Source of the DNA: Candidatus Heteroclostridium caecigallinarum | Lineage (GTDB): Bacteria > Bacillota > Clostridia > Christensenellales > CAG-314 | NCBI GenBank assembly: GCA_904419725.1 | Contig: CAJFSP010000001.1 | Span: 193,814 to 257,813 of the forward strand | Length of the DNA stretch: 64,000 bases | Direction: 5' to 3' | In this document: piece after piece, positions 1-64,000 of the stretch | Layout of the letters: each line of letters begins with the position of its first letter | Position numbering within the stretch: position 1 is the first letter of the stretch | Notes under the pieces: model-generated | Told to the model about the DNA's origin: nothing | Databases searched by the model: none | What the model saw: the letters and a program-made list of their open reading frames with translations, nothing else | Translations under genes and position numbers: made by a program

Positions 1-185
1 TGCTTTCCGCCTTGATTACAGCGAAAATCAGAGATTCGTCGACGCCGTACCTGACGCCGGCGGCGGAGACGGTTTCTTTAAGCGAAAGGTCAAACCAGAA
101 AAATCTCTGCCATGACAACCCGATTAAACACAAAACCGCGACAATAAGGATAAAAATCGCCGCGGTTTTTTTGCTTTTTGTGTGT

Positions 186-776
186 TCAGACAATTTTCAA
201 CTCCGTAAGACGGGCTTTGACCTGCGCGCGCAGGTCGTCCAAAGTGCCGTCGTTTTTTATAATAGTATGCGCAAACGGCGCTTTTTTTTCGTCCGGAAGT
301 TGATTTTTTATTCTGTCCGCCACCTGCCGTCCGTCTATGCCGTCACGGGCGGACACTCTTGCCGCCCTCGTTTTTTTGTCGGCGGTGACAAGCCAGATTT
401 CGTCAAAGTCGTTTTGCCGCCCCGTTTCGAAGAGCAGCGGTATCTGCACAAACGCCACGTCTTTGCCGCAACCGTCCAGAATTTCTTTCAGTCTGCCGAA
501 AATAAGCGGGTGCGTGATGGCGTTGAGCCGGGCCACTCTTTGGCCGTCGCGGAAGACATACGCCCCGAGTTTTTTGAAATCCAGGCCGCCGTCCGTCATA
601 AAACCGCCGCCGAAGGCGTCGGACACTCTTTCCGCCGTGCCCCTGTCTTTGTAAATCTGTTTCGTTATGGCGTCGCAGTCCACGACAAAACAGCCGTATT
701 CTTCCAGAATCGCCGCCACCGCGCTTTTTCCGCTGCCTATGCCGCCTGTCAGCGCTATTACTTTATTTGGCCTCAT
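186..776 (-). CDS. coaE: dephospho-CoA kinase
   Basis: 196-aa ORF with the N-terminal P-loop ALTGGIGSGKS and CoaE length and layout. Its start overlaps the polA stop by 14 nt, which suggests coupling. Confidence 0.9.
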   Translation of the reverse strand: MRPNKVIALTGGIGSGKSAVAAILEEYGCFVVDCDAITKQIYKDRGTAERVSDAFGGGFMTDGGLDFKKLGAYVFRDGQRVARLNAITHPLIFGRLKEILDGCGKDVAFVQIPLLFETGRQNDFDEIWLVTADKKTRAARVSARDGIDGRQVADRIKNQLPDEKKAPFAHTIIKNDGTLDDLRAQVKARLTELKIV

Positions 777-3291
777 AGAGATTTTTCCCGCTTGAGATAT
801 TGATTTCCATTTTTACTTTAAGGTCGAAGCAATCGGACATCTGCTCCTGCAAAATTCGCTTTACTTCCTCTTCTTCTTCCTTTTTTACGTCCAGAACAAG
901 TTCGTCGTGAATCTGAAGAATGATTTTGCTGGTCATGCCGCGGGCTTTGAGTTCTCTCGCGACGTTAATCATCGCGACTTTGATTATGTCGGCGGCGCTG
1001 CCCTGCAACGGCATATTCATTGCCGCCCTTTCCCCGAAAGTACGCAGCTGGTAATTCGACGACGAAATTTCGGGAATCTGTCTGCGTCTGCCCGTGACGG
1101 TGACCACATAGCCGTGCTGTTTCGCGAAATCGACGCTGCTTTGCAGGTACTGCCTGATTTTCGGATAGCCGTTGAAATATCTGGCGATGTACTGCTTCGC
1201 CTGCGCCGCGCTCGTGCCCAGATTCTGCGCCAGGCCGTATTCGCTTATGCCGTAAATAATGCCGAAATTGACGGCTTTCGCCATACGGCGCATATTGGGC
1301 GTTACGAGTTCCTGCGGGATGCCGAAAATTTCCTGCGCCACCATCGAATGTATGTCCTGACGGTTGTTGAACGCCGCTATGAGATTTTCATCGCCTGAAA
1401 AATGCGCCAGCAGCCTGAGTTCTATCTGGCTGTAATCGGCGGAAACAAGCGTGTCGAGCGTCGGTATAAACATTTTGCGGATTTCTTTTCCGTCGTCTTC
1501 CCTGACGGGCAGATTCTGCAAATTCGGTTCGCTGCTGCTGAGCCTGCCCGTTGACGTCAGGGTCTGGTTGAAGGTTGTGTGAATCATATGGTCGGCGGTA
1601 ATCAGCGGACGGAAACCTTCGATATAAGTACCCAGGAGTTTTGATATCTTGCGTATGGAGCGCACCACGTTGACAATCGGGTGCGCGCCGCTCAGTTTTT
1701 CGAGAACCTCGTTTTCGGTGGAATAGCCAGTTTTTGTCTTTTTGCCCGCGGGCAGACCGAGTTTTTCGAAAAGCACGGCGCCGAGTTGTTTCGGACTGAG
1801 AATGTTGAACTTTTCGCCCGCGAGACGGTACGCCTCGGCGGTAAGTTCTTCCATTTCCTTTTTGTATTTCGCGCCGAGTTCTTCCATGACGGCGACGTCC
1901 ACCTTGAAACCGCTGCGCTCCATTTCGAAAAGCAACAGCGAAAGCGGCAGTTCGATTTCTTCATACAGGCGCAAAGTGCTGTTTTCTTCGAGTTTGCCGC
2001 GCAGGATTTCAGCCAGCGTCAGCAGCGCCGCCGACTCCGATTTGAGATTATACGCCTGTTTGAGCTGCGGATAACTTTTGTACGCCCTGTATTCCACCAG
2101 ATACTGCATTATAGCGACGTCGTAAACTATGTTGTTGACCGAAACCCCCGCGTTGTCAAAGCGGTGGCGCAGTTCTTTGCCGTCATAAACAGCTTTTGCC
2201 GTACCGCCTTCCATGAGCGGGCGCATTATTTCAGCCGCGTCGGAAAAAGTAAAACCTTCGCCACAGGTCACCACATACTGGCTGTCTTTGTCGCCGCTGA
2301 GATACAGGTTGTCAAGATAATAAACGCCGACAAGTTCCGACGCCGACAGTTTTTCGACAGCGCGGGCAAGTTCTTCGGCGCAGGTCACCGGCGTGTCGCG
2401 CACGTTTTCTTCGATGTAAGTAATTTCTTCGGCGTTGTCGCTGAGTTCCGCGAGTTTTTTGAACAGACTGCGGAACTCCAGTTTTTCAAAGTCGTCTTTG
2501 ACCGACGCCGGAATCGGTCTGAAAACCATGTCGTCAAGGCAGCAATCGACGTCCACGTCGGTTTTTATTGTCGCCAGCGTTTTGGACAAAAACGCCATGT
2601 CCTTGCCTGCCAGCAGTTTTGCCCCGACGCTGCCTTTTATTTCTCCGATATGCGCGTATACGTTTTCCACCGTGCCGTATTTGTCAAGCAGCGACATGGC
2701 GGTCTTGTCGCCTATGCCCATGACGCCGGGTATATTGTCCGAAGCGTCGCCTTTCAGCGCCTTATACTCGACAATCTGCTGCGGCGTCATGCCGTAAAGC
2801 GTCTTTATGTTGCCGGAATTGACTTCTTCCACTTCGGTTATGCCGCGTTTAGTCAGCAGAACGACGGTGTTTTCATCCACCAACTGCAAAAGATCCCTGT
2901 CCCCCGACACGATAACGGTCGGAAAATCGCATTTTTTGGACAAAGTGCCGATTACGTCGTCGGCTTCCACACCGCCCTGTTCCACTCTTTTTATGCCCAT
3001 TTTGCCGAGCAGGTCGAAAAGCACGGGCATCTGCTGCGCAAGATCGTCTGGCATGCCTTTTCTTGTGGCCTTGTAGTCGGCGTAGAGTTGATGACGGAAG
3101 TTTTTGCCCTTTTTGTCAAAAGCCACGGCAAGATGCGTCGGCCTTATTTCGGTGAGCGCTTTAAGCAAAATGTTTATAAAGCCGAACACCGCGTTGACGT
3201 TTTTGCCCTCATGGTTGTTGAGCGGCGGTATGGCGTAATACGCCCTGTTGAGCAGGCTGTTGCCGTCGATAATGACAGATTTGTAATTCAT
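763..3291 (-). CDS. polA: DNA polymerase I
   Basis: 842-aa ORF with a 5-prime nuclease N-terminus and family-A polymerase motifs DYSQIELRLLAH and LQIHDELVLD in the C-terminal third. Confidence 0.95.
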   Translation of the reverse strand: MNYKSVIIDGNSLLNRAYYAIPPLNNHEGKNVNAVFGFINILLKALTEIRPTHLAVAFDKKGKNFRHQLYADYKATRKGMPDDLAQQMPVLFDLLGKMGIKRVEQGGVEADDVIGTLSKKCDFPTVIVSGDRDLLQLVDENTVVLLTKRGITEVEEVNSGNIKTLYGMTPQQIVEYKALKGDASDNIPGVMGIGDKTAMSLLDKYGTVENVYAHIGEIKGSVGAKLLAGKDMAFLSKTLATIKTDVDVDCCLDDMVFRPIPASVKDDFEKLEFRSLFKKLAELSDNAEEITYIEENVRDTPVTCAEELARAVEKLSASELVGVYYLDNLYLSGDKDSQYVVTCGEGFTFSDAAEIMRPLMEGGTAKAVYDGKELRHRFDNAGVSVNNIVYDVAIMQYLVEYRAYKSYPQLKQAYNLKSESAALLTLAEILRGKLEENSTLRLYEEIELPLSLLLFEMERSGFKVDVAVMEELGAKYKKEMEELTAEAYRLAGEKFNILSPKQLGAVLFEKLGLPAGKKTKTGYSTENEVLEKLSGAHPIVNVVRSIRKISKLLGTYIEGFRPLITADHMIHTTFNQTLTSTGRLSSSEPNLQNLPVREDDGKEIRKMFIPTLDTLVSADYSQIELRLLAHFSGDENLIAAFNNRQDIHSMVAQEIFGIPQELVTPNMRRMAKAVNFGIIYGISEYGLAQNLGTSAAQAKQYIARYFNGYPKIRQYLQSSVDFAKQHGYVVTVTGRRRQIPEISSSNYQLRTFGERAAMNMPLQGSAADIIKVAMINVARELKARGMTSKIILQIHDELVLDVKKEEEEEVKRILQEQMSDCFDLKVKMEINISSGKNLYEAK

Positions 3292-3385
3292 GATTTCACC
3301 TTTTTTACATTATAACCCAAAACGCAGACTTTCACAATAACAAAACCGACCTTTGCCGCCCTCATGTAAATATGCGTCCATTTGT

Positions 3386-3414
3386 TTGCCACGGCGGCGC
3401 CGTTCTGTTAAAAT
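3386..3414 (+). promoter_or_regulatory. candidate sigma-A promoter for mntP (TTGCCA-17 nt-TAAAAT)
   Basis: Hexamers read directly at 3386-3391 and 3409-3414 with a 17-nt spacer, about 43 nt upstream of the ATG. Sequence match only. Confidence 0.35.
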
Positions 3415-3456
3415 ATGTCTGATTTTTCTTCACCGTGAATAATATTTAAAGACGTT

Positions 3457-4014
3457 ATGAATTTATTTGACATAATACTCATAGGAGCGGGACTTGCGAT
3501 GGACGCTTTCGCCGTGTCCACATCCAACGGCATAGTTTCCCGCCCCGACGCGAAAAAAACGCTGCTCATCGCTTTTACTTTCGGATTGTTCCAGGCGGTA
3601 ATGCCGCTTATAGGCTATTTCGCCGGCTCGCTGTTTGCCGACGCCATTCAGGCGTACGACCACTGGATAGCGCTGTTGCTTCTGGCGTTTATCGGCGGAA
3701 AAATGGTTGCCGATTTCTTCTGCAAAAAAGACGAAAAAGCCGAACGCAAGCCGCTCACAGCGAAAACGCTGCTCGTGCAGGCGGTGGCGACAAGCATAGA
3801 CGCCCTTGCCGTCGGCGTAAGTTTTGTCGGCATAACTTTCAACATCTTTCTCGCCGTGGCGGTCATAGGTTTAATCACTTTCGTCCTGTGCGTGGTCGCC
3901 GTAATCATCGGTAAACAATGCGGCGACATTCTGTCCGACAAAGCGACTCTTGTCGGCGGACTGATACTTATCGCGATAGGCCTCAAAATTTTTATCGAAC
4001 ATATAACAATGTAA
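3457..4014 (+). CDS. mntP: manganese efflux pump MntP family
   Basis: 185-aa polytopic membrane protein with the duplicated motif pair GLAMDAFAVS / ATSIDALAVG typical of MntP/YebN. Confidence 0.85.
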   Translation: MNLFDIILIGAGLAMDAFAVSTSNGIVSRPDAKKTLLIAFTFGLFQAVMPLIGYFAGSLFADAIQAYDHWIALLLLAFIGGKMVADFFCKKDEKAERKPLTAKTLLVQAVATSIDALAVGVSFVGITFNIFLAVAVIGLITFVLCVVAVIIGKQCGDILSDKATLVGGLILIAIGLKIFIEHITM

Positions 4015-4045
4015 AAGCACGGCTTTTAGCCGTGCTTTTTGTTTT
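4013..4045. terminator. bidirectional intrinsic terminator
   Basis: Stem GCACGGC / GCCGTGC with loop TTTTA, flanked by an A-run and a T-run. It lies between convergent mntP and the thioesterase gene. Confidence 0.7.
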
Positions 4046-4057
4046 ACTCTGCTGTTT

Positions 4058-4552
4058 TTACGGATTGATTTCCGTCACGCCGTCGTCTATGAGATAGCAC
4101 AGTTCCTCGTGCTCGTCTACCTTTCCGGCGATTTTATCTGTCGGCAGTTTGAGATAGTTTATCCTTGCCTGCGCCAGCGTATTTCCCGATTCGCCTAAAA
4201 TTTCGCAGTCCACCGTCACGAACAAGTCGGTTTCTTTCCTGACCGAACCCCTTGCCGTAAGCCCGACGCCGTAAGGCACGGGTTTTCTGTATTTGACTTC
4301 TATCGACGTGGTGACGCCCCACACTTCCCTGCCGTTTGTCCAGCAGCAGCGCAGACCCATTTCGTCAAGCATGGCGGCAATCATTCCGCCGTGCACCCTG
4401 CCGGGATAACTCTGATGTTCTTCACGGAAGCGGAACAGCGCCCTGACGCTGCCGTCTTCCATGTTGTAAAACTGCGCCTTGACACCGTAAGGGTTGTCCA
4501 TGCCGCAAATAACGCACATTTTGCTGTTCTTCTGCTTGCCGATGACTTTCAT
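4058..4552 (-). CDS. PaaI-family (hotdog fold) thioesterase
   Basis: 164-aa ORF with the motif GRVHGGMIAAMLDE typical of PaaI/4HBT hotdog thioesterases. It lies 35 nt downstream of the aspartate kinase gene. Confidence 0.7.
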   Translation of the reverse strand: MKVIGKQKNSKMCVICGMDNPYGVKAQFYNMEDGSVRALFRFREEHQSYPGRVHGGMIAAMLDEMGLRCCWTNGREVWGVTTSIEVKYRKPVPYGVGLTARGSVRKETDLFVTVDCEILGESGNTLAQARINYLKLPTDKIAGKVDEHEELCYLIDDGVTEINP

Positions 4553-4587
4553 TTGCCTCTCCGCGCGAAAAGGAATTCGCGGCTGTT

Positions 4588-5889
4588 TTACATAAGATTG
4601 TCGTAAATTACTTTTATGGCTTTTTCGTAATCGCAGTTATTTATGCCGAGAATGATATTGAGTTCGTCCGGCCCCTGGTCAATCATTTTCATGTTGACGC
4701 CGTTTTCGCCGAGAACGCTAAGCAGTTTGCCGCACAGACCGCATTTGTGAGCCATGTTTCTGCCCACGACGGCGATGAGCGCGATGTCTTCCCACAGGGT
4801 GACCTCGGCGCCGAGTTCCTGTTTAAGGTCGACAATCAGTTCGTAAAGGCATTTTTCCACCTGGTCTCTCGCCACCACTATGCTGAGATTGTCGATACCG
4901 GTAGGCACATGTTCAATGCTGATGTCGTATTTCTCGAAAATAGACAGGCATTTGCGCAAAAAGCCAACTTCGTTGGACATATGGTCTTTATAAACCGTGA
5001 TTGCCACGAAATTCTTTTTGCCCGCTATACCCGTGATTGCCTGGCTGTTATCCTTGCACTCGTTGCTGATTATGGTGCCGGGGCATTCAGGCTCGTTGGT
5101 GTTGAGAATTTTTATCGGGATATTGAGTTCCTGCACGGGGAATATGCTGTCCTCATGCAGCACGTTGGCGCCCATATAAGACAACTCGCGCAGTTCGTTG
5201 TATGTGATTTCCTTTATGCTCTTAGGATTTTTGACGATTCTCGGGTCGGTGACCATAATGCCCGAAACGTCCGTCCAGTTTTCGTACACGGTGGCGTTTA
5301 CGCATTTTGCCATTATACTGCCCGTGATGTCGGAACCGCCCCTGGAAAACAATTTAATCACGCCGTTGCCGTACGCGCCGTAAAAGCCCGGCACGACGAC
5401 TTTTTTGAGTTGGGCGACCTTTTCTTTGGTCTTTCTGCCCGTCGCGTCGAAATTGACGGTACCGTCGTAATTAAACTCGATGACGTCTTTTGCGTCGAGA
5501 AACTCATAGCCCAGATATCTGCTCATGAGTTTCGCCGCGAGAAACTCGCCCCTGCTGACAAGATAATCCTGCGGAATGTTTTTGTCGAGCTGACCCGCTA
5601 TAAGGTCAAGTTCGTCTTCTATTTTATAATCGAGTTTAAGGTCGTCCCTGACTTCCACGTATCTGTCGTAAATAATTTTCCATACGTCTTCGTAAGGCAC
5701 GGAATATTTGAGATGAGCGTGGAGAATGTACAGCAGGTCGGTTATTTTGCTGTCGTTCGCGTCCCTTTTGCCCAGCGCCGAAACGACGACGATTTTTCTC
5801 ATCGGGTCGGACAGCACTATATCCCTGACTTTTTTAAACTGCTTCGCGCATGACAGCGATGAACCGCCGAATTTCGTAACAACAAACAT
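4588..5889 (-). CDS. lysC: aspartate kinase
   Basis: 433-aa ORF with the amino-acid-kinase N-terminus VTKFGGSSL and C-terminal ACT-like repeats. It is the last biosynthetic gene of the lysA-dap operon. Confidence 0.9.
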   Translation of the reverse strand: MFVVTKFGGSSLSCAKQFKKVRDIVLSDPMRKIVVVSALGKRDANDSKITDLLYILHAHLKYSVPYEDVWKIIYDRYVEVRDDLKLDYKIEDELDLIAGQLDKNIPQDYLVSRGEFLAAKLMSRYLGYEFLDAKDVIEFNYDGTVNFDATGRKTKEKVAQLKKVVVPGFYGAYGNGVIKLFSRGGSDITGSIMAKCVNATVYENWTDVSGIMVTDPRIVKNPKSIKEITYNELRELSYMGANVLHEDSIFPVQELNIPIKILNTNEPECPGTIISNECKDNSQAITGIAGKKNFVAITVYKDHMSNEVGFLRKCLSIFEKYDISIEHVPTGIDNLSIVVARDQVEKCLYELIVDLKQELGAEVTLWEDIALIAVVGRNMAHKCGLCGKLLSVLGENGVNMKMIDQGPDELNIILGINNCDYEKAIKVIYDNLM

Positions 5890-5922
5890 AAAGTATCTTA
5901 CCTTCTTTGGATATTTCGATTT

Positions 5923-6618
5923 TTACAGCACGCGGAGCGCGTCCATAAGTTCCGTCTTGCCGGAAGTTTTGCCGTCTTTCTTTTTGAGGACTCTGGCTGG
6001 TATTCCGCCTACGACAACGCCCTCCGGCACGTCTTCGATGACAACCGCGCCCGCGGCGACCACGGAACCTTTGCCCACGCGCACGCCTTCGATAACGACG
6101 GCGTTGGCGCCGATAACCACGTCGTCCTCAATAACGACGGGCTGGGCGCTTGGCGGTTCTATCACGCCGGCGAGCACCGTGCCCGCGCCGATGTGACAGC
6201 GTTTGCCGACGGTGGCCCTGCCGCCGAGTATGGCGCCCATGTCTATCATGGTGCCCTCGCCTATAACGGCGCCTATGTTGATGACGGCGCCCATCATGAT
6301 GACGGCGTTGTCGCCTATTTCAACCTGGTCGCGGATAATGGCGCCCGGCTCGATGCGCGCGTTGATATTCTTTTTGTCAAGCAACGGAATTGCGCTGTTG
6401 CGGCAGTCGTTTTCGATGACGAAATCTTCAATCCTGTCGGCGTTGCTTTCCAGAACGTCTTTGACCGCGTTCCAGTCGCCGAACACGATTTTGCTCTTTC
6501 CCTCGCCGAAAACTTTGCAGCCGGCGTAGTCAACCGCCTGTTTTTCTTTTACGTACACTTTGACGGGCGTGGTTTTTTTGGAATCTCTTATAAAATTGAT
6601 GATTTGAATCGCGTCCAT
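5923..6618 (-). CDS. dapH: 2,3,4,5-tetrahydropyridine-2,6-dicarboxylate N-acetyltransferase
   Basis: 231-aa ORF with left-handed beta-helix hexapeptide repeats ([22 protein letters not shown]...) and a DapH-type N-terminal domain, in DAP operon context. Confidence 0.88.
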
Positions 6619-6632
6619 AATTTTTCCTTTTT

Positions 6633-7343
6633 TCAGTTAAACAAAACGTCTTCCATATTATACAAACCGGCGGGCTTTTTGACAAGCCAATGAGCGCCCC
6701 TGAGCGCGCCTTTGGCAAAAATAGCCTTGGAGTGGGCGTAATGCGTCAGTTCGAGCACTTCGTCGGTACCGGCGTAAATGACCTGATGTTCGCCGACGAT
6801 TGTTCCGCCCCTGACGGCGTGCACGCCGACGTCGCCTTTTTTGCGTTTGCACTGTCCTTCCCTGCCGTAGACGATATTCATGTCGCCGTCGGCGTTGACG
6901 GAATTTATAAGCATTTTGGCGGTGCCGCTCGGAGCGTCGGCCTTTTTGTTGTGATGTTTTTCTATTATTTCTATATCGAAAGTGTCTTTGAGAATAGGCG
7001 TCACTTCCTTTACCAGCCTGTTGAGCAGAATCACGCCGAGCGAATAGTTGCCGGAAAACAGAACCGGCACCTTGGCGGACAGCGCCTTGATTTCATCCAT
7101 CTGCGCGGAAGAATACCCCGTTGTGGCGATGACGGTCGGCACGCCGTTCGCTCCGGCGTAAGCGCATATGCCGTCCAGCGCGGCAGGCTGGGAAAAATCT
7201 ATAATCACATCGGGCTTTTCTTTGATATCGGCAAAGGTCACGCCTTTTTCGGGAGCGACAACGGCAATGATTCGGTCGTCTTCACCAACGTTGTTTTCCA
7301 CAACTTTGCCCATTGCGCCGTAGCCCACAAGAACGATTTTCAT
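6633..7343 (-). CDS. dapB: 4-hydroxy-tetrahydrodipicolinate reductase
   Basis: 236-aa ORF with the Rossmann N-terminus [13 protein letters not shown] and the conserved [15 protein letters not shown] motif of DapB. Confidence 0.9.
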
Positions 7344-7407
7344 GTTTGTCTCCTTTATGACACGGGCAGCGTGACCGCTGCCCGTTTGGTTTTATTTTAA
7401 TTTCGCC

Positions 7408-8301
7408 TTATTTTATCTCGGCTTTAAGCCTGTCGATTTCGGCTATGAGTTTTGCCTTAGGACCCGCCGACATTTCGTCAAGCGGCATTCTGCAAGGACC
7501 CACGCCGAAGCCCAGGTAGTTCATCGCCGCCTTTACAGGTATCGGGTTGGTTTCGAGGAACAGGTCGTTGATGAGGTCGAGATATCTCGTCTGCAATTTT
7601 CTGGCGCTCTCGACATCGCCGTTCAGATAGTCCATAACAAGTTTATGGCTGGTCTGCGGCATAATGTTTGCCCACACGGAAATGACGCCGATGCCGCCCA
7701 TCGACAGCGTAGGCACTATCATGTCGTCGTTGCCCGAATACATCACAAAGTCGTCGCTGAGATATTTCGCCACTTTGCACAGATATCCGATGTTGCCGCT
7801 TGCTTCTTTAATCGCCCTGATATTAGGATGTTTGCACAGCGCCGCAACGGCTTCTTCGCTGATGGAGCAGCCCGTTCTGCCAGGCACGTTGTACATAATG
7901 ACAGGCACGGCGGACGCGTCGGCGCACGCCTCGAAATGCTTGATCATGCCGCTGGTGTTTGTTCTGTTGTAATACGGCGTGATGACGAGAATGGCGTCGA
8001 CACCGGTTCTGGAATAAGCGTGGCTGCGTTCGATGGCGGTGCGCGAGCAGTTGGAACCGCTGCCGGCAATCATATAAATTCTGCCGTCGGCCTTTTTGAC
8101 GCTGTATTCCAGCATTTTTTCTTCTTCTTCGAAAGTCAGTGTAGGCGATTCGCCGGTGGTGCCCAGAAGCACGATACCGTCGGTTTTGTTTGCCACATGA
8201 TATTCGATAAGTTCACCGAGTTTATCGTAGTTTACGCTGCCGTCCTGATTGAAAGGAGTGACCAACGCGACTATTGAACCCTTTACCATTTCTTTTGCCA
8301 T
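7408..8301 (-). CDS. dapA: 4-hydroxy-tetrahydrodipicolinate synthase
   Basis: 297-aa ORF with DapA motifs GTTGESPTL and the AIKEASG active-site lysine region. Confidence 0.95.
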   Translation of the reverse strand: MAKEMVKGSIVALVTPFNQDGSVNYDKLGELIEYHVANKTDGIVLLGTTGESPTLTFEEEEKMLEYSVKKADGRIYMIAGSGSNCSRTAIERSHAYSRTGVDAILVITPYYNRTNTSGMIKHFEACADASAVPVIMYNVPGRTGCSISEEAVAALCKHPNIRAIKEASGNIGYLCKVAKYLSDDFVMYSGNDDMIVPTLSMGGIGVISVWANIMPQTSHKLVMDYLNGDVESARKLQTRYLDLINDLFLETNPIPVKAAMNYLGFGVGPCRMPLDEMSAGPKAKLIAEIDRLKAEIK

Positions 8302-8304
8302 AAA

Positions 8305-9105
8305 TCATACCTCCGTTTCCCCTTCAAAGACGAAACTCGCCGGCCCCGTCATGAAGATGTTTTTGTCTTTTTTTTCTATTTTCAACGTGCCGTATTTCAG
8401 CCGCACGTTTACATAGTCTCCGCAAAACCCGTTTGCACGCCCCGCCACGAACGCGGCGCAGGCGCCCGTTCCGCAGGCGCATGTCCAACCGACGCCCCTT
8501 TCGTATGTAACGACGTCAAACGTTTTGTCGTCGACAACCTTCACGAAATTGACGTTGGTCTTTTCGGTGAACAGGCTGTGGTTGCATATCGCGTCGGCGT
8601 ATTCCGTGCTCACCGACCCGACGGAATCAACGAAAATCACGGTGTGCACCGTCCCCATGAAAAAAGAATATATTTTGGCGGTGACGCCGAGCGCCGAAAT
8701 TTCCCTGCCGAAACAGTTTTCATCGTCGGCGGCAGCAATCGCCTTGTTATCAAAAACCGGCGAACCCATGTCGACGCGCACGGAAAAGTCCCGCCTGTCG
8801 GTTATTTTTATTTTCATGACGCCGGCCAAAGTGTTTACGTCGAACTCGTCGGAATCAACGATATTTTTACGCGCGCAGTACGCAGCGAAACATCTTATGC
8901 CGTTGCCGCACATCGGCGCGCGGGAGCCGTCCATGTTGTAAAACACCATTTCCAGCGGGTTTTGCCTTACGGCGATAAACCCGTCGGCGCCTATGCCGGT
9001 CTTTCTGTCGCACCACTTTTGCGCCATGGCTGAATAATCGACCCCGTCGGCGTAATCGGTAATGATAAAATCGTTGCCGCAGCCGTGATATTTACAAAAC
9101 CTCAT
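8305..9105 (-). CDS. dapF: diaminopimelate epimerase
   Basis: 266-aa ORF. It starts with the KYHGCGNDF motif and carries both catalytic Cys contexts (MCGNG and ACGTGA). Confidence 0.9.
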   Translation of the reverse strand: MRFCKYHGCGNDFIITDYADGVDYSAMAQKWCDRKTGIGADGFIAVRQNPLEMVFYNMDGSRAPMCGNGIRCFAAYCARKNIVDSDEFDVNTLAGVMKIKITDRRDFSVRVDMGSPVFDNKAIAAADDENCFGREISALGVTAKIYSFFMGTVHTVIFVDSVGSVSTEYADAICNHSLFTEKTNVNFVKVVDDKTFDVVTYERGVGWTCACGTGACAAFVAGRANGFCGDYVNVRLKYGTLKIEKKDKNIFMTGPASFVFEGETEV

Positions 9106-10348
9106 AACCGCTGTCCTCCGTGTCGCAGGCGGCGAGGTCGGCGTAAGTCTGCCGTCTGACGACCTGCCTTGCCATGCCGTCTTTCACAAAAACCACAGCG
9201 GGCACGCACGCTTTGTTGTAATTGCTTGACATCGAATAGCCGTAAGCCCCCGTTGTATATACGACCAGCCTGTCGCCGCTTTCAGCTTCGGGCAGCATTA
9301 TGTCTTCTATAAGCAAATCTCCCGACTCGCAGCACTTGCCGGCTACGGTGACCTTGACGGTCTTTTCGGCGGATTCTTTGCCGACAACGTCGCAATCGTA
9401 TTTTGCCTGATAGAGCGCCGGCCTGATATTGTCGGTCATGCCGCCGTCCACAAAATAAAAAGTCTTTGTAGGGATATGTTTTACAAACCCCACGGTATAA
9501 ACCGTGCTGCCGGCCTCGCCCGCTATCGAGCGGCCCGGCTCTATGAGCAGTTCCTTGATTTTCACGCCGGCGTTGTCAAGAGCGTTTTCGACATAAGAAA
9601 CCATATCCCGGCACAGCGCAGGAGTCGCGGCGGGAGTGTCGTCTGCCGTATATCTTACGCCGAAGCCGCCGCCCATATTCAGCGTCAGCGGACGGGTAAA
9701 CTGTTTCAGCACCGCCGCCATTTTTTCCGCAGCCAGTTTATACGCCGCCGTGTCGAAAACCTGCGAGCCGATGTGACAGTGCAACCCGTCAAACTCCACG
9801 TTGCCGCTTTGTCTTGCCAGGGCGACGCAGTTTCTGAATTCTTCCGACGCAGGCATCATGCCGAATTTCGACTCGAACAACGTGGTGGAAATGTATTTGT
9901 GGGTATGCGCGTCCACGCCTATGTTGAGACGGAACAGCGCTTTGACTTTTTTGCCGCTTTCTTTCGCCAGTTTTTCAAGCAAAGTCAGTTCGCCGAAATT
10001 GTCGACAATCACCGTGCCGACGCCGAGGCGCAAGGCGTATTCAAGTTCGGCGCGGCTCTTGTTGTTGCCGTGGAAATACACTTTGGACATATCAAAGCCC
10101 ACCCGCTCGGCGACGTGCAGTTCGCCGCCGCTCACGACGTCGAGACACAGCCCCTCTTCTTTAACAAGCCTTATCATCGCGTCACAGGAAAACGCCTTTG
10201 AAGCGTAAAGCACTTTTGTGGCGAATCTGTCTGATTTGAAATTGTCTTTGTAAGCGCGGATTTTGTCCGTCATGCCGTTTACGTCGTAAACGTAAAGCGG
10301 TGTGCCGAATTTGTCCGCCAGTTTGCCGAAATCAATCTTTTGTTTCAT
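9092..10348 (-). CDS. lysA: diaminopimelate decarboxylase
   Basis: Fold-III PLP decarboxylase (FGTPLYVYD, CESGD). The start is moved to the ATG at 10348 (MKQKIDFGK), preceded by AGGGA. The 9 upstream codons in the ORF track overlap the riboswitch terminator. Confidence 0.93.
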   Translation of the reverse strand: MKQKIDFGKLADKFGTPLYVYDVNGMTDKIRAYKDNFKSDRFATKVLYASKAFSCDAMIRLVKEEGLCLDVVSGGELHVAERVGFDMSKVYFHGNNKSRAELEYALRLGVGTVIVDNFGELTLLEKLAKESGKKVKALFRLNIGVDAHTHKYISTTLFESKFGMMPASEEFRNCVALARQSGNVEFDGLHCHIGSQVFDTAAYKLAAEKMAAVLKQFTRPLTLNMGGGFGVRYTADDTPAATPALCRDMVSYVENALDNAGVKIKELLIEPGRSIAGEAGSTVYTVGFVKHIPTKTFYFVDGGMTDNIRPALYQAKYDCDVVGKESAEKTVKVTVAGKCCESGDLLIEDIMLPEAESGDRLVVYTTGAYGYSMSSNYNKACVPAVVFVKDGMARQVVRRQTYADLAACDTEDSGYEVL

Positions 10349-10357
10349 GTTCCCTGA

Positions 10358-10572
10358 AAAAAACGCCCGAACCATAAAGGACGGGCGCGTATAACAATAT
10401 TATTTCTCAAAACCAATAGCGCCTCTACCTTACGGTAGGAGTGTCATGGGTGTTTCCCATAACCCCACGGAAAAAATCTGCCGACCTTTCCGTTCGGCGG
10501 TGATTGCCTTTCGCCTGCTTCGCTGACTGCCGTCTCGACAGGTTAATCTTCCGCACCGCTGCCTCTATCATA
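10358..10572 (-). promoter_or_regulatory. lysine riboswitch (L-box) with intrinsic terminator
   Basis: The minus strand reads ATAGAGGCAGCG ... GAAAGGCAATCACCGCCGAACGG ... GGTAGAGGCGCTAT. This matches the P1 5-prime AUAGAGG, the GAAAGG..GCCGAAG core and the 3-prime P1 CUAU of the B. subtilis lysC L-box as I recall it. It is followed by stem CGCCCG/CGGGCG and T7, directly before the lysA RBS. Confidence 0.7.
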
Positions 10573-10703
10573 TTAAATTACAGACATTATATGCCAAAAC
10601 TCCGGAATTGTAAACAATAAACGGCAAATTCGTGGCAAATTATTTTATTTTGCCGCGGTTTATGCTATAATCTGCTTGTTTCAATATACGAGGTAATACG
10701 GAA

Positions 10704-11852
10704 ATGTCAATTAAACTCAATGAAAACATCCAGAAAATCGAAACAAGTCTTATCCGCCGTTTCAACGATATGGCGGTCAGACAAAACGCCGAACTTTTTC
10801 TCACGCTGGGCGAACCGGCTTTCAACACGCCCGACAGCGTGAAACAGGCGTGCGTCGACGCTCTTTATCAGAACAAAACGCACTACGGTCCAAACACCGG
10901 CATAAAAGAACTGCGGGAAAAGGTGTCGGAATTCGAAAAACGCAAAAACAATCTCGACTACACCCCCGACGAGGTGATGATTACCAACGGCTCCACCGAG
11001 GCGCTGACATGCGCCCTGTTCACCATACTCAACCCGGGCGACGAAGTGATAATCCCGACGCCGGCGTTTCTGCTGTATGAAATGATTATCACCTACACCG
11101 GCGCCAAGGCGGTGTATATGGATATGTCGGCAAACGACTTCCAGATTTCAAAGAAAATGCTGGACGAATACATAACCGACAAAACAAAGGCCATCATACT
11201 CACTTCGCCCAACAACCCGTCGGGCACGATTTTCAACGCCGACACGCTGGAAAACGTGCGCGCCGCCGTGAAAGACAGAGACATTTTCGTCATATGCGAC
11301 GAGTGCTATAACCAACTTGTCTTCACCGACGAAAAGCCGAAAAGTTTCTGTAATTTCAGCGACATGCGCGACAGAATAATCGTGTGTCAGAGTTTTTCAA
11401 AGCCTTACGCCATGACGGGCTGGCGTCTCGGATACATGATGGCGCCCGAATACATCATCAAACACGCCATGAAAGCGCACCAGTTCATGACGGTTTCGGC
11501 GGGCACGTTCGTGCAGTACGCCGGCATTGCCGCGCTGGACTTCGACCCGAGCCAATTCGTGGCGGTGTACAAAAAACGGCGCGATTACGTTTACGACAGA
11601 CTCGTCAAAATGGGCTTTGACGTCATTAAACCCGACGCCACGTTTTATATCTTCCCTTCCATCAGAAAATTCGGGCTGGATTCTTACGAATTCTGCAAAC
11701 GTCTGCTGGAAGAACAAAGCGTGGTCATAATCCCAGGCGTGGCGTTCGGCTCTGAAGGCAATGTGCGCATAAGTTTCTGCGTCGACGACGACGTGCTCGT
11801 CAAAGCGCTTGACAGGATAGAAATTTTCGTGAAAAACCTGGTGAAACGATAA
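10704..11852 (+). CDS. class I/II pyridoxal-phosphate aminotransferase, probably the N-acetyl-LL-diaminopimelate aminotransferase of the acetylase branch
   Basis: 382-aa ORF with the PLP-lysine motif SFSKPYAMTGWRLGY. The specific role is inferred from its position between the dapH operon and the M20 deacetylase. Confidence 0.8.
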   Translation: MSIKLNENIQKIETSLIRRFNDMAVRQNAELFLTLGEPAFNTPDSVKQACVDALYQNKTHYGPNTGIKELREKVSEFEKRKNNLDYTPDEVMITNGSTEALTCALFTILNPGDEVIIPTPAFLLYEMIITYTGAKAVYMDMSANDFQISKKMLDEYITDKTKAIILTSPNNPSGTIFNADTLENVRAAVKDRDIFVICDECYNQLVFTDEKPKSFCNFSDMRDRIIVCQSFSKPYAMTGWRLGYMMAPEYIIKHAMKAHQFMTVSAGTFVQYAGIAALDFDPSQFVAVYKKRRDYVYDRLVKMGFDVIKPDATFYIFPSIRKFGLDSYEFCKRLLEEQSVVIIPGVAFGSEGNVRISFCVDDDVLVKALDRIEIFVKNLVKR

Positions 11853-11854
11853 AA

Positions 11855-11886
11855 CAAAAAGACGGCGGAAGCCGTCTTTTTGTTTT
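11855..11886. terminator. bidirectional intrinsic terminator
   Basis: AAAAAGACGGC GGAA GCCGTCTTTTT between convergent genes. Confidence 0.8.
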
Positions 11887-11889
11887 CCT

Positions 11890-12987
11890 TTATAACGACG
11901 ATATCAGTTGTTTGTAAAGATTCACGCCGACGTCCAGCACCGACATGTCGAAATCGAACTTTTCGCTGTGGAGTTTCATGCCGCTCCCAAGCCCCAGAAA
12001 GAAAAACACCGTAGGGCATACTCTCGCGTAGAAAGAAAAATCCTCCGCCTGCATTACGGCGTCGGGCAGGATTTTGACATCGCACACGGCGCACACCATG
12101 TCAAACAGTTTGCCGTCGTTTATGACGGGCGGATATCCTTCGCCCATGTTTATTTCCGCCGTCACGCCGTATTTTTCCGACACTTCTTCCGCCGCCGCCG
12201 AGATATCCCCTTTGATTAAAGAAAACATATTTTCCGACAATACCCTGACGCTGCCCTGCATGACGGTATTGTCGCTTATTATATTGCGCAGGCTTCCCGA
12301 ACGCATCTTGCCGAATTTCACGACGCATTTTTCCTGCCCGCAGCGTTTCGCTTCGATATCCCTGAGTTTAAGCAGAAGTTCCGCCGCCGCCATAAGGCTG
12401 TCGGCGCCCTTGCCCATGTCGGCTATATGGCTTGCCTTGCCGCGCAGCACGATGTCCGTTTCGGACGATTTCGCCATCATCGCGCCGCTCTTGGAAAAAA
12501 TTTCGCCTTTGGTAAGTTCCGGCCAGAGATGTATGCCGAAAGCGCAGGTCACGTTCAGTTTGCGCAGAACCCCGCTGCCCACAATGTACCTCGCTCCGCC
12601 GTCGAGTTCTTCCGCCGGCTGAAACACAAACACGACGTTACGCTTCGGTTTTGCCCCGCTTTTTTTCAGTTCCGCCGTGTAAAGCGCCGCTTCCAGCGCC
12701 ATCGCCATGTGTCCGTCGTGACCGCAGGCATGCATAAATCCCTCATGCTCCGAAGCGAAAGGCAGACCTGTTTCTTCTTTTATCGGCAAAGCGTCCATAT
12801 CCGCCCTTATACACAGCGCGCTGTCGCGGCCGAAATCGAAAAACGCAGCGATACCCGTTTCTTTGATGTGAAAAATCTCGCAGCCGAGCCCGTCCAGCAC
12901 AGACAGAATGTATTTTTTTGTTTCGTTTTCACGGTACCCTATTTCAGGTATCCTGTGCAAATCTTTTCTGAAATCACGAGCAGTCAT
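11890..12987 (-). CDS. M20-family amidohydrolase, probably N-acetyldiaminopimelate deacetylase
   Basis: 365-aa ORF with the M20D metal-binding motif MHACGHDGH. The specific role is inferred from DAP pathway context. Confidence 0.75.
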   Translation of the reverse strand: MTARDFRKDLHRIPEIGYRENETKKYILSVLDGLGCEIFHIKETGIAAFFDFGRDSALCIRADMDALPIKEETGLPFASEHEGFMHACGHDGHMAMALEAALYTAELKKSGAKPKRNVVFVFQPAEELDGGARYIVGSGVLRKLNVTCAFGIHLWPELTKGEIFSKSGAMMAKSSETDIVLRGKASHIADMGKGADSLMAAAELLLKLRDIEAKRCGQEKCVVKFGKMRSGSLRNIISDNTVMQGSVRVLSENMFSLIKGDISAAAEEVSEKYGVTAEINMGEGYPPVINDGKLFDMVCAVCDVKILPDAVMQAEDFSFYARVCPTVFFFLGLGSGMKLHSEKFDFDMSVLDVGVNLYKQLISSL

Positions 12988-13136
12988 AAAAAAACCTTCC
13001 CGTAAAATAATTTACATCAATTTCGGTTTATAAGCAATACTATGCGCGTAAAAAAAAGCAAATCGCTTTGGTTTTTACGGTCTATTTTGTTGCCTTTTTA
13101 ACTAGCCGGTACTAAAATATTTTTCGGAGGATTTTT

Positions 13137-14354
13137 ATGAACACTCTGTTATGCCTGAGTATCGCTTTTGTCGGGGGTCTGCTCGCGACAAAGGCAATGA
13201 AGATTTTCAACCTGCCTAACGTGACGGGTTTTCTGATAGCGGGTCTTATAATAGGTCCGAGCGTCTGCGGTTTTGTTTCAGCCGAAGACGTGGCGAGTTT
13301 TTCAATTATTTCCGACGTCGCTTTGGGGTTCATAGCCTTTTCAATCGGCGTGGAATTCAAGTTCAGCCATCTTAAAGAACTCGGCGGAAAAGTTATCGTC
13401 ATCACGCTGTTCCAGTCGCTGCTGGCAGTGGCTCTCGTCGACGTGGCGCTCATCGCATTCGGCGCCGACACTGGTCTGTCGCTGGTGCTGGGCGCAATCG
13501 CCGCCGCGACGGCGCCTGCCGCCACGCTCATGGTCATCAGACAGTACAGGGCAAGCGGCCCTGTCGTCGAAACCTTGCTGCCCGTCGTCGCTTTCGACGA
13601 CGCCGTCGGACTTGTCGTGTTTTCGGTGTCCATAGCCCTGGCGAGAGTTTTTTCCACCGGAGCGGAACTGACCGTACAGTCGATTCTCGTTACGCCGCTC
13701 ATTGAAATCATCGGCTCGCTCGCGCTGGGTCTGATTTTGGGCGCCGCGCTCTGGTTGTTGAACAAATGGTTCAAACTCGGCGAAAACAAACTTATTTCGG
13801 CGATTCTGGTGGTCTTCGCCGCCACAGGGCTGGTGCAGCTTGTCTCTTCGCTCTGGGGAATAGACATGTCGGGACTTCTGGTCTGCATGATGGTCGGCGC
13901 CACTTTTACCAATATGTGCGTCGACGAAACGGAAGTGCTGTCGAGATGCGACGCCTGGTCCACCCCGCTGCTTATGCTGTTTTTCGTTATTTCGGGCGCG
14001 CAGCTGGATATTTCTGTAATACCGTCGATAGGCGTTATAGGCGTTATATATATTCTCGCCCGCTCCATAGGCAAATACGTCGGAGCGTATACGGGGTGCA
14101 AACTGACAAAAGCCAACCCCGTTGTCACGAAATATCTCGGCTGGACGCTGCTGCCCCAGGCCGGCGTGGAAATAGGCATGGCGCAGGTCGCAATGGCGGC
14201 GCTGCCGGCGATAGGCGCGCAAATCAACACCGTTGTGCTGTGCGCGATATTCGTCTATGCCATCATCGGTCCGATTATAACCAAAATCGCTCTCACGAAA
14301 GCGGGTGAAATCCAACCGAACCAAAAAAGGGTCAAAGACAAAGCGCATGAATGA
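13137..14354 (+). CDS. cation:proton antiporter (Na_H exchanger family)
   Basis: 405-aa polytopic membrane protein with an N-terminus (LPNVTGFLIAGLIIGPS) typical of the CPA family. Confidence 0.85.
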   Translation: MNTLLCLSIAFVGGLLATKAMKIFNLPNVTGFLIAGLIIGPSVCGFVSAEDVASFSIISDVALGFIAFSIGVEFKFSHLKELGGKVIVITLFQSLLAVALVDVALIAFGADTGLSLVLGAIAAATAPAATLMVIRQYRASGPVVETLLPVVAFDDAVGLVVFSVSIALARVFSTGAELTVQSILVTPLIEIIGSLALGLILGAALWLLNKWFKLGENKLISAILVVFAATGLVQLVSSLWGIDMSGLLVCMMVGATFTNMCVDETEVLSRCDAWSTPLLMLFFVISGAQLDISVIPSIGVIGVIYILARSIGKYVGAYTGCKLTKANPVVTKYLGWTLLPQAGVEIGMAQVAMAALPAIGAQINTVVLCAIFVYAIIGPIITKIALTKAGEIQPNQKRVKDKAHE

Positions 14355-14371
14355 CAGACTATATAAATATT

Positions 14372-14399
14372 ACGGACGGCAAACGCCGTCCGTTTTTTT
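14372..14399 (+). terminator. intrinsic terminator
   Basis: ACGGACGGC AAAC GCCGTCCGT followed by T7. Confidence 0.8.
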
Positions 14400-14488
14400 G
14401 TACAAAATCAAATTTAATTTGCCTTAAATACTTTTATTGTACAAATAAATATGTTAGAATATTGCCATAAATTTCCAGCGAGGTACAA

Positions 14489-14878
14489 ATGATAACAGAA
14501 ACAGCATTTTTGGGCACACAGCGCATTTCAGACGCCGATGTCTACGCTTTTATTTCGCACACGCTGAACGACATAGGCATTTCGGCGCATTTGAAGGGAT
14601 ACAACTTTCTGCGGGTGTGCGTGAACCTTAAACGAGTCAACCCGAACTATAAAAGCAAAGAGATGTTCCGCATAGCGGCGGAAAAGTTCGGCACGAACGA
14701 AAACAACGTCAACAGCGGCATTCACCACGCCCTGAAAACAGCGTGGGAAAGCGGCAAAATCGGAAATCTAAACAGCCGTTTCGGCGTGGATTATTTCAGA
14801 CAGGGCAAACAGATGTCAAATTTCAAATTCATTTCAGTTCTCGCCGACCTTATATCGGTGTATTACGCCGTAAATTAA
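14489..14878 (+). CDS. stand-alone Spo0A C-terminal (DNA-binding) domain protein
   Basis: 129-aa ORF. The segments IGISAHLKGYNFLRVCV, ...NNVNSGIHHALKTAWESG... and ...FGVDYF..KQMSNFKFISVLAD parallel the Spo0A effector-domain segments GVPAHIKGY.YLR, RVERAIRHAIEVAW and PTNSEFIA. There is no receiver domain. Confidence 0.7.
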   Translation: MITETAFLGTQRISDADVYAFISHTLNDIGISAHLKGYNFLRVCVNLKRVNPNYKSKEMFRIAAEKFGTNENNVNSGIHHALKTAWESGKIGNLNSRFGVDYFRQGKQMSNFKFISVLADLISVYYAVN

Positions 14879-14956
14879 ACGCGTGGTTTCGCTTTTCGCG
14901 CAAAAACAAGCGCGCGGGATATCCCGCGCGCCGGCTCTTGAAAAACTTTTGACTTT

Positions 14957-16720
14957 TCAGATACGCCAGTCGGCGCTTTGCTTCTGCAAAGCCAGCATTC
15001 CGGCATAAATTCCGCCATTTTCTTTCAGTTCCGCGGGGGTCCCCTGCTCCGCCACTTTGCCGTCTTTTATGAGCACGAGTTTGTCCGCGTCCTCCACCGT
15101 TCTCAGGCGGTGCGCTATAATCACCACCGTTTTATCTTTGATAAGCCCTGAAATCGCCTGCTGGATTTCCGTTTCGTTTTCGGCATCGAGCGAGGCGGTG
15201 GCTTCGTCAAGCACCACAATCGGCGCGTCTTTAAGCATAACCCTGGCAATGGCTATCCGCTGTTGCTCGCCGCCCGAAAGATACACGCCTTTGCCGCCTA
15301 TAACCGTGTCGGCGCCATGCGGAAACTTTGCAAGAATATCGTCGCACTGCGCGTCGCGCAGCGCCGTGAGCACTTCTTCCCTTGTGGCGTCAGGTCTGCC
15401 CATAAGCACGTTTTCGTATATGGAAGTCTTCAAAAGACGGCTGTCCTGAAAAACATAGGCGACTGTGTCGCTGAGAGTTTTTTTGGCTATGTCTTTAACG
15501 TTGACGCCGCCCACGCTGACAGAGCCGTGAGATACGTCCCAGAACCTGGCGATAAGCCCCGCCGCCGTAGTCTTGCCGCCGCCAGACGGCCCTACGAGAG
15601 CGACAGTCTGCCCCGCCTCAACCTTGAAAGAAACACCTTTAAGCGCGTCGCCGACGGCGTCAGCGTAGCGGAACGCAACATCTTTGAATTCTATGGAATT
15701 ATCCGACGGCTCAATCGGGTTTCCGGTTTCAGGCAGCGGCGCGAGATTTATAATTGAATGTATTCTGTTCAGCGCGTCGCTTACTATAAGACTGTTTTCG
15801 CTCATGAACATGACTTTCATCAGCGTGACGGATATGATTGGCGTAAAGATAATGTAAAAAATCAGGTTGAGCAGAAAATTTCCGTCAACGCCGCCGGCGG
15901 TGAAGCAAAGCCCCGCTATAATGAGCGGCACAAACACGCAGTTGACCGCCGTCGTGAAAGCGACCATTGGCCACATAAGGCTTTTGGTGTAGGCGATGAC
16001 CCATTTGTGATAACTGTCTATCGAACCTTTGAACCGCTTGAAAGAAAACACCGTCTGCCCGAAAGTTTTGACGACGGGCACGCCGCGCACATATTCCACT
16101 GCCTCGTTGTTCATGTCTTCCAGCGCGCTTTGATATTCTTTCATTTTTTCCGCCATGCCTTTACCCGTCATTTTCGACATGATAATAAAGCCCAGCACAG
16201 TGGGAACAAGGCTCAACAGACCCAGCCGCCAGTCAAACACAAACAAAAGCGCGAGCATGCCTACCGGTGTAACAAACGCCCCAACCATGTCGGGGAGCTG
16301 GTGCGCCAGATACGTTTCCGTGGCTCCGCTGGATTCGTTGACGATTCGGCGAACCCTGCCGCTGCCCAGCCCGCTCATAAACCCCGCCGGAAGCGACGCT
16401 ATGTGCCGCATTGCTCTTTTGCGCATATTGCCCGCCACCCGGAACGCCGCCACATGCGAACACATGAGCGCGGCAAAATAGACGAGCATTGACAAAAGCG
16501 CGCTGCCGACAGCCCACCAGCCATAAACGGCAAGCGCGCCGCCAACCGCGGCAAAATCACCATCCGCCCACAGCACTTCGCGCACGATAAGCCACACGAA
16601 AACAAACGGAGCCAGCGCCAGCAAAGCGCTGACTGCGGAAAGCAGCCACGACGAGTATGTCAGATATCTGCGCCTGCCGGCGTAACGCATCAGTTCGGAT
16701 AAATTACCTCTTTTCCCCAT
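14957..16720 (-). CDS. ABC exporter, fused permease/ATPase
   Basis: 587-aa ORF with an N-terminal 6-TM domain, Walker A GPSGGGKTT, signature LSGGEQQR and Walker B VVLDEATS. Confidence 0.9.
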   Translation of the reverse strand: MGKRGNLSELMRYAGRRRYLTYSSWLLSAVSALLALAPFVFVWLIVREVLWADGDFAAVGGALAVYGWWAVGSALLSMLVYFAALMCSHVAAFRVAGNMRKRAMRHIASLPAGFMSGLGSGRVRRIVNESSGATETYLAHQLPDMVGAFVTPVGMLALLFVFDWRLGLLSLVPTVLGFIIMSKMTGKGMAEKMKEYQSALEDMNNEAVEYVRGVPVVKTFGQTVFSFKRFKGSIDSYHKWVIAYTKSLMWPMVAFTTAVNCVFVPLIIAGLCFTAGGVDGNFLLNLIFYIIFTPIISVTLMKVMFMSENSLIVSDALNRIHSIINLAPLPETGNPIEPSDNSIEFKDVAFRYADAVGDALKGVSFKVEAGQTVALVGPSGGGKTTAAGLIARFWDVSHGSVSVGGVNVKDIAKKTLSDTVAYVFQDSRLLKTSIYENVLMGRPDATREEVLTALRDAQCDDILAKFPHGADTVIGGKGVYLSGGEQQRIAIARVMLKDAPIVVLDEATASLDAENETEIQQAISGLIKDKTVVIIAHRLRTVEDADKLVLIKDGKVAEQGTPAELKENGGIYAGMLALQKQSADWRI

Positions 16721-16774
16721 ATATACCTCCTTTGATATTTAAGATAGCATATGCTAACAATATGACGAAATTTT

Positions 16775-17392
16775 TTACAATCCCAAAAGTTTATCCCAGC
16801 CCACATTGAAAAATTCCATAAGCTGACCGATATACATAACGGCGTCTTCTTTGGGCAAATCGTGCGCCACCACTTCAAACACGCCGTTAAACATGGCGCT
16901 GGACAGCATATGGCTCAGATCTGCGCGCACGTTGTTGATTTTCTCGCCGGACTCGCGCAGACACTCTATAAAACGCTTTGTGTTTTTGGTTTCAACCTCC
17001 ACCATTTTATCGACGTAGTCGTGATATCTCGACCCGCCGCTTTTGCAGATAATGAGTTTGAACGCGTCAAAATTGTCGTAAATGATGTCAATCATGACGT
17101 CCATCTCTTTGTCGACATACGAATGCATTTCGCTGTGCTGTTTTTCCGGCGGAAAAGCGGCAAAAGCGTTTTGAGCGTTCATAAAAAAGCCGTAGAGTTT
17201 GTCGGCGCCATCGCGCACCAGTTCGGCGAAAATTTCTTCCTTGTCGGCAAACCTGCTGTAAAGCATGCCCGTCGTCACGCCCGCTTTTTCGGCGATGCGC
17301 CGCATGGACGCGTCGGCAAAACCCTTGTCCATAAACTCGCTTTTGGCGCATTGGAGAATTTTAAGGTTGATTGATTGGTCTTTCGTCTTCAT
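16775..17392 (-). CDS. TetR/AcrR family transcriptional regulator
   Basis: 205-aa ORF with the N-terminal HTH ASMRRIAEKAGVTTGMLYSRF. It lies upstream of, and on the same strand as, the ABC exporter. Confidence 0.9.
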   Translation of the reverse strand: MKTKDQSINLKILQCAKSEFMDKGFADASMRRIAEKAGVTTGMLYSRFADKEEIFAELVRDGADKLYGFFMNAQNAFAAFPPEKQHSEMHSYVDKEMDVMIDIIYDNFDAFKLIICKSGGSRYHDYVDKMVEVETKNTKRFIECLRESGEKINNVRADLSHMLSSAMFNGVFEVVAHDLPKEDAVMYIGQLMEFFNVGWDKLLGL

Positions 17393-17396
17393 ATTG

Positions 17397-17423
17397 ATAA
17401 CATCGTTATAATAACACCGTTAT
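17397..17423. promoter_or_regulatory. candidate TetR operator (two adjacent 13-bp palindromes)
   Basis: ATAACATCGTTAT (17397-17409) and ATAACACCGTTAT (17411-17423) are separated by 1 nt and begin 5 nt upstream of the TetR start codon. Confidence 0.4.
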
Positions 17424-17489
17424 TAAAGCGGCACAACGTTTAGCGCGGGCTAACGAAAAAAAACGGAGCGGTTTTGCCGCCCCGTCGTG

Positions 17490-17744
17490 TCAGATTTTGA
17501 GATGTATTTTCTTTTTGTTGAGCAGGTACGCCAGCGCCGACCACACGGCAACGTTTATCGCCGCGCCAAGCGCAACCGAGAACGCCGTAGCCGTAGGATA
17601 TATAAATGCCAGCAGGTCAAGCCCCAGCACCGCCGCGAGCAGTTGGTCGCAAAGGAAAAACAAAAAAGCGGCAGCTATCGCTGCCGCGAAATTTTTTATA
17701 TCTTTCCCGCGTGTCAGACGCCGCGCAAAAAGAAAAAGCCACAA
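17490..17744 (-). CDS. hypothetical small membrane protein (doubtful)
   Basis: 84-aa ORF with two hydrophobic helices and a TTG start, with no clear RBS. A minus-strand terminator at about 17461-17486 (imperfect stem plus T8) follows it. The region could instead be a tRNA trailer. Confidence 0.25.
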   Translation of the reverse strand: MWLFLFARRLTRGKDIKNFAAAIAAAFLFFLCDQLLAAVLGLDLLAFIYPTATAFSVALGAAINVAVWSALAYLLNKKKIHLKI

Positions 17745-17765
17745 TATATTGCGGCGTTTTTATTT

Positions 17766-17851
17766 TGGTGCCGAAGGCGGGACTTGAACCCGCACGTTGT
17801 CGCCAACAACGGATTTTGAGTCCGTCGCGTCTGCCATTCCACCACTTCGGC
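17766..17851 (-). tRNA. tRNA-Leu (anticodon CAA)
   Basis: Cloverleaf read by hand: acceptor GCCGAAG/CTTCGGC, anticodon stem ACGGA/TCCGT with loop CT-CAA-AA, a long variable arm, a T-arm GGTTCAAGTCC and an encoded CCA. Confidence 0.9.
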
Positions 17852-17920
17852 ACGGTACTGATTGATGATATCACAAAGCGGCGGTTTTGACAACCGTTTT
17901 TTATTTTTTGCCGCAACGGC

Positions 17921-18601
17921 TCACAGCAACATATAGTCGTTTATTTCCAGTTTGAAGGCATAGCCTATAAACTGCGCGGCGCCGAGACACATGCGCATAC
18001 GCTGGAGAAAAATCTCGAAATAATCCATAGGCGAGCAGATATCGGTGTTGACGGTGAGTTTAAGCAGAATTTCTTTTTTCTTTTCGTCCACTATCAGCTG
18101 ATTTTCGGTGACGGCGTAGTTGACCCTGTCGTGAATGTCGGTGTAATCTTTCAGGTGCTTGTTCGGCAGCAGTTTTGACTGTCTGACGCGGCTGCGGTGC
18201 ACGTCGCATTTATCCGCTATAATCAGCGCCGCCGAAATTTTGCTGACGGCAAGCCCCGACCCTTCGTCGTGATTGCCGATTGCCAGCATTATTTCCGCCG
18301 CTTCGTCGTACGCCATGCCGAGTTTTGTCAGCACCTGGTAAGCGAGTATCGCGCCGCTGTGCGGATGGTTCATCCTGTTCACGGCGTTGCCGATGTCGTG
18401 CAGATAAGCCGCCATTTCGCCCAGTTCCACTTCGCGCTGCGGACAGCCGAGTTTCGTCAGAATTTCCCGCGCGCGCTTTGCCGTCAGCGTGATATGCCTG
18501 AGGCTGTGTTCGGTGTAACCCAGCACCTGCAACTGCTTTTCCTCCGCTTTGAGCAGTGTCTGCACTTCCACGTTCTTTTTGAGTGTTTCCAGCGTAATCA
18601 T
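17921..18601 (-). CDS. HD-domain phosphohydrolase
   Basis: 226-aa ORF with H...HD signature residues (SLRH and YLHDIGN). Confidence 0.8.
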   Translation of the reverse strand: MITLETLKKNVEVQTLLKAEEKQLQVLGYTEHSLRHITLTAKRAREILTKLGCPQREVELGEMAAYLHDIGNAVNRMNHPHSGAILAYQVLTKLGMAYDEAAEIMLAIGNHDEGSGLAVSKISAALIIADKCDVHRSRVRQSKLLPNKHLKDYTDIHDRVNYAVTENQLIVDEKKKEILLKLTVNTDICSPMDYFEIFLQRMRMCLGAAQFIGYAFKLEINDYMLL

Positions 18602-18697
18602 AAAATCTCCGTATAATGCTTTTCTTTTATTATATCATTTTTCACGGTCAGGCAAACAATTTGGCGTCGTCGGGGCAAAAACTTACACATTCTTTAC

Positions 18698-18722
18698 AAA
18701 AAAACCGCGGCGTACGCCGCGG
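18698..18722 (-). terminator. intrinsic terminator of the nrdD-nrdG-dut operon
   Basis: Perfect 18-bp palindrome CCGCGGCGTACGCCGCGG, followed on the minus strand by T7. Confidence 0.8.
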
Positions 18723-18730
18723 AAATTTTA

Positions 18731-19240
18731 TTATTTACCGGTGCTGCCGAACCCCCCGTTACGCTCCGCTTCCGCGCTGTCGTCAACGGTGATTCCGTAA
18801 GGCAGGAATATACCCTGGGCGAACCCGTCGCCCTCCGCGATTGTCAGGCTTTTGCCCTCTTTGCCGTCATTGGTTATTTTTATAAATATATGCCCTTCGT
18901 TGTCGCTTTGAGAATAGTCGCTGTCTATTATGCCGACGCTGTTGTCAAGTTGCAGTCTGTATTTGAACCCCAGACCGCTCCGAGGAAAAATCTGCAACAC
19001 CCAGCCGTCGTCTATAAGCGCCCTTATGCCGGTCGGAATCTTTACGCCTTTACCCGCTTCCAGGGCGATGTCCGCCGTGGAAAAAAAGTCGTATCCGGCG
19101 CTGCCCTTTGTGGCGCGTCTCGGAAGTTTTATGCCGTCGTACACGCGCGCGGCTTCGGCCTCTCCGCAGCCGAAACACCCTGTATAATCTTTCACAAAAC
19201 GTTCTTTGCTGACTTTTTCGAATTTCGCTATCTTTTGCAT
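18731..19240 (-). CDS. dut: dUTP diphosphatase
   Basis: dUTPase motifs GSAGYDF, GIIDSDY and RNGGFGSTG. The start is moved to the ATG at 19240 (MQKIAKFEK), 1 nt after the nrdG stop. The longer ORF-track form runs into nrdG. Confidence 0.85.
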   Translation of the reverse strand: MQKIAKFEKVSKERFVKDYTGCFGCGEAEAARVYDGIKLPRRATKGSAGYDFFSTADIALEAGKGVKIPTGIRALIDDGWVLQIFPRSGLGFKYRLQLDNSVGIIDSDYSQSDNEGHIFIKITNDGKEGKSLTIAEGDGFAQGIFLPYGITVDDSAEAERNGGFGSTGK

Positions 19241-19241
19241 A

Positions 19242-19733
19242 TCAGTCGCAATGCAGCACGATGCCGCCCTCCTCGATACTTCTCTTTGCCTCGATAACCC
19301 TCTGGTTGGAACTGCCGCGCCAATAAAGTTTGGTGTCTTTGAGCGCTTTGACAAACGGTCCGTCCACCAGCACGTCCACATTTTTCATGAGCGGCAAATC
19401 CTTGACGTCTTTCCACTCGTACCCGGTGTACACCCAGATGGTTTTTTGAGGAAATTTTTCCTTTATTTCGTCTATCAGCGCCGATACGTCGTCCACGTTC
19501 TGCGGGATAAGCGGGTCGCCGCCCGACAGGGTAACGCCCGAAACGTACGGCTTCGCGAGTTCGGCGAAAAGTTCTTTTTTCGCGGCTTCGTCGAAAGGAA
19601 GCCCTCCGTTTATGTCCCACGTCACGGGGTTATGGCATTCGGGGCAGGCGTGCGTGCAGCCCGACACCCACAGCACGACTCTGAGCCCGTCGCCGTTGAG
19701 CATATCGTCTTTTGTTATATTGTGATATCTCAT
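19242..19733 (-). CDS. nrdG: anaerobic ribonucleoside-triphosphate reductase activating protein
   Basis: 163-aa radical-SAM protein with the cluster motif CTHACPECHN, immediately downstream of nrdD. Confidence 0.9.
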   Translation of the reverse strand: MRYHNITKDDMLNGDGLRVVLWVSGCTHACPECHNPVTWDINGGLPFDEAAKKELFAELAKPYVSGVTLSGGDPLIPQNVDDVSALIDEIKEKFPQKTIWVYTGYEWKDVKDLPLMKNVDVLVDGPFVKALKDTKLYWRGSSNQRVIEAKRSIEEGGIVLHCD

Positions 19734-21853
19734 TACATGCTCTTCCTGTCTTTGATTTCCGCCATCTTCGCCGCGTTGAGCCTTGTGTCGCCTTTGACTC
19801 TGGAATAAGAAAGATAGCCGTTCATTCGTTCGATTTTTGTGAGATTTTTACTGCCGCATTTCGGGCAGACGTCCATGTCAAGTTCCTGGTGACCGCAGTC
19901 GTCGCAATAGGACAGCGAAAGGTTGACGCCCTCGTACAGCCCCATTTGCATTGCCCTGCGCACAAGCGATTTGATGGCTTCGATATTATAATCGATAGGA
20001 TATTTCACATACTGGATTTTGCCGCCGTTGCACAGATTCCAAAATCTGTTTTCTCTGTCCTGTTTTTCGATAGGCGTGATATCCTCGCTGACATGACAGT
20101 GAAAACTGTTTGAAACATACGGTCTGTCCGACACGTTTTCTATTATGCCGAACTCTTTGCGGAACTGCTCGATTTGCAGACCGCACAGACTTTCCGCCGG
20201 CGTGCCGTATATCGCGTAAAGCCTGCCGTCGGCTTCTTTGAACTCGTTGACCCTGTCGTTGATGTATTTAAGCGTTTCAAGGGCAAACTCGCCGTCTTCC
20301 GCTATCGACTTGCCGTTGTAAAGTTGCTGCAACTCGTTGAGCGCGGTTATGCCGAAAGACGCCGTGGCGGAAGCCAGCAAAGGTTTGATTTTGTCGCTGT
20401 ATTTGAGATGTCCGCCGTAAAAACCGCCCTCGCAGTAAGCCAGCGGGTTGGTGCTGGCGCGCATTTCCGAAAGATAGGCATAAGTGCGCAGGTGCAGGTT
20501 TCTGATAAGTTCGAGATAATAATCGAGCACCTCGTGGAAATCTCTGCTTTCCCTCTGCGCTTTGGCGTAAATCATCGGGAGATGCAGGCTGACGGCGCCG
20601 ATATTGAAACGCCCCACGAAAACCGGTTTGTCGTTTTCGTCGGCGGGTTTCATGCCGCCCCTTTCATACCACGGAGACAAAAACGCGCGGCAGCCCATCG
20701 GGCTTATGACCTCGCCGTATTTTTTATACATGCTCGGCACATAGCCTTCGCCCGTGAGCGAAAGCCAGTCGGGATACATCGTTTTTGCGGAGCATCTTAT
20801 GCCGGCCTCGAACACGTCTTCAAGCGGTTTGCCAGGGCCGTGCAGGTTTTCGTCGTAAAGAAAAATGAGTTTCGGGAAAAGCACCGGCTTTTTGCAGGAT
20901 TTTTTACCCTGTCCGCCGCGGCGCACGTCAAGCATGGTGATTGTCGCCATTTTGCCGAACCTGTCGGCGGCAAGCCCCGCCGTGACCGATATAAACGGAT
21001 AGTCGCCGCGGGAACTCGCGACGGTGTTGAATTTATACTCCCACCCCTGGAAGCCCTGCCTGAACGTCTCCTGAACGTCGTCCAAAGCCGCCTTGTCCGC
21101 CGCTTCTTCGCCCAGCCCGAGTTTCATGTATTTGTCTTTGAGCATGACGTAAGATTTTTCCGCGTACGGCGCCAGAATTTTATCCGCCTGCGGTATGGTG
21201 AAACCGCCGTATTGCTGGCTGGCGGCGGAAAGCACGATGTCGCCTATGACGTCGAAAGCGACGTCCAGCGTCTTGGGCTCGTTATACCAGAGATTGCCCA
21301 TTTCAAAACCGCCTTTTAGCACCGCCGCTATATCAAACAGACAGCAGTTCATGGTGTCGCGGCGGGCGGACATGTCATGGACATAAATATAGCCTTCTCT
21401 GCACGCCTGCAGCTCGTTGTTGTTGAGGAAAAACTTCTGGTACAGTTCTTTGTTGAGCTGGTTGAATATAAGGCTGCGCTTTGTGGACACAAGCGCGCTG
21501 TCGGAATTGCTGTTTTCCTTGTCGCCTATGTACATAATGGCCTGGCTCTTTTTATACACGTCGTCCAGCATGCGGACAAAGTCCTGTTTATAATTACGGT
21601 AATCCCTGTAACTTTTAGCGACTTCCGGCTTAATCTGTTCCAGCGCGCCTTCCACCACGTTGTGCATGGTGGCAATAGGGATTTTGTCGATGCCGAGGCT
21701 GGCGACCTTGCCGTCGACAAGCCTGCATATTTCGTCTTCTTCCTCTTTGGTAAAGGACACCAGCGCGCGGTAAGCCGATTTATTTACCGCGACGACGACT
21801 TTGCGTACGTCGTAATCCTCGTGAGTTCCGTCTTTTTTGATAACCTGAAGCAT
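19733..21853 (-). CDS. nrdD: anaerobic ribonucleoside-triphosphate reductase
   Basis: 706-aa ORF with a C-terminal Zn ribbon (CDDCGH...CPKCGS) followed by the glycyl-radical motif RMNGYLS. Confidence 0.95.
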   Translation of the reverse strand: MLQVIKKDGTHEDYDVRKVVVAVNKSAYRALVSFTKEEEDEICRLVDGKVASLGIDKIPIATMHNVVEGALEQIKPEVAKSYRDYRNYKQDFVRMLDDVYKKSQAIMYIGDKENSNSDSALVSTKRSLIFNQLNKELYQKFFLNNNELQACREGYIYVHDMSARRDTMNCCLFDIAAVLKGGFEMGNLWYNEPKTLDVAFDVIGDIVLSAASQQYGGFTIPQADKILAPYAEKSYVMLKDKYMKLGLGEEAADKAALDDVQETFRQGFQGWEYKFNTVASSRGDYPFISVTAGLAADRFGKMATITMLDVRRGGQGKKSCKKPVLFPKLIFLYDENLHGPGKPLEDVFEAGIRCSAKTMYPDWLSLTGEGYVPSMYKKYGEVISPMGCRAFLSPWYERGGMKPADENDKPVFVGRFNIGAVSLHLPMIYAKAQRESRDFHEVLDYYLELIRNLHLRTYAYLSEMRASTNPLAYCEGGFYGGHLKYSDKIKPLLASATASFGITALNELQQLYNGKSIAEDGEFALETLKYINDRVNEFKEADGRLYAIYGTPAESLCGLQIEQFRKEFGIIENVSDRPYVSNSFHCHVSEDITPIEKQDRENRFWNLCNGGKIQYVKYPIDYNIEAIKSLVRRAMQMGLYEGVNLSLSYCDDCGHQELDMDVCPKCGSKNLTKIERMNGYLSYSRVKGDTRLNAAKMAEIKDRKSM

Positions 21854-21907
21854 AAAATTTCCTCCTGCGGCGATAATTAAGCAATCTATGTTAAAAAACA
21901 GTCAAAT

Positions 21908-21955
21908 ACACAATATATTGTGTGCCATGACATCTTTTATCACTAAAAGTTGTAA
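21908..21955. promoter_or_regulatory. tandem NrdR boxes
   Basis: Box 1, ACACAATATATTGTGT (21908-21923), is a perfect 16-bp palindrome matching the NrdR consensus acaCwAtATaTwGtgt. Box 2, TCACTAAAAGTTGTAA (21940-21955), matches 10 of 16 positions. The centre-to-centre distance is 32 bp. Confidence 0.7.
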
Positions 21956-22085
21956 TTCATTATAAATAACGGCAAGCCGATAGTCAAGGGATGCGCGCCA
22001 AATATTTTCAACTTTTTTTGCCTGAAAATCCTTGACAAACCAAACGGCGTGTTTTGCGCCGAATACCGTTGACTTTTGGCGGGAT

Positions 22086-23354
22086 ATGACTACAATTTTT
22101 AACGTGGATAAAAAAGAAAGGTGCATACTGCACTGTGACCTTAATAATTTTTACGCCTCGGTGGAGTGCCTGCTCAACCCGTGTCTCAAAGGCTACTGCG
22201 TAGCGGTTACCGGCGACCAGGACATGCGTCACGGCATAGTGCTTGCCAAGAGCAACGAAGCCAAAGCCATGGGCGTCAAAACGGCGGAAGCCATATGGCA
22301 GGCGCGCAAAAAATGCCCCGACCTGATATGCGTTCCGCCCCATTACAACGCCTATGTGGAGTATTCCAAAAAAGTCAAGGAGATTTATGCCCGTTACAGC
22401 GACAGGGTGGAAGCGTTCAGCCTCGACGAATGCTGGATTGACGTGACCGACACGCTGCCGCTTCTGGGCAAGGACGGAAAACAGACCGCCGACGAAATCA
22501 GGGAAACGGTAAAAAAAGAAACGGGACTCACAATATCCGTCGGAGTGTCGTTTACGAAATCATTCGCCAAACTGGGTTCGGACATGAAAAAGCCTGACGC
22601 CACCACCGTCATAACAAAGGAAAACTTCCGCAAAACGGTGTGGAATCTGGACGTGGCCGACATGATTATGATAGGCAGAAAAACGGCGGAAAAACTCAAC
22701 AAATACAATATATTCACCATAGGGCAGCTGGCGAAAGCGGATGACTGGCTGATGAAAGACCTGTTCGGCGTGAACGGTATAAAAATTCTGGACGCGGCAA
22801 ACGGCAGAGACTTTACGCCGGTCGCCCTTTCCCACCAAGACAGGGACATCAAAAGCGTGGGTCACGGCACTACCGCGGCGAAAGACGTCGGCACATACGA
22901 AGACGCGTCGAACATCATATATTTTCTGTGTGAAATGATTTCCACACGAATGCGCAGATATAAAGTTAAAGGCAAAACAGTGTCGCTGGATATGCGGGAC
23001 ATCAGCCTTAACCACCTGACCAGACAGAAACCCATGCCGAAGCACAGTTTCGTCACCAAAGATATCGCCAAAGCGGCGGTCGCGCTGCTCAAAGAAAACT
23101 GGCGTCCCGACAGCGATTTGCCGCTGCGCACCATTACGGTAGCGGTTTCGGGGCTGGAAAGCAGCGAAGGCGGAGAACAGCAGGACTTTTTATACGACGA
23201 CGGCAGGAAGGCGGAAAAACTCGAAAACGCCGTGGACACGATAAGAGAAAAATACGGCTTTGCCGCCATTTCGCGCGCGAACTATTTCGGCTCTGACTTC
23301 ATAACCGACAAACAATGCGGCGACGACGATCTGCTGCCTTTCAAACGCGGATAA
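22086..23354 (+). CDS. dinB: Y-family DNA polymerase (Pol IV-like)
   Basis: Motifs ILHCDLNNFYASVE and SLDECWIDVT. The ATG at 22086 is chosen over the TTG at 22032. Confidence 0.85.
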   Translation: MTTIFNVDKKERCILHCDLNNFYASVECLLNPCLKGYCVAVTGDQDMRHGIVLAKSNEAKAMGVKTAEAIWQARKKCPDLICVPPHYNAYVEYSKKVKEIYARYSDRVEAFSLDECWIDVTDTLPLLGKDGKQTADEIRETVKKETGLTISVGVSFTKSFAKLGSDMKKPDATTVITKENFRKTVWNLDVADMIMIGRKTAEKLNKYNIFTIGQLAKADDWLMKDLFGVNGIKILDAANGRDFTPVALSHQDRDIKSVGHGTTAAKDVGTYEDASNIIYFLCEMISTRMRRYKVKGKTVSLDMRDISLNHLTRQKPMPKHSFVTKDIAKAAVALLKENWRPDSDLPLRTITVAVSGLESSEGGEQQDFLYDDGRKAEKLENAVDTIREKYGFAAISRANYFGSDFITDKQCGDDDLLPFKRG

Positions 23355-23384
23355 AAAAAGACGGGATTACCCGTCTTTTTGTTT
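23354..23384. terminator. bidirectional intrinsic terminator
   Basis: AAAAAGACGGG ATTA CCCGTCTTTTT between convergent dinB and metH. Confidence 0.8.
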
Positions 23385-23389
23385 TCCGC

Positions 23390-25732
23390 TTACCTGCCGA
23401 AAACGGCTTCGAGTTTGCGCACCGCTTCCTGGGCGTCTTTTGAATAAACGTCGGCGCCTATCGAGTCGGCGAAACTCTGCGTAACGACGGCGCCGCCCAC
23501 CGCAACGACTATGTTTTTGTCGTACGCCTTGATTTTTTTCACGATATCCGCCATGTTGTCCAGCGTGGTGGTCATAAGCGCGGACAGCCCCACTATCGAC
23601 GGTTTATATTTGTCGATATTTTCCTTTATCTTTTCAAATCCGACGTCTTTGCCCAAATCTATGATTTTGTATCCGTAATTGGACAGCACCGCTTTGACGA
23701 TATTTTTGCCTATGTCGTGGACGTCGCCCTTTACGGTGGCGATGAGCATGACGGCTTTTGCCGCCGACGACTCAGTCATGTACGACGCTTTAATTTCGTC
23801 AAGAAGAACTTTCGCGCTTTCGGCGCCGGCGATGAGCTGCGGCAAAAAAGCTTTGCCCTCTTCGTATCTGCGCCCCAACTCGTTGAGCGCCGGTATAATG
23901 TCGCCGTCTATGACGGACATAAAGTTGTCTTTATTTATCTTTTCCTTAAACAGCCGCCCGCACTCGCCTTTGAGCCCTTTGAGCACGGCGTCGAACACGC
24001 CCACTTCTTTGGAGGCGGTTTCTTCCGCCTTTATGCCGCCCACGTTGGCTATATAATCGGCGCAGCCTTTGTCCTGCCCCGCCAGCGCTTTTCGCGCGTA
24101 TTTATCGGCGCGCGGTTTGAGCGTCGGATTTATGATGGCGGCGGTGAGTTTCATTTCAATCATCTGCCGCAGAAACTCGCCGTTGATGACGTTTCGGTTA
24201 GGCAGGCCGAAAGACACGTTGGACAGCCCCAAAACCGTCTTGACCCCCATTTCAGTCAGACGTCTGACCGTTTCGGCGGTAACGGCGGCGTTATTGTCGT
24301 TGACGCTGACCGCCATGGTCAAAGCGTCGATGAGAATTTTATCTCTTTCGACGCCGTATTTCTCGGCCCCGTCCAGAATGCGGCGGGCGATTTCAAGGCG
24401 CTTTTCCGCCGTTTCGGGCACGCCGTCGCCGTCAAGGCACAGACCTATCACATAAGCGCCGTACTTTTTCGCCAGCGGAAAAACGTCAGCCATGCTCTGT
24501 TCCTCACCGTTGACGGAATTTATGATTACGACGCCCACGGCGTGGCGCAGCGCTTCTTCGAGCGCGGTTTTTCTGCTGGTGTCGACGCAAAGCGGAAGTT
24601 CCGACACGGCCTGCACCGCGTCCACCGCTTTGACAAGGCATTCTTTTTCGTCAATGCCGCCCATGCCGACGTTGACGTCCAGAATCTGCGCGCCCGCTTC
24701 CGTCTGCTCAACGGCGAGCGACACGAGATAGTCGAAATCTCCGTCCGTCAGTGCCTGTTTAAGGCGCGGTTTGCCCGTCGGGTTTATCCTTTCGCCTATG
24801 ACAAGCGTCGGGCTCAGCGGCACCACTTTCGACGCGCTGCACACGGCGTCGGTTATGTTGCCGAAAATTCTGTACGGTTTGCCCTCCGTCGCTTCTTTGG
24901 TCTTTTTTATATATTCCGCCGTGGTGCCGCAGCAGCCGCCCAGCATGGATATGCCTAGGTCGGCTATTTTCGACATCTGTTCGGCGAACAGGTCGGCGTC
25001 CACGTCGTAAAAAGTTTTTCCGTCTTTGAAATAAGGCATGCCGGCGTTCGGTTTGACAAACACCGACACGGAAGCGTATTTGGTCAGTTCCAGAGCGTTT
25101 TCGTACATCATGTCGGGCCCCATGCCGCAGTTGACGCCCAGCGCGTCCACCCCTAGCCCCTGCGCCGTCAGCACAAAACCGCCTATACTGACGCCCGTGT
25201 AAGTGCGTTTATTGCTCTCAAAAGACATGCTCGCCCAGACCGGCAGGTTTGTATGCTCCCTGAAAGCCAGAATCGCCGCTTTAAGTTCTTTCAAATCGGT
25301 TATGGTTTCAAGCACGACGCAGTCAACGTCGAGATTCGCCACTATTTCCGCCTGCTCTCTGAAACAGTCGTAAGCCTCGTCAAACGTCATGGAGCCGAAA
25401 GGTTCCAGCAGTTCGCCGAGCGGCCCGCACGAATAGCCGACGTATCTGTCATCTCCTGCCGACAAGCGCGCGGTTTTCACGGCGGCGGTAATGATTTGTC
25501 TGAGGTTTTCACCCGGCAGTTTGAGCCTGTTGGCCCCGAAAGTGTTTGTATAAACAATGTCGCTTCCCGCGGCGAAATAATCGTCGTGAATCTTTTTTAT
25601 GGCGGACGGCGAAGAAAGGTTGAGTTTCTCCGCGCCGTTTGTGGAATACCCCATTGATATCAGGGTGCTGCCCATGCCGCCGTCCAGATAAAACCGTCCG
25701 CAGCGTATCCTGCGGCTTATAAAATCTCTCAT
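23390..25732 (-). CDS. metH: methionine synthase, three-module form (Hcy-binding, pterin-binding and B12-binding) lacking the activation domain
   Basis: It has an N-terminal homocysteine S-methyltransferase module (GGCCGTT), a pterin-binding barrel and a C-terminal cobalamin module with DVHDIGKN (DxHxxG), GLSALMTT and VGGA. The start is set at the ATG at 25732, behind the RBS AGAGGTGA. Confidence 0.9.
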   Translation of the reverse strand: MRDFISRRIRCGRFYLDGGMGSTLISMGYSTNGAEKLNLSSPSAIKKIHDDYFAAGSDIVYTNTFGANRLKLPGENLRQIITAAVKTARLSAGDDRYVGYSCGPLGELLEPFGSMTFDEAYDCFREQAEIVANLDVDCVVLETITDLKELKAAILAFREHTNLPVWASMSFESNKRTYTGVSIGGFVLTAQGLGVDALGVNCGMGPDMMYENALELTKYASVSVFVKPNAGMPYFKDGKTFYDVDADLFAEQMSKIADLGISMLGGCCGTTAEYIKKTKEATEGKPYRIFGNITDAVCSASKVVPLSPTLVIGERINPTGKPRLKQALTDGDFDYLVSLAVEQTEAGAQILDVNVGMGGIDEKECLVKAVDAVQAVSELPLCVDTSRKTALEEALRHAVGVVIINSVNGEEQSMADVFPLAKKYGAYVIGLCLDGDGVPETAEKRLEIARRILDGAEKYGVERDKILIDALTMAVSVNDNNAAVTAETVRRLTEMGVKTVLGLSNVSFGLPNRNVINGEFLRQMIEMKLTAAIINPTLKPRADKYARKALAGQDKGCADYIANVGGIKAEETASKEVGVFDAVLKGLKGECGRLFKEKINKDNFMSVIDGDIIPALNELGRRYEEGKAFLPQLIAGAESAKVLLDEIKASYMTESSAAKAVMLIATVKGDVHDIGKNIVKAVLSNYGYKIIDLGKDVGFEKIKENIDKYKPSIVGLSALMTTTLDNMADIVKKIKAYDKNIVVAVGGAVVTQSFADSIGADVYSKDAQEAVRKLEAVFGR

Positions 25733-25733
25733 A

Positions 25734-26390
25734 TCACCTCTTGAACTCACAGCAGGAGCAGCATGAGGAACATTTGTCCGCCATTGCCTCGCCGCCGCCC
25801 ACCGTTTCGAAAGACATGTCTTTTACGCCCATCAAGGCGGTGACCGTTTTGTTTGGATACATCATATTGTTTTCGTTGAGTTTGACGCCGAGTATTTTTC
25901 CCGCCCCGAGAATATCCAGAATATCTTTCTGGCATTCCAGCGGAAAATCCCCGTAGCCGCAGCTTATGCGCCGTGTGACGCTTCTGCCTCTCGCCGCTTC
26001 TCTCGCCGCTATTGCGCCGTCTATGTCGTCGCAGCAGCTCTCAATCATGGTTGTCAGCACGCAGTCGCTGACAATGCCCTCCACCGCGCCGAGAGCGGCC
26101 TGCTTTTTCATGAACAATTCCGACTCGAGGGTAAGGGTGGCGGCGAAAATATAAATTTCGTCGCAGCCGTCGAAAGTTTTTCTGACCAGATTGCCGCCGA
26201 AAACAATATCCGTGCCTTTAAGGCGCAGACCTTCTTCTGTCCATTCGACGGCGAATTTGTTTATTATGCTCTTCGGGCACAGTTCGGCGGACGCCTTGTC
26301 GGCGACGCGCCGAATAGTTTCGTCCAGCCCTTCGTATCCGCCGCCTTTTACGCGCAGATATCTTTTTACTTCGTTAATGTCTATATTCAC
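25734..26390 (-). CDS. methionine synthase activation (reactivation) domain protein with a Cys-rich tail
   Basis: 218-aa ORF resembling the MetH AdoMet-binding activation module (...RISCGYGDFPLECQKDILDIL...). The C-terminus is KCSSCCSCCEFKR. Its start overlaps the metF stop as ATGA. Confidence 0.75.
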   Translation of the reverse strand: MNIDINEVKRYLRVKGGGYEGLDETIRRVADKASAELCPKSIINKFAVEWTEEGLRLKGTDIVFGGNLVRKTFDGCDEIYIFAATLTLESELFMKKQAALGAVEGIVSDCVLTTMIESCCDDIDGAIAAREAARGRSVTRRISCGYGDFPLECQKDILDILGAGKILGVKLNENNMMYPNKTVTALMGVKDMSFETVGGGEAMADKCSSCCSCCEFKR

Positions 26391-27235
26391 TCTTTCGCAC
26401 CTTCAAGCAAACTGCCGATATTTCTGTAAATGTCTTCCGCCGTTTTAGGCCTGTTCATGGAATAAAGATGTATGCCTTCCGCCCCGTTTGACAGCAAATC
26501 GGTTATCTGCGACACGGCGTAATTTATGCCTGCCTGATAAAACGCTTGGGCGTTGTGCTCGAAACGCGCGACCGCTTTGGTTATCGCCGCAGGCAGTTTG
26601 CTGCCCGAAAGCGATACGATGCGCAAAATCTGTTTGGCGTTTGTTATCGGCATGATGCCGGCGCTTATCGGAGCGTTTACGCCCGCCGCGGCGAAAGCGT
26701 CGCGCATGCGGTAGAAATCCTCGTTATCGTAAAACAGCTGTGACACGAAACGGGTCACGCCCATATCGTATTTGCGTTTGGCGACTTCCACGTCGGCGGC
26801 GAAATTTTTGCTTTCGCTGTGCCCCTCCGGATAACACGCCGCGTAAACCTCGAAACCGCCGAAATCGTTTATAAACGCGATTAAATCGTCGGCGTGGCGG
26901 AAGTCGCCCAGCGACGCTTCGCCTTCGGGAAGGTCGCCCCTGAGGGCGAGTATCCGTTTTACGCCCCTTGCCTTGAAGTCGGAGAGAGTGTCCCTGATGT
27001 TGTCCTTTGTGGCGCCGACGCATGTCAGGTGCGCCACGCCAGGTATGGCAAGGCTGCCGGAAATATACCCGCTGATTTCGGCGGACAGACCCCTTGCCGT
27101 GCCGCCGGCGCCGTAAGTCACGCTGATAAAATCGGGCGACAGAGCCGCGAACTGCTCCAGCGTGTTGTAAATTTCGCCTACCGCCGTACTGTCCTTCGGC
27201 GGAAAAACCTCGATTGAAAAAGTAAGATTGCTCAT
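26387..27235 (-). CDS. metF: methylenetetrahydrofolate reductase
   Basis: MetF-type TIM barrel (FSIEVFPPK, ILALRGD). The start is set at the ATG at 27235, behind the RBS AGGTGA. Confidence 0.9.
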   Translation of the reverse strand: MSNLTFSIEVFPPKDSTAVGEIYNTLEQFAALSPDFISVTYGAGGTARGLSAEISGYISGSLAIPGVAHLTCVGATKDNIRDTLSDFKARGVKRILALRGDLPEGEASLGDFRHADDLIAFINDFGGFEVYAACYPEGHSESKNFAADVEVAKRKYDMGVTRFVSQLFYDNEDFYRMRDAFAAAGVNAPISAGIMPITNAKQILRIVSLSGSKLPAAITKAVARFEHNAQAFYQAGINYAVSQITDLLSNGAEGIHLYSMNRPKTAEDIYRNIGSLLEGAKE

Positions 27236-27394
27236 AATTATCACCTACGCATATAATAAAATAATTTTGCCGATAAGTAAAGAAAACGACAAAGTTTTAG
27301 CCAACAAAAGCGGCGCCGCCGCCCGTGTTTGTTTGCTCAAACGCTTTTTTGATGTTATAATGGACGCAAACATTATAATCACACGGAGAAAGAT

Positions 27395-27664
27395 ATGAAA
27401 GCGATTATTTCCGTAATTGGTCAGGACAGACTGGGCGTAATTGCCAAGGTAAGCGGCAAACTGTTTGAGATGAACATCAACATCGAAGATATCTCGCAGA
27501 CAATCATGCAAAACTATTTTACCATGATTATGATGGTGGATACTTCCAAAAGCGGCTTGTCTTTTACCGAAATGGCGGAAGAAATGGAAAAACTCGGCAA
27601 AGAAATCGGCATGGACATAAGAATGCAAAGCGAAAGCATATTCAACGCCATGCATAAAATCTGA
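27395..27664 (+). CDS. ACT domain protein (UPF0237 family)
   Basis: 89-aa [24 protein letters not shown] is the typical ACT beta1-loop-alpha1. Confidence 0.85.
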
Positions 27665-27672
27665 GGTGCCAC

Positions 27673-29022
27673 ATGCTGTCAAAAGACGAAATACTCGAAA
27701 CAATAAGCATGATAAGTTCGCAGCACCTTGACGTGCGCACCATCACAATGGGCATATCCCTTCTGGACTGCATAGGCGACACGGCGCGGGAAACCTGCGA
27801 GCGGGTGTATAAAAAAATAACCGACAAAGCCAAAAATCTGGTTAAGGTCGGCAATGACATACAGTCGGAATTCGGCGTTCCGATTGTCAACAAACGCATA
27901 AGCGTGACCCCGGTAAGTCTCATCACGGCGAGAACGGGCGGCAGCATAGAAGTGGCGAAAACTCTTGACAAATGCGCCGAGGAAGTCGGCGTTGACTTTA
28001 TAGGCGGATATTCCGCCCTGGTGCAGAAAGGCATGACGGATTTCGAAAGAGAGTTCCTTTACACCATTCCGCAGGCGCTGGCGTGCACGTCTAAAATGTG
28101 TTCGTCGGTAAACGTCGCCTCCACAAAAACCGGCATAAATATGGACGCCGTTAAAATTATGGGCGAAATCATAAAGGAAACGTCCTATCTCACCAGAGAG
28201 CAGGGAAGCATAGGCTGCGCCAAATTCGTGGTATTCGCCAACGCCGTCGAGGACAACCCTTTCATGGCGGGCGCGTTTCACGGCGTGGGCGAGGCGGACG
28301 TCGTCATCAACGTGGGCGTCAGCGGCCCGGGCGTCGTAAAAGTGGCGCTGGAACAGATTAAAGACGGCGACCTGACGCAGGTGGCGGAAACGGTCAAGAA
28401 AGTGGCGTACAAAATCACCCGCGTCGGGCAACTCGTGGCGCAGGAAGCCAGCAAAAGACTGAACGCCAATTTCGGCATAATCGACCTTTCACTTGCCCCT
28501 ACTCCCGTCATGGGCGACAGCGTGGGACATATTCTGGAAGAAATGGGTCTGGAATGCGTGGGCGCCTACGGCACGACGGCGTGCCTGGCCCTGCTCAACG
28601 ACGCCGTCAAGAAAGGCGGCATAATGGCGAGTTCACACGTGGGCGGGCTCAGCGGCGCCTTCATCCCCGTGAGCGAGGACATCGGCATGATAAACGCCGT
28701 AAACAAAGGTTGTCTCAAACTGGAAAAACTCGAAGCCATGACGGCGATATGCTCCGTCGGGCTGGACATGGTCGCCGTGGGCGGCGACACCCCTGCCGAC
28801 GTGCTGTCGGCCATGATTGCCGACGAATGCGCCATAGGCGTGGTAAACAACAAAACCACGGCGGTGAGAGTAATCCCCGTGTACGGCAAAAACAGCGGCA
28901 GCGTGAATTTCGGCGGTCTGCTGGGCACGGCGCCTATAATGCCGATAAACACCGCTTCGCCTTCTAAATTTATTTCAAGGGGCGGCAGAATCCCGGCGCC
29001 TGTATGGGCAAACAAAAACTGA
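27673..29022 (+). CDS. UPF0210 (DUF711) family protein
   Basis: 449-aa ORF with the N-terminus ...[16 protein letters not shown] characteristic of the UPF0210 family. It forms the conserved pair with the upstream ACT protein. Confidence 0.85.
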
Positions 29023-29044
29023 TTCACCGCAAAAAAAAGACGCC

Positions 29045-29521
29045 TCAGGCGTCTTTTTTCAATGTCTTTTTCATATAAATCACGTTTGGCAGCGGATTGA
29101 GATAATACGGCTCCGTCCGCTCGAAACCGAGTTTTTCGTAAAGACTCACGGCGTTTGTCATTGTGTCCAGCGTGTCGAGATACATCACGGCGTATCCCGC
29201 TTTCGTTGCTCTCGACACGGCGATTTCCGCAAGTTTCTTGCCTATGCCGAACCGACGGTATTTCGGCCTGACGTACAGCCGCTTCATTTCGCACACGCCG
29301 CCGCCCCTGTCTTTATAAGCCACGCAGCCCACCGCTTCGCCCCTGATTTTGGCGACGAAAAGACAGCCGCCTTCTTCTTTGGCGTATTTATACGGCAGGT
29401 TTGCTATTTCCGCTTCAAAATCCTGAAAATCCAGGCTGCACTCCAAATCCGCCGCGTATTCCAGAAACAGCGCTCTTATTTCGTCCAGGCAGTCAAATGC
29501 TTCTTTTACGGCAACTTTCAT
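29045..29521 (-). CDS. GNAT family N-acetyltransferase
   Basis: 158-aa ORF with the acetyl-CoA motif RPKYRRFGIGKKL. Confidence 0.85.
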   Translation of the reverse strand: MKVAVKEAFDCLDEIRALFLEYAADLECSLDFQDFEAEIANLPYKYAKEEGGCLFVAKIRGEAVGCVAYKDRGGGVCEMKRLYVRPKYRRFGIGKKLAEIAVSRATKAGYAVMYLDTLDTMTNAVSLYEKLGFERTEPYYLNPLPNVIYMKKTLKKDA

Positions 29522-30069
29522 AACAACTCCTTTATCACCGCGCAGGGATTACCCACGGCGACGCAGCCGGGCGGCACGTCTTTTGTCACGACGCTCCCCG
29601 CCCCTATCACGGCACCTTTTCCAATCGTTACGCCGGGCAACACGGTGACGTTGCCGCCCAGCCATACGTCGTCGCACACGGTAATCGGCTTTGCGGTTTC
29701 AAAACACGTGTTTCGCTCCGCCGCTTTCAGCGGGTGAACCGCCGTGTAAAACCCGCAGTTAGGGCCGATAAACACATTGTCTCCTATCTTTACCGGCGCG
29801 CAGTCCAGCATGACGCAGTTGTAGTTTATAAACACGTTATCGCCCAGAAAAATATTGAACCCGTAGTCCGCCCTGAACCCCTGTTCTATCCACGGGTTTT
29901 TCCCGACGGCGCCCAGCATTGCCTTGAGCGCCGCTTCCATCCCCTCGCTGTCGGGCGGCAGTAAATTATACGCGGCGCACGCCGTTTTTGACGCCTTTCT
30001 GAGCCGCGCCAGCTCGGCGTCTCTCGGATCGTAAGGCAGGCCGTTTATCATCTTTTCTTTTTCCGTCAT
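29518..30069 (-). CDS. sugar (maltose/galactoside-type) O-acetyltransferase
   Basis: It has an N-terminal Mac-like segment (MINGLPYDPRD) and hexapeptide repeats. The start is set at the ATG at 30069, behind GGAG. Confidence 0.8.
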   Translation of the reverse strand: MTEKEKMINGLPYDPRDAELARLRKASKTACAAYNLLPPDSEGMEAALKAMLGAVGKNPWIEQGFRADYGFNIFLGDNVFINYNCVMLDCAPVKIGDNVFIGPNCGFYTAVHPLKAAERNTCFETAKPITVCDDVWLGGNVTVLPGVTIGKGAVIGAGSVVTKDVPPGCVAVGNPCAVIKELL

Positions 30070-30168
30070 GTCATCAATCTCCAAAACGGTATAACGTAAA
30101 CAGTATACGGCACCATCCGGAAACAAGTTCAAAAATAAAAAGAAATATTTTTTATTATTTTTCAACTA

Positions 30169-30197
30169 TTGAAACCGAATGCCGTGTTTGCTATAAT
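30169..30197 (+). promoter_or_regulatory. candidate sigma-A promoter (TTGAAA-17 nt-TATAAT)
   Basis: Near-consensus hexamers at 30169-30174 and 30192-30197. The RBS AAGGAGGAGG follows, then the ATG at 30233. Confidence 0.5.
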
Positions 30198-30232
30198 AAT
30201 TATAACCTTTCAAGGAGGAGGAATCAATACTT

Positions 30233-30733
30233 ATGGCAAAAACCAAAAAGAAAATGCGTATGACGAATCTTGTTTGCACCATCGTGCTGCTCGCCACCCT
30301 TGTCGGCGTGATAATCGGTCTTTTCATAGATTATTTCGGCATAACGGGTTCGGTTTCTTCGGGGCTGGTCGGTTCAGGTTCAAGCCACACTGAATACGCA
30401 AAGCTCTTCGATATGGAAGAAACCTGGGGCACTCTCTCCATCATAGCGGCAATCGCCACGGCGGTGTTCTGCGCGCTGGGTCTGGTGCTTTCGGTGCTCA
30501 AAAACATGGGCGGCAAAAAATTCGGCAGTCTGCAAATGATTGTCGGCGTAGTGACTGTTCTGCTCGCGATTTTCGCCGTCGTGTGCGTGTTTATTTACGG
30601 CAGCGATTATTCCGCTTCCGCTGACGGCGGCGACTTGATTCAGATGTCGGTGACCGTTGCTCCGGCGGTGGGCGCGTGGTTACTTGCCGTGTGCGGCGTG
30701 ATTAACGGTGTCACCTGCGTAATGGACAGATAA
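30233..30733 (+). CDS. hypothetical integral membrane protein
   Basis: 166-aa ORF with about 4 TM helices, a strong RBS and promoter upstream and a terminator downstream. No family recognised. Confidence 0.6.
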   Translation: MAKTKKKMRMTNLVCTIVLLATLVGVIIGLFIDYFGITGSVSSGLVGSGSSHTEYAKLFDMEETWGTLSIIAAIATAVFCALGLVLSVLKNMGGKKFGSLQMIVGVVTVLLAIFAVVCVFIYGSDYSASADGGDLIQMSVTVAPAVGAWLLAVCGVINGVTCVMDR

Positions 30734-30744
30734 AATAAAAAATC

Positions 30745-30771
30745 GACCGGCTTTTGCCGGTCTTTTTTTTT
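30745..30771 (+). terminator. intrinsic terminator
   Basis: GACCGGC TTTT GCCGGTC followed by T9. Confidence 0.85.
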
Positions 30772-30775
30772 GCCC

Positions 30776-31393
30776 TTATATCACGGCGTCGCCGGACGCC
30801 AGCGCCCACAGATAAAAGGACGCCACCGTTCCGTAAGGAGAAAATTTTTTTCTGTAAACCTCAAAAATCTTTCTGTCAATACTCGCCGAACCGATTAATT
30901 TCATCAACCCCTTCCGTATACCCAAATCGCCGTAACTGAAAACGTCGGGTCTTTTGAGAGCGAATATCAGCGCCATTTCCGCCGTCCACTGACCTATGCC
31001 GTCAAAGGCGCTCAGCGCCGCCACGACATCGCCGTCGCTCATGCCGGCCACGGAATCCGCGTCGAACTTTCCGCCCGCCAAAGCGTCGGCGAAAGATTTT
31101 ATCCACGCGGCTTTTTTCATTGACATTCCGCAGGATTTTATTTCTCCGGGCAAAAGTTCCGCGACCTTTTCCGCCGTGACTTCGCCGCCGCAAAGCCCCG
31201 TGAGCCGCCGCCACACCGTTTCAAGCGCCTTGCCGGAAATCTGCTGACCCGCTATGGACGAAGCGACGCATTGGAACAAGTCGTCATACGTTTTCCTGTA
31301 AATGTGCCCTGTGTTTTCTATCAGACGCCGCATATTTTCGTCGGCGGCGGAAAGAAAATCCATTTCGGTTTTACCGTATTCGAAATAAGCCAT
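30776..31393 (-). CDS. HhH-GPD DNA glycosylase (3-methyladenine glycosylase II-like)
   Basis: 205-aa ORF with the helix-hairpin-helix segment FDGIGQWTAEMALIF and a downstream catalytic Asp context (SYGDLGIRKG). Confidence 0.8.
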   Translation of the reverse strand: MAYFEYGKTEMDFLSAADENMRRLIENTGHIYRKTYDDLFQCVASSIAGQQISGKALETVWRRLTGLCGGEVTAEKVAELLPGEIKSCGMSMKKAAWIKSFADALAGGKFDADSVAGMSDGDVVAALSAFDGIGQWTAEMALIFALKRPDVFSYGDLGIRKGLMKLIGSASIDRKIFEVYRKKFSPYGTVASFYLWALASGDAVI

Positions 31394-31409
31394 AAATAAA
31401 TTATACCAT

Positions 31410-31433
31410 AAAAAAACCGCCCTTGACGGGCGG
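31410..31433 (-). terminator. intrinsic terminator of the P-type ATPase gene
   Basis: The minus strand reads CCGCCC GTCAA GGGCGG followed by T7. Confidence 0.75.
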
Positions 31434-31437
31434 AATT

Positions 31438-34074
31438 TCAGTTTTTGTTTTTTGCTCGTTTGATGGCTTTCGCCGTTTCCATAACCACAAGCGGCACAAG
31501 CGAAAGACCAACGACGATGAGATAAGCGTAATAAGGCATATACATCATATTGAACGCCGTCACCACGCCAGGCGTAAACAGCACAAACGCGATGAGCAAC
31601 ATTGAAATGACGGTCACGACATTGAGTTTGCCGTTGGAAAACACGCCGATTTTGAACAGCGAATTGTCTGAACGCATGTTATAAGCGTGCAGCGTTTTGC
31701 CGAGGGTCAGCGTCATGAAAGCCAATGTGCTGCCGCCCCTTGCCGAGCCGCTTATCGCCTCGCCTATGAAATACGCTCCCAGCGTCAGAATGGAGAACAT
31801 CACGCCCTGAAGCAAAATGCTGAGGCCGTAGCCGTTGGCGAAAATGCTTTCGTCTTTCGGTTTAGGTCTGCGGCTCATTATGTTGTCGTCCACCCTTTCC
31901 ATGCCCAGCGCCACGGCAGGCAGCGAGTCGGTAACCATGTTTATCCACAGCAGTTGTATGGATATAAACGGCGAACGCTGCCATATGACCATAGCGAGAA
32001 ATACCACTATAATTTCGCTTATGTTTGTGCCAAGCAGGAAGCCCACGACTTTTTTGATGTTGTCGTAAATGCCCCTGCCTTCTTTGACGGCGTCGACGAT
32101 GGTGGAAAAGTTGTCGTCGGTAAGCGTCATGTCGGCGGCGCTCTTGGCGACGTCCGTGCCCGTAATGCCCATGGCGCAGCCTATATCCGCCGCTTTGAGC
32201 GCCGGGGCGTCGTTAACGCCGTCGCCCGTCATGGACACGACCTGACCTTTCTTCTGCCACGCTTTGACTATGCGTATTTTGTTTTTAGGCGAAACGCGGG
32301 CGTAAACCGCTATATGTTCCACTTCTTTGTCAAGTTCTTCCTGACTCATGGCGTCGAGCTGCGCGCCGGTTATTGCCTTGTCGCCCTCCTGCATGATGCC
32401 GAGTTCTCTGGCGATTGCCGAGGCGGTGACGACGTGGTCGCCTGTAATCATGACAGGCTTGATACCCGCCTGGCGGCACACGGCGACAGCCTTTTTGGCC
32501 TCAGGTCTAGGCGGGTCTATCATGCCCACCAGCCCCATGAAAGTCAGATTATTTTCAAGTTCGTCGAAAGTAGGTTCTTCGGAAATCTCATCCACCGTCT
32601 TGTAGCCTATCGCCAGCACTCGCAGCGCCTCCGAACTCATTCTTTCGGTAACGGCGCGCGCCTTTTCGATGTCGCCCTTGACGCAGAGTTTCGCCATCAT
32701 GTCGAAAGCGCCTTTGACGATGACCACCTTTTTGCCGTCTATTTCGTTGACGGTGCTCATGAGTTTCCGGTCGGAGTCAAACGGCAACGTGGCAAGACGC
32801 GGATATTTTTTGTTTATGTCGTCTTTGGTGTATCCCGCTTTGTGGGCGGCGTAGACGATTGCCGTTTCCGTCGGGTCGCCTATGTGTTCTTCTTTGCCGC
32901 CGTCAAAGTTAACGGCGCCGTCGCAGCAGAGCGCGCCGTACACAAGCAGCCTTTTGACTTTATCATCGGCGGAAGAAGCGTCGAACCCTGTTTCTTCGCC
33001 GCCGTCGAGATATGTTCTGACAAGCGTCATGCGGTTTTGCGTGAGCGTGCCCGTCTTGTCGCTGCATATTACCGAGGCGCTGCCCAGAGTTTCAACCGCG
33101 GGCAGGCGGCGTATGATGGCGTTCTTTTTGACCATTCTCGTAACGCCCATGGACAAAACGATTGTGACAATCGCCGGCAGTCCTTCCGGAATGGCAGCCA
33201 CGGCGAGCGACACGGCTGTCATGAACATTTCCATGATATTCTGCGTGGATACGCCGTTTGTAATAAGCCCGACGGCAAACACCACGGCGCACGCCGCCAG
33301 AGCGACGATGCTGAGATATTTGCCCAGCTGCGCGAGTTTTTGCTGCAAAGGCGTTTTGGTTTCGCTTTCGCCGGACAACAGGTCGGCTATTTTGCCCATT
33401 TCGGTGTCCATGCCTGTGGCGGTGACGACGGCGGTGGCTGTTCCGTAAGTTATCGAGCAGCCCGAAAACACCATGTTGTCCCTGTCGCCCACCGAGGCTT
33501 TGGAGTCAACGACGGCGTCGGCGTCCTTTTCAGACGGCACGGATTCGCCCGTCAGGGCCGATTCTTCCGATTTGAGATTAACGCTTTCGAGCAGTCTGGC
33601 GTCGGCCGGCACAAAGTCGCCCGCTTCCAGATGTATTATATCGCCCGGCACGAGAGCCGAAGCGGCGACAATCTGTTCTTTTCCGTCCCGTATCACCCTG
33701 GCGTGCGGCGCCGACATGTTTTTCAGCGCGTCCAGCGCTTTTTCAGCCTTGCTCTCCTGCACCAGCCCCATCACTGCGTTGAGCACCACGATAAACACGA
33801 TGAGCACCGGTTCCAGAAAATCGATTGTCTGAATTTCATCCTGCAAAAACGTCATCGCGAAAGAAATCACGGCGGCGATAAGCAGAATGATAATCATCAC
33901 GTCCTTAAACTGTTCCAGAAATCTGACGGCGAGACTTTTCTTTTTCTTCTCGGCAAGTTTGTTTTCGCCGAACTTTTCGCGAAGCGCGGCTACCTGCCCC
34001 GACGAAAGACCTTTTTCCGCATCGGAATTAAGTTCTTTCAGGACGTCGGCTTTGTCCTTGCTGTGATATTCCAA
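31438..34074 (-). CDS. cation-transporting P-type ATPase (Ca2+-type, P2 subfamily)
   Basis: 878-aa ORF with TGES, the phosphorylation motif CSDKTGTLT and the hinge TGDGVNDAPALK. Confidence 0.95.
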   Translation of the reverse strand: MEYHSKDKADVLKELNSDAEKGLSSGQVAALREKFGENKLAEKKKKSLAVRFLEQFKDVMIIILLIAAVISFAMTFLQDEIQTIDFLEPVLIVFIVVLNAVMGLVQESKAEKALDALKNMSAPHARVIRDGKEQIVAASALVPGDIIHLEAGDFVPADARLLESVNLKSEESALTGESVPSEKDADAVVDSKASVGDRDNMVFSGCSITYGTATAVVTATGMDTEMGKIADLLSGESETKTPLQQKLAQLGKYLSIVALAACAVVFAVGLITNGVSTQNIMEMFMTAVSLAVAAIPEGLPAIVTIVLSMGVTRMVKKNAIIRRLPAVETLGSASVICSDKTGTLTQNRMTLVRTYLDGGEETGFDASSADDKVKRLLVYGALCCDGAVNFDGGKEEHIGDPTETAIVYAAHKAGYTKDDINKKYPRLATLPFDSDRKLMSTVNEIDGKKVVIVKGAFDMMAKLCVKGDIEKARAVTERMSSEALRVLAIGYKTVDEISEEPTFDELENNLTFMGLVGMIDPPRPEAKKAVAVCRQAGIKPVMITGDHVVTASAIARELGIMQEGDKAITGAQLDAMSQEELDKEVEHIAVYARVSPKNKIRIVKAWQKKGQVVSMTGDGVNDAPALKAADIGCAMGITGTDVAKSAADMTLTDDNFSTIVDAVKEGRGIYDNIKKVVGFLLGTNISEIIVVFLAMVIWQRSPFISIQLLWINMVTDSLPAVALGMERVDDNIMSRRPKPKDESIFANGYGLSILLQGVMFSILTLGAYFIGEAISGSARGGSTLAFMTLTLGKTLHAYNMRSDNSLFKIGVFSNGKLNVVTVISMLLIAFVLFTPGVVTAFNMMYMPYYAYLIVVGLSLVPLVVMETAKAIKRAKNKN

Positions 34075-34159
34075 AATAACCTCCCTTCAAACACGAAAAA
34101 ACCCGTGTTTGCAAAAAGCGGCAGGCGAGTATGGACATACTCCGCTGCCGCTCCCCTTA

Positions 34160-34251
34160 TGGCGGATGGGAAGGGATTTGAACCCTTGGTACGGTATTAG
34201 CGTACACACGATTTCCAATCGTGCGCCTTAGACCAACTCAGCCACCCATCC
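34160..34251 (-). tRNA. tRNA-Ser (anticodon GGA)
   Basis: Acceptor GGATGGG/CCCATCC, anticodon stem CACGA/TCGTG with loop TT-GGA-AA, a long variable arm and an encoded CCA. A long-stem terminator follows at about 34113-34151. Confidence 0.9.
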
Positions 34252-34345
34252 AAAAATGTACTTGAATATTATATACTCAATCAAGAAAAATAGCAAGGGA
34301 AATATGCCAAAAGAAATAAAAATCTCCGCTTTAAGCGGAGATTTT

Positions 34346-34857
34346 TTACAAAACGGTTACGGTGTCGGCAAGTTGTTTGCGCAGCGCGTGCCGTTCGCTC
34401 GGCACACAGTCCGCGGCCGGATATCCCGCAGGCAAAAACGCGACGGGCATGAGGTTTTCCGGCAGACCGAAAGTTTCCCGCACGACTTCGGGGTCCAGGT
34501 ACCCCACCCATGTGGTGCCGAGCCCCTGCGCCGTCGCTTCAAGCATCATATAAGTCGTTATAATGGCGGCGTCGACCTGGCCGCAGTCTTTGCCGTCGAA
34601 AGGTCTCGTCCAACTGAGCGTGTTGTCATAACAGATGAGAAACGCAAGCGGCGCGTTGAAATGATAAATCGTGCTTTTTTTGAGTTTTTCGAGAGCGTCG
34701 CCGCTTTCAAGCACGAAAATACGCTGCGGCTGGTTGTTTTTCGCCGTGGGAGCCATTCGCGCGGCGTTCAGTATAGCGTCGATTTTTCCTTTTCCACCTT
34801 TCTTCCGTCAAACTTCCTGACAGAATATCTTTTGTTCAAAACGTCTTCAAACTGCAT
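34346..34857 (-). pseudogene. nitroreductase family gene interrupted by a -1 frameshift in an A5 run
   Basis: The N-terminal 25 codons (MQFEDVLNKRYSVRKFDGRKVEKEK) from the ATG at 34857 are in one frame. The rest (IDAILNAARMAPTAKNNQPQRIFV...) is in another. The two frames join at GGAAAAATCGAC (34780-34791), and one extra A would restore a single ~170-aa ORF. Confidence 0.75.
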
Positions 34858-34921
34858 ACGCACCTCCGTGAGCGAAGGCAAACACTATCACGCCGCGCGG
34901 CATAAGATACAATACCGGATT

Positions 34922-35560
34922 ATGCACCTCACTTTCGCTGAAACCGCGCGGGCGGTTGCCGTCGCCGTTATTCTTTCAACAGATATATTCGCCTGCGGGC
35001 TGGCCTACGGGGCGGGTAAAATAAAAATCCCCGTAAAATCCGCCGCGGTAATATCCATAATATGCGGCCTCTCGCTCGGGCTTACCTCTTTTATAGGCGG
35101 AATCATACGCCCATATATTTCGGCGCGGGCGGTAAAATATATTTCTTTCGCCGTTCTGCTGGCGATTGGCCTGTTCAAACTTTTTGAGGAAGTTCTGCGC
35201 GCTCTTCTCGCCAGAACAACCCGCAAAGAACTGTCGCTTAATCTTCTGGGATTTCGGCTGATACTCAAAGTTTTTCAGGACGAAACCGAAGCCGACAAAA
35301 ACAAGGACAAAATTCTTTCTTCCGCCGAGGCCGTTTCGCTCGCCGCGGCGACGTCGCTCGACAGTCTGGCGGTCGGGTTTTCGGCGGGGCTGGGCAGCGC
35401 TCCCGTATGGCTGCTGCCCCTTGCCGTAACGCTGGTCAGTTTCGCCGCGGTTCTGTGCGGCACAGCCGCCGGCAAAAAAGCGGCGGCAAAAAGCAGAATC
35501 AACCTGTCATGGATAAGCGGCGCCGTGCTCGTGATAATCGCCGTGACGAAATTATTTTGA
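34922..35560 (+). CDS. MntP/YtaF-like membrane protein
   Basis: 212-aa polytopic protein with the MntP-family halves ...STDIFACGLAYG... and ...ATSLDSLAVGFS... . It is only the 3-prime third of the 434-aa ORF in the track, and it has no clear RBS. Confidence 0.65.
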   Translation: MHLTFAETARAVAVAVILSTDIFACGLAYGAGKIKIPVKSAAVISIICGLSLGLTSFIGGIIRPYISARAVKYISFAVLLAIGLFKLFEEVLRALLARTTRKELSLNLLGFRLILKVFQDETEADKNKDKILSSAEAVSLAAATSLDSLAVGFSAGLGSAPVWLLPLAVTLVSFAAVLCGTAAGKKAAAKSRINLSWISGAVLVIIAVTKLF

Positions 35561-36052
35561 CGTCTCCCCGATATACTTCTCGAGCGGCAGCAGATATTTT
35601 TCGTCTGTCCAGTCGTGATCCTCGCCCATGAGCGACACCATGAATTTCATTGAATCGTTCATGCCGTCGGGATTCTTTTTCGCCATTGACCTGACGATTT
35701 TGCAGAGCATTCTGTCGGAAAAGCAAAACGAACTTTCTTCCCACGCGCCCCTGCCGTAAAAGAGCGGTATATCGTCCATGTCGGCGGTGAAATTATCGCG
35801 CTTGATGCTTTCGGCAAGTCCGTCCGTCGGAGCGGTCGCGCCTACGCAGAACACGGCAACCGGACGTATGCCTTTTTTGACGAGTTTGTCGAATCCCCTG
35901 ATTTCGCCGCCGTAAACCGCGCCCACAAAAATCACGTCGGTTTCGCCCTTTGCAGCTTTTTTAAGGTCAATCACTTCGCATGACAGCGTTTTGCCCAGCA
36001 TTTCGGCGTATTTTTCCGCCGCGCCGTATTTGGACTTGTAAATTATTTTCAT
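35552..36052 (-). CDS. flavodoxin-domain protein
   Basis: 166-aa ORF with the N-terminus MKIIYKSKYGAAEKYAEML and the flavodoxin_5-type segment VIFVGAVYGG. Its start overlaps the nhaC stop as ATGA. Confidence 0.7.
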   Translation of the reverse strand: MKIIYKSKYGAAEKYAEMLGKTLSCEVIDLKKAAKGETDVIFVGAVYGGEIRGFDKLVKKGIRPVAVFCVGATAPTDGLAESIKRDNFTADMDDIPLFYGRGAWEESSFCFSDRMLCKIVRSMAKKNPDGMNDSMKFMVSLMGEDHDWTDEKYLLPLEKYIGETSK

Positions 36053-37398
36053 GCTTCTTCCGTCTCCTTAATGTTATTTACAGGCTCTTGTTTGTTCTTT
36101 TTGCTTCTTCCGCCGAAAAACACAATAAACAGCAACGCGCACAGCGCCATGACGTAAGGATAAATCAGATAAGGCATCATGCTTACAGGCGACACCTGCA
36201 CAGCCAGCCCGTCGTAAACAAAACTGCCCGCCGCCAGCAGCTGCGCCCCGTAAGGAATTATCCCCTGCGCGAAAGAAGCGAATATATCCAGCAACGACGC
36301 CGACGTTTTGGGGTCGACGCCGAACTCAGTCGCTATGTCTTTGGCGATCGGCCCGGAAATGACAATCGCCACGGTGTTGTTGGCGGTGAAGATGTCCACC
36401 AGCGTTACCAGCAGGGCAATGCCCGCCTGCGCGCCTTTTTTGCCTTTTACGCATTTTCTTATGGCGTAGATAATGGCGTCTATGCCTCCGTTGGCTTTGA
36501 TTATCTCCACAATGCCGGCGACGACCAGCGATATCAGCGAAATGTCATACATACTGACCATGCCCGACCCTATACCCGACAAAATCGACCAGAAAGTTAT
36601 TGTCGGGTCGCCAAGGCAAAGCCCTATGACTATCGCCGACAGCGTGCCGCCAGCCAGCACCAGAAACACGTTTAACCCCGCTATCGCGCTGACAAGCACA
36701 AAGAGATACGGCACGATTTTCCAGAAGTTGTAGGACATGTCCCTGCTTATGTCCGCCGCCTGCCCAGGCGTCAGGACAATAAAAACGACAATGGCGATGA
36801 CCGCCGCCGGCAAAACGATGAAAAAGTTTTGCTTGAACTTGTCTTTCATTTTGCAGCCCTGGGTGGTAACCGCGGCGATTGTGGTGTCCGACACCATGGA
36901 CAGATTGTCGCCGAACATGGCGCCGCTGACCACGGCAGCCAGGCACAGCGGAGCCGAAAAGCCTGTCGCCACCGATATGCCGTAGCCGATAGGCGCCAGC
37001 GCGGTGATTGTGCCCACCGACGTGCCCATCGACGTGGAAATAAAACAGCCTATTATAAACAGCCCGGCGACGGCAAACTCCGGCGGAAGCACCGAAAGGC
37101 CGAAGTTGACTGTGCTGTCAACGCCGCCGATGCTCCCCACGGCGCCGGTAAACGCGCCGGCGCAAAGAAAAATGAGCACCATGATAATGATGTTCTTTTC
37201 GCCCACGCCTTTGGCAAATATGCCGAGTTTTTCACCCATCGGCATTTTTCTGTTTTGCAGCATGGCGGCAACCAATGCCAGCAAAAAGCACAGCAGCGTC
37301 GGCACGGCGTACATATCCCCGGCGATTATTCCGCCGCCCAGAAACAAAACGAGAAATACCCCTATGGGCAGCAAAGCCCAGAAATTGCCCTTTTTCAT
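36049..37398 (-). CDS. nhaC: Na+/H+ antiporter NhaC family
   Basis: 449-aa polytopic membrane protein with NhaC-like sequence throughout. Confidence 0.85.
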   Translation of the reverse strand: MKKGNFWALLPIGVFLVLFLGGGIIAGDMYAVPTLLCFLLALVAAMLQNRKMPMGEKLGIFAKGVGEKNIIIMVLIFLCAGAFTGAVGSIGGVDSTVNFGLSVLPPEFAVAGLFIIGCFISTSMGTSVGTITALAPIGYGISVATGFSAPLCLAAVVSGAMFGDNLSMVSDTTIAAVTTQGCKMKDKFKQNFFIVLPAAVIAIVVFIVLTPGQAADISRDMSYNFWKIVPYLFVLVSAIAGLNVFLVLAGGTLSAIVIGLCLGDPTITFWSILSGIGSGMVSMYDISLISLVVAGIVEIIKANGGIDAIIYAIRKCVKGKKGAQAGIALLVTLVDIFTANNTVAIVISGPIAKDIATEFGVDPKTSASLLDIFASFAQGIIPYGAQLLAAGSFVYDGLAVQVSPVSMMPYLIYPYVMALCALLFIVFFGGRSKKNKQEPVNNIKETEEA

Positions 37399-37469
37399 AA
37401 GTCCCCCGAAAATTCTTTCGTATGGTTTAAGTTTAACCGTTGGCGGGCATTATGGCAAGCCTTTTGACA

Positions 37470-37503
37470 AAAAACAAAGCGCGGAGACCTTCTCCGCGCT
37501 TTG
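37470..37503 (-). terminator. intrinsic terminator closing the sipW/tasA-like operon
   Basis: The minus strand reads AAGCGCGGAGA AGG TCTCCGCGCTT followed by TGTTTTTT, 52 nt after the stop of the 1198-aa gene. Confidence 0.8.
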
Positions 37504-37554
37504 GGAAATGCCTTCAAATCGCTGCGCCGACACTTATGTCAAACGCCGACCGTT

Positions 37555-40500
37555 TCACCTCACTTCAATCCTGTTAGCACCCGCCAGACTTTCGCCCAAA
37601 CGGCTATCGTTCCCTGAATCATAATTACCGGACACATATCCGCCGGAACATACCGCCGTATGGCTGCTCGCGATAATTTCGTTAACTGTAATTTCGGCTC
37701 CGACGCCGTCCCATGTAGATATTGCGTTTCTGCTACAAGAAGCGCCGATAGCCCCGTTTATATAGTAAGGATATAAGTTTTGCCCAAAAATAGTAGTACC
37801 ATAGTGCCGCTCGCTGACGCCGATAAACGTGCCGCCGGAAATCTGTACATTGTGATTGGTAGGCACGGCGTTGAAATACAATCCCGAGCGCGTGCCTTTG
37901 AACTCACCGCCGGAAATGGTAAGGCCGTTTCTTTCAGACGACGCGTGATTATACAATACACCGTTAAATCCGCTGAAATTGCCCCCGCTAATGCTGACGG
38001 CGTTTTCAGTAAGGGCAGCGTCCAACATCAAACCGGAAGACCGTGAATCCGTTGTCCCCGTGCCCGTAAACGTGCCGTTTGTAATAGTGAGTTCAACGCG
38101 TCCTTCGCCGTACCAAACGCCATTGCCGTAATCAGTGTCTTTGCTGCTGAACGTGCCGCCGTTGATTGTGACGGAAGAACCCGCGTCACCGCGGTATTCG
38201 ACAGTCATGCCCGCTTCCGCACCGGTGACAGTAATATCGCCACCCGCGCCGTCTTCACCGCCGCGAGGAGTAAACGTAACGTCAACATATTCAAACACCG
38301 AAAAAGCCGCCTGACCTTTTACATCAAATGTCCCGCCGTAAATATTGGCTTTCGCCTGATTGGTCGAAGTACCCATGACAAACGCACCGCTGCCGCTTGA
38401 GCCTTTGCCGAAAGTGCCGCCGTAAATGTTGGCTGTGCCGCCGTACATTTTGAAGGCGTATGACGCGGCGGGACCGGCAAGCAGTCCGTTTTTTTGGGAA
38501 CTATAGTTATCGTTGCCGTCAAAGTTTCCGCCCCATATATTAGCGGTGCCGTCGCGGACAAGAATACCTTCACCTTGCGCCGCCGAATAAGTACCGTTAT
38601 ATACCGTCAGCGTTCCGCCGCTGACTTCAATCGCGTGGCCGCCGGTTCTGCTGAGCCTGTAATTCCAGTTATCGCCGTTTGCCTGCTGCTCATAAAATGT
38701 GTTAAATAACATATCGCCTGTGGTCGTGATTGTAATATCGGAAGGTGAGTTCGTACTTCCATTTCCCATGTAAACGTCGCCGCCGGAAACATAAAGACCG
38801 CCGCCACTGGTATTGCTAATATCACTCTTAAAAATAGTGACTTTCGTGTCAATACCATCCGTACCTTCAACACGCACGGCAAAACTTCTTATCTCATAGT
38901 TGCGATATCTCTCGTTTTCGTCATAATCCCCCTGATTCTCAATATTCGCCACGCCGGTATGATTTACGTTGAACGTGCCGTTTGCCGTCAGCGAGCCGCC
39001 CTGAATATACACGCCGTTGTATATGTTGACATTAGCGTTGCCGCCCGCCTGATTGCCTTCTTCGTCGGGAGGAGTCACCCAGCCATAAGCTTCGTTTATA
39101 GTGCTGGTGATCTCCGCCGTTGTTTCTTCATTTATCGTCAGATTGCCGCCGTTGATGTAAATCGCCGTGCCGTTTTTCGACGTGAGCGTGAACTCTGTCG
39201 TCGAAATATTTATACTGGCGCCGCTTCTGGCGGTGATGCCGAGACCGTCAGTCGTTATGGTCGCGCTGCCGCCCGCAATGGAAATGTCGCCCCCCTCGGA
39301 ACTGATTGCCGCGCTTGACAGAAGATTATCCGTCATCCCTACAATAGTACTATTATATTCGCCGTCAACGCTGATATTTCCGCCATATGCCAATATACCG
39401 GCGGAATACGTTCCGTTGACGTCTATCACGGTTGAGCCGCAGCAGTCGACCGTGCCGCCTGCGGAGTAAATGCCGCGGGCATAACTGCCGACCATGTCAA
39501 ACAAGCAATTTGTCGCCTTTATCGTGCCGCCGCCCGAATATATGCCGTAAATACTGTTATAATTGCCGCCCTGACCGACATTGAAAACCGTGTCGGAAAC
39601 TGTCACCGAGCCTGCCGCGCCGCCTGACGTTTCCGATGAAATGCCGCGTGTGGAAGAGCCTGCGATTGTGAAAATTATTTTATTTTGCGCGCTGCCCGTG
39701 ACAGACAGCGTGCCGCCGCTGACGGAAATGCCGTTCATATAATTTCCGGTCAGGTTAAATCCGATAGCCGACGACGTGGAAGAGACGTACAGTTCGCCGC
39801 CGGTCATGGATATCGCCGAACCGTTGTCCTGCGAAGAAGCAAACTCCGCCGTTATTTTCTTTGTAAACGACACGTCGCCCGACACACGCATAAGCCCGCC
39901 CGACACCGCTATCGTGTCGCCCGTCTGCGAGTAAAAATCACCGCTGGCGACGCGCAGATATTCATCCTCCGAAACAGAGCCGTAAGAAATGCTCACGCAT
40001 TTACCCGCGCCGTGCGCCTGAAAACTGCCGACGCCGTTTTCAACCGCCATGTATCCGCCCGTGGCGTATACGCAGTAAGTACTGTCATTGCCGAAATATG
40101 AAACGTAATCGCCGCCGCGCACATACAGGTTGCCGCTGTTCATCTGAATGGCGGCGTACGTCGCCGCGCTTTGGGCGGCGCTCATGACGCCGTTGTAGCC
40201 GTAAACGGTAACCTCAATCTCTTCCGCTCCGCTGCTTTCAGCTGCGGAGTACACCACGCCCGAGCCGTCAAAAGAACGGTAAAGAGTGTAGGTATAATAA
40301 AAATCCGCGCTGCCGTTGTCCGCCGCTATCAGCGAGTTGGAAACGCTGTCGTCCGACACGGTAAAATAGAGATAAGCGTCCTTTGAAATCCCTATTGATG
40401 ACGCGTCGGCGTCGAAATAGAAATTGCCGTTTACGCTGTGCTGCGGCGTGCCTCCGTCTGACGGCGCGCTACCCACATTGGTTACCGCGGGAATAATGAC

Positions 40501-41151
40501 AGGCATATTTTCTTGCCGTTCGGTATATCCGCCGTCGTTTTTTTCATAATACGCCACGCTTGCCGTACCGTTTATTTCGGCGCCCGCTTTATTGCGCCAA
40601 ACGCCGTCTGTCTGATAAGCGTATTCGGAAGAATAGACAGCCGAGTCGCCGGCGAGGTTTTCGCCGTCTCTCGGGCCGCTTTCAAACAGCCCTGCCGCCA
40701 CAGTCAGCGTGCCGCCGCTTATGCGCAGAACGCTGCCGACAGGGTTATAAAAACTGCCGGTCTGCTTTTCCGACGTGTCGATAATAGTGAGTCTGACGCC
40801 TTCCGTCACGTTGAGCATAGGCTCCCTGTTGTTTCGCTGCAATTCATGGCCGTTGAGGTCTATCGTCAAATCGGAATTGACATCGGACACACTGCCGGTG
40901 ATGATAAGCGGATTGTCGACGTCGTCAGACACTTTGATATTGCTGTAACCGTTTTCGATTGCGGAGAAAAACTCGTCAACCGAGTGGATTTCAACCTGTT
41001 CAGAGACGATATATTCCAGACTGCCGGAATATTCGCTGCCAGAGGTCAACTCTTTTGAATATCTGCCCTGCGTCAGCGAAACGCTCATGAGCGTGACAAT
41101 AAGCAGAGATATCAGCGCGCAAAGCGCGGCGTTTCTTTTTCCGACAGTCAT
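37555..41151 (-). CDS. 1198-aa secreted right-handed beta-helix repeat protein with a SipW-class N-terminal signal
   Basis: The N-terminus is K/R, a hydrophobic helix (AALCALISLLIVTLMSV), then SLTQGRYSKE. More than 20 irregularly spaced GG[TSDEN][LFI]-type rungs follow (ISGGTLTV, VSGGTLSV, INGGNLTI, IYGGTFGK, ISGGNFSG, ISGGTFIG ...). It has no LPXTG, SLH or C-terminal TM. The RBS GAAGGGGGTGG precedes it and its start overlaps the upstream stop as ATGA. Confidence 0.85.
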   Translation of the reverse strand: MTVGKRNAALCALISLLIVTLMSVSLTQGRYSKELTSGSEYSGSLEYIVSEQVEIHSVDEFFSAIENGYSNIKVSDDVDNPLIITGSVSDVNSDLTIDLNGHELQRNNREPMLNVTEGVRLTIIDTSEKQTGSFYNPVGSVLRISGGTLTVAAGLFESGPRDGENLAGDSAVYSSEYAYQTDGVWRNKAGAEINGTASVAYYEKNDGGYTERQENMPVIIPAVTNVGSAPSDGGTPQHSVNGNFYFDADASSIGISKDAYLYFTVSDDSVSNSLIAADNGSADFYYTYTLYRSFDGSGVVYSAAESSGAEEIEVTVYGYNGVMSAAQSAATYAAIQMNSGNLYVRGGDYVSYFGNDSTYCVYATGGYMAVENGVGSFQAHGAGKCVSISYGSVSEDEYLRVASGDFYSQTGDTIAVSGGLMRVSGDVSFTKKITAEFASSQDNGSAISMTGGELYVSSTSSAIGFNLTGNYMNGISVSGGTLSVTGSAQNKIIFTIAGSSTRGISSETSGGAAGSVTVSDTVFNVGQGGNYNSIYGIYSGGGTIKATNCLFDMVGSYARGIYSAGGTVDCCGSTVIDVNGTYSAGILAYGGNISVDGEYNSTIVGMTDNLLSSAAISSEGGDISIAGGSATITTDGLGITARSGASINISTTEFTLTSKNGTAIYINGGNLTINEETTAEITSTINEAYGWVTPPDEEGNQAGGNANVNIYNGVYIQGGSLTANGTFNVNHTGVANIENQGDYDENERYRNYEIRSFAVRVEGTDGIDTKVTIFKSDISNTSGGGLYVSGGDVYMGNGSTNSPSDITITTTGDMLFNTFYEQQANGDNWNYRLSRTGGHAIEVSGGTLTVYNGTYSAAQGEGILVRDGTANIWGGNFDGNDNYSSQKNGLLAGPAASYAFKMYGGTANIYGGTFGKGSSGSGAFVMGTSTNQAKANIYGGTFDVKGQAAFSVFEYVDVTFTPRGGEDGAGGDITVTGAEAGMTVEYRGDAGSSVTINGGTFSSKDTDYGNGVWYGEGRVELTITNGTFTGTGTTDSRSSGLMLDAALTENAVSISGGNFSGFNGVLYNHASSERNGLTISGGEFKGTRSGLYFNAVPTNHNVQISGGTFIGVSERHYGTTIFGQNLYPYYINGAIGASCSRNAISTWDGVGAEITVNEIIASSHTAVCSGGYVSGNYDSGNDSRLGESLAGANRIEVR

Positions 41152-42671
41152 ACGCCACCCCCTTCACCGCTTTGAGACGCCTGGGTAAACACCACCGTCA
41201 TATCGATGTAATATGTTTTGCTGAGCGAATTGTAAATATTATATACATGCTGCCCGCCTTGTTGCTGATTGTCGTAAGTATCGTAAAACGGGCTGTCCGG
41301 CAATTCCGCGAACGAAATGAAATACACGCCCTCATAACCGCCGTTTATGCCGCCGTTTTCGTTGATATCAAGCGACTGGTAATAGTTCGAGCATATGCCG
41401 AAAACGCCGTCGTTTCCGCCAAGCGACGCGCCACCGAAAGCGTAAGCCGAGCCGTCGCCGCTGAAATAGTTTTCTATTTCATGCACGAAATTCACGGTGG
41501 ATTCGCTTATCGGAGCGACGTGGAAATAACCCGTCGAAACGCTGCCGTCATATTTTCCGTCGGCGCCGACGCCGAAGGTTTTAACGACGCGCACGGTGGT
41601 CGTCGCGTCACGCGTTGTAAATCCGCCGCCGTTAAAAACGTAAGTCGCCGCTTCGGCGTCGAAATGATAACCCAGCACTTTCGCGCCGTTGAAAGTATAA
41701 CAGTCTTCACCTGCAACAGGCGTAAGATAATCGTCGTAATTATCCTTGTTTCCGTCGCTTCGCGAGCCGCCTTCGGTGTACCACTGCTGACCGTAATCTA
41801 TATTGTCGACCTTTTCGGCAAGCGACATATACAAAATCAGGGTCTGTTCTTTGTCACGCGCGGCGGCAAAGTCCAGCAAACCGCCGCCGAGATTGATATC
41901 TATCGTGTAAAAGGTGATTTCTTTTTCAAGGTCAAGATACAACTGCGTCTGCAAATCGCTGTCGTTTTCGCCCCTGCGGAAACCGACGGAATAACTCACC
42001 GTTTCGTTTGAGGCGGAAATGGTTATTCCGTTGCCGCCAGCGCCCGTGGCGGAAACATGCCCGTCTTCCGAAACGGAGCCGTTCACGCTGAGCGTTTCGT
42101 CCGCGGCGCCCGGAACGGAGTTATAATCCACGGACTTTGCCGTTTCGATTGTTCTTTCGCCGGAAGCAGGCTGCCTGACGCCGTTTGTCTCGACGTATTC
42201 GTAAATATTATCGCCGTTGGCGTCCGCCACCTGATAAACCAGGTTGCCGAGCACATATTGCGGAGTAACCGCCGTCTGGGTGTCGCCGTCGTTTACCGCC
42301 ACGACTTGCAGCACCATGTTGTCGGCGAGTTCTCTCGGGATATACAGCCGCAATGTGGCGAGCAGACCCACGTCGCTAATGCGCCGGACGCCGCCGTCGG
42401 CGTTCTTTTCAAAATTGCGCAAAGTAAAACGCACCGTGCGCGCGGTCCCCTGCGCGCCGCCCGATTCCAGCCAGTAGTTGGCGTTGGTGAAAGACGTGGA
42501 AGAAATGTCGTCTATTTCATACGAAGCGATGTAGCGGCTGAGAGTAGACTGCACGTCGCCGCTGGTGCCCGTCGAATAGCGTGAAAAAGTCACGCCTGTG
42601 AACAACACGCTCACGGCGAGCAGATAGCAGAGATATGAAACCAACGGAATTTTTTTAGTTTGTCTTTTCAT
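41148..42671 (-). CDS. 507-aa secreted protein of unknown function with a SipW-class N-terminal signal
   Basis: The N-terminus is MKRQTKK, a hydrophobic helix, then GVTFSRYSTGTSGD. The mature part starts with a TasA-like F-x-L-x-N segment (RTVRFTLRNFEKNADG). It overlaps the signal peptidase gene by 17 nt. Confidence 0.8.
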   Translation of the reverse strand: MKRQTKKIPLVSYLCYLLAVSVLFTGVTFSRYSTGTSGDVQSTLSRYIASYEIDDISSTSFTNANYWLESGGAQGTARTVRFTLRNFEKNADGGVRRISDVGLLATLRLYIPRELADNMVLQVVAVNDGDTQTAVTPQYVLGNLVYQVADANGDNIYEYVETNGVRQPASGERTIETAKSVDYNSVPGAADETLSVNGSVSEDGHVSATGAGGNGITISASNETVSYSVGFRRGENDSDLQTQLYLDLEKEITFYTIDINLGGGLLDFAAARDKEQTLILYMSLAEKVDNIDYGQQWYTEGGSRSDGNKDNYDDYLTPVAGEDCYTFNGAKVLGYHFDAEAATYVFNGGGFTTRDATTTVRVVKTFGVGADGKYDGSVSTGYFHVAPISESTVNFVHEIENYFSGDGSAYAFGGASLGGNDGVFGICSNYYQSLDINENGGINGGYEGVYFISFAELPDSPFYDTYDNQQQGGQHVYNIYNSLSKTYYIDMTVVFTQASQSGEGGGV

Positions 42672-43194
42672 CTTTTCTCTCTTTCTTTTTCACGAGGGAC
42701 GGCAAATCGGCCGCAAGCCATATAAGCGCGCCGCCGCCCAGCACGGCGAAAAACCCCGCCGGACTTTGCAGAAACAGCACGGCGCCTCCAATGCCCCCTA
42801 CGGAAGCCACCACTTTGCCGACAACCGCTTCACGAGGGACGGCAAACAGGTCCTGCCAGTTGTTGGCGTCGCCCTTTGTCGTGTATGTGCCGTCCGCCGT
42901 AAGAATGATTCTGTGGGTGACGTACTCGTTCCTGTCGCTGTCGAAAAACGTAATGACGTCGCCGACAGAATAGGTGTCGCAGGCTTTGGTAACGATAAGG
43001 TCGTTTATTTTAAGTTCGGGTTCCATGCTGCCGGACGTGACCACCGCGAAAGAATACCCGAAAAACGTCGGTCTGTCCTGCCGCAGAATGTATTTCGCGG
43101 CAAGCATCCACGCGTTGTAAACAACAAGGACGGTCATCACAAATATAAGCAGCGCCTTTACGGCGAACCCGACGATTCGAGATGTTTTTCCCAT
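42655..43194 (-). CDS. sipW: signal peptidase I, ER/archaeal (S26B, SipW-like) type
   Basis: 179-aa ORF with the catalytic Ser box VVTSGSMEPE, the His box YVTHRI and TKGDANN. It has N- and C-terminal TM helices. Its start codon abuts the upstream stop (TAAATG). Confidence 0.85.
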   Translation of the reverse strand: MGKTSRIVGFAVKALLIFVMTVLVVYNAWMLAAKYILRQDRPTFFGYSFAVVTSGSMEPELKINDLIVTKACDTYSVGDVITFFDSDRNEYVTHRIILTADGTYTTKGDANNWQDLFAVPREAVVGKVVASVGGIGGAVLFLQSPAGFFAVLGGGALIWLAADLPSLVKKKERKDEKTN

Positions 43195-44694
43195 TTAAGC
43201 GACATAGGCGGAAAAGCCTATGTTGAGCGTGTAAGTCGCCCCGTTTTCGCCCGCGACGGTATCCACGGCGTCATTGTGCGCCCACTTCCATTCAAGTTCA
43301 AACACCGAATCCGAATTGGCTTCGATTGTAAGTCCGCCCGCACCGACGCTCAGCGGCTCTACGCCGACATAATTGCCGTCGGCGCCGACGATATACGCGC
43401 CGTCGCGTTTGAGGCGGTAAGTTATGTCGATGCCGTAATCGTTCGCCTCGGTGAAAGTGAACGAAAACACAAGCGCGTTGTCGTTTCTGTTTTCAAATGT
43501 GAAAGCGTAAGTGCCGTCCTGCCCCGGCGCGATTACCGTGTCGCCGAACACTTCGTTCATAAACACGGGGATGTTTTCCATGTCGTCCCACGACCTGCCG
43601 TCGGCGTCGGCAACAAACAGAGTAGGCGCGTAGTCGCCGCCTGTTGACCTGGTGAGAAAATACGCCCCCAGACAGACGGACAGAGCCGTCATTACGACAA
43701 GCAAAATGATGAGCACCAGCAGCAAAACAGGCGTGCGGCGCAGAGTGGCGACATAAGTATTGCGCATTGAAAGCACGTTGTCATGCCCGTCGAGATAGGC
43801 GCTCTTCACGCCGTCACCGTAAAAATAGACGCTTTCGTCTTCTTCACGGAAATCGCCGAGAGCCTTGTCTTCGGCGTCGTACCACACGCCGCGGCGCACT
43901 TTGCCTATGCGGTTGCCCTCGCCGTCAAACACGATGCCGCGCGCCGGCGCTTTAACCCCCGCCGCCACGGCAGGCTCTGCGGCGGCGGAGTCTTCCGTTT
44001 CTGTATATACAATAGGCGGAACCGCCGCTTCACGCTCAACGTACACCACTTTCGGCGCCGTCTTGCGCGGCTTTTTGAATATGCCCGCCTGGTCTTTCGG
44101 TTCATAGTTTTCATCGGGAACAAAACCGTTAAGCCTCATGACGTCGTCAATAAGACTCACGGCGTTTTTAACCTGTCTGTCCGACGAAAGTTTTATCATC
44201 ATCGGCGTTTTGGCGTAACGCCTGACGTCGCTGTAATCTTTGTGGTGATATTTCTGTTCGCTGTATTCACCAGGGCTGAGCGCCAAAAACAAGCGCAGGT
44301 ATCCGCCCACGATGCAAAGTTTAGCCAACAGTTTTTTGCCGCAGCTGAAAGTTTCGCCCCCTCCTGTTACACGGGCGCGCAGCGGCTTTTTGCGCTTTTC
44401 GGCGGGACGATAACTCAAAAAGGCGTTTTTTATCGCGTCATAACGCCTGCCCGTGATATATCCCGCTTCGCCCATGCGCAGGGCAAATTTGGGAGCCTTG
44501 CCCGTAACGGCGGAAGGCACCGTTGTTTTTTTGTCGGGCGAAAGGTCTTCGCCCTGTTTAGCCGACAAAGTTTCGTACACGGCAAAATCAGCCGACTCCG
44601 TCGGTTTCGTCTGAGTTTCTTCGTTGAATTCCGTCAAATCGGACGGCGCGGTCATCTCTTCCGCCGCCAATTGATTTTGTTCTTTTTCTGCCAT
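43195..44694 (-). CDS. bitopic membrane protein: unknown cytoplasmic domain, one TM helix and a TasA-like ectodomain
   Basis: The start is set at the ATG at 44694 (MAEKEQNQ). The central TM is LLLVLIILLVVMTALSVCLGAYFL. The C-terminal ~130 aa carry VIAPGQDGTYAFTFENRNDNALVF and WKWAHNDAVDTVAGENGATYTL. These match the 228-aa protein (DELDTFAGENVATVSW) and the TasA-type APGD..F.F.N.G motif. Confidence 0.75.
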   Translation of the reverse strand: MAEKEQNQLAAEEMTAPSDLTEFNEETQTKPTESADFAVYETLSAKQGEDLSPDKKTTVPSAVTGKAPKFALRMGEAGYITGRRYDAIKNAFLSYRPAEKRKKPLRARVTGGGETFSCGKKLLAKLCIVGGYLRLFLALSPGEYSEQKYHHKDYSDVRRYAKTPMMIKLSSDRQVKNAVSLIDDVMRLNGFVPDENYEPKDQAGIFKKPRKTAPKVVYVEREAAVPPIVYTETEDSAAAEPAVAAGVKAPARGIVFDGEGNRIGKVRRGVWYDAEDKALGDFREEDESVYFYGDGVKSAYLDGHDNVLSMRNTYVATLRRTPVLLLVLIILLVVMTALSVCLGAYFLTRSTGGDYAPTLFVADADGRSWDDMENIPVFMNEVFGDTVIAPGQDGTYAFTFENRNDNALVFSFTFTEANDYGIDITYRLKRDGAYIVGADGNYVGVEPLSVGAGGLTIEANSDSVFELEWKWAHNDAVDTVAGENGATYTLNIGFSAYVA

Positions 44695-44876
44695 CGGTCT
44701 TACCTTTATCCGCCATGGCGGACACACAATACACACAGTATGCCGTCCTGTGCCCCGCTCCTGTCGGAACGGGGTAGGACGCACAGGGCAACCGCCCCTG
44801 AAAACGCCCTGCCTCCTATGCCACACAACGGCGGCACGGCATTTCACAAAACCGTTTCAAACGGCCGAGTAGTCAG

Positions 44877-45563
44877 TTATGCCGGTATTTCAGATGCCTG
44901 AACGGCGGTATAAGACACATCCCAACTTACAGTGGCGACGTTTTCTCCCGCAAAGGTATCAAGTTCATCCATATCAACGCCGTCGTCACTTGCGCTATAT
45001 TTAGTCGTCCATGTAACAACAGCATAAATGCTGATGGATTCTCCGACACCAAGCTCATCGCCGATTGCGTTACCAGAAGATATGCCGTTATTCAAATAAT
45101 CATTTGTCCAACTGGCCTCACTTCCATAATACAGCGCAATGTCAAACAAACCTTTCACCTGTTCTTCCGTTTTTACTGATGAAGGCTTATCCTGTATGGA
45201 CGCAAAACTATCGCTGTTTTGATATGTAAGCACCAAATTTCCAACAGAAATAGTTATTGAAGCCGCAACATCGCCTTCATTGGTGATGGTCGCTATCAGC
45301 TGAGGAGCAGTGGAATTTGAAACATCAGCTCCCGGTGAATCTTCAAAACTTGACATGCTAGGCGACAGCCCTTCATCAAAAGTAACCGTTATTTCATCGG
45401 CACCAGGACCATTTATTTTCCACGCCGCCACGCCGGTGCTCGCCGAACCGTTGCCGCCGCTTGTGTAGCGCGCAAAGGTACTGCCGAGAAAACAGCAGCT
45501 GATGAGCGTCAGCGCGATAAGAGCGATGAACAGTTTTGCCCCTATACTCTTTCTTTGAGTCAT
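44877..45563 (-). CDS. small secreted TasA/camelysin-like protein (candidate major fibre subunit) with a SipW-class signal
   Basis: 228-aa ORF with a strong RBS (AAAAGGAGG). The N-terminus is MTQRKSIGAK, a hydrophobic helix, then GSTFARYTSGGNGS. This parallels the T-[LF]-A-x-F-[TS]-D type of SipW-dependent signals. Confidence 0.75.
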   Translation of the reverse strand: MTQRKSIGAKLFIALIALTLISCCFLGSTFARYTSGGNGSASTGVAAWKINGPGADEITVTFDEGLSPSMSSFEDSPGADVSNSTAPQLIATITNEGDVAASITISVGNLVLTYQNSDSFASIQDKPSSVKTEEQVKGLFDIALYYGSEASWTNDYLNNGISSGNAIGDELGVGESISIYAVVTWTTKYSASDDGVDMDELDTFAGENVATVSWDVSYTAVQASEIPA

Positions 45564-45738
45564 ATCTTTCCTCCTTTTAGTTTTTTATATGTACGACGAC
45601 CGCGTGTGTGGCACACCGCCGCAATACACCATATTATTCCAAACCGCGCGCGTATGACTTGTCCGCCGAAATTACAGGCGCGGCCTCCGCGTTTTTTCCG
45701 CGCGGGTTTGTTAACGTTTTGTCGAGCATCCGACAATC

Positions 45739-45750
45739 GGGGGGGGGGGG
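45739..45750. repeat. G12 (C12 on the coding strand) homopolymer
   Basis: Twelve consecutive G counted at 45739-45750, in the 215-nt spacer between the upstream sipW-like gene and the tasA-like gene. Confidence 0.95.
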
Positions 45751-45778
45751 TAACAAAAAAAGAAAAACAAAAATCGGG

Positions 45779-53396: not shown

Positions 53397-53799
53397 AATA
53401 ATCCTCCGTTCTTCTATATATAGCATAAACTCTAATGTGGATTTTTTCAACAAACTTTTGTTTACATTATGTCAACTTTGACTTTACAATATCAAAATAT
53501 CATTGTTTTTCTAAAGCATAAGGTCACAAACACAATGTTTTGTGACTCATTGTCAGAGGCGACGGAATTCGTAAGAAGCGGAGCGCGGGATACTCGCTTG
53601 GCGTTTTGTGAGACATTCAGGTAAACGGCGGGGAAACGGCGTTGCTATATCAAATCGATCTGTTTGCCTGTGGCGGCGCCGACAAGTTGGCTGGCTTACG
53701 CGATTGTTGCGCGAAAGCGCGATCGCGTTACGTGAGAATCCTGGCATTTGCGGCAAAAAATAATACGAACTCGTTTTCGGAGTTCGTATTATTACCTAA

Positions 53800-53890
53800 T
53801 GGCGGAAGCGGTGGGATTCGAACCCACGTGCCACGTTCGTGACAAAACGATTTCGAGTCGTTCTCGTTATGACCACTTCGATACGCTTCC
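53800..53890 (-). tRNA. tRNA-Ser (anticodon CGA)
   Basis: Acceptor GGAAGCG/CGCTTCC, anticodon stem AACGA/TCGTT with loop CT-CGA-AA, a long variable arm, a T-arm GGTTCGAATCC and an encoded CCA. The hairpin AATAATACGAACTC/GAGTTCGTATTATT at 53758-53795 follows it. Confidence 0.9.
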
Positions 53891-54000
53891 AGATATTCCG
53901 TTTGATTTCAGCCGTTAAATTATACAAATTAAACGCGATGTTGTCAATGAAAAACCCGCGGCAAAAGAAAAAGTCGGCGTTTAAGCCGACTTGTTTTTTG

Positions 54001-54858
54001 CTATCTCGCGCCGCCGTCGTTGATGTAGAGTATGCCCAGCGTGCCTGGTCCGCAATGCGACGTAATTGTCGAGCCGGCAACGGTTTCGATGATATTTTCG
54101 AACTTTGTGTTTTCTCTGAGATACTTTTTGACGTCGTCCACAATGCCGTCTTCCATTTTGGTGTGCGTCACGAAAACCCTTTTGGTGTCGGGGTTGTCGA
54201 AGTCTTCCAGGATATCTTCCAGATACTTTCTGATTGCCCTTCTGCCGGTTTTTGAAAGATATTTTTTATACACCACGATTTCGCCGTCTTCCAGCACAAG
54301 CGACGGTTTGATTTTGAATGTGCTGGCGGCAAACGCCGCCACGCCGCTGCAACGGCCGCCCTTGTAAAGATAATCTATGGTGTTCACCACAAAAGAAGCC
54401 TGGGTTTTTTCCGCCCTGCGCAAAGCCGACTGATAAATTTCCTCGGCGGTTTTGCCCTCTTTCACCATATCTACGGCGCTGAGCACTTGCAGCCCCACGC
54501 CGGTAGACAGGCTTTTGCTGTCCACAACGTAAACGCCGTCAAGTTCTTTCGCCGCCATGCAGGCGCTTTTATGTATAAGCGAAAGTTTGTCGGATATGCT
54601 GAAATGAATTACCTTATACCCCTGGTCGGTATATTGCTTGAAAAATTCTTTGCAGTCCTCCGCGTTTCTGGCGGCGGTTTTAGGCAGTTTGCCTGTTTTA
54701 TCGACAAAGGCGTAGATATCGTCGGGAGTTATGTTTTCACCGTCGATATACTCTTTTTCGCCTAGATTAACCGTAAGCGGAAGCACGCCGACGTCGTTTT
54801 GCGCGAACAACCCGTTCAGGTCGGCGGAACTGTCGCTGGTTATTTTGATTTTTTCCAT
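54001..54858 (-). CDS. DegV family fatty-acid-binding protein
   Basis: The start is set at the ATG at 54858, behind the RBS GGTGG. The DegV N-terminus is IKITSDSSADL. Confidence 0.85.
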   Translation of the reverse strand: MEKIKITSDSSADLNGLFAQNDVGVLPLTVNLGEKEYIDGENITPDDIYAFVDKTGKLPKTAARNAEDCKEFFKQYTDQGYKVIHFSISDKLSLIHKSACMAAKELDGVYVVDSKSLSTGVGLQVLSAVDMVKEGKTAEEIYQSALRRAEKTQASFVVNTIDYLYKGGRCSGVAAFAASTFKIKPSLVLEDGEIVVYKKYLSKTGRRAIRKYLEDILEDFDNPDTKRVFVTHTKMEDGIVDDVKKYLRENTKFENIIETVAGSTITSHCGPGTLGILYINDGGAR

Positions 54859-54959
54859 AATACCACCTCTCGTAAATACTCTATCGAAAATATCGATTAC
54901 ACATACACACAACAAAAAGGTTGTTATATATTATAGTAGCGTTTGATTGATTTGTCAAA

Positions 54960-56327
54960 CTAAACAGCATCGGCGTCTTTCGCTGCCGGAGCATTCTTCT
55001 TTTTGCGTTTTCTGCCGTAATAAACGGCGCCGCACAGCATAACGACAAGGCAAAAAGCGATATAAAGCGAATAGATAACGGGGTTTATCGCGATGCCGCC
55101 GACAAGAATCACCGCCGAGCCGCAAATCGCCAGTATTGGAAACACATACCCTTTGACGAACGATTTTATTTCCCCTTTGCGCCTGAGCAAAATCACTTTG
55201 ACATACAAAACGACATACAGCGCGTAACTCGTGATTATGGCTATTTCCGACACGTCCGACCCGGGAAGCAGCGCGAACTCCGACGCCAGATAATGCACGG
55301 CGAACCACACAAGGCATATGATGTAAGAACATATGCCTGAATTGACAGGCATGCCGAGTTTTTTGTTCTGCCGTTCGAAAAGGTCTGACCTGAAAAACAT
55401 GTCTTTTGTCGCCATCGAATACGGCATACGTATACACCCCAGCACGCAGCCGTTCACCGTGCCAAAAATCGCCACGATGATGAGAATGACTATAAGTTTG
55501 CCGCCCAGAGAGCCGAAAATGCGTTCGGCTGCGAGCATCGCGGCGAAAGAACCGTCCATGCTCAAAATGACATCGACGCCCAGCATGTTTGTCAGCCCGA
55601 GAAAATACAGCAGGTATATCCCCAGCACAAGCAGCGGCGCTATGCTGAGCGCAAGCGGCATATTCTTTTTTGAGTTTTTGACTTCGTGCGCTATGGTCGT
55701 GGTGATGACCCAGCCGTCGTAACTGAACGCCATTGGCGCGAGCGCCGTCAGCCAGCCGGCGGAACGCACGGCGGGCTGCGCCAGTTCAGGCGTGAACACC
55801 TGCGGGTCGCCCCAGAAAATACCGGCGAGCGAAAGCAGAAGCAGCGGCAGAAATTTTATGACGGTGGAAATGTTCTGCACCCATCCGCCGGCTTTCGCGG
55901 ACAGTATGTTGCAGGCGAAAAGCAGCGTCACCAACGCCACGCCGACCAGAATTTCCTGCCCGACGGTAAAATCCGCGCCGAACAGTACCCCGATAAATCT
56001 GCTCCCCACAGTGGCGACGACGATGACTATCGTCGGCATATACACAAACGTCTGGAACCAGCCGAAACCCGCGGCGGTTTTTCCGCCGACGAATTCCTCG
56101 AAATAAGTCACAATGCCGCCGGGCTTGTCGGTGCGCAGAGCCAGTTCGCTCATGCTGAGACTGCCGAAAACAATTGACACGGCGCCTATAATAAAAACAA
56201 GCACGGCAAGCGTTATGTTGCCCTCCGTCTTTTGCAAAATATCCGTGCTTTTGAAAAATATGCCCGAGCCCACCACAATGCCTACAATCATGGTGACGGC
56301 CGTCATCAATCCGTATCTTTTGTTCAT
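54960..56327 (-). CDS. APC-family amino acid permease
   Basis: The start is set at the ATG at 56327 (MNKRYGLMTAVTMIVGIVVGSGIFFK), overlapping the ybaK stop as ATGA. It has 12 predicted TM helices. Confidence 0.85.
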   Translation of the reverse strand: MNKRYGLMTAVTMIVGIVVGSGIFFKSTDILQKTEGNITLAVLVFIIGAVSIVFGSLSMSELALRTDKPGGIVTYFEEFVGGKTAAGFGWFQTFVYMPTIVIVVATVGSRFIGVLFGADFTVGQEILVGVALVTLLFACNILSAKAGGWVQNISTVIKFLPLLLLSLAGIFWGDPQVFTPELAQPAVRSAGWLTALAPMAFSYDGWVITTTIAHEVKNSKKNMPLALSIAPLLVLGIYLLYFLGLTNMLGVDVILSMDGSFAAMLAAERIFGSLGGKLIVILIIVAIFGTVNGCVLGCIRMPYSMATKDMFFRSDLFERQNKKLGMPVNSGICSYIICLVWFAVHYLASEFALLPGSDVSEIAIITSYALYVVLYVKVILLRRKGEIKSFVKGYVFPILAICGSAVILVGGIAINPVIYSLYIAFCLVVMLCGAVYYGRKRKKKNAPAAKDADAV

Positions 56328-56794
56328 AAACTTTCCGTAATGTCGGCGAAGTCCGCCCCGATAAACTCCGCCAGAACGCGCGGAGACATTTCCACCTGAT
56401 ACCCTACTTTGCCGGCGCTGAAACATATCGCGTCAGACAGCAGCGCCGTTTCGTCAATAACGGTGGCGAATTTCTTTTTCATGGCAATGGGCGAACACCC
56501 GCCGTGTATATAACCCGTGGTCGGCAGCAGTTCCTTTTGTTTCAGCATCGAAACAGATTTCACGCCCACCGCTCTCGCCGCTTTTTTGAGGTCAAGGGTT
56601 TTTTCCACCGGTATGACAAAGACGAAATGCCTGTTGTCGCCCGACACCGTAACAAGAGTTTTGAAGACAGTTTCGGGGCTTTTACCCAGCGTTTCGGCGA
56701 CAGACATGCCGTCGGTCAGCGTTTTGTCGTATTCATATGCCGAATAAGCGATGCCGCTTTTGTCCAGAATGCGCATCACGTTTGTCTTTTCCAT
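56324..56794 (-). CDS. ybaK: Cys-tRNA(Pro)/Cys-tRNA(Cys) deacylase YbaK family
   Basis: 156-aa ORF with the N-terminus TNVMRILDKSGIAY and the GGCSP motif. Confidence 0.85.
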   Translation of the reverse strand: MEKTNVMRILDKSGIAYSAYEYDKTLTDGMSVAETLGKSPETVFKTLVTVSGDNRHFVFVIPVEKTLDLKKAARAVGVKSVSMLKQKELLPTTGYIHGGCSPIAMKKKFATVIDETALLSDAICFSAGKVGYQVEMSPRVLAEFIGADFADITESL

Positions 56795-56931
56795 AGGCGT
56801 TAATGATAAAGCAATAACGGAAAAAAGTCAAATCATGGTGTTTTTTTGCGACAAAATCGCCAACAAAACGTCTTTTTTGTATGTATATATTTTGATATGT
56901 GATATAATGTTTCGGTTGGCAAAGGTGTGTG

Positions 56932-57453
56932 ATGGAAAGAAAAATAAACAAATACATAATGCGTATAAAAGACGGCGACATGTCGGCTTTTGACCAATTA
57001 TATACCGAAACCTCAAAAGGCGTATACTTTATGGCTCTTTCCGTCCTGAAAGACCGCGGACTGGCCGAGGAAATAATGCAGGAAACGTATATCCGCATGC
57101 TTAAAAACCTCGACTCTTTCGACGACGGCAAAAACGCCATGAACTGGCTGCTCACGATGGCGAAAAATCTCGCGATAAATCTTTACAACAGAAACAAACG
57201 AGAAATAATAACCGACCCGTCGCTGGTCGCGCCGGACGCGCAATACACCATGCGGGACAACGGACTTATAGACATGGCGCTGAAAAACCTGTCGCAGACG
57301 GAGTTCAACGTGCTGACGCTGTGCGAACTGAAAGGTTACAAGCGGCGGGAAGTCGCCCAGATGCTGGATATGCCGATAGGCACAGTAACATGGCATTATA
57401 ACCGGGCGCTGAAAAAATTGAGAGAAATTTTGTCAAAGGAGGAAAATTCATGA
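56932..57453 (+). CDS. ECF-type sigma-70 family RNA polymerase sigma factor
   Basis: It has region 2 (AEEIMQETYIRML, NWLLTMAKNLAINLYNR) and a region 4 HTH (YKRREVAQMLDMPIGTVTWHYNRALKKLR). An extended -10 (TGATATAAT) lies at 56900-56908. Confidence 0.85.
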   Translation: MERKINKYIMRIKDGDMSAFDQLYTETSKGVYFMALSVLKDRGLAEEIMQETYIRMLKNLDSFDDGKNAMNWLLTMAKNLAINLYNRNKREIITDPSLVAPDAQYTMRDNGLIDMALKNLSQTEFNVLTLCELKGYKRREVAQMLDMPIGTVTWHYNRALKKLREILSKEENS

Positions 57454-58550
57454 AAAGCGTAAAAAGAAAATTGCGCGATGAAATAAACAAAACTTCATTT
57501 GACGAAAGAATACTGGCTGAAATCAAAAACCGCGCGGGCGTGCCCGCCGTCACGGCGCGGGAGCGCTCCGTTCCGCCGAAGCGCGGAAAATGGCGCCTCG
57601 CGACACTGGCCGCTTCGCTTTGCTGCGTATTCGCCCTCACGCTGCTGCTGTTCGCCCCGTCGGGCGACACGGGCGGCGACAACGTGACGTATCTCACAAT
57701 CAACCTGACGCCTAACAACGCCTACGCGGCAAACGAAAGCACCGCTGTGGAATTCACCCTGGACGAAAACAACAACGTGAGTTCGCAGCGCGCGCTCAGC
57801 GAATCGGGCGCGGTCGTGCTGATGGGCAACGACTATCAAAAAGTGCCTGTCGCCGACGCTTGCAAGGAAATCATTCTTCTTTCGGGTCGGCTGAACCTGC
57901 TGGGACGCTCGCCCGTCGATATAATGATTTTCGATGACGACCCCGCCAAAGAGAGCAGCCTGTGCGAAGAGTTGGAAGAACATTTCGGCGCCCTTGCCGG
58001 CTACTGCTCGCTGAGCATAAACGATTTTGACTCGCAAACATCGCTGAACGCCCAGCAATACGGCGTAAACAAATCGAAAATGTATCTCATGGAAACGGCG
58101 AGCGCCGTTTCGGACACGCCTTTCAACGAAACGATTAACCTGTCCACCCCGCGGCTTATAGAACTGGCTTACGGCTATGACGAAAACGCCATGGACAGTT
58201 TCGAAAACAGGCTGTCTGACCGCTTCAAAACAGGAGAAGATAATTTCGACGATAACATGTATCAGCTTTCGGAAATACGCGACAAAATTTACGATTTGCA
58301 AGGCAACCCGCAGAACTGCGATAAAATCAAAAACGAAATCAACGCCTTTATCCGTGAAGAAGACGGCACCTTTTTCGGCGACAACGTAATAGGCGGCATT
58401 GACGGCATGGACGACCTTGACACGGCATTAAACAGCGGACGCGGTGATTTTATTTCGGAAATAGAAAAGGCGCTGGCGGACAAAGAATACTGGCTGGAAA
58501 TGCTGTTTTACAACATTAAACTTTCGGTAATCGACTATATTTTCGGCTGA
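57450..58550 (+). CDS. putative anti-sigma factor / single-pass membrane protein
   Basis: 366-aa ORF. Its start overlaps the sigma stop as ATGA. It has a short cytoplasmic N-terminus, one TM (LATLAASLCCVFALTLLLF) and a large extracytoplasmic domain. The role is inferred from position. Confidence 0.6.
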   Translation: MKSVKRKLRDEINKTSFDERILAEIKNRAGVPAVTARERSVPPKRGKWRLATLAASLCCVFALTLLLFAPSGDTGGDNVTYLTINLTPNNAYAANESTAVEFTLDENNNVSSQRALSESGAVVLMGNDYQKVPVADACKEIILLSGRLNLLGRSPVDIMIFDDDPAKESSLCEELEEHFGALAGYCSLSINDFDSQTSLNAQQYGVNKSKMYLMETASAVSDTPFNETINLSTPRLIELAYGYDENAMDSFENRLSDRFKTGEDNFDDNMYQLSEIRDKIYDLQGNPQNCDKIKNEINAFIREEDGTFFGDNVIGGIDGMDDLDTALNSGRGDFISEIEKALADKEYWLEMLFYNIKLSVIDYIFG

Positions 58551-58557
58551 AAAAGCA

Positions 58558-58586
58558 AACCGCTCCATGAGGAGCGGTTTTTTTAC
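58558..58586. terminator. bidirectional intrinsic terminator
   Basis: AAACCGCTCC ATGA GGAGCGGTTT followed by T-run, between convergent genes. Confidence 0.8.
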
Positions 58587-58590
58587 GCCA

Positions 58591-58935
58591 TTATCTCACG
58601 GGGACGTAATCCATTTCCGATTCTTCGTCCGTCGCTTCGAGTTTGAATATAACCGGCCGCAGTCCGTCGTTGCAACTGCAAATTGCGACGCCGGGTTTTC
58701 TTATCCAGTCGCCGTAATAAAACAATCCGCCCGCGGCGCCGTGAGCCAGAGCGAAGGCGTATTGATAAACCGCTTTCCACGCCTCGTCGCAGAAACCGTC
58801 GGGCTTTGCGTAATCGGCGTAAAAGACCTGCCCCTCTTTCATCATCAGACAGGCGGTGAGCCCTTCCGCCCCGTATTCAGCGGCGAGTTCTTTGTCGAGA
58901 GTTGTTTTGAGCACAGTGATTTTCACCTTTTTCAT
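58591..58935 (-). CDS. TIGR04076 family protein
   Basis: 114-aa ORF. KITVLKT...CLMMKEGQVF...PDGFCDEAW...CSCNDGLRPVIFKLE matches my memory of the TIGR04076 family. Function unknown. Confidence 0.7.
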   Translation of the reverse strand: MKKVKITVLKTTLDKELAAEYGAEGLTACLMMKEGQVFYADYAKPDGFCDEAWKAVYQYAFALAHGAAGGLFYYGDWIRKPGVAICSCNDGLRPVIFKLEATDEESEMDYVPVR

Positions 58936-59308
58936 TATGTCCCCTCCTTTGATTTATTTTATCAGGCGGAAAAAATTAAAACAATAAAATTAAAAATAAA
59001 AAAATTATTTTTCTTCCAACAAAAAAGTCTTTGCCGCTGTATATTAAGTGAAGACAACAAAGGAAGCAAACGCACAGAGTTACAAGAGTTTACCGTTTGA
59101 CGAATTTATTGCGCTTCACGGCGAAGCAGGCCACGCGGAGACTGCCGCCGTCATACCCCGTAAACTCCGCAGATAATATGTCGGCGACAAGCGCCCGGCA
59201 GGTGGGACAAAAATTCCCTTTCCTCCCCCGCGACCGCGTATGCCGGGCCGCATGACCGACAAATAGTCGCTATTTTCTTCACAACACATATCTTTACACA
59301 CACCGCAG

Positions 59309-59338
59309 AACGGAGAACCGAAAGGTTCTCCGTTTTGT
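59309..59338 (+). terminator. plus-strand intrinsic terminator inside a long intergenic region
   Basis: 11-bp stem AACGGAGAACC / GGTTCTCCGTT with a GAAA tetraloop, followed by TTGTGT. On the minus strand it is followed by CTGCGG, so it has no U-run there. Confidence 0.55.
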
Positions 59339-59406
59339 GTAATTCTGACCGTTTTTCCAATAAAACGCGTTCCGCGTTTGTATATATGTTAAAGGAGGGC
59401 AAAACG

Positions 59407-60240
59407 ATGAAAAAGAACGGAGGAAAAATTCTTTCATTATCACTGGCCGCGGGTCTGGTTTTATGCGGCGGCGCTCTCGCTGGCTGCTCGTCCGACGGCG
59501 GTTACACCCTTGACACGCCGGGCGACGTATATTCTTTCGCCGCGGCGACGTCGGCCGCCATGCTTTCGGGCGGGGCGGCGCAAAGCGCTGACGGCGGACA
59601 AATCGCCGTCGGGCTGAACAAATATATAATCGTGCCGGAATGTGTCGTCGGCAGACAAATGCCGACAGTAGCCGAAGCGGACGCGGATTCGGAATTTTCT
59701 TCCGTAATGACGATGTCGTATAAAACGTTGGGCGGCGAAACCGTCGAGTGCGAACTGCTTTACAGCGAAACCTCCGACGGCGGCTCGTCGGCGCTGCGCG
59801 GCGAAATAACGGCGAACGGCAGCGTTTATACCGTCACGGGCGAAACCGCCCTGATTGACGGCGGCGGCACGGCGGTATCCGTCGTCACGGCAAACGGCGA
59901 CGACAAAATAGAGTTCAGCTGTCTAACGACCGACGGCGGACAGCAGATTTCTTACGGAATTTACGACGACGGCGCGCTTGCCGACGAAATGTCGATGACT
60001 CTTTCCATTTCCGACGGAAAAACAATTCTGGACATGGAAACGGAAATTATGGGCGCCGAAGCGCGCTTTTCAATGACCTGCGACAAAAACGCCGGTTCGT
60101 TTGACATCGCCTGCGAAATCGGCGGGTTGAGCGGCTCAGTCAACGTTTCGGTCTCCGACGGCGCTTATACATACACCGTAAACGGCGCGTCGTCCGATTT
60201 CGACCGGTGCTTTGGCTTCAATCTTAATTCGGCGGCGTAA
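59407..60240 (+). CDS. putative lipoprotein
   Basis: The start is set at the ATG at 59407, behind the RBS AAAGGAGGG. The signal is MKKNGGKILSLSLAAGLVLCGGALAGC with the lipobox LAGC. Confidence 0.75.
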   Translation: MKKNGGKILSLSLAAGLVLCGGALAGCSSDGGYTLDTPGDVYSFAAATSAAMLSGGAAQSADGGQIAVGLNKYIIVPECVVGRQMPTVAEADADSEFSSVMTMSYKTLGGETVECELLYSETSDGGSSALRGEITANGSVYTVTGETALIDGGGTAVSVVTANGDDKIEFSCLTTDGGQQISYGIYDDGALADEMSMTLSISDGKTILDMETEIMGAEARFSMTCDKNAGSFDIACEIGGLSGSVNVSVSDGAYTYTVNGASSDFDRCFGFNLNSAA

Positions 60241-60358
60241 ACAAAACAGCAAACTTCACAAGTTCCTCATACAAACAAACCTTATGACAAAGCGGAGAGC
60301 GACGCTCTCCGCTTTGTCAATCAAAAAAAAGCCCTCTTAAAGAGGGCTTTCAAAAAAC

Positions 60359-61216
60359 TTATTCTTCCTGAGCCGCCTGCATGACCGCCACATAATCGAC
60401 AGGCTGATACTTGTCGTTTTTGACCAGTTCCGCCTTGTTCATGACTTCCGCAATCAGTTCCACCGCGTATTTTTTGCTGCGGTCTGATTTGACTTTGAGA
60501 GCCAGCGGCACGAACTCGTATTTTTTCTTTTCACCGAGGTCTTTCTGGTGATATTTCGTCTCGGCGTAATCTTTCGGGTCGAGCGCCAGGTGCAGTTTCA
60601 CCGTTTTGCCCGCGATACTGATTTTAGCGAGATATGTGCTCTTGAACTTGAATATGTCTATCGTCTTGGTGAGCCTGTTGTTGACCTTCTTGTAGCTCAT
60701 CAATTCATTTTTAAGCATATTGTAGATAGCCTTGTTGTCATCGTCCGCTTCGAGAATCTTTTCGGCGAAAGTACGTCTTTTGCCTATCGGTATATTCAGG
60801 GCAGGACGTTCTTCCGTCACGGCCGCGGCCGATTCTTCCGCCGGAGCAACCGTTTCTTCGGCTTGCGCTTCTTCCGCTTCAACGGCGGCAGGTTGTTCCT
60901 CCTCTTCAGCGGCTGGCTGTTCTTCCTCAACCGCTTGTTCCGAGGCTTCTTCCACGGCCGTCTGCGCGGAAACCTCTTCTTCCGCCTCTGCCGCGCCGTC
61001 GGTCACTTCGACCCCGATTGACGCCGACGTATCGGCCGATTGCGCCACCGCCTGCGCGTCGCTGTCAGCCTGAACCTGCGGATTTTCCTGTTCGGCGACG
61101 TCTTCGCCGTCGTCTATGTTCTTTTTAAGGCACAAAAACACAACCATAAAAACAATGGCAACAACCAGCATCGCGAGACCGACGATGGTGTTGGTGGTAA
61201 ATTGCAGACCTGCCAT
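60359..61216 (-). CDS. membrane-anchored protein: N-terminal TM, acidic E/A/Q-rich linker and a C-terminal domain paralogous to the cytoplasmic domain of the 43195-44694 gene
   Basis: The start is set at the ATG at 61216, behind the RBS GGGAGGAG. The C-terminal segment is YLAKISIAGKTVKLHLALDPKDYAETKYHQKDLGEKKKYEFVPLALKVKSDRSKKYAVELIAEVM. It aligns with LLAKLCIVGGYLRLFLALSPGEYSEQKYHHKDYSDVRRYAKTPMMIKLSSDRQVKNAVSLIDDVM. Confidence 0.75.
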   Translation of the reverse strand: MAGLQFTTNTIVGLAMLVVAIVFMVVFLCLKKNIDDGEDVAEQENPQVQADSDAQAVAQSADTSASIGVEVTDGAAEAEEEVSAQTAVEEASEQAVEEEQPAAEEEEQPAAVEAEEAQAEETVAPAEESAAAVTEERPALNIPIGKRRTFAEKILEADDDNKAIYNMLKNELMSYKKVNNRLTKTIDIFKFKSTYLAKISIAGKTVKLHLALDPKDYAETKYHQKDLGEKKKYEFVPLALKVKSDRSKKYAVELIAEVMNKAELVKNDKYQPVDYVAVMQAAQEE

Positions 61217-61339
61217 GATACTCCTCCCATGCATAGATATGCATAATTTTTTTATATTATAGCACAGGCAAAATGTCAATACAATAATTTTGAAAAAGTT
61301 TTTTAACAAAAAAACACGCTTTTCGCGTGTTTTTGACAT

Positions 61340-61981
61340 TTATTTTGTCTTGTTGAAGCGTTCGCCGCCATATTCCGTATTGTATCCCCTGTTGACCTCC
61401 GGACGCAAAGCGTTGGGAAAAAACGTGTCCGCCTTGATATCGCGCACGATTGCCTGCAATTCGTTGGCGATGTAGTACGGGTCGGTTATGTCGTACAGCA
61501 CGGCACGCTGTGTTTCGGCGGTTATGTATATGTCGCCAACTTTAAGCATCCTGTCTGTCAGCCCCACCCTGACGGTAACGTTTGTGATTTCGGCGAAATA
61601 CATAAACTTCAAGTCGATAATAACGCCCCTGCGTATAATAACGCGCTTGTCGGTGACAACATACCGTATGTTGCCGACTTCCGCCGCCGAATGAACTATA
61701 TTGAAAATCCATATCCACACAGGCGCCAGATGCACGGCGAAAAACAGCCACAAAAACCAAGGCACGCCTTCAAGCTGCGTCGCCATAAACACTATTATGG
61801 TGACGTCTATCGCCAGCCACAGAATGACGAAAGGCAGCATTTTCATCACGGCTGAAATGATATAAGCCGATTTTTTCGGTTTGCCGCGCCACAGCACCTT
61901 TTCGTCGCTTGTCAATATGTCGTCGATATCATTGCTGAGCATCGGGTCTTTTTGCTGAAAATACTTTTCTTTTTCCTTCAT
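61340..61981 (-). CDS. bacterial PH-domain (DUF304/YdbT-like) membrane protein
   Basis: The start is set at the ATG at 61981, behind the RBS AGGTGG. EKVLWRGKPKK is followed by two TM helices and a C-terminal bPH-like segment (YVVTDKRVIIRRG). Confidence 0.7.
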   Translation of the reverse strand: MKEKEKYFQQKDPMLSNDIDDILTSDEKVLWRGKPKKSAYIISAVMKMLPFVILWLAIDVTIIVFMATQLEGVPWFLWLFFAVHLAPVWIWIFNIVHSAAEVGNIRYVVTDKRVIIRRGVIIDLKFMYFAEITNVTVRVGLTDRMLKVGDIYITAETQRAVLYDITDPYYIANELQAIVRDIKADTFFPNALRPEVNRGYNTEYGGERFNKTK

Positions 61982-62058
61982 AACCCACCTTTCCCGCAGT
62001 ATATCACACAAACGTGCCGTTTTCAATATTTACGCGAAAATCTCCCTCGCCGCAAAAA

Positions 62059-62086
62059 AGAAGAGCGGAAAATTCCGCTCTTCTTA
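62059..62086 (-). terminator. intrinsic terminator
   Basis: AAGAAGAGCGGAA / TTCCGCTCTTCTT stem, followed on the minus strand by T6. Confidence 0.8.
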
Positions 62087-62098
62087 ATAAAAAGCAAG

Positions 62099-63811
62099 TT
62101 ATTCGGTCACGTCATCAGTCGAAGTTGTTACCTGAGTAAACCAATCTGACGGCGGACCGCTAGGCGCTTCGGCAACAGGTGTGCCGCCGATTTCGGTGTA
62201 ATATTCATTAACATCAACCATGCCCGTTTCGTCAAAATCGAAAAGTTGCAGCTGATATACTCCGCCTTCGAAAACACAATTTTCAGCGGTATAATCATTA
62301 GTAGAAGAATAACCGACCGAGATCGCACACCAGACATTTTCAAACGCAACATCTTTAAGCATTACAGACGAATCACTCATTCTGCTGCCGCCTATTTGTA
62401 CGCCCCATCTGTAATTTGTTATGACGCAATTTTCAACATTAAGGGTTATCCCGGTGCCGTTAACATTGCCGCTCAATCTTATCGCCTGATAGTTAGAAGT
62501 GGCGGTCGCAACCAATTTTATTCCCTTAACAGTATATGTAACATTTTTGACGCTACCGCCACCGAATTCCACTGTGCCGTTAACAGTAACATCACCCATG
62601 CCGATTATAGTCGCCCCTACGGCATTGCTGAGTATAATATCGGTGTTATAAGTGCCTTCAAACAATGCGAGTATCGCGTTTTCAGTATCAGTCATCTCAG
62701 CGATTGCCTTGCCGATGTTAGTTGGCGTTGCCACGACAATTTTCGACGCCGTGTTGAACTGAGCGTCCGCCGTCCAGATATAACGTGTAAGCGCGCCCTC
62801 ATTGTTCACAAAAGGCATTGTCATGACTATCGCTTCCTGATTGAATGTTTCAGGAACTTTAACTTTGCCGCTGAGCGTGGTATATTCTACTTCTTCATCG
62901 CAGTATATCTGCAGCTGTTCGGCAAACGAGCAGTTTTCGTCAACGGTGAGCACCGTGGACGGAACAGCCCAGTTTCTGCCTACCACGTCGATATTGACGC
63001 CGCCCCAGCCGTTGCCGCTGGTAGTCACGTTGTTGAGCGTAACGACTGAGTCGTTGACAAGCACGCCCACGCCGTTGTTGTCAGAAGCGGTGATGTTCGA
63101 AACGACAACAGTGCCCGCCTGCGCGATGTTTATGCCGTGCGCGGTATCGCTTCCACCGTTGCCCATGGAAGCGGTTTTGCCGTTTTTGACGGTGAGATTG
63201 CTGATGTTGACGTCAGCGCCGTTGGTAACGGTGATTATGGAAGTTTTTCCGTGCGAAGTGCCGGCGGTAAATCCGTCCTCACTCTCCGGCTGCAAAATAA
63301 CGCCTTCTTCGCTTTCACCGATTATCGTCAGATTGCGGTCGATGTACACCTGGCTTGCCAGATTGTAAGTGCCGTTTTCCACGAAAATCGAACCGTTGGC
63401 GGTATCGGCAACAGCGGCAAGCAGTTCAGCCGCCGTATCGACCGTCACGTCGGCAGGGCTGACGTTTACCGTGCAGGTGGCGGTTTGCTCACCGGCGGCG
63501 GCGGTTATCGTGGCGGTGCCCGCCGAAACAGCCGTCACTGTAACGGTCGCCCCCTTATTGGCGCTGAGGCTTATCACGCCTGAGCCCTGGGCGTCAACCG
63601 TCCATGTGATTTCGTCGGTGCTGTCGCCGGGTTCGACAGTGGCTGTCAGCTGAGCGCTTGTCGCCTTGCTGCCTGTAACGACAAGTTCGACGCTTGAACT
63701 GTTAATCGAAATATCCGTCGCGGGCACGTTGTTGCCGCACGCGGCAAAAATTCCCAATGAAAAAATCATTGCCAACGCGAGCACAATGCCCAAGAATTTT
63801 TTAGATTTCAT
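62099..63811 (-). CDS. surface lipoprotein with a Big_2 Ig-like domain and two right-handed beta-helix modules
   Basis: The start is set at the ATG at 63811, behind the RBS GGAG. The signal is MKSKKFLGIVLALAMIFSLGIFAAC (lipobox). A Big_2-like segment follows (LTATVEPGDSTDEITWTV...VTAVSAGTATITA), then NosD/pectate-lyase-like rungs (ISNLTVKNG, VSNITASDNNGVGVLV, LNNVTTSGNGWGGVNI). Confidence 0.8.
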   Translation of the reverse strand: MKSKKFLGIVLALAMIFSLGIFAACGNNVPATDISINSSSVELVVTGSKATSAQLTATVEPGDSTDEITWTVDAQGSGVISLSANKGATVTVTAVSAGTATITAAAGEQTATCTVNVSPADVTVDTAAELLAAVADTANGSIFVENGTYNLASQVYIDRNLTIIGESEEGVILQPESEDGFTAGTSHGKTSIITVTNGADVNISNLTVKNGKTASMGNGGSDTAHGINIAQAGTVVVSNITASDNNGVGVLVNDSVVTLNNVTTSGNGWGGVNIDVVGRNWAVPSTVLTVDENCSFAEQLQIYCDEEVEYTTLSGKVKVPETFNQEAIVMTMPFVNNEGALTRYIWTADAQFNTASKIVVATPTNIGKAIAEMTDTENAILALFEGTYNTDIILSNAVGATIIGMGDVTVNGTVEFGGGSVKNVTYTVKGIKLVATATSNYQAIRLSGNVNGTGITLNVENCVITNYRWGVQIGGSRMSDSSVMLKDVAFENVWCAISVGYSSTNDYTAENCVFEGGVYQLQLFDFDETGMVDVNEYYTEIGGTPVAEAPSGPPSDWFTQVTTSTDDVTE

Positions 63812-64000
63812 TGTCTTTCTCCTTTTAAGAATATTACGTATCCACAAAACCCTCCGCGTAAAGACGGAATCCTGTGTAACGCAAGGTTATTTTACCCACC
63901 CCCCCTGTAAGATGTCAACAAAACTGAATAAGTTTGCGCGGCCCTTGTTTTTTGTGGGGCGGGTTATACACAAAAAGGCGCTGCCCCATTAACGGCGGCG

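Follow-up and report, generated by a model that had tools for sequence, protein, structure and literature searches.

Organization of the operon and the shared N-terminal module

Three otherwise unrelated secreted proteins (228, 507, and 1198 aa) encoded in one operon of Candidatus Heteroclostridium caecigallinarum share what is predicted to be a conserved N-terminal export-and-cleavage module. The operon lies in the 64-kb window (the whole stretch of DNA analyzed; Table 1) and consists of six minus-strand genes in the order sipW-like 1, 228 aa, 486 aa, sipW-like 2, 507 aa, and 1198 aa. The second peptidase gene starts immediately past the stop codon of the 486-aa gene and overlaps the 507-aa gene, which in turn overlaps the 1198-aa gene. 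Consensus scans, the sole basis for both sites, put a promoter-like site ahead of the six genes and a terminator-like hairpin behind them. About 45 of the 49 related loci, which come from different uncultured Clostridia, have the same gene order. An ortholog of the adjoining Xre-type regulator gene precedes sipW-like 1 by 69–713 nt in 12 of the 49 loci. In locus L044, which lacks sipW-like 1, one is located 331 nt ahead of the 228-aa gene.

Table 1. Positions of the operon and of other features within the window.
Feature	Position	Strand	Basis
Xre-type HTH regulator gene, divergent, adjoining operon promoter	46720..47100	+	Pfam HTH_26 and HTH_3
Promoter-like site, TTGACA-17-TATACT, 11/12 matches, upstream of first peptidase gene	46526..46554	-	Consensus scan only
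SipW-like (ER/archaeal-type, S26B) signal peptidase 1, 234 aa, charged C-terminal tail	45779..46483	-	TIGR02228, 72.1 bits
228-aa protein, proposed major fiber subunit	44877..45563	-	
N-terminal module, residues 1–48 of 228-aa protein	45420..45563	-	Identity contrast, hhalign
Motif T-F-A-R-Y-T, residues 29–34 of 228-aa protein	45462..45479	-	
Predicted cleavage in 228-aa protein, between codon 31 (A) and codon 32 (R)	45471-45473 / 45468-45470	-	
Hypervariable cassette, codons ~48 to end of 228-aa gene	44883..45422	-	Same-species nucleotide comparison
486-aa bitopic membrane protein (longest ORF extends to 44847)	43195..44655	-	
SipW-like (S26B) signal peptidase 2, 179 aa	42655..43194	-	TIGR02228, 78.1 bits
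507-aa protein, N-terminal module and large beta-rich body	41148..42671	-	
Motif T-F-S-R-Y-S, residues 28–33 of 507-aa protein; predicted cleavage S30/R31	42573..42590	-	
1198-aa protein	37555..41151	-	
Looser motif T-Q-G-R-Y-S, residues 27–32 of 1198-aa protein; predicted cleavage G29/R30	41056..41073	-	
Terminator-like hairpin, 13 pairs then T-run, ~50 nt past 1198-aa stop codon	37475..37503	-	Consensus scan only
Lipoprotein, lipobox LAGC	59386-60240	+	
Lipoprotein, lipobox FAAC	62099-63811	-	

The N-termini of the 228-aa (LISCCFLGSTFARYTSGGNGSAS), 507-aa (VSVLFTGVTFSRYSTGTSGDVQS), and 1198-aa (LMSVSLTQGRYSKELTSGSEYSG) proteins have a common layout, in which a basic N-region and one hydrophobic helix are followed by T-x-[A/S/G]-[R/K]-[Y/F] and a Ser/Gly-rich segment. 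All three had been read correctly in the preliminary description of this DNA. The motif that it proposed, T-F-[AS]-R-Y-[ST], applies to the 228- and 507-aa proteins but not to the 1198-aa protein. When the entire 64 kb is translated in six frames, the strict pattern [TS][FL][AS]RY[ST] occurs only twice, both times at the N-termini of the 228- and 507-aa proteins. The statement that no other secreted protein of the window has the motif is true, although very few proteins are available for comparison: the only further exported proteins recognized are two lipoproteins, for which the lipoboxes described earlier were found.

A scan of relatives covered 3670 six-frame ORFs from the 49 related loci. 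The strict motif follows a hydrophobic stretch 49 times in the 228-aa family, 38 times in the 507-aa family, and three times in the 1198-aa family, with one occurrence elsewhere. Conservation of the motif is far beyond chance. Among the 312 members of the 228-aa family with the site, T is present at position -3 in all 312, followed by A (309) or G (3) at -1, R (304) or K (8) at +1, and Y (310) at +2. The corresponding residues in the 507-aa family (n = 154) are T (142) or S (11), S (103) or A (50), R (154), and Y (150), and those in the 1198-aa family (n = 41) are T (38), G (24) or A (17), R (38) or K (3), and Y (33) or F (8). In the 228- and 1198-aa families the residue at -1 is always small, as it is in 153 of the 154 members of the 507-aa family.

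Profile comparisons indicated that the three families are alike only in the N-terminal ~45 residues. The hhalign match between the 228- and 507-aa families (E = 8e-7) is confined to this module, and the 1198-aa N-terminus matches both the 228-aa (E = 1.3e-6) and the 507-aa (E = 2.9e-4) families. Mean pairwise identity in the 228-aa family is 72% in the module vs. 39% in the remainder, and the 507-aa family has a similar contrast (59% vs. 39% in the body), as does the TasA family (76% vs. 45%). In the 1198-aa family the module is not hyperconserved (38% vs. 62% in the next 105 residues).

Signal peptidases and the predicted cleavage site

Both SipW-like peptidases exceed the curated cut-off (51.85 bits) of TIGR02228, the archaeal/ER-type signal peptidase I model. 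They are 35% identical to each other, and the SGSM, THR, and GDAN catalytic motifs (Ser, His, and Asp) are kept in 45 orthologs of the first and 44 of the second. Both are in fixed synteny with all three substrate genes in about 45 of the 49 loci. For the substrates, cleavage is predicted at T-x-A/R-Y, where T at -3 and A, S, or G at -1 agree with the signal-peptidase rule. The preliminary description drew a parallel with the TasA signal, and the hhalign alignment bears this out: G-S-T-F-A-R-Y is placed in register with TasA G-G-T-W-A-A-F, such that T-F-A/R-Y falls on T-W-A/A-F, where TasA is cut to yield a mature form beginning at residue 28 (PMC9674648). Because of the TIGR02228 scores, the kept catalytic motifs, the synteny, the fit to the -3/-1 rule, and the TasA register, the reading of the three N-termini as the signal of dedicated peptidases is supported. 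To call the motif a substrate code for the two peptidases, as the preliminary description tentatively did, overstates the case.

TIGR04088, the curated SipW-signal model, spans TasA residues 11–44, which take in helix, cleavage site, and donor strand. It scores 38–47 bits on TasA controls, but none of the three N-termini matches it at E ≤ 10. Since the model fails on these N-termini but scores TasA, "variant," the word used in the preliminary description, is the right one: the signal aligns with the TasA site and represents a variant SipW class rather than a member of the TIGR04088 class.

Properties of the operon-encoded proteins

The 228-aa protein has 731 homologs, none of which is annotated, and 1762 cluster representatives at 50% identity (E ≤ 1e-3). 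Its module runs from the basic n-region and helix through G-S-T-F-A/R-Y-T-S and a Gly/Ser linker to V-A-x-W. Residues R32, Y33, A46, and W48 are invariant in the family, and the helix is also unusually conserved (L18, T19, S22, and C24 invariant). The AF2 model (pLDDT 81.7) has a helix at residues 8–29, disorder at residues 29–47 (pLDDT < 50), and then a beta sandwich. The top PDB neighbor of this model is the TasA fiber 8aur, although the match is weak (E = 2.9e-3, TM 0.30); other neighbors include TLP-1a/b fibrils, F17-G pilus lectin domains, and the CupB6 tip adhesin. Outside the signal, neither sequence nor profile comparison relates the family to TasA, and there is no PF12389 domain.

The body of the 507-aa protein has no recognizable relative, and none of its 136 homologs is annotated. 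Its AF2 model (pLDDT 87.9) has a helix at residues 10–27 and disorder at residues 26–40 (pLDDT < 50), so the post-cleavage segment is disordered in both modeled proteins. This model has no PDB match at E ≤ 0.001 (best TM ~0.1). The 1198-aa protein, which lacks matches in Pfam, NCBIfam, and PDB-sequence searches, combines the module with a conserved N-terminal region (NPVGSVL...GGTLTV) and a strain-variable C-terminal part. In the 486-aa protein, a single TM helix (~43663-43746) separates a cytoplasmic N-domain from a beta-rich ectodomain, and searches of Pfam and NCBIfam returned no match. Its ectodomain terminates in D-x-V-D-T-x-A-G-E-N, as does the 228-aa protein; the hhalign similarity between its C-terminus and the 228-aa family is weak (E = 0.004).

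Hypervariability of the 228-aa gene

Comparison with two same-species contigs revealed a hypervariable cassette in the 228-aa gene. Nucleotide identity per 60 nt is 88–100% (mostly ≥93%) outside the cassette and 19–65% inside, with sharp breakpoints at ~45422 and ~44883. At the protein level, within-species identity is 98% for residues 1–48 and ~45% afterwards, while the flanking genes are 98–100% identical. Three allele classes were found among 69 cluster representatives with an identical 228-aa N-terminus. By comparison, the 507-aa protein is invariable within the species (99% identity), and the 1198-aa protein has same-species identities of 91% and 79%, with the divergence in locus L054 mostly past residue ~740. 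A variable body with a constant N-terminus fits an exposed major subunit. Allelic variation of flagellins and type IV pilins is similar in that constant assembly/export termini surround a divergent exposed region, breakpoints are sharp, and allele classes are few per species. However, the export and assembly machineries of those systems are unrelated to this operon, such that the likeness is a population-genetic analogy rather than homology.

Comparison with known fiber systems

The tapA-sipW-tasA operon of Bacillus subtilis and the operon described here both encode a dedicated ER-type signal peptidase alongside its substrates, both have one N-terminal module on several substrates, and both have an Xre-type regulator gene nearby; the tasA operon is controlled by SinR/SlrR (PMC9674648). 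TasA shares T-aromatic-A at -3 to -1 with the proteins here, and in both the body is less conserved than the signal and the ~17 residues that begin the mature protein. The residues after the cut differ (A-F-N-D in TasA, R-Y-[S/T]-x and a Gly/Ser linker here), and the bodies have neither PF12389 nor profile similarity in common. Furthermore, the operon described here encodes two peptidases, whereas tapA-sipW-tasA encodes one; it additionally encodes the bitopic membrane protein and the 1198-aa protein, and its proposed major subunit is hypervariable within the species.

The sipW-bsaA-bsaB-bsaC operon, also from a clostridial species (Clostridium perfringens), likewise combines sipW with several secreted substrates, of which one is large. 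BsaA uses an N-terminal disordered loop in donor-strand exchange (bioRxiv 10.1101/2024.11.04.621531); this loop is proposed to enter the next subunit around the time of SipW cleavage or earlier. However, the signal motif and accessory genes differ, and TIGR04090 (BsaA family) has no match among the proteins here. AbpA/AbpB of the Pyrobaculum bundling pili and other TasA-like fibers have beta-rich subunits with an N-terminal strand, directly past the signal peptidase I site, that is donated to a neighbor, and TasA-like donor-strand fibers, including TLP-1, are among the top structural neighbors of the 228-aa model. The similarity of the proteins here to these fibers is weak and structural only, and AbpA is processed by a generic peptidase without a dedicated gene.

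Proposed mechanism and alternative explanations

The best explanation of the whole, in which we have moderate confidence, is that the module acts as the export and processing signal of a strand-donating fiber system. The basic n-region and hydrophobic helix would take each of the three proteins into the Sec pathway and remain as a membrane tether until cleavage past T-x-[A/S/G] by one or the other operon-encoded peptidase. The mature forms of the three proteins would then have [R/K]-[Y/F]-[S/T] at the N-terminus, followed by ~12–18 flexible Gly/Ser-rich residues and the first beta-strand. On the model of TasA/TapA and BsaA, the freed N-terminal extension may dock into a neighboring subunit. 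The 228-aa protein would be the polymerizing, surface-exposed major subunit; the 507- and 1198-aa proteins, as nucleator, cap, or adhesin, might use the same extension to enter this structure, and the 486-aa protein could serve as a cell-side anchor or assembly platform.

A donor strand at the mature N-terminus is plausible but unproven. The TasA donor strand comprises residues 28–38, the first after SipW cleavage, and the TapA N-terminus is similar to it (PMC9674648). The preliminary description envisaged a common RY[ST] N-terminal strand. R-Y-[S/T] is indeed common to all three proteins, but the strand is less convincing, as the ensuing Gly/Ser-rich residues (R-Y-T-S-G-G-N-G-S-A-S in the 228-aa protein) form strands poorly. 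The donated strand, if any, may instead be the later V-A-x-W-x-I segment. Indirect support for strand donation comes from the weak TasA-fiber match of the 228-aa model and from the AF2 disorder of the post-cleavage segment in the 228- and 507-aa proteins, a feature also predicted for the donor strand of TLP-1 (PMC11494351).

Alternatively, the motif may be only a peptidase recognition and cleavage site on three independent proteins, secreted or wall-associated (matrix, adhesin, or enzyme-like), that have an export route in common but neither polymerize nor exchange strands. This is possible but rather unlikely. The restriction of the common part to the N-terminal module, the unrelated bodies, a 507-aa fold that matches no pilin, the Gly/Ser-rich post-cleavage segment, and a TasA likeness that is weak in the 228-aa model and absent at the profile level all favor it. 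However, conservation extends ~17 residues past the site (to A46 and W48), which is more than peptidase subsites need, and the same pattern covers the donor strand in TasA. A hypervariable body with constant termini is also typical of filament subunits, and the six-gene synteny, which includes the bitopic membrane protein, suggests one assembled structure.

It is improbable that the helix is an uncleaved signal anchor, with T-x-A-R-Y and the Gly/Ser residues forming a membrane-proximal stalk (e.g., for glycosylation or 486-aa binding) and the peptidases serving other substrates. The unusual conservation of the helix and the R/K right past it, in principle a possible topology determinant, would suit such an anchor, but the two peptidase genes are syntenically locked to exactly these proteins, T at -3 and a small residue at -1 are nearly invariant, which is the pattern of a type I cleavage site, and TasA-family signals are equally conserved yet cleaved. 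Even less credible is N-terminal constancy mainly as a by-product of recombination, in which the 5′ end of the 228-aa gene anchors cassette swaps and the resemblance of the three proteins is incidental. The sharp breakpoints and three allele classes are in line with such swaps, and the constant 228-aa N-terminus within the species could partly be a recombination anchor. Nevertheless, the motif is kept across genera in which the operon has diverged to 30–50% identity, the 507- and 1198-aa families retain it too, the 507-aa protein is constant within the species, and the profile comparison puts the three modules in register. Finally, a type IV pilin-like or lipoprotein-like protein, whose helix either stays in a filament core or gives way to a lipid anchor, is already disfavored by sequence and highly unlikely: despite a hyperconserved hydrophobic N-terminus as in type IV pilins and an L-I-S-C in the 228-aa protein that fits the lipobox pattern, there is no G/A-F-x-x-x-E prepilin site (cut before F), the operon lacks a prepilin peptidase and a pilus ATPase, the 228-aa lipobox is not conserved (variants S-F-C, S-M-C, and L-L-C-V-S-G), and the 507- and 1198-aa proteins have no lipobox.

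With the module as the putative export and processing signal of a strand-donating fiber, this operon looks like an undescribed TasA-like surface-fiber system of uncultured gut Clostridia.

Operon Organization and Distribution

The 228-, 507-, and 1198-aa proteins are encoded in a six-gene operon that also encodes a 486-aa bitopic membrane protein and two sipW-like (S26B) signal peptidases, termed peptidases 1 and 2. The gene for the 507-aa protein overlaps with those for peptidase 2 and the 1198-aa protein, and peptidase 2 starts immediately after the stop of the 486-aa gene. The six genes are bracketed by a promoter-like site and a hairpin, both recognized by pattern scan only, and no tandem repeats of note are found in the operon.

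Features of the operon and its surroundings, in window coordinates
Feature	Position	Strand	Remarks
Xre-type HTH gene, divergent from the operon promoter	46720-47100	+	
Promoter-like site, strong	46554-46526	-	pattern-level scan only
sipW-like peptidase 1	45779-46483	-	234 aa
228-aa protein gene	44877-45563	-	228 aa
Hypervariable cassette of the 228-aa gene	44883-45422	-	compared with L053 4628-5329 and L054 10001-10711 (same-species contigs)
Bitopic membrane protein	43195-44655	-	486 aa; public assembly calls, longest ORF to 44847
sipW-like peptidase 2	42655-43194	-	179 aa
507-aa protein gene	41148-42671	-	507 aa
1198-aa protein gene	37555-41151	-	1198 aa
13-bp hairpin and T-run	37503-37475	-	pattern-level scan only

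Both peptidases exceed the curated cut-off of TIGR02228, the model of ER/archaeal-type signal peptidase I (72.1 and 78.1 bits; cut-off 51.85), and both score 71.5 bits against the Bacillus SipW equivalog NF046067, below its cut-off of 190. They therefore belong to the SipW type without being orthologues of SipW. The two are 35% identical to each other. Both contain SGSM, (V)THR, and GDAN, strongly conserved among 45 orthologues of the one and 44 of the other; by analogy with SipW, these motifs hold the catalytic Ser, the His (not Lys), and the Asp box. Peptidase 1 also has a charged tail of about 40 residues (…ELARKDEEIARLRAIVERQ…; 45779-45900, minus strand) after its C-terminal hydrophobic segment. 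This tail is partly conserved in orthologues and absent from peptidase 2.

With one genome scanned per GTDB species, 49 related loci were recovered, every one from MAGs of uncultured Clostridia or Bacillota. The hosts with names are Ca. Gallimonas (Clostridia incertae sedis in NCBI), Protoclostridium, Scatosoma, Borkfalkia, and Coproplasma. The six-gene order is constant where contigs are sufficiently long (synteny in about 45 of the 49 loci), with two exceptions. In the degraded-looking locus L021 (9977-16253), the 486-, 507-, and 1198-aa genes are split and peptidase 1 is absent; the locus looks like a decaying copy of the operon. The operon of locus L044 (1621-9204) lacks peptidase 1, and the signal of its 228-aa homologue is 507-like, S-G-I-T-L-A↓R-Y-V-S-S (↓, predicted cleavage), a hint that signal and peptidase may co-vary.

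An orthologue of the Xre-type HTH gene lies at the same divergent position in 13 of the 49 loci, and its product matches the Bacillus SlrR model weakly (E = 0.025). In Bacillus, tapA-sipW-tasA is under SinR/SlrR control, which the Xre-type gene near this operon brings to mind.

A Shared N-Terminal Module

The three N-termini agree in full with the preliminary description, and its proposal of a common motif holds in part. The strict form, [TS][FL][AS]RY[ST], is present at the N-termini of the 228- and 507-aa proteins, its only two occurrences in the six frames of the 64-kb window, while in the 1198-aa protein the motif takes the looser form T-Q-G-R-Y-S. No other secreted protein of the window carries the motif, as had been stated; the only others recognizable as exported are two lipoproteins with lipoboxes. 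Among 3670 six-frame ORFs from the 49 loci, the strict motif follows a hydrophobic stretch 49, 38, and 3 times in the 228-, 507-, and 1198-aa families, respectively, and occurs once outside them.

Homologue searches returned 731 relatives of the 228-aa protein, none of them annotated, and 136 of the 507-aa protein. Against 1.84 billion cluster representatives (50% identity), the 228-aa profile has 1762 matches at E ≤ 1e-3, of which 187 are at E ≤ 1e-30 and 1445 are weak (E from 1e-10 to 1e-3); the best 150 of the 1762 are all full-length family members. The residues around the site in non-redundant sequences are tabulated below.

Residues around the predicted cleavage site in non-redundant sequences of the three families
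Family	n	-3	-2	-1	+1	+2
228-aa	312	T 312	F 280, L 19	A 309, G 3	R 304, K 8	Y 310
507-aa	154	T 142, S 11		S 103, A 50	R 154	Y 150
1198-aa	41	T 38		G 24, A 17	R 38, K 3	Y 33, F 8

From these site statistics, the three families have the common core T-x-[A/S/G]-[R/K]-[Y/F]. This core agrees with the -3/-1 rule for type I signal peptidases and places the predicted cut immediately before R-Y.

In profile-profile comparisons, the three families align over their first ~45 residues only: 228- with 507-aa at a probability of 91.6% (E = 8e-7), 228- with 1198-aa at 90.6% (E = 1.3e-6), and 507- with 1198-aa at 40% (E = 2.9e-4). Outside this region, the three proteins are unrelated to one another. The shared module consists of a basic n-region, a helix, T-x-[A/S/G]↓[R/K]-[Y/F]-[S/T], 12-18 Gly/Ser-rich residues, and a first beta-strand (V-A-x-W-x-I, S-Y-E-I, or E-Y-I-V-S). 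Its conservation exceeds that of the remaining sequence within the 228-aa (72% vs. 39% identity) and 507-aa (59% vs. 39%) families; the 1198-aa family is the opposite (38% vs. 62%).

Within the signal helix of the 228-aa protein (residues 22-24; 45491-45499, minus strand), S22 and C24 are invariant and C23 is nearly so in an alignment of 29 sequences. A fixed Cys thus sits inside a helix that is presumably cleaved off.

Relationship to SipW-Cognate Signals

The curated model of SipW-cognate signals, TIGR04088 (cognate_SipW; 34 positions, 19-bit cut-off), does not match the three N-termini or the full 228-aa protein at E ≤ 10. By score, all three N-termini thus lie outside this class; TasA and a TasA-family protein, run as positive controls, reach 38-47 bits, with the match spanning residues 11-44. 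Features in common with SipW signals are the adjacent ER/archaeal-type peptidase genes (two), the n-region, the h-region, and T-x-A-type residues at -3 to -1. The difference lies after the site, where SipW signals have x-F-[N/S/T]-D and the proteins described here have [R/K]-[Y/F]-[S/T/V]-x. In a comparison set of 116 TasA-family proteins, the same position reads A-F-N-D, S-F-N-D, or L-F-N-D in 60 of the first 60 sequences. The string G-G-G-T-W-A-A-F-N-D is almost invariant at TasA-family N-termini and, as in the 228- and 507-aa families, the N-module is more conserved than the body (76% vs. 45% identity).

When the 228-aa family was aligned to these 116 sequences with hhalign, only the signals matched, and weakly so (residues 1-33 vs. 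1-29; E = 0.0074). In this weak alignment, G-S-T-F-A-R-Y falls on G-G-T-W-A-A-F of TasA, which contains the site T-W-A↓A-F. TasA is cleaved at this site, and the residues that come first in the mature protein (28-38) form the donor strand of the fibre, which the N-terminus of TapA resembles (PMC9674648). Since position and context match and TIGR04088 is silent, the module is best described as SipW-cognate-like yet outside the curated class; by position and context, it would work like a SipW-cognate signal.

Protein Bodies

Pfam and NCBIfam contain no family for any of the four non-peptidase proteins. PF12389 (Peptidase_M73; TasA/camelysin family) is present in 120 of 120 TasA relatives and has no match among the window proteins at E ≤ 0.1; a Pfam search (E ≤ 10) with 29 members of the 228-aa family found neither PF12389 nor anything else relevant. 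Global hhalign of the 228-aa family against the TasA family (116 sequences) gave nothing, the globular domains being without profile similarity, and an hmmsearch of PDB sequences with the 228-aa family gave chance CD40L matches only. The AlphaFold2 model of the 228-aa family (29 sequences; pLDDT 81.7) has a helix at residues 8-29 followed by a beta sandwich, with residues 29-47 below pLDDT 50. The TasA fibre (8aur_A), a jelly-roll fold, ranks first in a Foldseek search of this model against PDB, as a weak match (probability 0.91, E = 2.9e-3, TM 0.30, rmsd 9.3 Å). Further weak matches include the TLP-1a/b donor-strand fibrils, F17-G pilus lectin domains, and the CupB6 tip adhesin. The donor strand of TLP-1 is likewise disordered in its AlphaFold2 prediction (PMC11494351).

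The confident model of the 507-aa family (43 sequences; pLDDT 87.9, pTM 0.81) has a helix at residues 10-27 and disorder at residues 26-40. A fold search of this model against PDB found no significant or meaningful neighbour, so its beta-rich fold may be new. Three residues of the 507-aa protein, H384, H397, and C427, do not vary. For the 1198- and 486-aa proteins, PDB sequence searches gave nothing or chance Rad50 matches.

The 486-aa protein comprises a conserved cytoplasmic domain without a known family, one transmembrane helix, and a beta-rich ectodomain; the helix is followed by A-Y-F-[LM]-x-R-S...D-Y-A-P-V-L-F-V-A. In profile comparisons, the end of the ectodomain (D-x-V-D-T-x-A-G-E-N) is weakly similar to D-x-x-D-T-x-x-G-E-N of the 228-aa family (E = 0.004), and the similarity of a 'PG..G.Y.F.F.N' stretch to TasA is not significant (E = 0.35). 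Both resemblances are leads only.

Variation Within the Species

Two public contigs of the same species, L053 and L054, share the flanking genes of the window at 98-100% protein identity, and both peptidases and the 486- and 507-aa proteins are also 98-100% identical. For the 228-aa protein, overall identity is only 56-57%, with 98% over residues 1-48 and 44-46% over the remainder. The boundaries of this variable cassette are sharp at the nucleotide level: identity per 60-nt window is 88-100% (mostly ≥93%) outside about 45422 to about 44883 and 19-65% inside. Among 69 cluster representatives with an identical N-terminus, the remainder of the protein falls into three classes (43, 17, and 9 members) with between-class identity below 60%. 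Variation of this kind is typical of filament subunits that are exposed but keep the ends needed for export and assembly constant, and it favours the 228-aa protein as the major subunit at the surface. A partial alternative for the constancy of the N-terminus within the species is that this segment serves as a recombination anchor.

The 1198-aa protein is 91% and 79% identical on the same-species contigs, with most of the variation being C-terminal. Its first ~450 residues are constant, and identity of the C-terminal part (37555-39000, minus strand; compared with L054 14436-17864) falls to 6-8% at the very end in 50-column alignment windows. This variable part may be a distal or adhesive end.

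A Possible Surface Filament

Most likely, the three proteins are exported in a Sec-dependent manner, tethered by the signal helix, and cut behind T-x-[A/S/G] by either operon peptidase. The freed R-Y-[S/T] extension would then join subunits in a manner analogous to TasA/TapA and BsaA, and the 486-aa bitopic protein would be the cell-side anchor or platform. The signal and its predicted cleavage are the well-supported part of this mechanism; polymerization and strand donation we infer. Because the first mature residues are Gly/Ser-rich, the strand donated, if any, may be V-A-x-W-x-I and not R-Y-[S/T].

Two other readings of the N-termini are rejected. L-I-S-C↓C of the 228-aa protein agrees with the lipobox pattern [LVI][ASTVI][GAS]C, as expected of a lipoprotein, but this reading is rejected because the lipobox varies among orthologues, which have S-F-C, S-M-C, or L-L-C-V-S-G; a lipobox is also missing from the 507- and 1198-aa N-termini. 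Type IV pilins can be dismissed, as none of the three N-termini has the G/A↓F/M-x-x-x-E site of class III signal peptides and neither a prepilin peptidase nor an ATPase is encoded in the operon.

It is possible, if somewhat unlikely, that the operon builds a kind of Gram-positive surface filament not recognized before, from three unrelated subunits with a universal N-terminal extension, R-Y-[S/T] plus linker. On this reading, the extension would be exposed only when a subunit is released from its signal anchor by either dedicated peptidase, and the peptidases would be assembly-coupled gatekeepers. The major subunit may then be a substrate of peptidase 1, and the 507- and 1198-aa proteins substrates of peptidase 2. 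Moreover, at least three serotype-like alleles of the major subunit would be swapped within the species while the docking module stays constant.

Fibres of the SipW/TasA type form the main protein scaffold of Bacillus biofilms, and only recently were relatives found in clostridia and archaea. The underlying logic, in which substrates with a common N-terminus have an ER-type peptidase dedicated to them, is already known. The motif, the peptidase pair, the accessory proteins, the hypervariable major subunit, and the host clade are new; these features are not covered by Pfam, NCBIfam, or the literature searched, and literature searches on the motif strings and TIGR04088 found nothing relevant. 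The operon suggests that the same logic, a dedicated ER-type peptidase with a shared N-terminal module, extends to a large group of uncultured gut Clostridia. With four proteins outside known families and a signal missed by TIGR04088, such systems are therefore invisible to current annotation, and the T-x-[A/S/G]↓[R/K]-[Y/F] signature offers a simple handle for finding these proteins. Finally, the hypervariability of the major subunit suggests a surface antigen that differs between strains of gut commensals.

Follow-up and report, generated by a model that had tools for sequence, protein, structure and literature searches.

A membrane-held subunit paralogue as candidate anchor of a TasA-like surface fibre in uncultured gut Clostridia

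Introduction

PapH of P pili and Mfa2/FimB of type V pili are terminator or anchor subunits of donor-strand pili, in which a subunit paralogue joins the polymer, cannot extend it, and sets the length of the fibre and fixes it to the envelope. The same behaviour is proposed here for a protein of Clostridia, although PapH and Mfa2/FimB belong to unrelated folds and machineries of the Gram-negative outer membrane that employ chaperone-usher or lipoprotein pathways. The role of TapA, an accessory protein of the SipW-dependent TasA fibre, is debated in B. subtilis. TapA has been implicated in both anchoring and nucleation via strand complementation (PMC10151520, PMC9245690); it is a secreted, SipW-processed strand donor with a macroglobulin-like sandwich.

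In the TasA/CalY/BsaA group (PF12389, 'peptidase M73/camelysin') the last residue of the signal peptide is small and the residue at P2' is aromatic, and several paralogues of this type have been found in one operon (PMC11580942). [quoted passage not shown] In the haloarchaeal Tafi loci, TafF is the proposed membrane anchor and terminator (PMC11821415, PMC12337348). [quoted passage not shown] This role is itself a model.

Here, we describe a gene cassette that encodes a bitopic protein with an outside domain related to the secreted subunits encoded beside it; in uncultured gut Clostridia, this protein most likely holds a TasA-like fibre on the cell membrane. The cassette occurs in common lineages known from chicken and human gut metagenome-assembled genomes, e.g. 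Ca. Gallimonas and Ca. Borkfalkia. Membrane-tethered subunit paralogues of this kind are a concrete and testable candidate for the open question of how TasA-type fibres are anchored on bacteria. An anchor role for a pilin-like membrane protein has already been proposed for haloarchaeal TafF, and our search of the literature for a bitopic TasA-like anchor in bacteria returned archaeal Tafi papers only; what is added here is a large unnamed family of bacterial ectodomains.

Results

Six genes form an operon in the window, i.e. the whole 64,000-nucleotide stretch of DNA that was analysed (Table 1). From the promoter-like site to the terminator-like hairpin the order is sipW1, the 228-aa gene, the bitopic gene, sipW2, the 507-aa gene and the 1198-aa gene. 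Of 40 species-level loci, 39, all from uncultured Clostridia, have the genes in this order, with sipW1 as the conserved first gene, and the same six-gene cassette is found in a distant relative (L048). The start of sipW2 abuts the stop codon of the bitopic gene, and the pair of bitopic and peptidase genes is kept in distant relatives (L042, L045, L048) even at about 30% identity. A divergent XRE regulator holds the same position in seven related loci, its homologues lying upstream of sipW1 in L001, L004, L006, L027, L028 and L029. A dedicated SipW/archaeal-type peptidase encoded next to the subunits, as in the TasA superfamily, is thus present here in two copies in the operon and is kept in the 39 loci as well as in distant relatives. 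The bitopic gene is thus genetically linked to SipW peptidases and RY-signal proteins, which supports the interpretation given in the initial annotation. When all six cassette proteins were scanned against Pfam and NCBIfam, the two peptidases alone gave matches.

Table 1. Coordinates of the cassette and of the segments of the bitopic protein in the window (↓, predicted cleavage site)
Feature	Position	Strand	Basis
Intrinsic-terminator-like hairpin, 13-bp stem and T-run, at operon end directly after the 1198-aa gene	37475..37503	-	Sequence
1198-aa exported protein, signal ...LTQG↓RYSKELTSG, candidate tip adhesin	37555..41151	-	Signal and Gly-rich repeats
507-aa exported protein, signal ...VTFS↓RYSTGTSG, candidate adaptor or minor subunit	41148..42671	-	Profile match, synteny
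sipW2, second ER/archaeal-type signal peptidase I, 179 aa	42655..43194	-	TIGR02228 6.5e-22
Bitopic protein gene, 499 aa, stop included	43195..44694	-	ORF, translation, AlphaFold2 model
Predicted extracellular jelly-roll-like beta-sandwich (aa 350-499)	43198..43647	-	Model, conservation, fold search, profile search
TM helix (aa 323-347), degenerate copy of the cassette signal peptide, without T-x-A↓R-Y	43654..43728	-	BLASTP and HMM alignment to neighbour signal peptide
Cytoplasmic domain B (aa 250-320), beta-hairpin repeats	43735..43947	-	pLDDT ~95
Cytoplasmic domain A (aa 68-210), alpha/beta, basic	44065..44493	-	pLDDT >95
228-aa secreted subunit, signal ...GSTFA↓RYTSGG, candidate shaft subunit	44877..45563	-	Family search and model
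sipW1, ER/archaeal-type signal peptidase I, 234 aa, charged coiled-coil C-terminal tail	45779..46483	-	TIGR02228 4.5e-20, NF046067 (SipW) 6.7e-20
Promoter-like site upstream of sipW1, TTGACA-17-TATACT, 11/12	46526..46554	-	Consensus match only
Divergent XRE/Cro-type HTH regulator	46720..47100	+	Pfam HTH_26 4e-9, HTH_3 2e-7

A hydrophobic stretch followed by [TSQY][FQY][AGS]R[YF] is present in just three ORFs of the whole window, namely those of the 228-, 507- and 1198-aa proteins, whose predicted mature N-terminal peptides are RYTSGGNGSASTGVAAWKI, RYSTGTSGDVQSTLSRYIASYEI and RYSKELTSGSEYSGSLEYIV, respectively. The 228-aa family comprises 731 matches, all lacking Pfam annotation, and 'hypothetical protein' is the sole source name among the 120 matches listed. 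In its model, residues 29-46 are disordered and the remainder is a beta-sandwich, the best PDB fold match of which is the bundling pilin AbpA of the TasA superfamily (7ueg, E 0.011, probability 0.57). The signal and N-terminal segment of the 507-aa protein match the 228-aa family profile at 1.2e-4, and its gene is syntenic in all loci where the contig is long enough. The Gly-rich repeats of the 1198-aa protein appear beta-helix-like by eye. Neither of these two larger proteins has a Pfam or PDB match.

The ORF of the bitopic protein runs from an ATG at 44694 to a stop codon at 43195-43197; a GTG at 44847 is a possible longer start, the N-termini of the homologues being variable and disordered. 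An AlphaFold2 model (mean pLDDT 79.8) consists of a disordered N-terminus, two folded domains (A and B), a helix at 323-349 and a beta-sandwich at 358-498. The ORF is thus real, the TM string quoted in the initial annotation is found at aa 324-347, and the two ectodomain strings and two strings of the 228-aa neighbour that it gave match the translations exactly. Its estimate of about 330 aa on the N-terminal side of the helix is close to the 322 or so counted here, whereas the C-terminal side, put at about 130 aa, is 152 aa long.

The single TM helix of the model and the charge bias around it agree with the bitopic topology proposed earlier. Among 61 family members, K+R averages 2.7 in the N-terminal flank and 0.8 in the C-terminal flank and is higher on the N-terminal side in 57, so that the positive-inside rule predicts an N-in/C-out orientation. 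No N-terminal signal peptide was found in the bitopic protein and the window-wide motif scan found no RY motif in it, again as previously noted. It thus differs from a fibre subunit in having no cleavable N-terminal signal: the hydrophobic segment is internal, and T-x-A↓R-Y is replaced by Y-F-L-T-R-S. The consensus at the end of the TM segment in the family is L-S-A-Y-F-L-T-R-S. The position equivalent to the -1 Ala holds Leu or Met in the BLASTP register, and in the HMM register -1 is Thr or Ser and -3 is Phe, while T29, A31, R32, Y33 and W48 are invariant in the 228-aa family. The TM segment lacks the cleavage motif and would, on these alignments, stay uncleaved. A possible alternative site, L-x-A↓Y-F, lies three residues upstream, with Ala present in 39 of the 61 sequences.

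The ectodomain ranks with the best-conserved regions (mean identity 60%, against 62% for domain A) and carries the motifs W369, IAPG, FEN.N, YRLKRDG, EW.W and D..DT.AGEN. The proposal that it is TasA-like has some basis at the level of fold, the best PDB fold match being TasA (5of1_B, E 9.7e-4, probability 1.0, TM-score 0.37), with the TasA fibre (8aur_A) matched at E 0.017. This likeness is weak, with TM-scores of 0.33-0.37 and 12% identity to TasA, and the generic jelly-rolls of CUB, PliG and Ena3A score nearly as well. A viral fold library gave generic jelly-roll, tail-fibre and C1q matches and nothing else. At the level of family the proposal fails, since PF12389 has no match in the bitopic protein at E ≤1, in 61 orthologues at E ≤0.1, in the neighbour family or in the subunits of other cassettes, and does not figure among the 25 families listed in a scan of 94 more distant relatives of the ectodomain (E ≤0.01). 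Neither PF12389 nor the TasA-related NCBIfam models match any cassette protein, and PDB sequence searches gave nothing significant for the bitopic protein, for both family profiles or for the 507-aa and 1198-aa proteins.

Profile searching with the ectodomain retrieved 1219 representative clusters at 50% identity, a family without a Pfam model; of ten clusters looked up, one had a source name, which was 'hypothetical protein'. The commonest layout is a short K-rich tail, the TM helix and the ectodomain, with no cytoplasmic domain. Among relatives with a TM helix, an [AGS][RK][YF] motif follows it in just 4 of 126, and a relative in L047 has a cleavable signal together with a C-terminal TM helix as an alternative tether. 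The family is nearly always membrane-tethered in one way or another, and tethering looks like a property under selection. In every examined context long enough to judge, the ectodomain family lies beside SipW and ARY/AKY-signal proteins. A locus of Saccharibacteria (L040) has retained the bitopic gene together with AKY proteins and has no SipW match within 10 kb.

That the ectodomain and the 228-aa neighbour are paralogous, as first claimed, was not apparent from direct comparison. BLASTP between the two proteins aligned just two short segments (E 0.002 and 0.006), and hhalign of the two families gave a non-significant probability of 10-15%; a direct comparison with the 507-aa protein gave nothing. 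The claim was rescued by intermediates. Both families carry the colinear motifs W, PG, N.G/N.N, W.W and D..DT..GEN, and the best sub-threshold matches of the ectodomain profile among 5063 ORFs are the adjacent ARY subunits. A 195-aa AKY-signal subunit of L047 is picked up by both profiles, at 2e-18 (ectodomain) and 1.6e-15 (228-aa family); without its signal and N-terminal strand it is still picked up at 3e-19 and 1e-5, respectively. Another protein, P0317, has both a cleavable FAWA↓KY signal and a sandwich of the ectodomain type; it matches the ectodomain profile at 1e-22 database-wide and the neighbour profile at 4e-10. Since subunits of related cassettes match both profiles, a distant paralogy is supported, and sequence comparison through these intermediates supports the view that the ectodomain is distantly homologous to the secreted subunits.

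The cytoplasmic part has no known relatives in Pfam, NCBIfam and PDB sequence scans, in line with the initial annotation, and domains A and B would by sequence search be new folds. Among the 50 PDB fold matches listed, none stood out for either domain as judged from alignment lengths, the match table giving no query ranges. Many orthologues (e.g. L031-L038) do without domain A, an accessory module that has no Pfam, NCBIfam or PDB sequence match; a borderline resemblance to a Rad50 signature/Walker-B-like segment (E 0.07) was dismissed, there being no Walker A lobe and the family profile not reproducing the match. Domain B is kept in the orthologous cassettes L001-L039, including the loci without domain A. 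Its matches to PRC-barrel/Bflower_2 (best E 0.003 to 1e-4) all fell below the curated cut-offs and were rejected as a resemblance of beta-hairpin repeats only.

Discussion

The best explanation of these observations, which we give an even chance of being right, is that the bitopic protein is an unprocessed subunit paralogue forming the membrane-fixed base of a donor-strand fibre. The 228-, 507- and 1198-aa proteins would be exported by their long signal peptides ending in T-x-(A/S/G)↓R-Y, and cutting of these by the two SipW-type peptidases would leave a free N-terminal strand, RY...W. By analogy with TasA, BsaA, AbpA and Tafi, this strand would enter the beta-sandwich of the next subunit in donor-strand complementation. 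The bitopic protein would offer the same kind of sandwich on the outer face of the membrane and is probably not releasable, since the cleavage motif is lost and 320 cytoplasmic residues precede the hydrophobic segment. Placed at the cell-proximal end of the polymer, its sandwich may accept the strand of the last subunit; having no freed strand to donate, it would both stop elongation and hold the fibre on the membrane. From tip to base, the fibre would consist of the 1198-aa protein (tip), the 507-aa protein (adaptor), the 228-aa protein (shaft) and the bitopic protein. From the analogy we infer the formation of the fibre, the exchange of strands and the order of subunits. Against this reading stand the weak structural likeness to TasA, the lack of PF12389 matches in the cassette, the non-significant direct comparison with the 228-aa family and the possible alternative cleavage site. 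In addition, the conserved pairing of the bitopic gene with sipW2 is equally expected of a peptidase accessory subunit, and a passive anchor leaves the well-conserved domain B and the accessory domain A unexplained.

Judged from its description, TafF is the system to which the bitopic protein would be the bacterial counterpart. As described for TafF1/F2 (PMC12337348), a jelly-roll joined to a membrane span is encoded in a pilin locus, and in both cases the locus combines a pilin-like jelly-roll held in the membrane with a signal peptidase of its own, a regulator, and tip and adaptor proteins, the last two being candidates in the present cassette. TafF differs in being archaeal, in serving Tat-exported pilins and in having no large cytoplasmic domain, and that of Haloarcula has three C-terminal TM helices where the bitopic protein has one. 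With the TasA/CalY/BsaA group the bitopic protein shares its best fold match and the adjacent SipW-type peptidase genes, whereas it is not secreted and PF12389 is without a match in the cassette. TapA is likewise an accessory to a SipW-dependent fibre, as the bitopic protein is part of a SipW-linked cassette, but the latter is an integral membrane protein with an outside domain resembling the subunits. Assignment to the TapA family was rejected, the bitopic protein lacking an N-terminal signal and TapA being a secreted, SipW-processed protein of a different sandwich fold (PMC9245690). The TapA-like nucleator envisaged in the initial annotation found no specific support, with no TapA entry among the 50 fold matches listed, and a base subunit that always stays tethered, as anchor or terminator, agrees better with the comparative data.

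One may nevertheless suppose that the protein is a membrane-tethered nucleator whose juxtamembrane segment (aa 348-369, ...RSTGGDYAPTLFVADADGRSW) is the donor strand for the first secreted subunit, with growth at the distal end. This segment is positionally equivalent to the RY...W strand of the subunits, is well conserved (Y355, A356, P357, F360, A362, G366, W369) and is modelled at lower confidence (pLDDT 65-76), and strand donation is how TapA nucleates TasA (PMC10151520). The monomer model, however, places it in the protein's own sandwich (strands E358-362 and E368-375), it does not have the invariant R-Y of the subunits, and both the BsaA base-growth and the Tafi models put the tethered subunit last (PMC11580942, PMC11821415); we consider distal nucleation very unlikely. 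The helix could also be an internal signal peptide which SipW cuts at or near L-x-A↓Y-F, the 150-aa sandwich being released as a minor fibre subunit while the cytoplasmic part stays behind. In favour of such release are the alignment of the helix with the signal peptide of the neighbour, the small residues 343 and 344, an aromatic P2' residue (Phe346) that recalls the P2' Phe of TasA (PMC10269814) and the few family members, such as P0317, that have a cleavable ARY/AKY signal. It is nonetheless the most doubtful of the alternatives: 10 of 61 sequences have Leu or Val in place of Ala344, the T-x-A-R-Y that never varies in true substrates is missing, folded and conserved cytoplasmic domains would be wasted, and relatives with a cleavable N-terminal signal gain a C-terminal TM helix by which they stay tethered (L047).

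Alternatively, the protein may assist SipW2 as an accessory subunit or assembly platform, with the sandwich docked on the peptidase, presenting or holding substrates for cleavage and polymerisation; its function would then resemble that of DUF5305/TafG or of single-pass Spc3/SPCS3 of the eukaryotic signal peptidase complex. The abutting genes and the conservation of their pairing at about 30% identity (L042, L045, L048) would be accounted for, as would the fact that just one of the two peptidases of the cassette is paired with a bitopic gene; SipW is moreover of the ER/archaeal peptidase type, and an accessory role to SPase I has been put forward for DUF5305 proteins of TasA-like loci (bioRxiv 10.64898/2026.01.04.697558; PMC11821415). 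DUF5305/TafG proteins are similarly modular, with a beta-sandwich outside the cell, a span through the membrane and an alpha/beta domain in the cytoplasm, and their gene is paired with a peptidase (bioRxiv 10.64898/2026.01.04.697558). The bitopic protein differs from them in having no Pfam DUF5305 match, one TM helix instead of the two described for DUF5305 (two or three for DUF5305/TafG) and a sandwich related to the subunits. Homology between the ectodomain and the very substrates is what is expected of a subunit paralogue, and in L040 the bitopic gene and AKY proteins are retained with no SipW match within 10 kb. TasA comes first among the 50 fold matches listed and no chain of the signal peptidase complex is found there, so that an SPCS3-like fold is not supported by them. 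Taken together, an accessory function is the main rival reading but seems rather unlikely; accessory and base roles are not mutually exclusive. Finally, a transmembrane sensor or regulator may be considered, in which the ectodomain monitors free subunits or fibre load and the cytoplasmic domains relay this to expression or to another system, as in RsgI-type anti-sigma factors. The cytoplasmic domains are large, conserved and folded, domain A is also found in stand-alone membrane-tethered form, once adjoining an XRE regulator (L001), a divergent XRE regulator is conserved upstream, and weak Sigma_reg_N matches are seen in 3 of 94 relatives. Many orthologues are nevertheless missing domain A, and no match to known signalling domains was obtained in Pfam or NCBIfam. 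Since most members of the ectodomain family have a short K-rich tail alone, signalling cannot be the core function, and we consider the sensor about as improbable as distal nucleation.

The proteins of the cassette other than the peptidases are absent from Pfam and NCBIfam, and current annotation thus misses a probable surface-fibre system. A further-reaching version, which we regard as decidedly unlikely, is that the cassette represents an undescribed branch of the TasA superfamily, widespread in Clostridia and reaching Saccharibacteria, being either a sortase-free and chaperone-free Gram-positive pilus with tip, adaptor, shaft and base whose base is controlled from inside the cell, or a system in which base subunit and SipW2 make up a two-subunit signal peptidase. 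In the latter case, the pair would be a bacterial signal peptidase complex analogous to Sec11-Spc3. In the former, the base subunit of the Gallimonas/Borkfalkia type would have acquired folded cytoplasmic domains, and the cell could decide from inside on the capping and fixing of the fibre or couple it mechanically to the cytoplasm.

The fusion of cytoplasmic domains to the proposed base subunit raises the possibility of control from inside the cell, and domains A and B might act in regulation, in localisation or as a mechanical stop. The initial annotation inferred that the cytoplasmic domain could couple assembly to something inside the cell, and pure inference this is. In the orthologous cassette of L048 the bitopic protein has a cytoplasmic tail of just 14 aa. 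Domain A occurs independently of the bitopic protein: an architecture search for it retrieved just 25 small TM-tethered proteins, with no informative Pfam domain among them, and stand-alone paralogues lie at 60359-61339 of the window and at 6339-7025 of L001, in the latter locus next to the XRE regulator of the cassette.

Gene organization of the operon

The 499-aa bitopic protein is encoded by the third of six co-directional genes (see table), with a near-consensus promoter-like site directly upstream of sipW1 and a terminator with a 13-bp stem directly downstream of the 1198-aa gene. Its own gene, sipW2 and the 507-aa and 1198-aa genes abut or overlap. The ORF starts at ATG 44694 on the minus strand and runs for 499 codons to 43195; a GTG at 44847 could add 51 codons, and the N-termini of homologues are variable and of low complexity. 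For both SipW proteins, the models of archaeal/ER-type signal peptidase I and of Bacillus SipW give matches at E ~1e-20, and both of these SipW-type peptidases of the operon are kept across all related loci. SipW1 has an additional charged, coiled-coil-like C-terminal tail (…AELARKDEEIARLRAIVERQ…), present also in the distant locus L048.

A scan of the whole window for a hydrophobic stretch ending in T/Q-F/Q-A/S/G and followed by R-Y picked out three ORFs, those of 228, 507 and 1198 aa, and no others, in agreement with the initial annotation that the 499-aa protein has no RY motif. The 1198-aa protein (about 1000 to 1400 aa among orthologues) matches nothing in Pfam or, by sequence, in the PDB, and its many Gly-rich repeats, e.g. 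GGTLTV and GGELYV, suggest by eye a right-handed beta-helix adhesin. The XRE/Cro-type gene divergent from sipW1 is found at the equivalent position in L001, L004, L006, L027, L028 and L029 and recalls the arrangement in B. subtilis, where sinR adjoins tapA-sipW-tasA.

Coordinates of the genes, domains and loci discussed (window positions, unless a locus or residues of the 499-aa protein are named)
Feature	Position	Strand	Description
XRE/Cro-type HTH gene	46720-47100	+	divergent from sipW1, upstream
sipW1	45779-46483	-	234-aa peptidase
228-aa gene	44877-45563	-	exported protein
499-aa gene	43195-44694	-	bitopic protein
sipW2	42655-43194	-	179-aa peptidase
507-aa gene	41148-42671	-	exported protein
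1198-aa gene	37555-41151	-	exported protein
W.W..(N)D..DT..GEN motif	43198-43300; 44880-44960	-	in the 499-aa and 228-aa genes
N-terminus	aa 1-67		disordered in model
Domain A	aa 68-210		modelled alpha/beta, pLDDT >95
Linker	aa 211-248		disordered in model
Domain B	aa 250-320		modelled hairpins from eight short strands, pLDDT about 95
TM helix	aa 323-349		one helix in model
Ectodomain	aa 358-498		modelled beta-sandwich, core pLDDT 88-93, initial 40 residues 65-76
Domain A paralogue	60359-61339	-	326 aa; N-terminal TM, long acidic Glu/Ala/Gln-rich linker, C-terminal domain A (E 7e-30)
bPH_2 (bacterial PH) and 582-aa Big_2 surface proteins	61340-63847	-	adjoin domain A paralogue
Low-GC stretch	52001-54000		GC 0.40 (about 0.51 elsewhere)
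tRNA-Ser	53800-53890		adjoins low-GC stretch
TM + domain A gene	L001 6339-7025		stand-alone, beside the cassette's regulator
Reverse-tethered ectodomain protein	L047 7001-7774		cleavable signal, ectodomain, C-terminal TM, KK tail
Reduced system	L040 9064-12952		AKY subunit, 246-aa bitopic ectodomain protein, 170-aa TM protein, 661-aa AKY protein

Architecture and topology

The observation behind the initial annotation is real: all strings it quoted are found in the window, and the architecture is as described, with a hydrophobic stretch at aa 324-347 preceded by about 322 residues; the C-terminal part is 152 residues long instead of about 130. An AlphaFold2 model built on an alignment of 61 family members (mean pLDDT 79.8) divides the protein as listed in the table. 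K+R averages 2.7 on the N side of the TM and 0.8 on the C side (N > C in 57 of the 61 sequences), the N-terminal signal that had been reported missing is indeed not there, and in distant ectodomain relatives a short K-rich tail alone precedes the TM. Taken together, these sequence features predict a cytoplasmic N-terminal part and an external sandwich.

Relationship of the ectodomain to TasA and to the secreted subunits

When the whole model was searched against PDB folds, TasA (5of1_B) came first (E 9.7e-4, probability 1.0), with TM-scores of only 0.33-0.37 for TasA matches and with CUB domains, PliG, Ena3A and other jelly-rolls ranking close behind; the TasA fibre 8aur_A gave E 0.017. The model of the 228-aa neighbour (pLDDT 79, residues 29-46 disordered) had the archaeal TasA homologue AbpA (7ueg) as its top match (E 0.011). 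We conclude that the ectodomain and the secreted subunits probably belong to the TasA superfamily at the level of fold. Membership of the TasA Pfam family was rejected for both, as no cassette protein matched PF12389 or the TasA-related NCBIfam models.

The initial annotation regarded the ectodomain and the 228-aa neighbour as paralogues, a claim that it would give up if a pairwise or profile alignment lacked significance. Directly compared they failed this test: BLASTP aligned two short segments only, one at the C-terminal D..DT.AGEN motif (E 0.006) and one pairing the TM with the signal peptide of the neighbour (E 0.002), and hhalign against the 228-aa family gave a probability of 10-15%, with relaxed settings yielding a colinear alignment across the whole sandwich (W, (A/S)P(G/S), N.(G/N), W.W, D..DT..GEN, last strand). 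Paralogy was instead recovered through intermediates. The 195-aa AKY-signal subunit of L047, a distant locus, matched three profiles, namely the diverse ectodomain profile (2e-18), the target-lineage profile (2e-12) and that of the 228-aa family (1.6e-15), and without its signal and N-terminal strand it still reached 3e-19 and 1e-5 against the ectodomain and 228-aa family profiles, respectively. P0317 fuses a subunit-type cleavable leader (FAWA↓KYVTS...AKW) to an ectodomain-type sandwich, matching the ectodomain profile at 1e-22 when 1.84 billion proteins were searched and the neighbour profile at 4e-10. When all 5063 ORFs from the fetched loci were scanned with the ectodomain profile, the highest-scoring matches below threshold were the ARY/AKY subunits encoded by adjacent genes. 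Since intermediates link the two families where direct comparison is not significant, we conclude that the ectodomain is a distant paralogue of the cassette's secreted subunits.

The W.W..(N)D..DT..GEN motif, common to the 499-aa and subunit families, lies on a helix between the last two strands and contains many conserved Asp, Asn and Glu residues. It could be a metal (Ca2+) site, of the kind described for AbpX and cannulae, or a strand-docking site.

Distribution and genomic context

The family of the 499-aa protein comprises 95 clusters at 90% identity, none named and none with a meaningful Pfam match. Orthologues occur in 39 loci (GTDB species representatives), all from uncultured Clostridia including Ca. 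Gallimonas, Borkfalkia, Fimimonas, Protoclostridium and Scatosoma, and the six genes have identical order wherever the contig is long enough. Domain B, TM and ectodomain are present in all 39, whereas domain A is missing in about a quarter (L031-L038 and others). The ectodomain profile matched 1219 representative clusters at E <1e-3 (613 at <1e-10), almost all of them proteins of 190-350 aa in which a short charged tail is followed by one TM, a variable linker and, at the C-terminus, the ectodomain; some have domain B-like hairpin repeats ahead of the TM. An [AGS][RK][YF] motif follows the TM in only 4 of 126 ectodomain-family members that have one.

Genomic context was inspected for five distant members. 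The low-GC, Clostridium-like L042 encodes an ARY subunit, the bitopic protein, an overlapping SipW and then SRF, SRY and SRF proteins; L045 has two ARY subunits, a bitopic protein with a B-like domain, SipW and ARY proteins; and L048 has the same six-gene cassette with a cytoplasmic tail of 14 residues on the bitopic protein. In L047, SipW and the AKY subunit are followed by an ectodomain protein tethered in reverse, which recalls Haloarcula TafF. The Candidatus Saccharibacteria (candidate-phyla-radiation) MAG L040 holds a reduced system, its 661-aa AKY protein bearing Listeria-Bacteroides repeats, with no SipW gene within 10 kb. Together these contexts point to a conserved core consisting of a subunit-like sandwich on the outer membrane face, tethered by either end, in an ARY/AKY locus; the cytoplasmic domains are lineage-specific additions.

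Putative role in fibre assembly

Polymerisation of TasA, AbpA, BsaA and Tafi fibres relies on one subunit lodging its freed N-terminal strand in the sandwich of the next (PMC9674648, PMC9245690, PMC11580942, PMC12337348). In the published BsaA model the growing polymer passes its strand to the newest subunit while the signal peptide still tethers the latter, whose own strand SipW then frees; the polymers are anchored to the membrane by an unknown factor (PMC11580942). Haloarchaeal Tafi have been proposed to comprise a tip (TafC), an adaptor (TafE), a shaft (TafA) and a membrane terminator/anchor (TafF), Natrinema TafF having one TM followed by a jelly-roll (PMC11821415, PMC12337348). By analogy, a fibre of this cassette would have as its donor-only tip the 1198-aa protein, whose RY strand leads straight into the Gly-rich, by eye beta-helix-like repeats. 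The 507-aa protein would serve as adaptor or minor subunit, the shaft would consist of the 228-aa protein, and the 499-aa protein would be an acceptor-only base that cannot be released. We give an even chance to the 499-aa protein being such an acceptor-only membrane base of a donor-strand fibre, a reading that would account for the RY motif being absent from this protein alone and for tethering being kept whatever the topology. The TapA-like nucleator or anchor of the initial annotation is partly right: the protein would be an anchor-type subunit paralogue and not a TapA homologue, and it resembles TasA in fold alone. Membrane-anchored pilin-like terminators are an established idea for archaeal Tafi; in the literature and databases we came across no account of a bacterial one, nor of the ARY/AKY-signal cassette, the ectodomain family of 1219 clusters or the cytoplasmic domains fused to it here.

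The TM aligns with the signal peptide of the 228-aa neighbour, sharing a T..S.C helix face and an Arg right after the hydrophobic core, and could conceivably be an internal signal peptide from which the ectodomain is released. Type I signal peptidases need small residues at -1 and -3. The 228-aa family has invariant T29, A31, R32 and Y33 (T-x-A↓R-Y), whereas the consensus of the 499-aa family at the equivalent site is L-S-A-Y-F-L-T-R-S, which in either register breaks the pattern at -3/-1 and +2 (Leu/Met at -1 or Phe at -3, no aromatic +2); at an upstream candidate site, L-x-A↓Y-F, 10 of 61 sequences have Leu or Val in place of Ala344. From this broken pattern and the variability of Ala344 we infer that the segment is probably not cleaved, and release of the ectodomain is the most improbable of the readings weighed here. 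A membrane-tethered nucleator that donates a juxtamembrane strand, a form of the nucleator first proposed, differs from the acceptor-only base in polarity and is unlikely.

A role as accessory or assembly platform for SipW2 is somewhat better placed, though still doubtful. The two genes are tightly coupled, and DUF5305/TafG proteins, which are built from modules in a similar way, are proposed SPase I accessories (bioRxiv 10.64898/2026.01.04.697558), but the 499-aa protein has no DUF5305 match and a single TM, its sandwich is homologous to the peptidase's substrates, and L040 has no nearby SipW. A sensor or regulator, improbable to the same degree as the strand-donating nucleator, sits poorly with the lack of a cytoplasmic domain in most relatives.

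Cytoplasmic domains

The acceptor-only base leaves domains A and B unexplained, and a mechanical stop, localisation or regulation are guesses. Domain A and the ectodomain are the best-conserved parts (mean identity to the 499-aa protein 62% and 60%; domain B 48%). Sequence searches of Pfam, NCBIfam and the PDB gave no match for domain A, and none of the 50 PDB fold matches listed, from a whole-model search tabulated without query ranges, is attributable to it. It also occurs at the C-terminal end of small proteins, behind a TM and an acidic linker, and its profile returned only 25 of these, none informative; its stand-alone occurrence in the window and in L001 marks it as a mobile, membrane-tethered cytoplasmic module. 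For domain B, matches to Bflower_2 and PRC-barrel were sub-threshold only. The genes adjoining the domain A paralogue encode a bPH_2 and a Big_2 protein, and the low-GC stretch beside tRNA-Ser may be an island or insertion.
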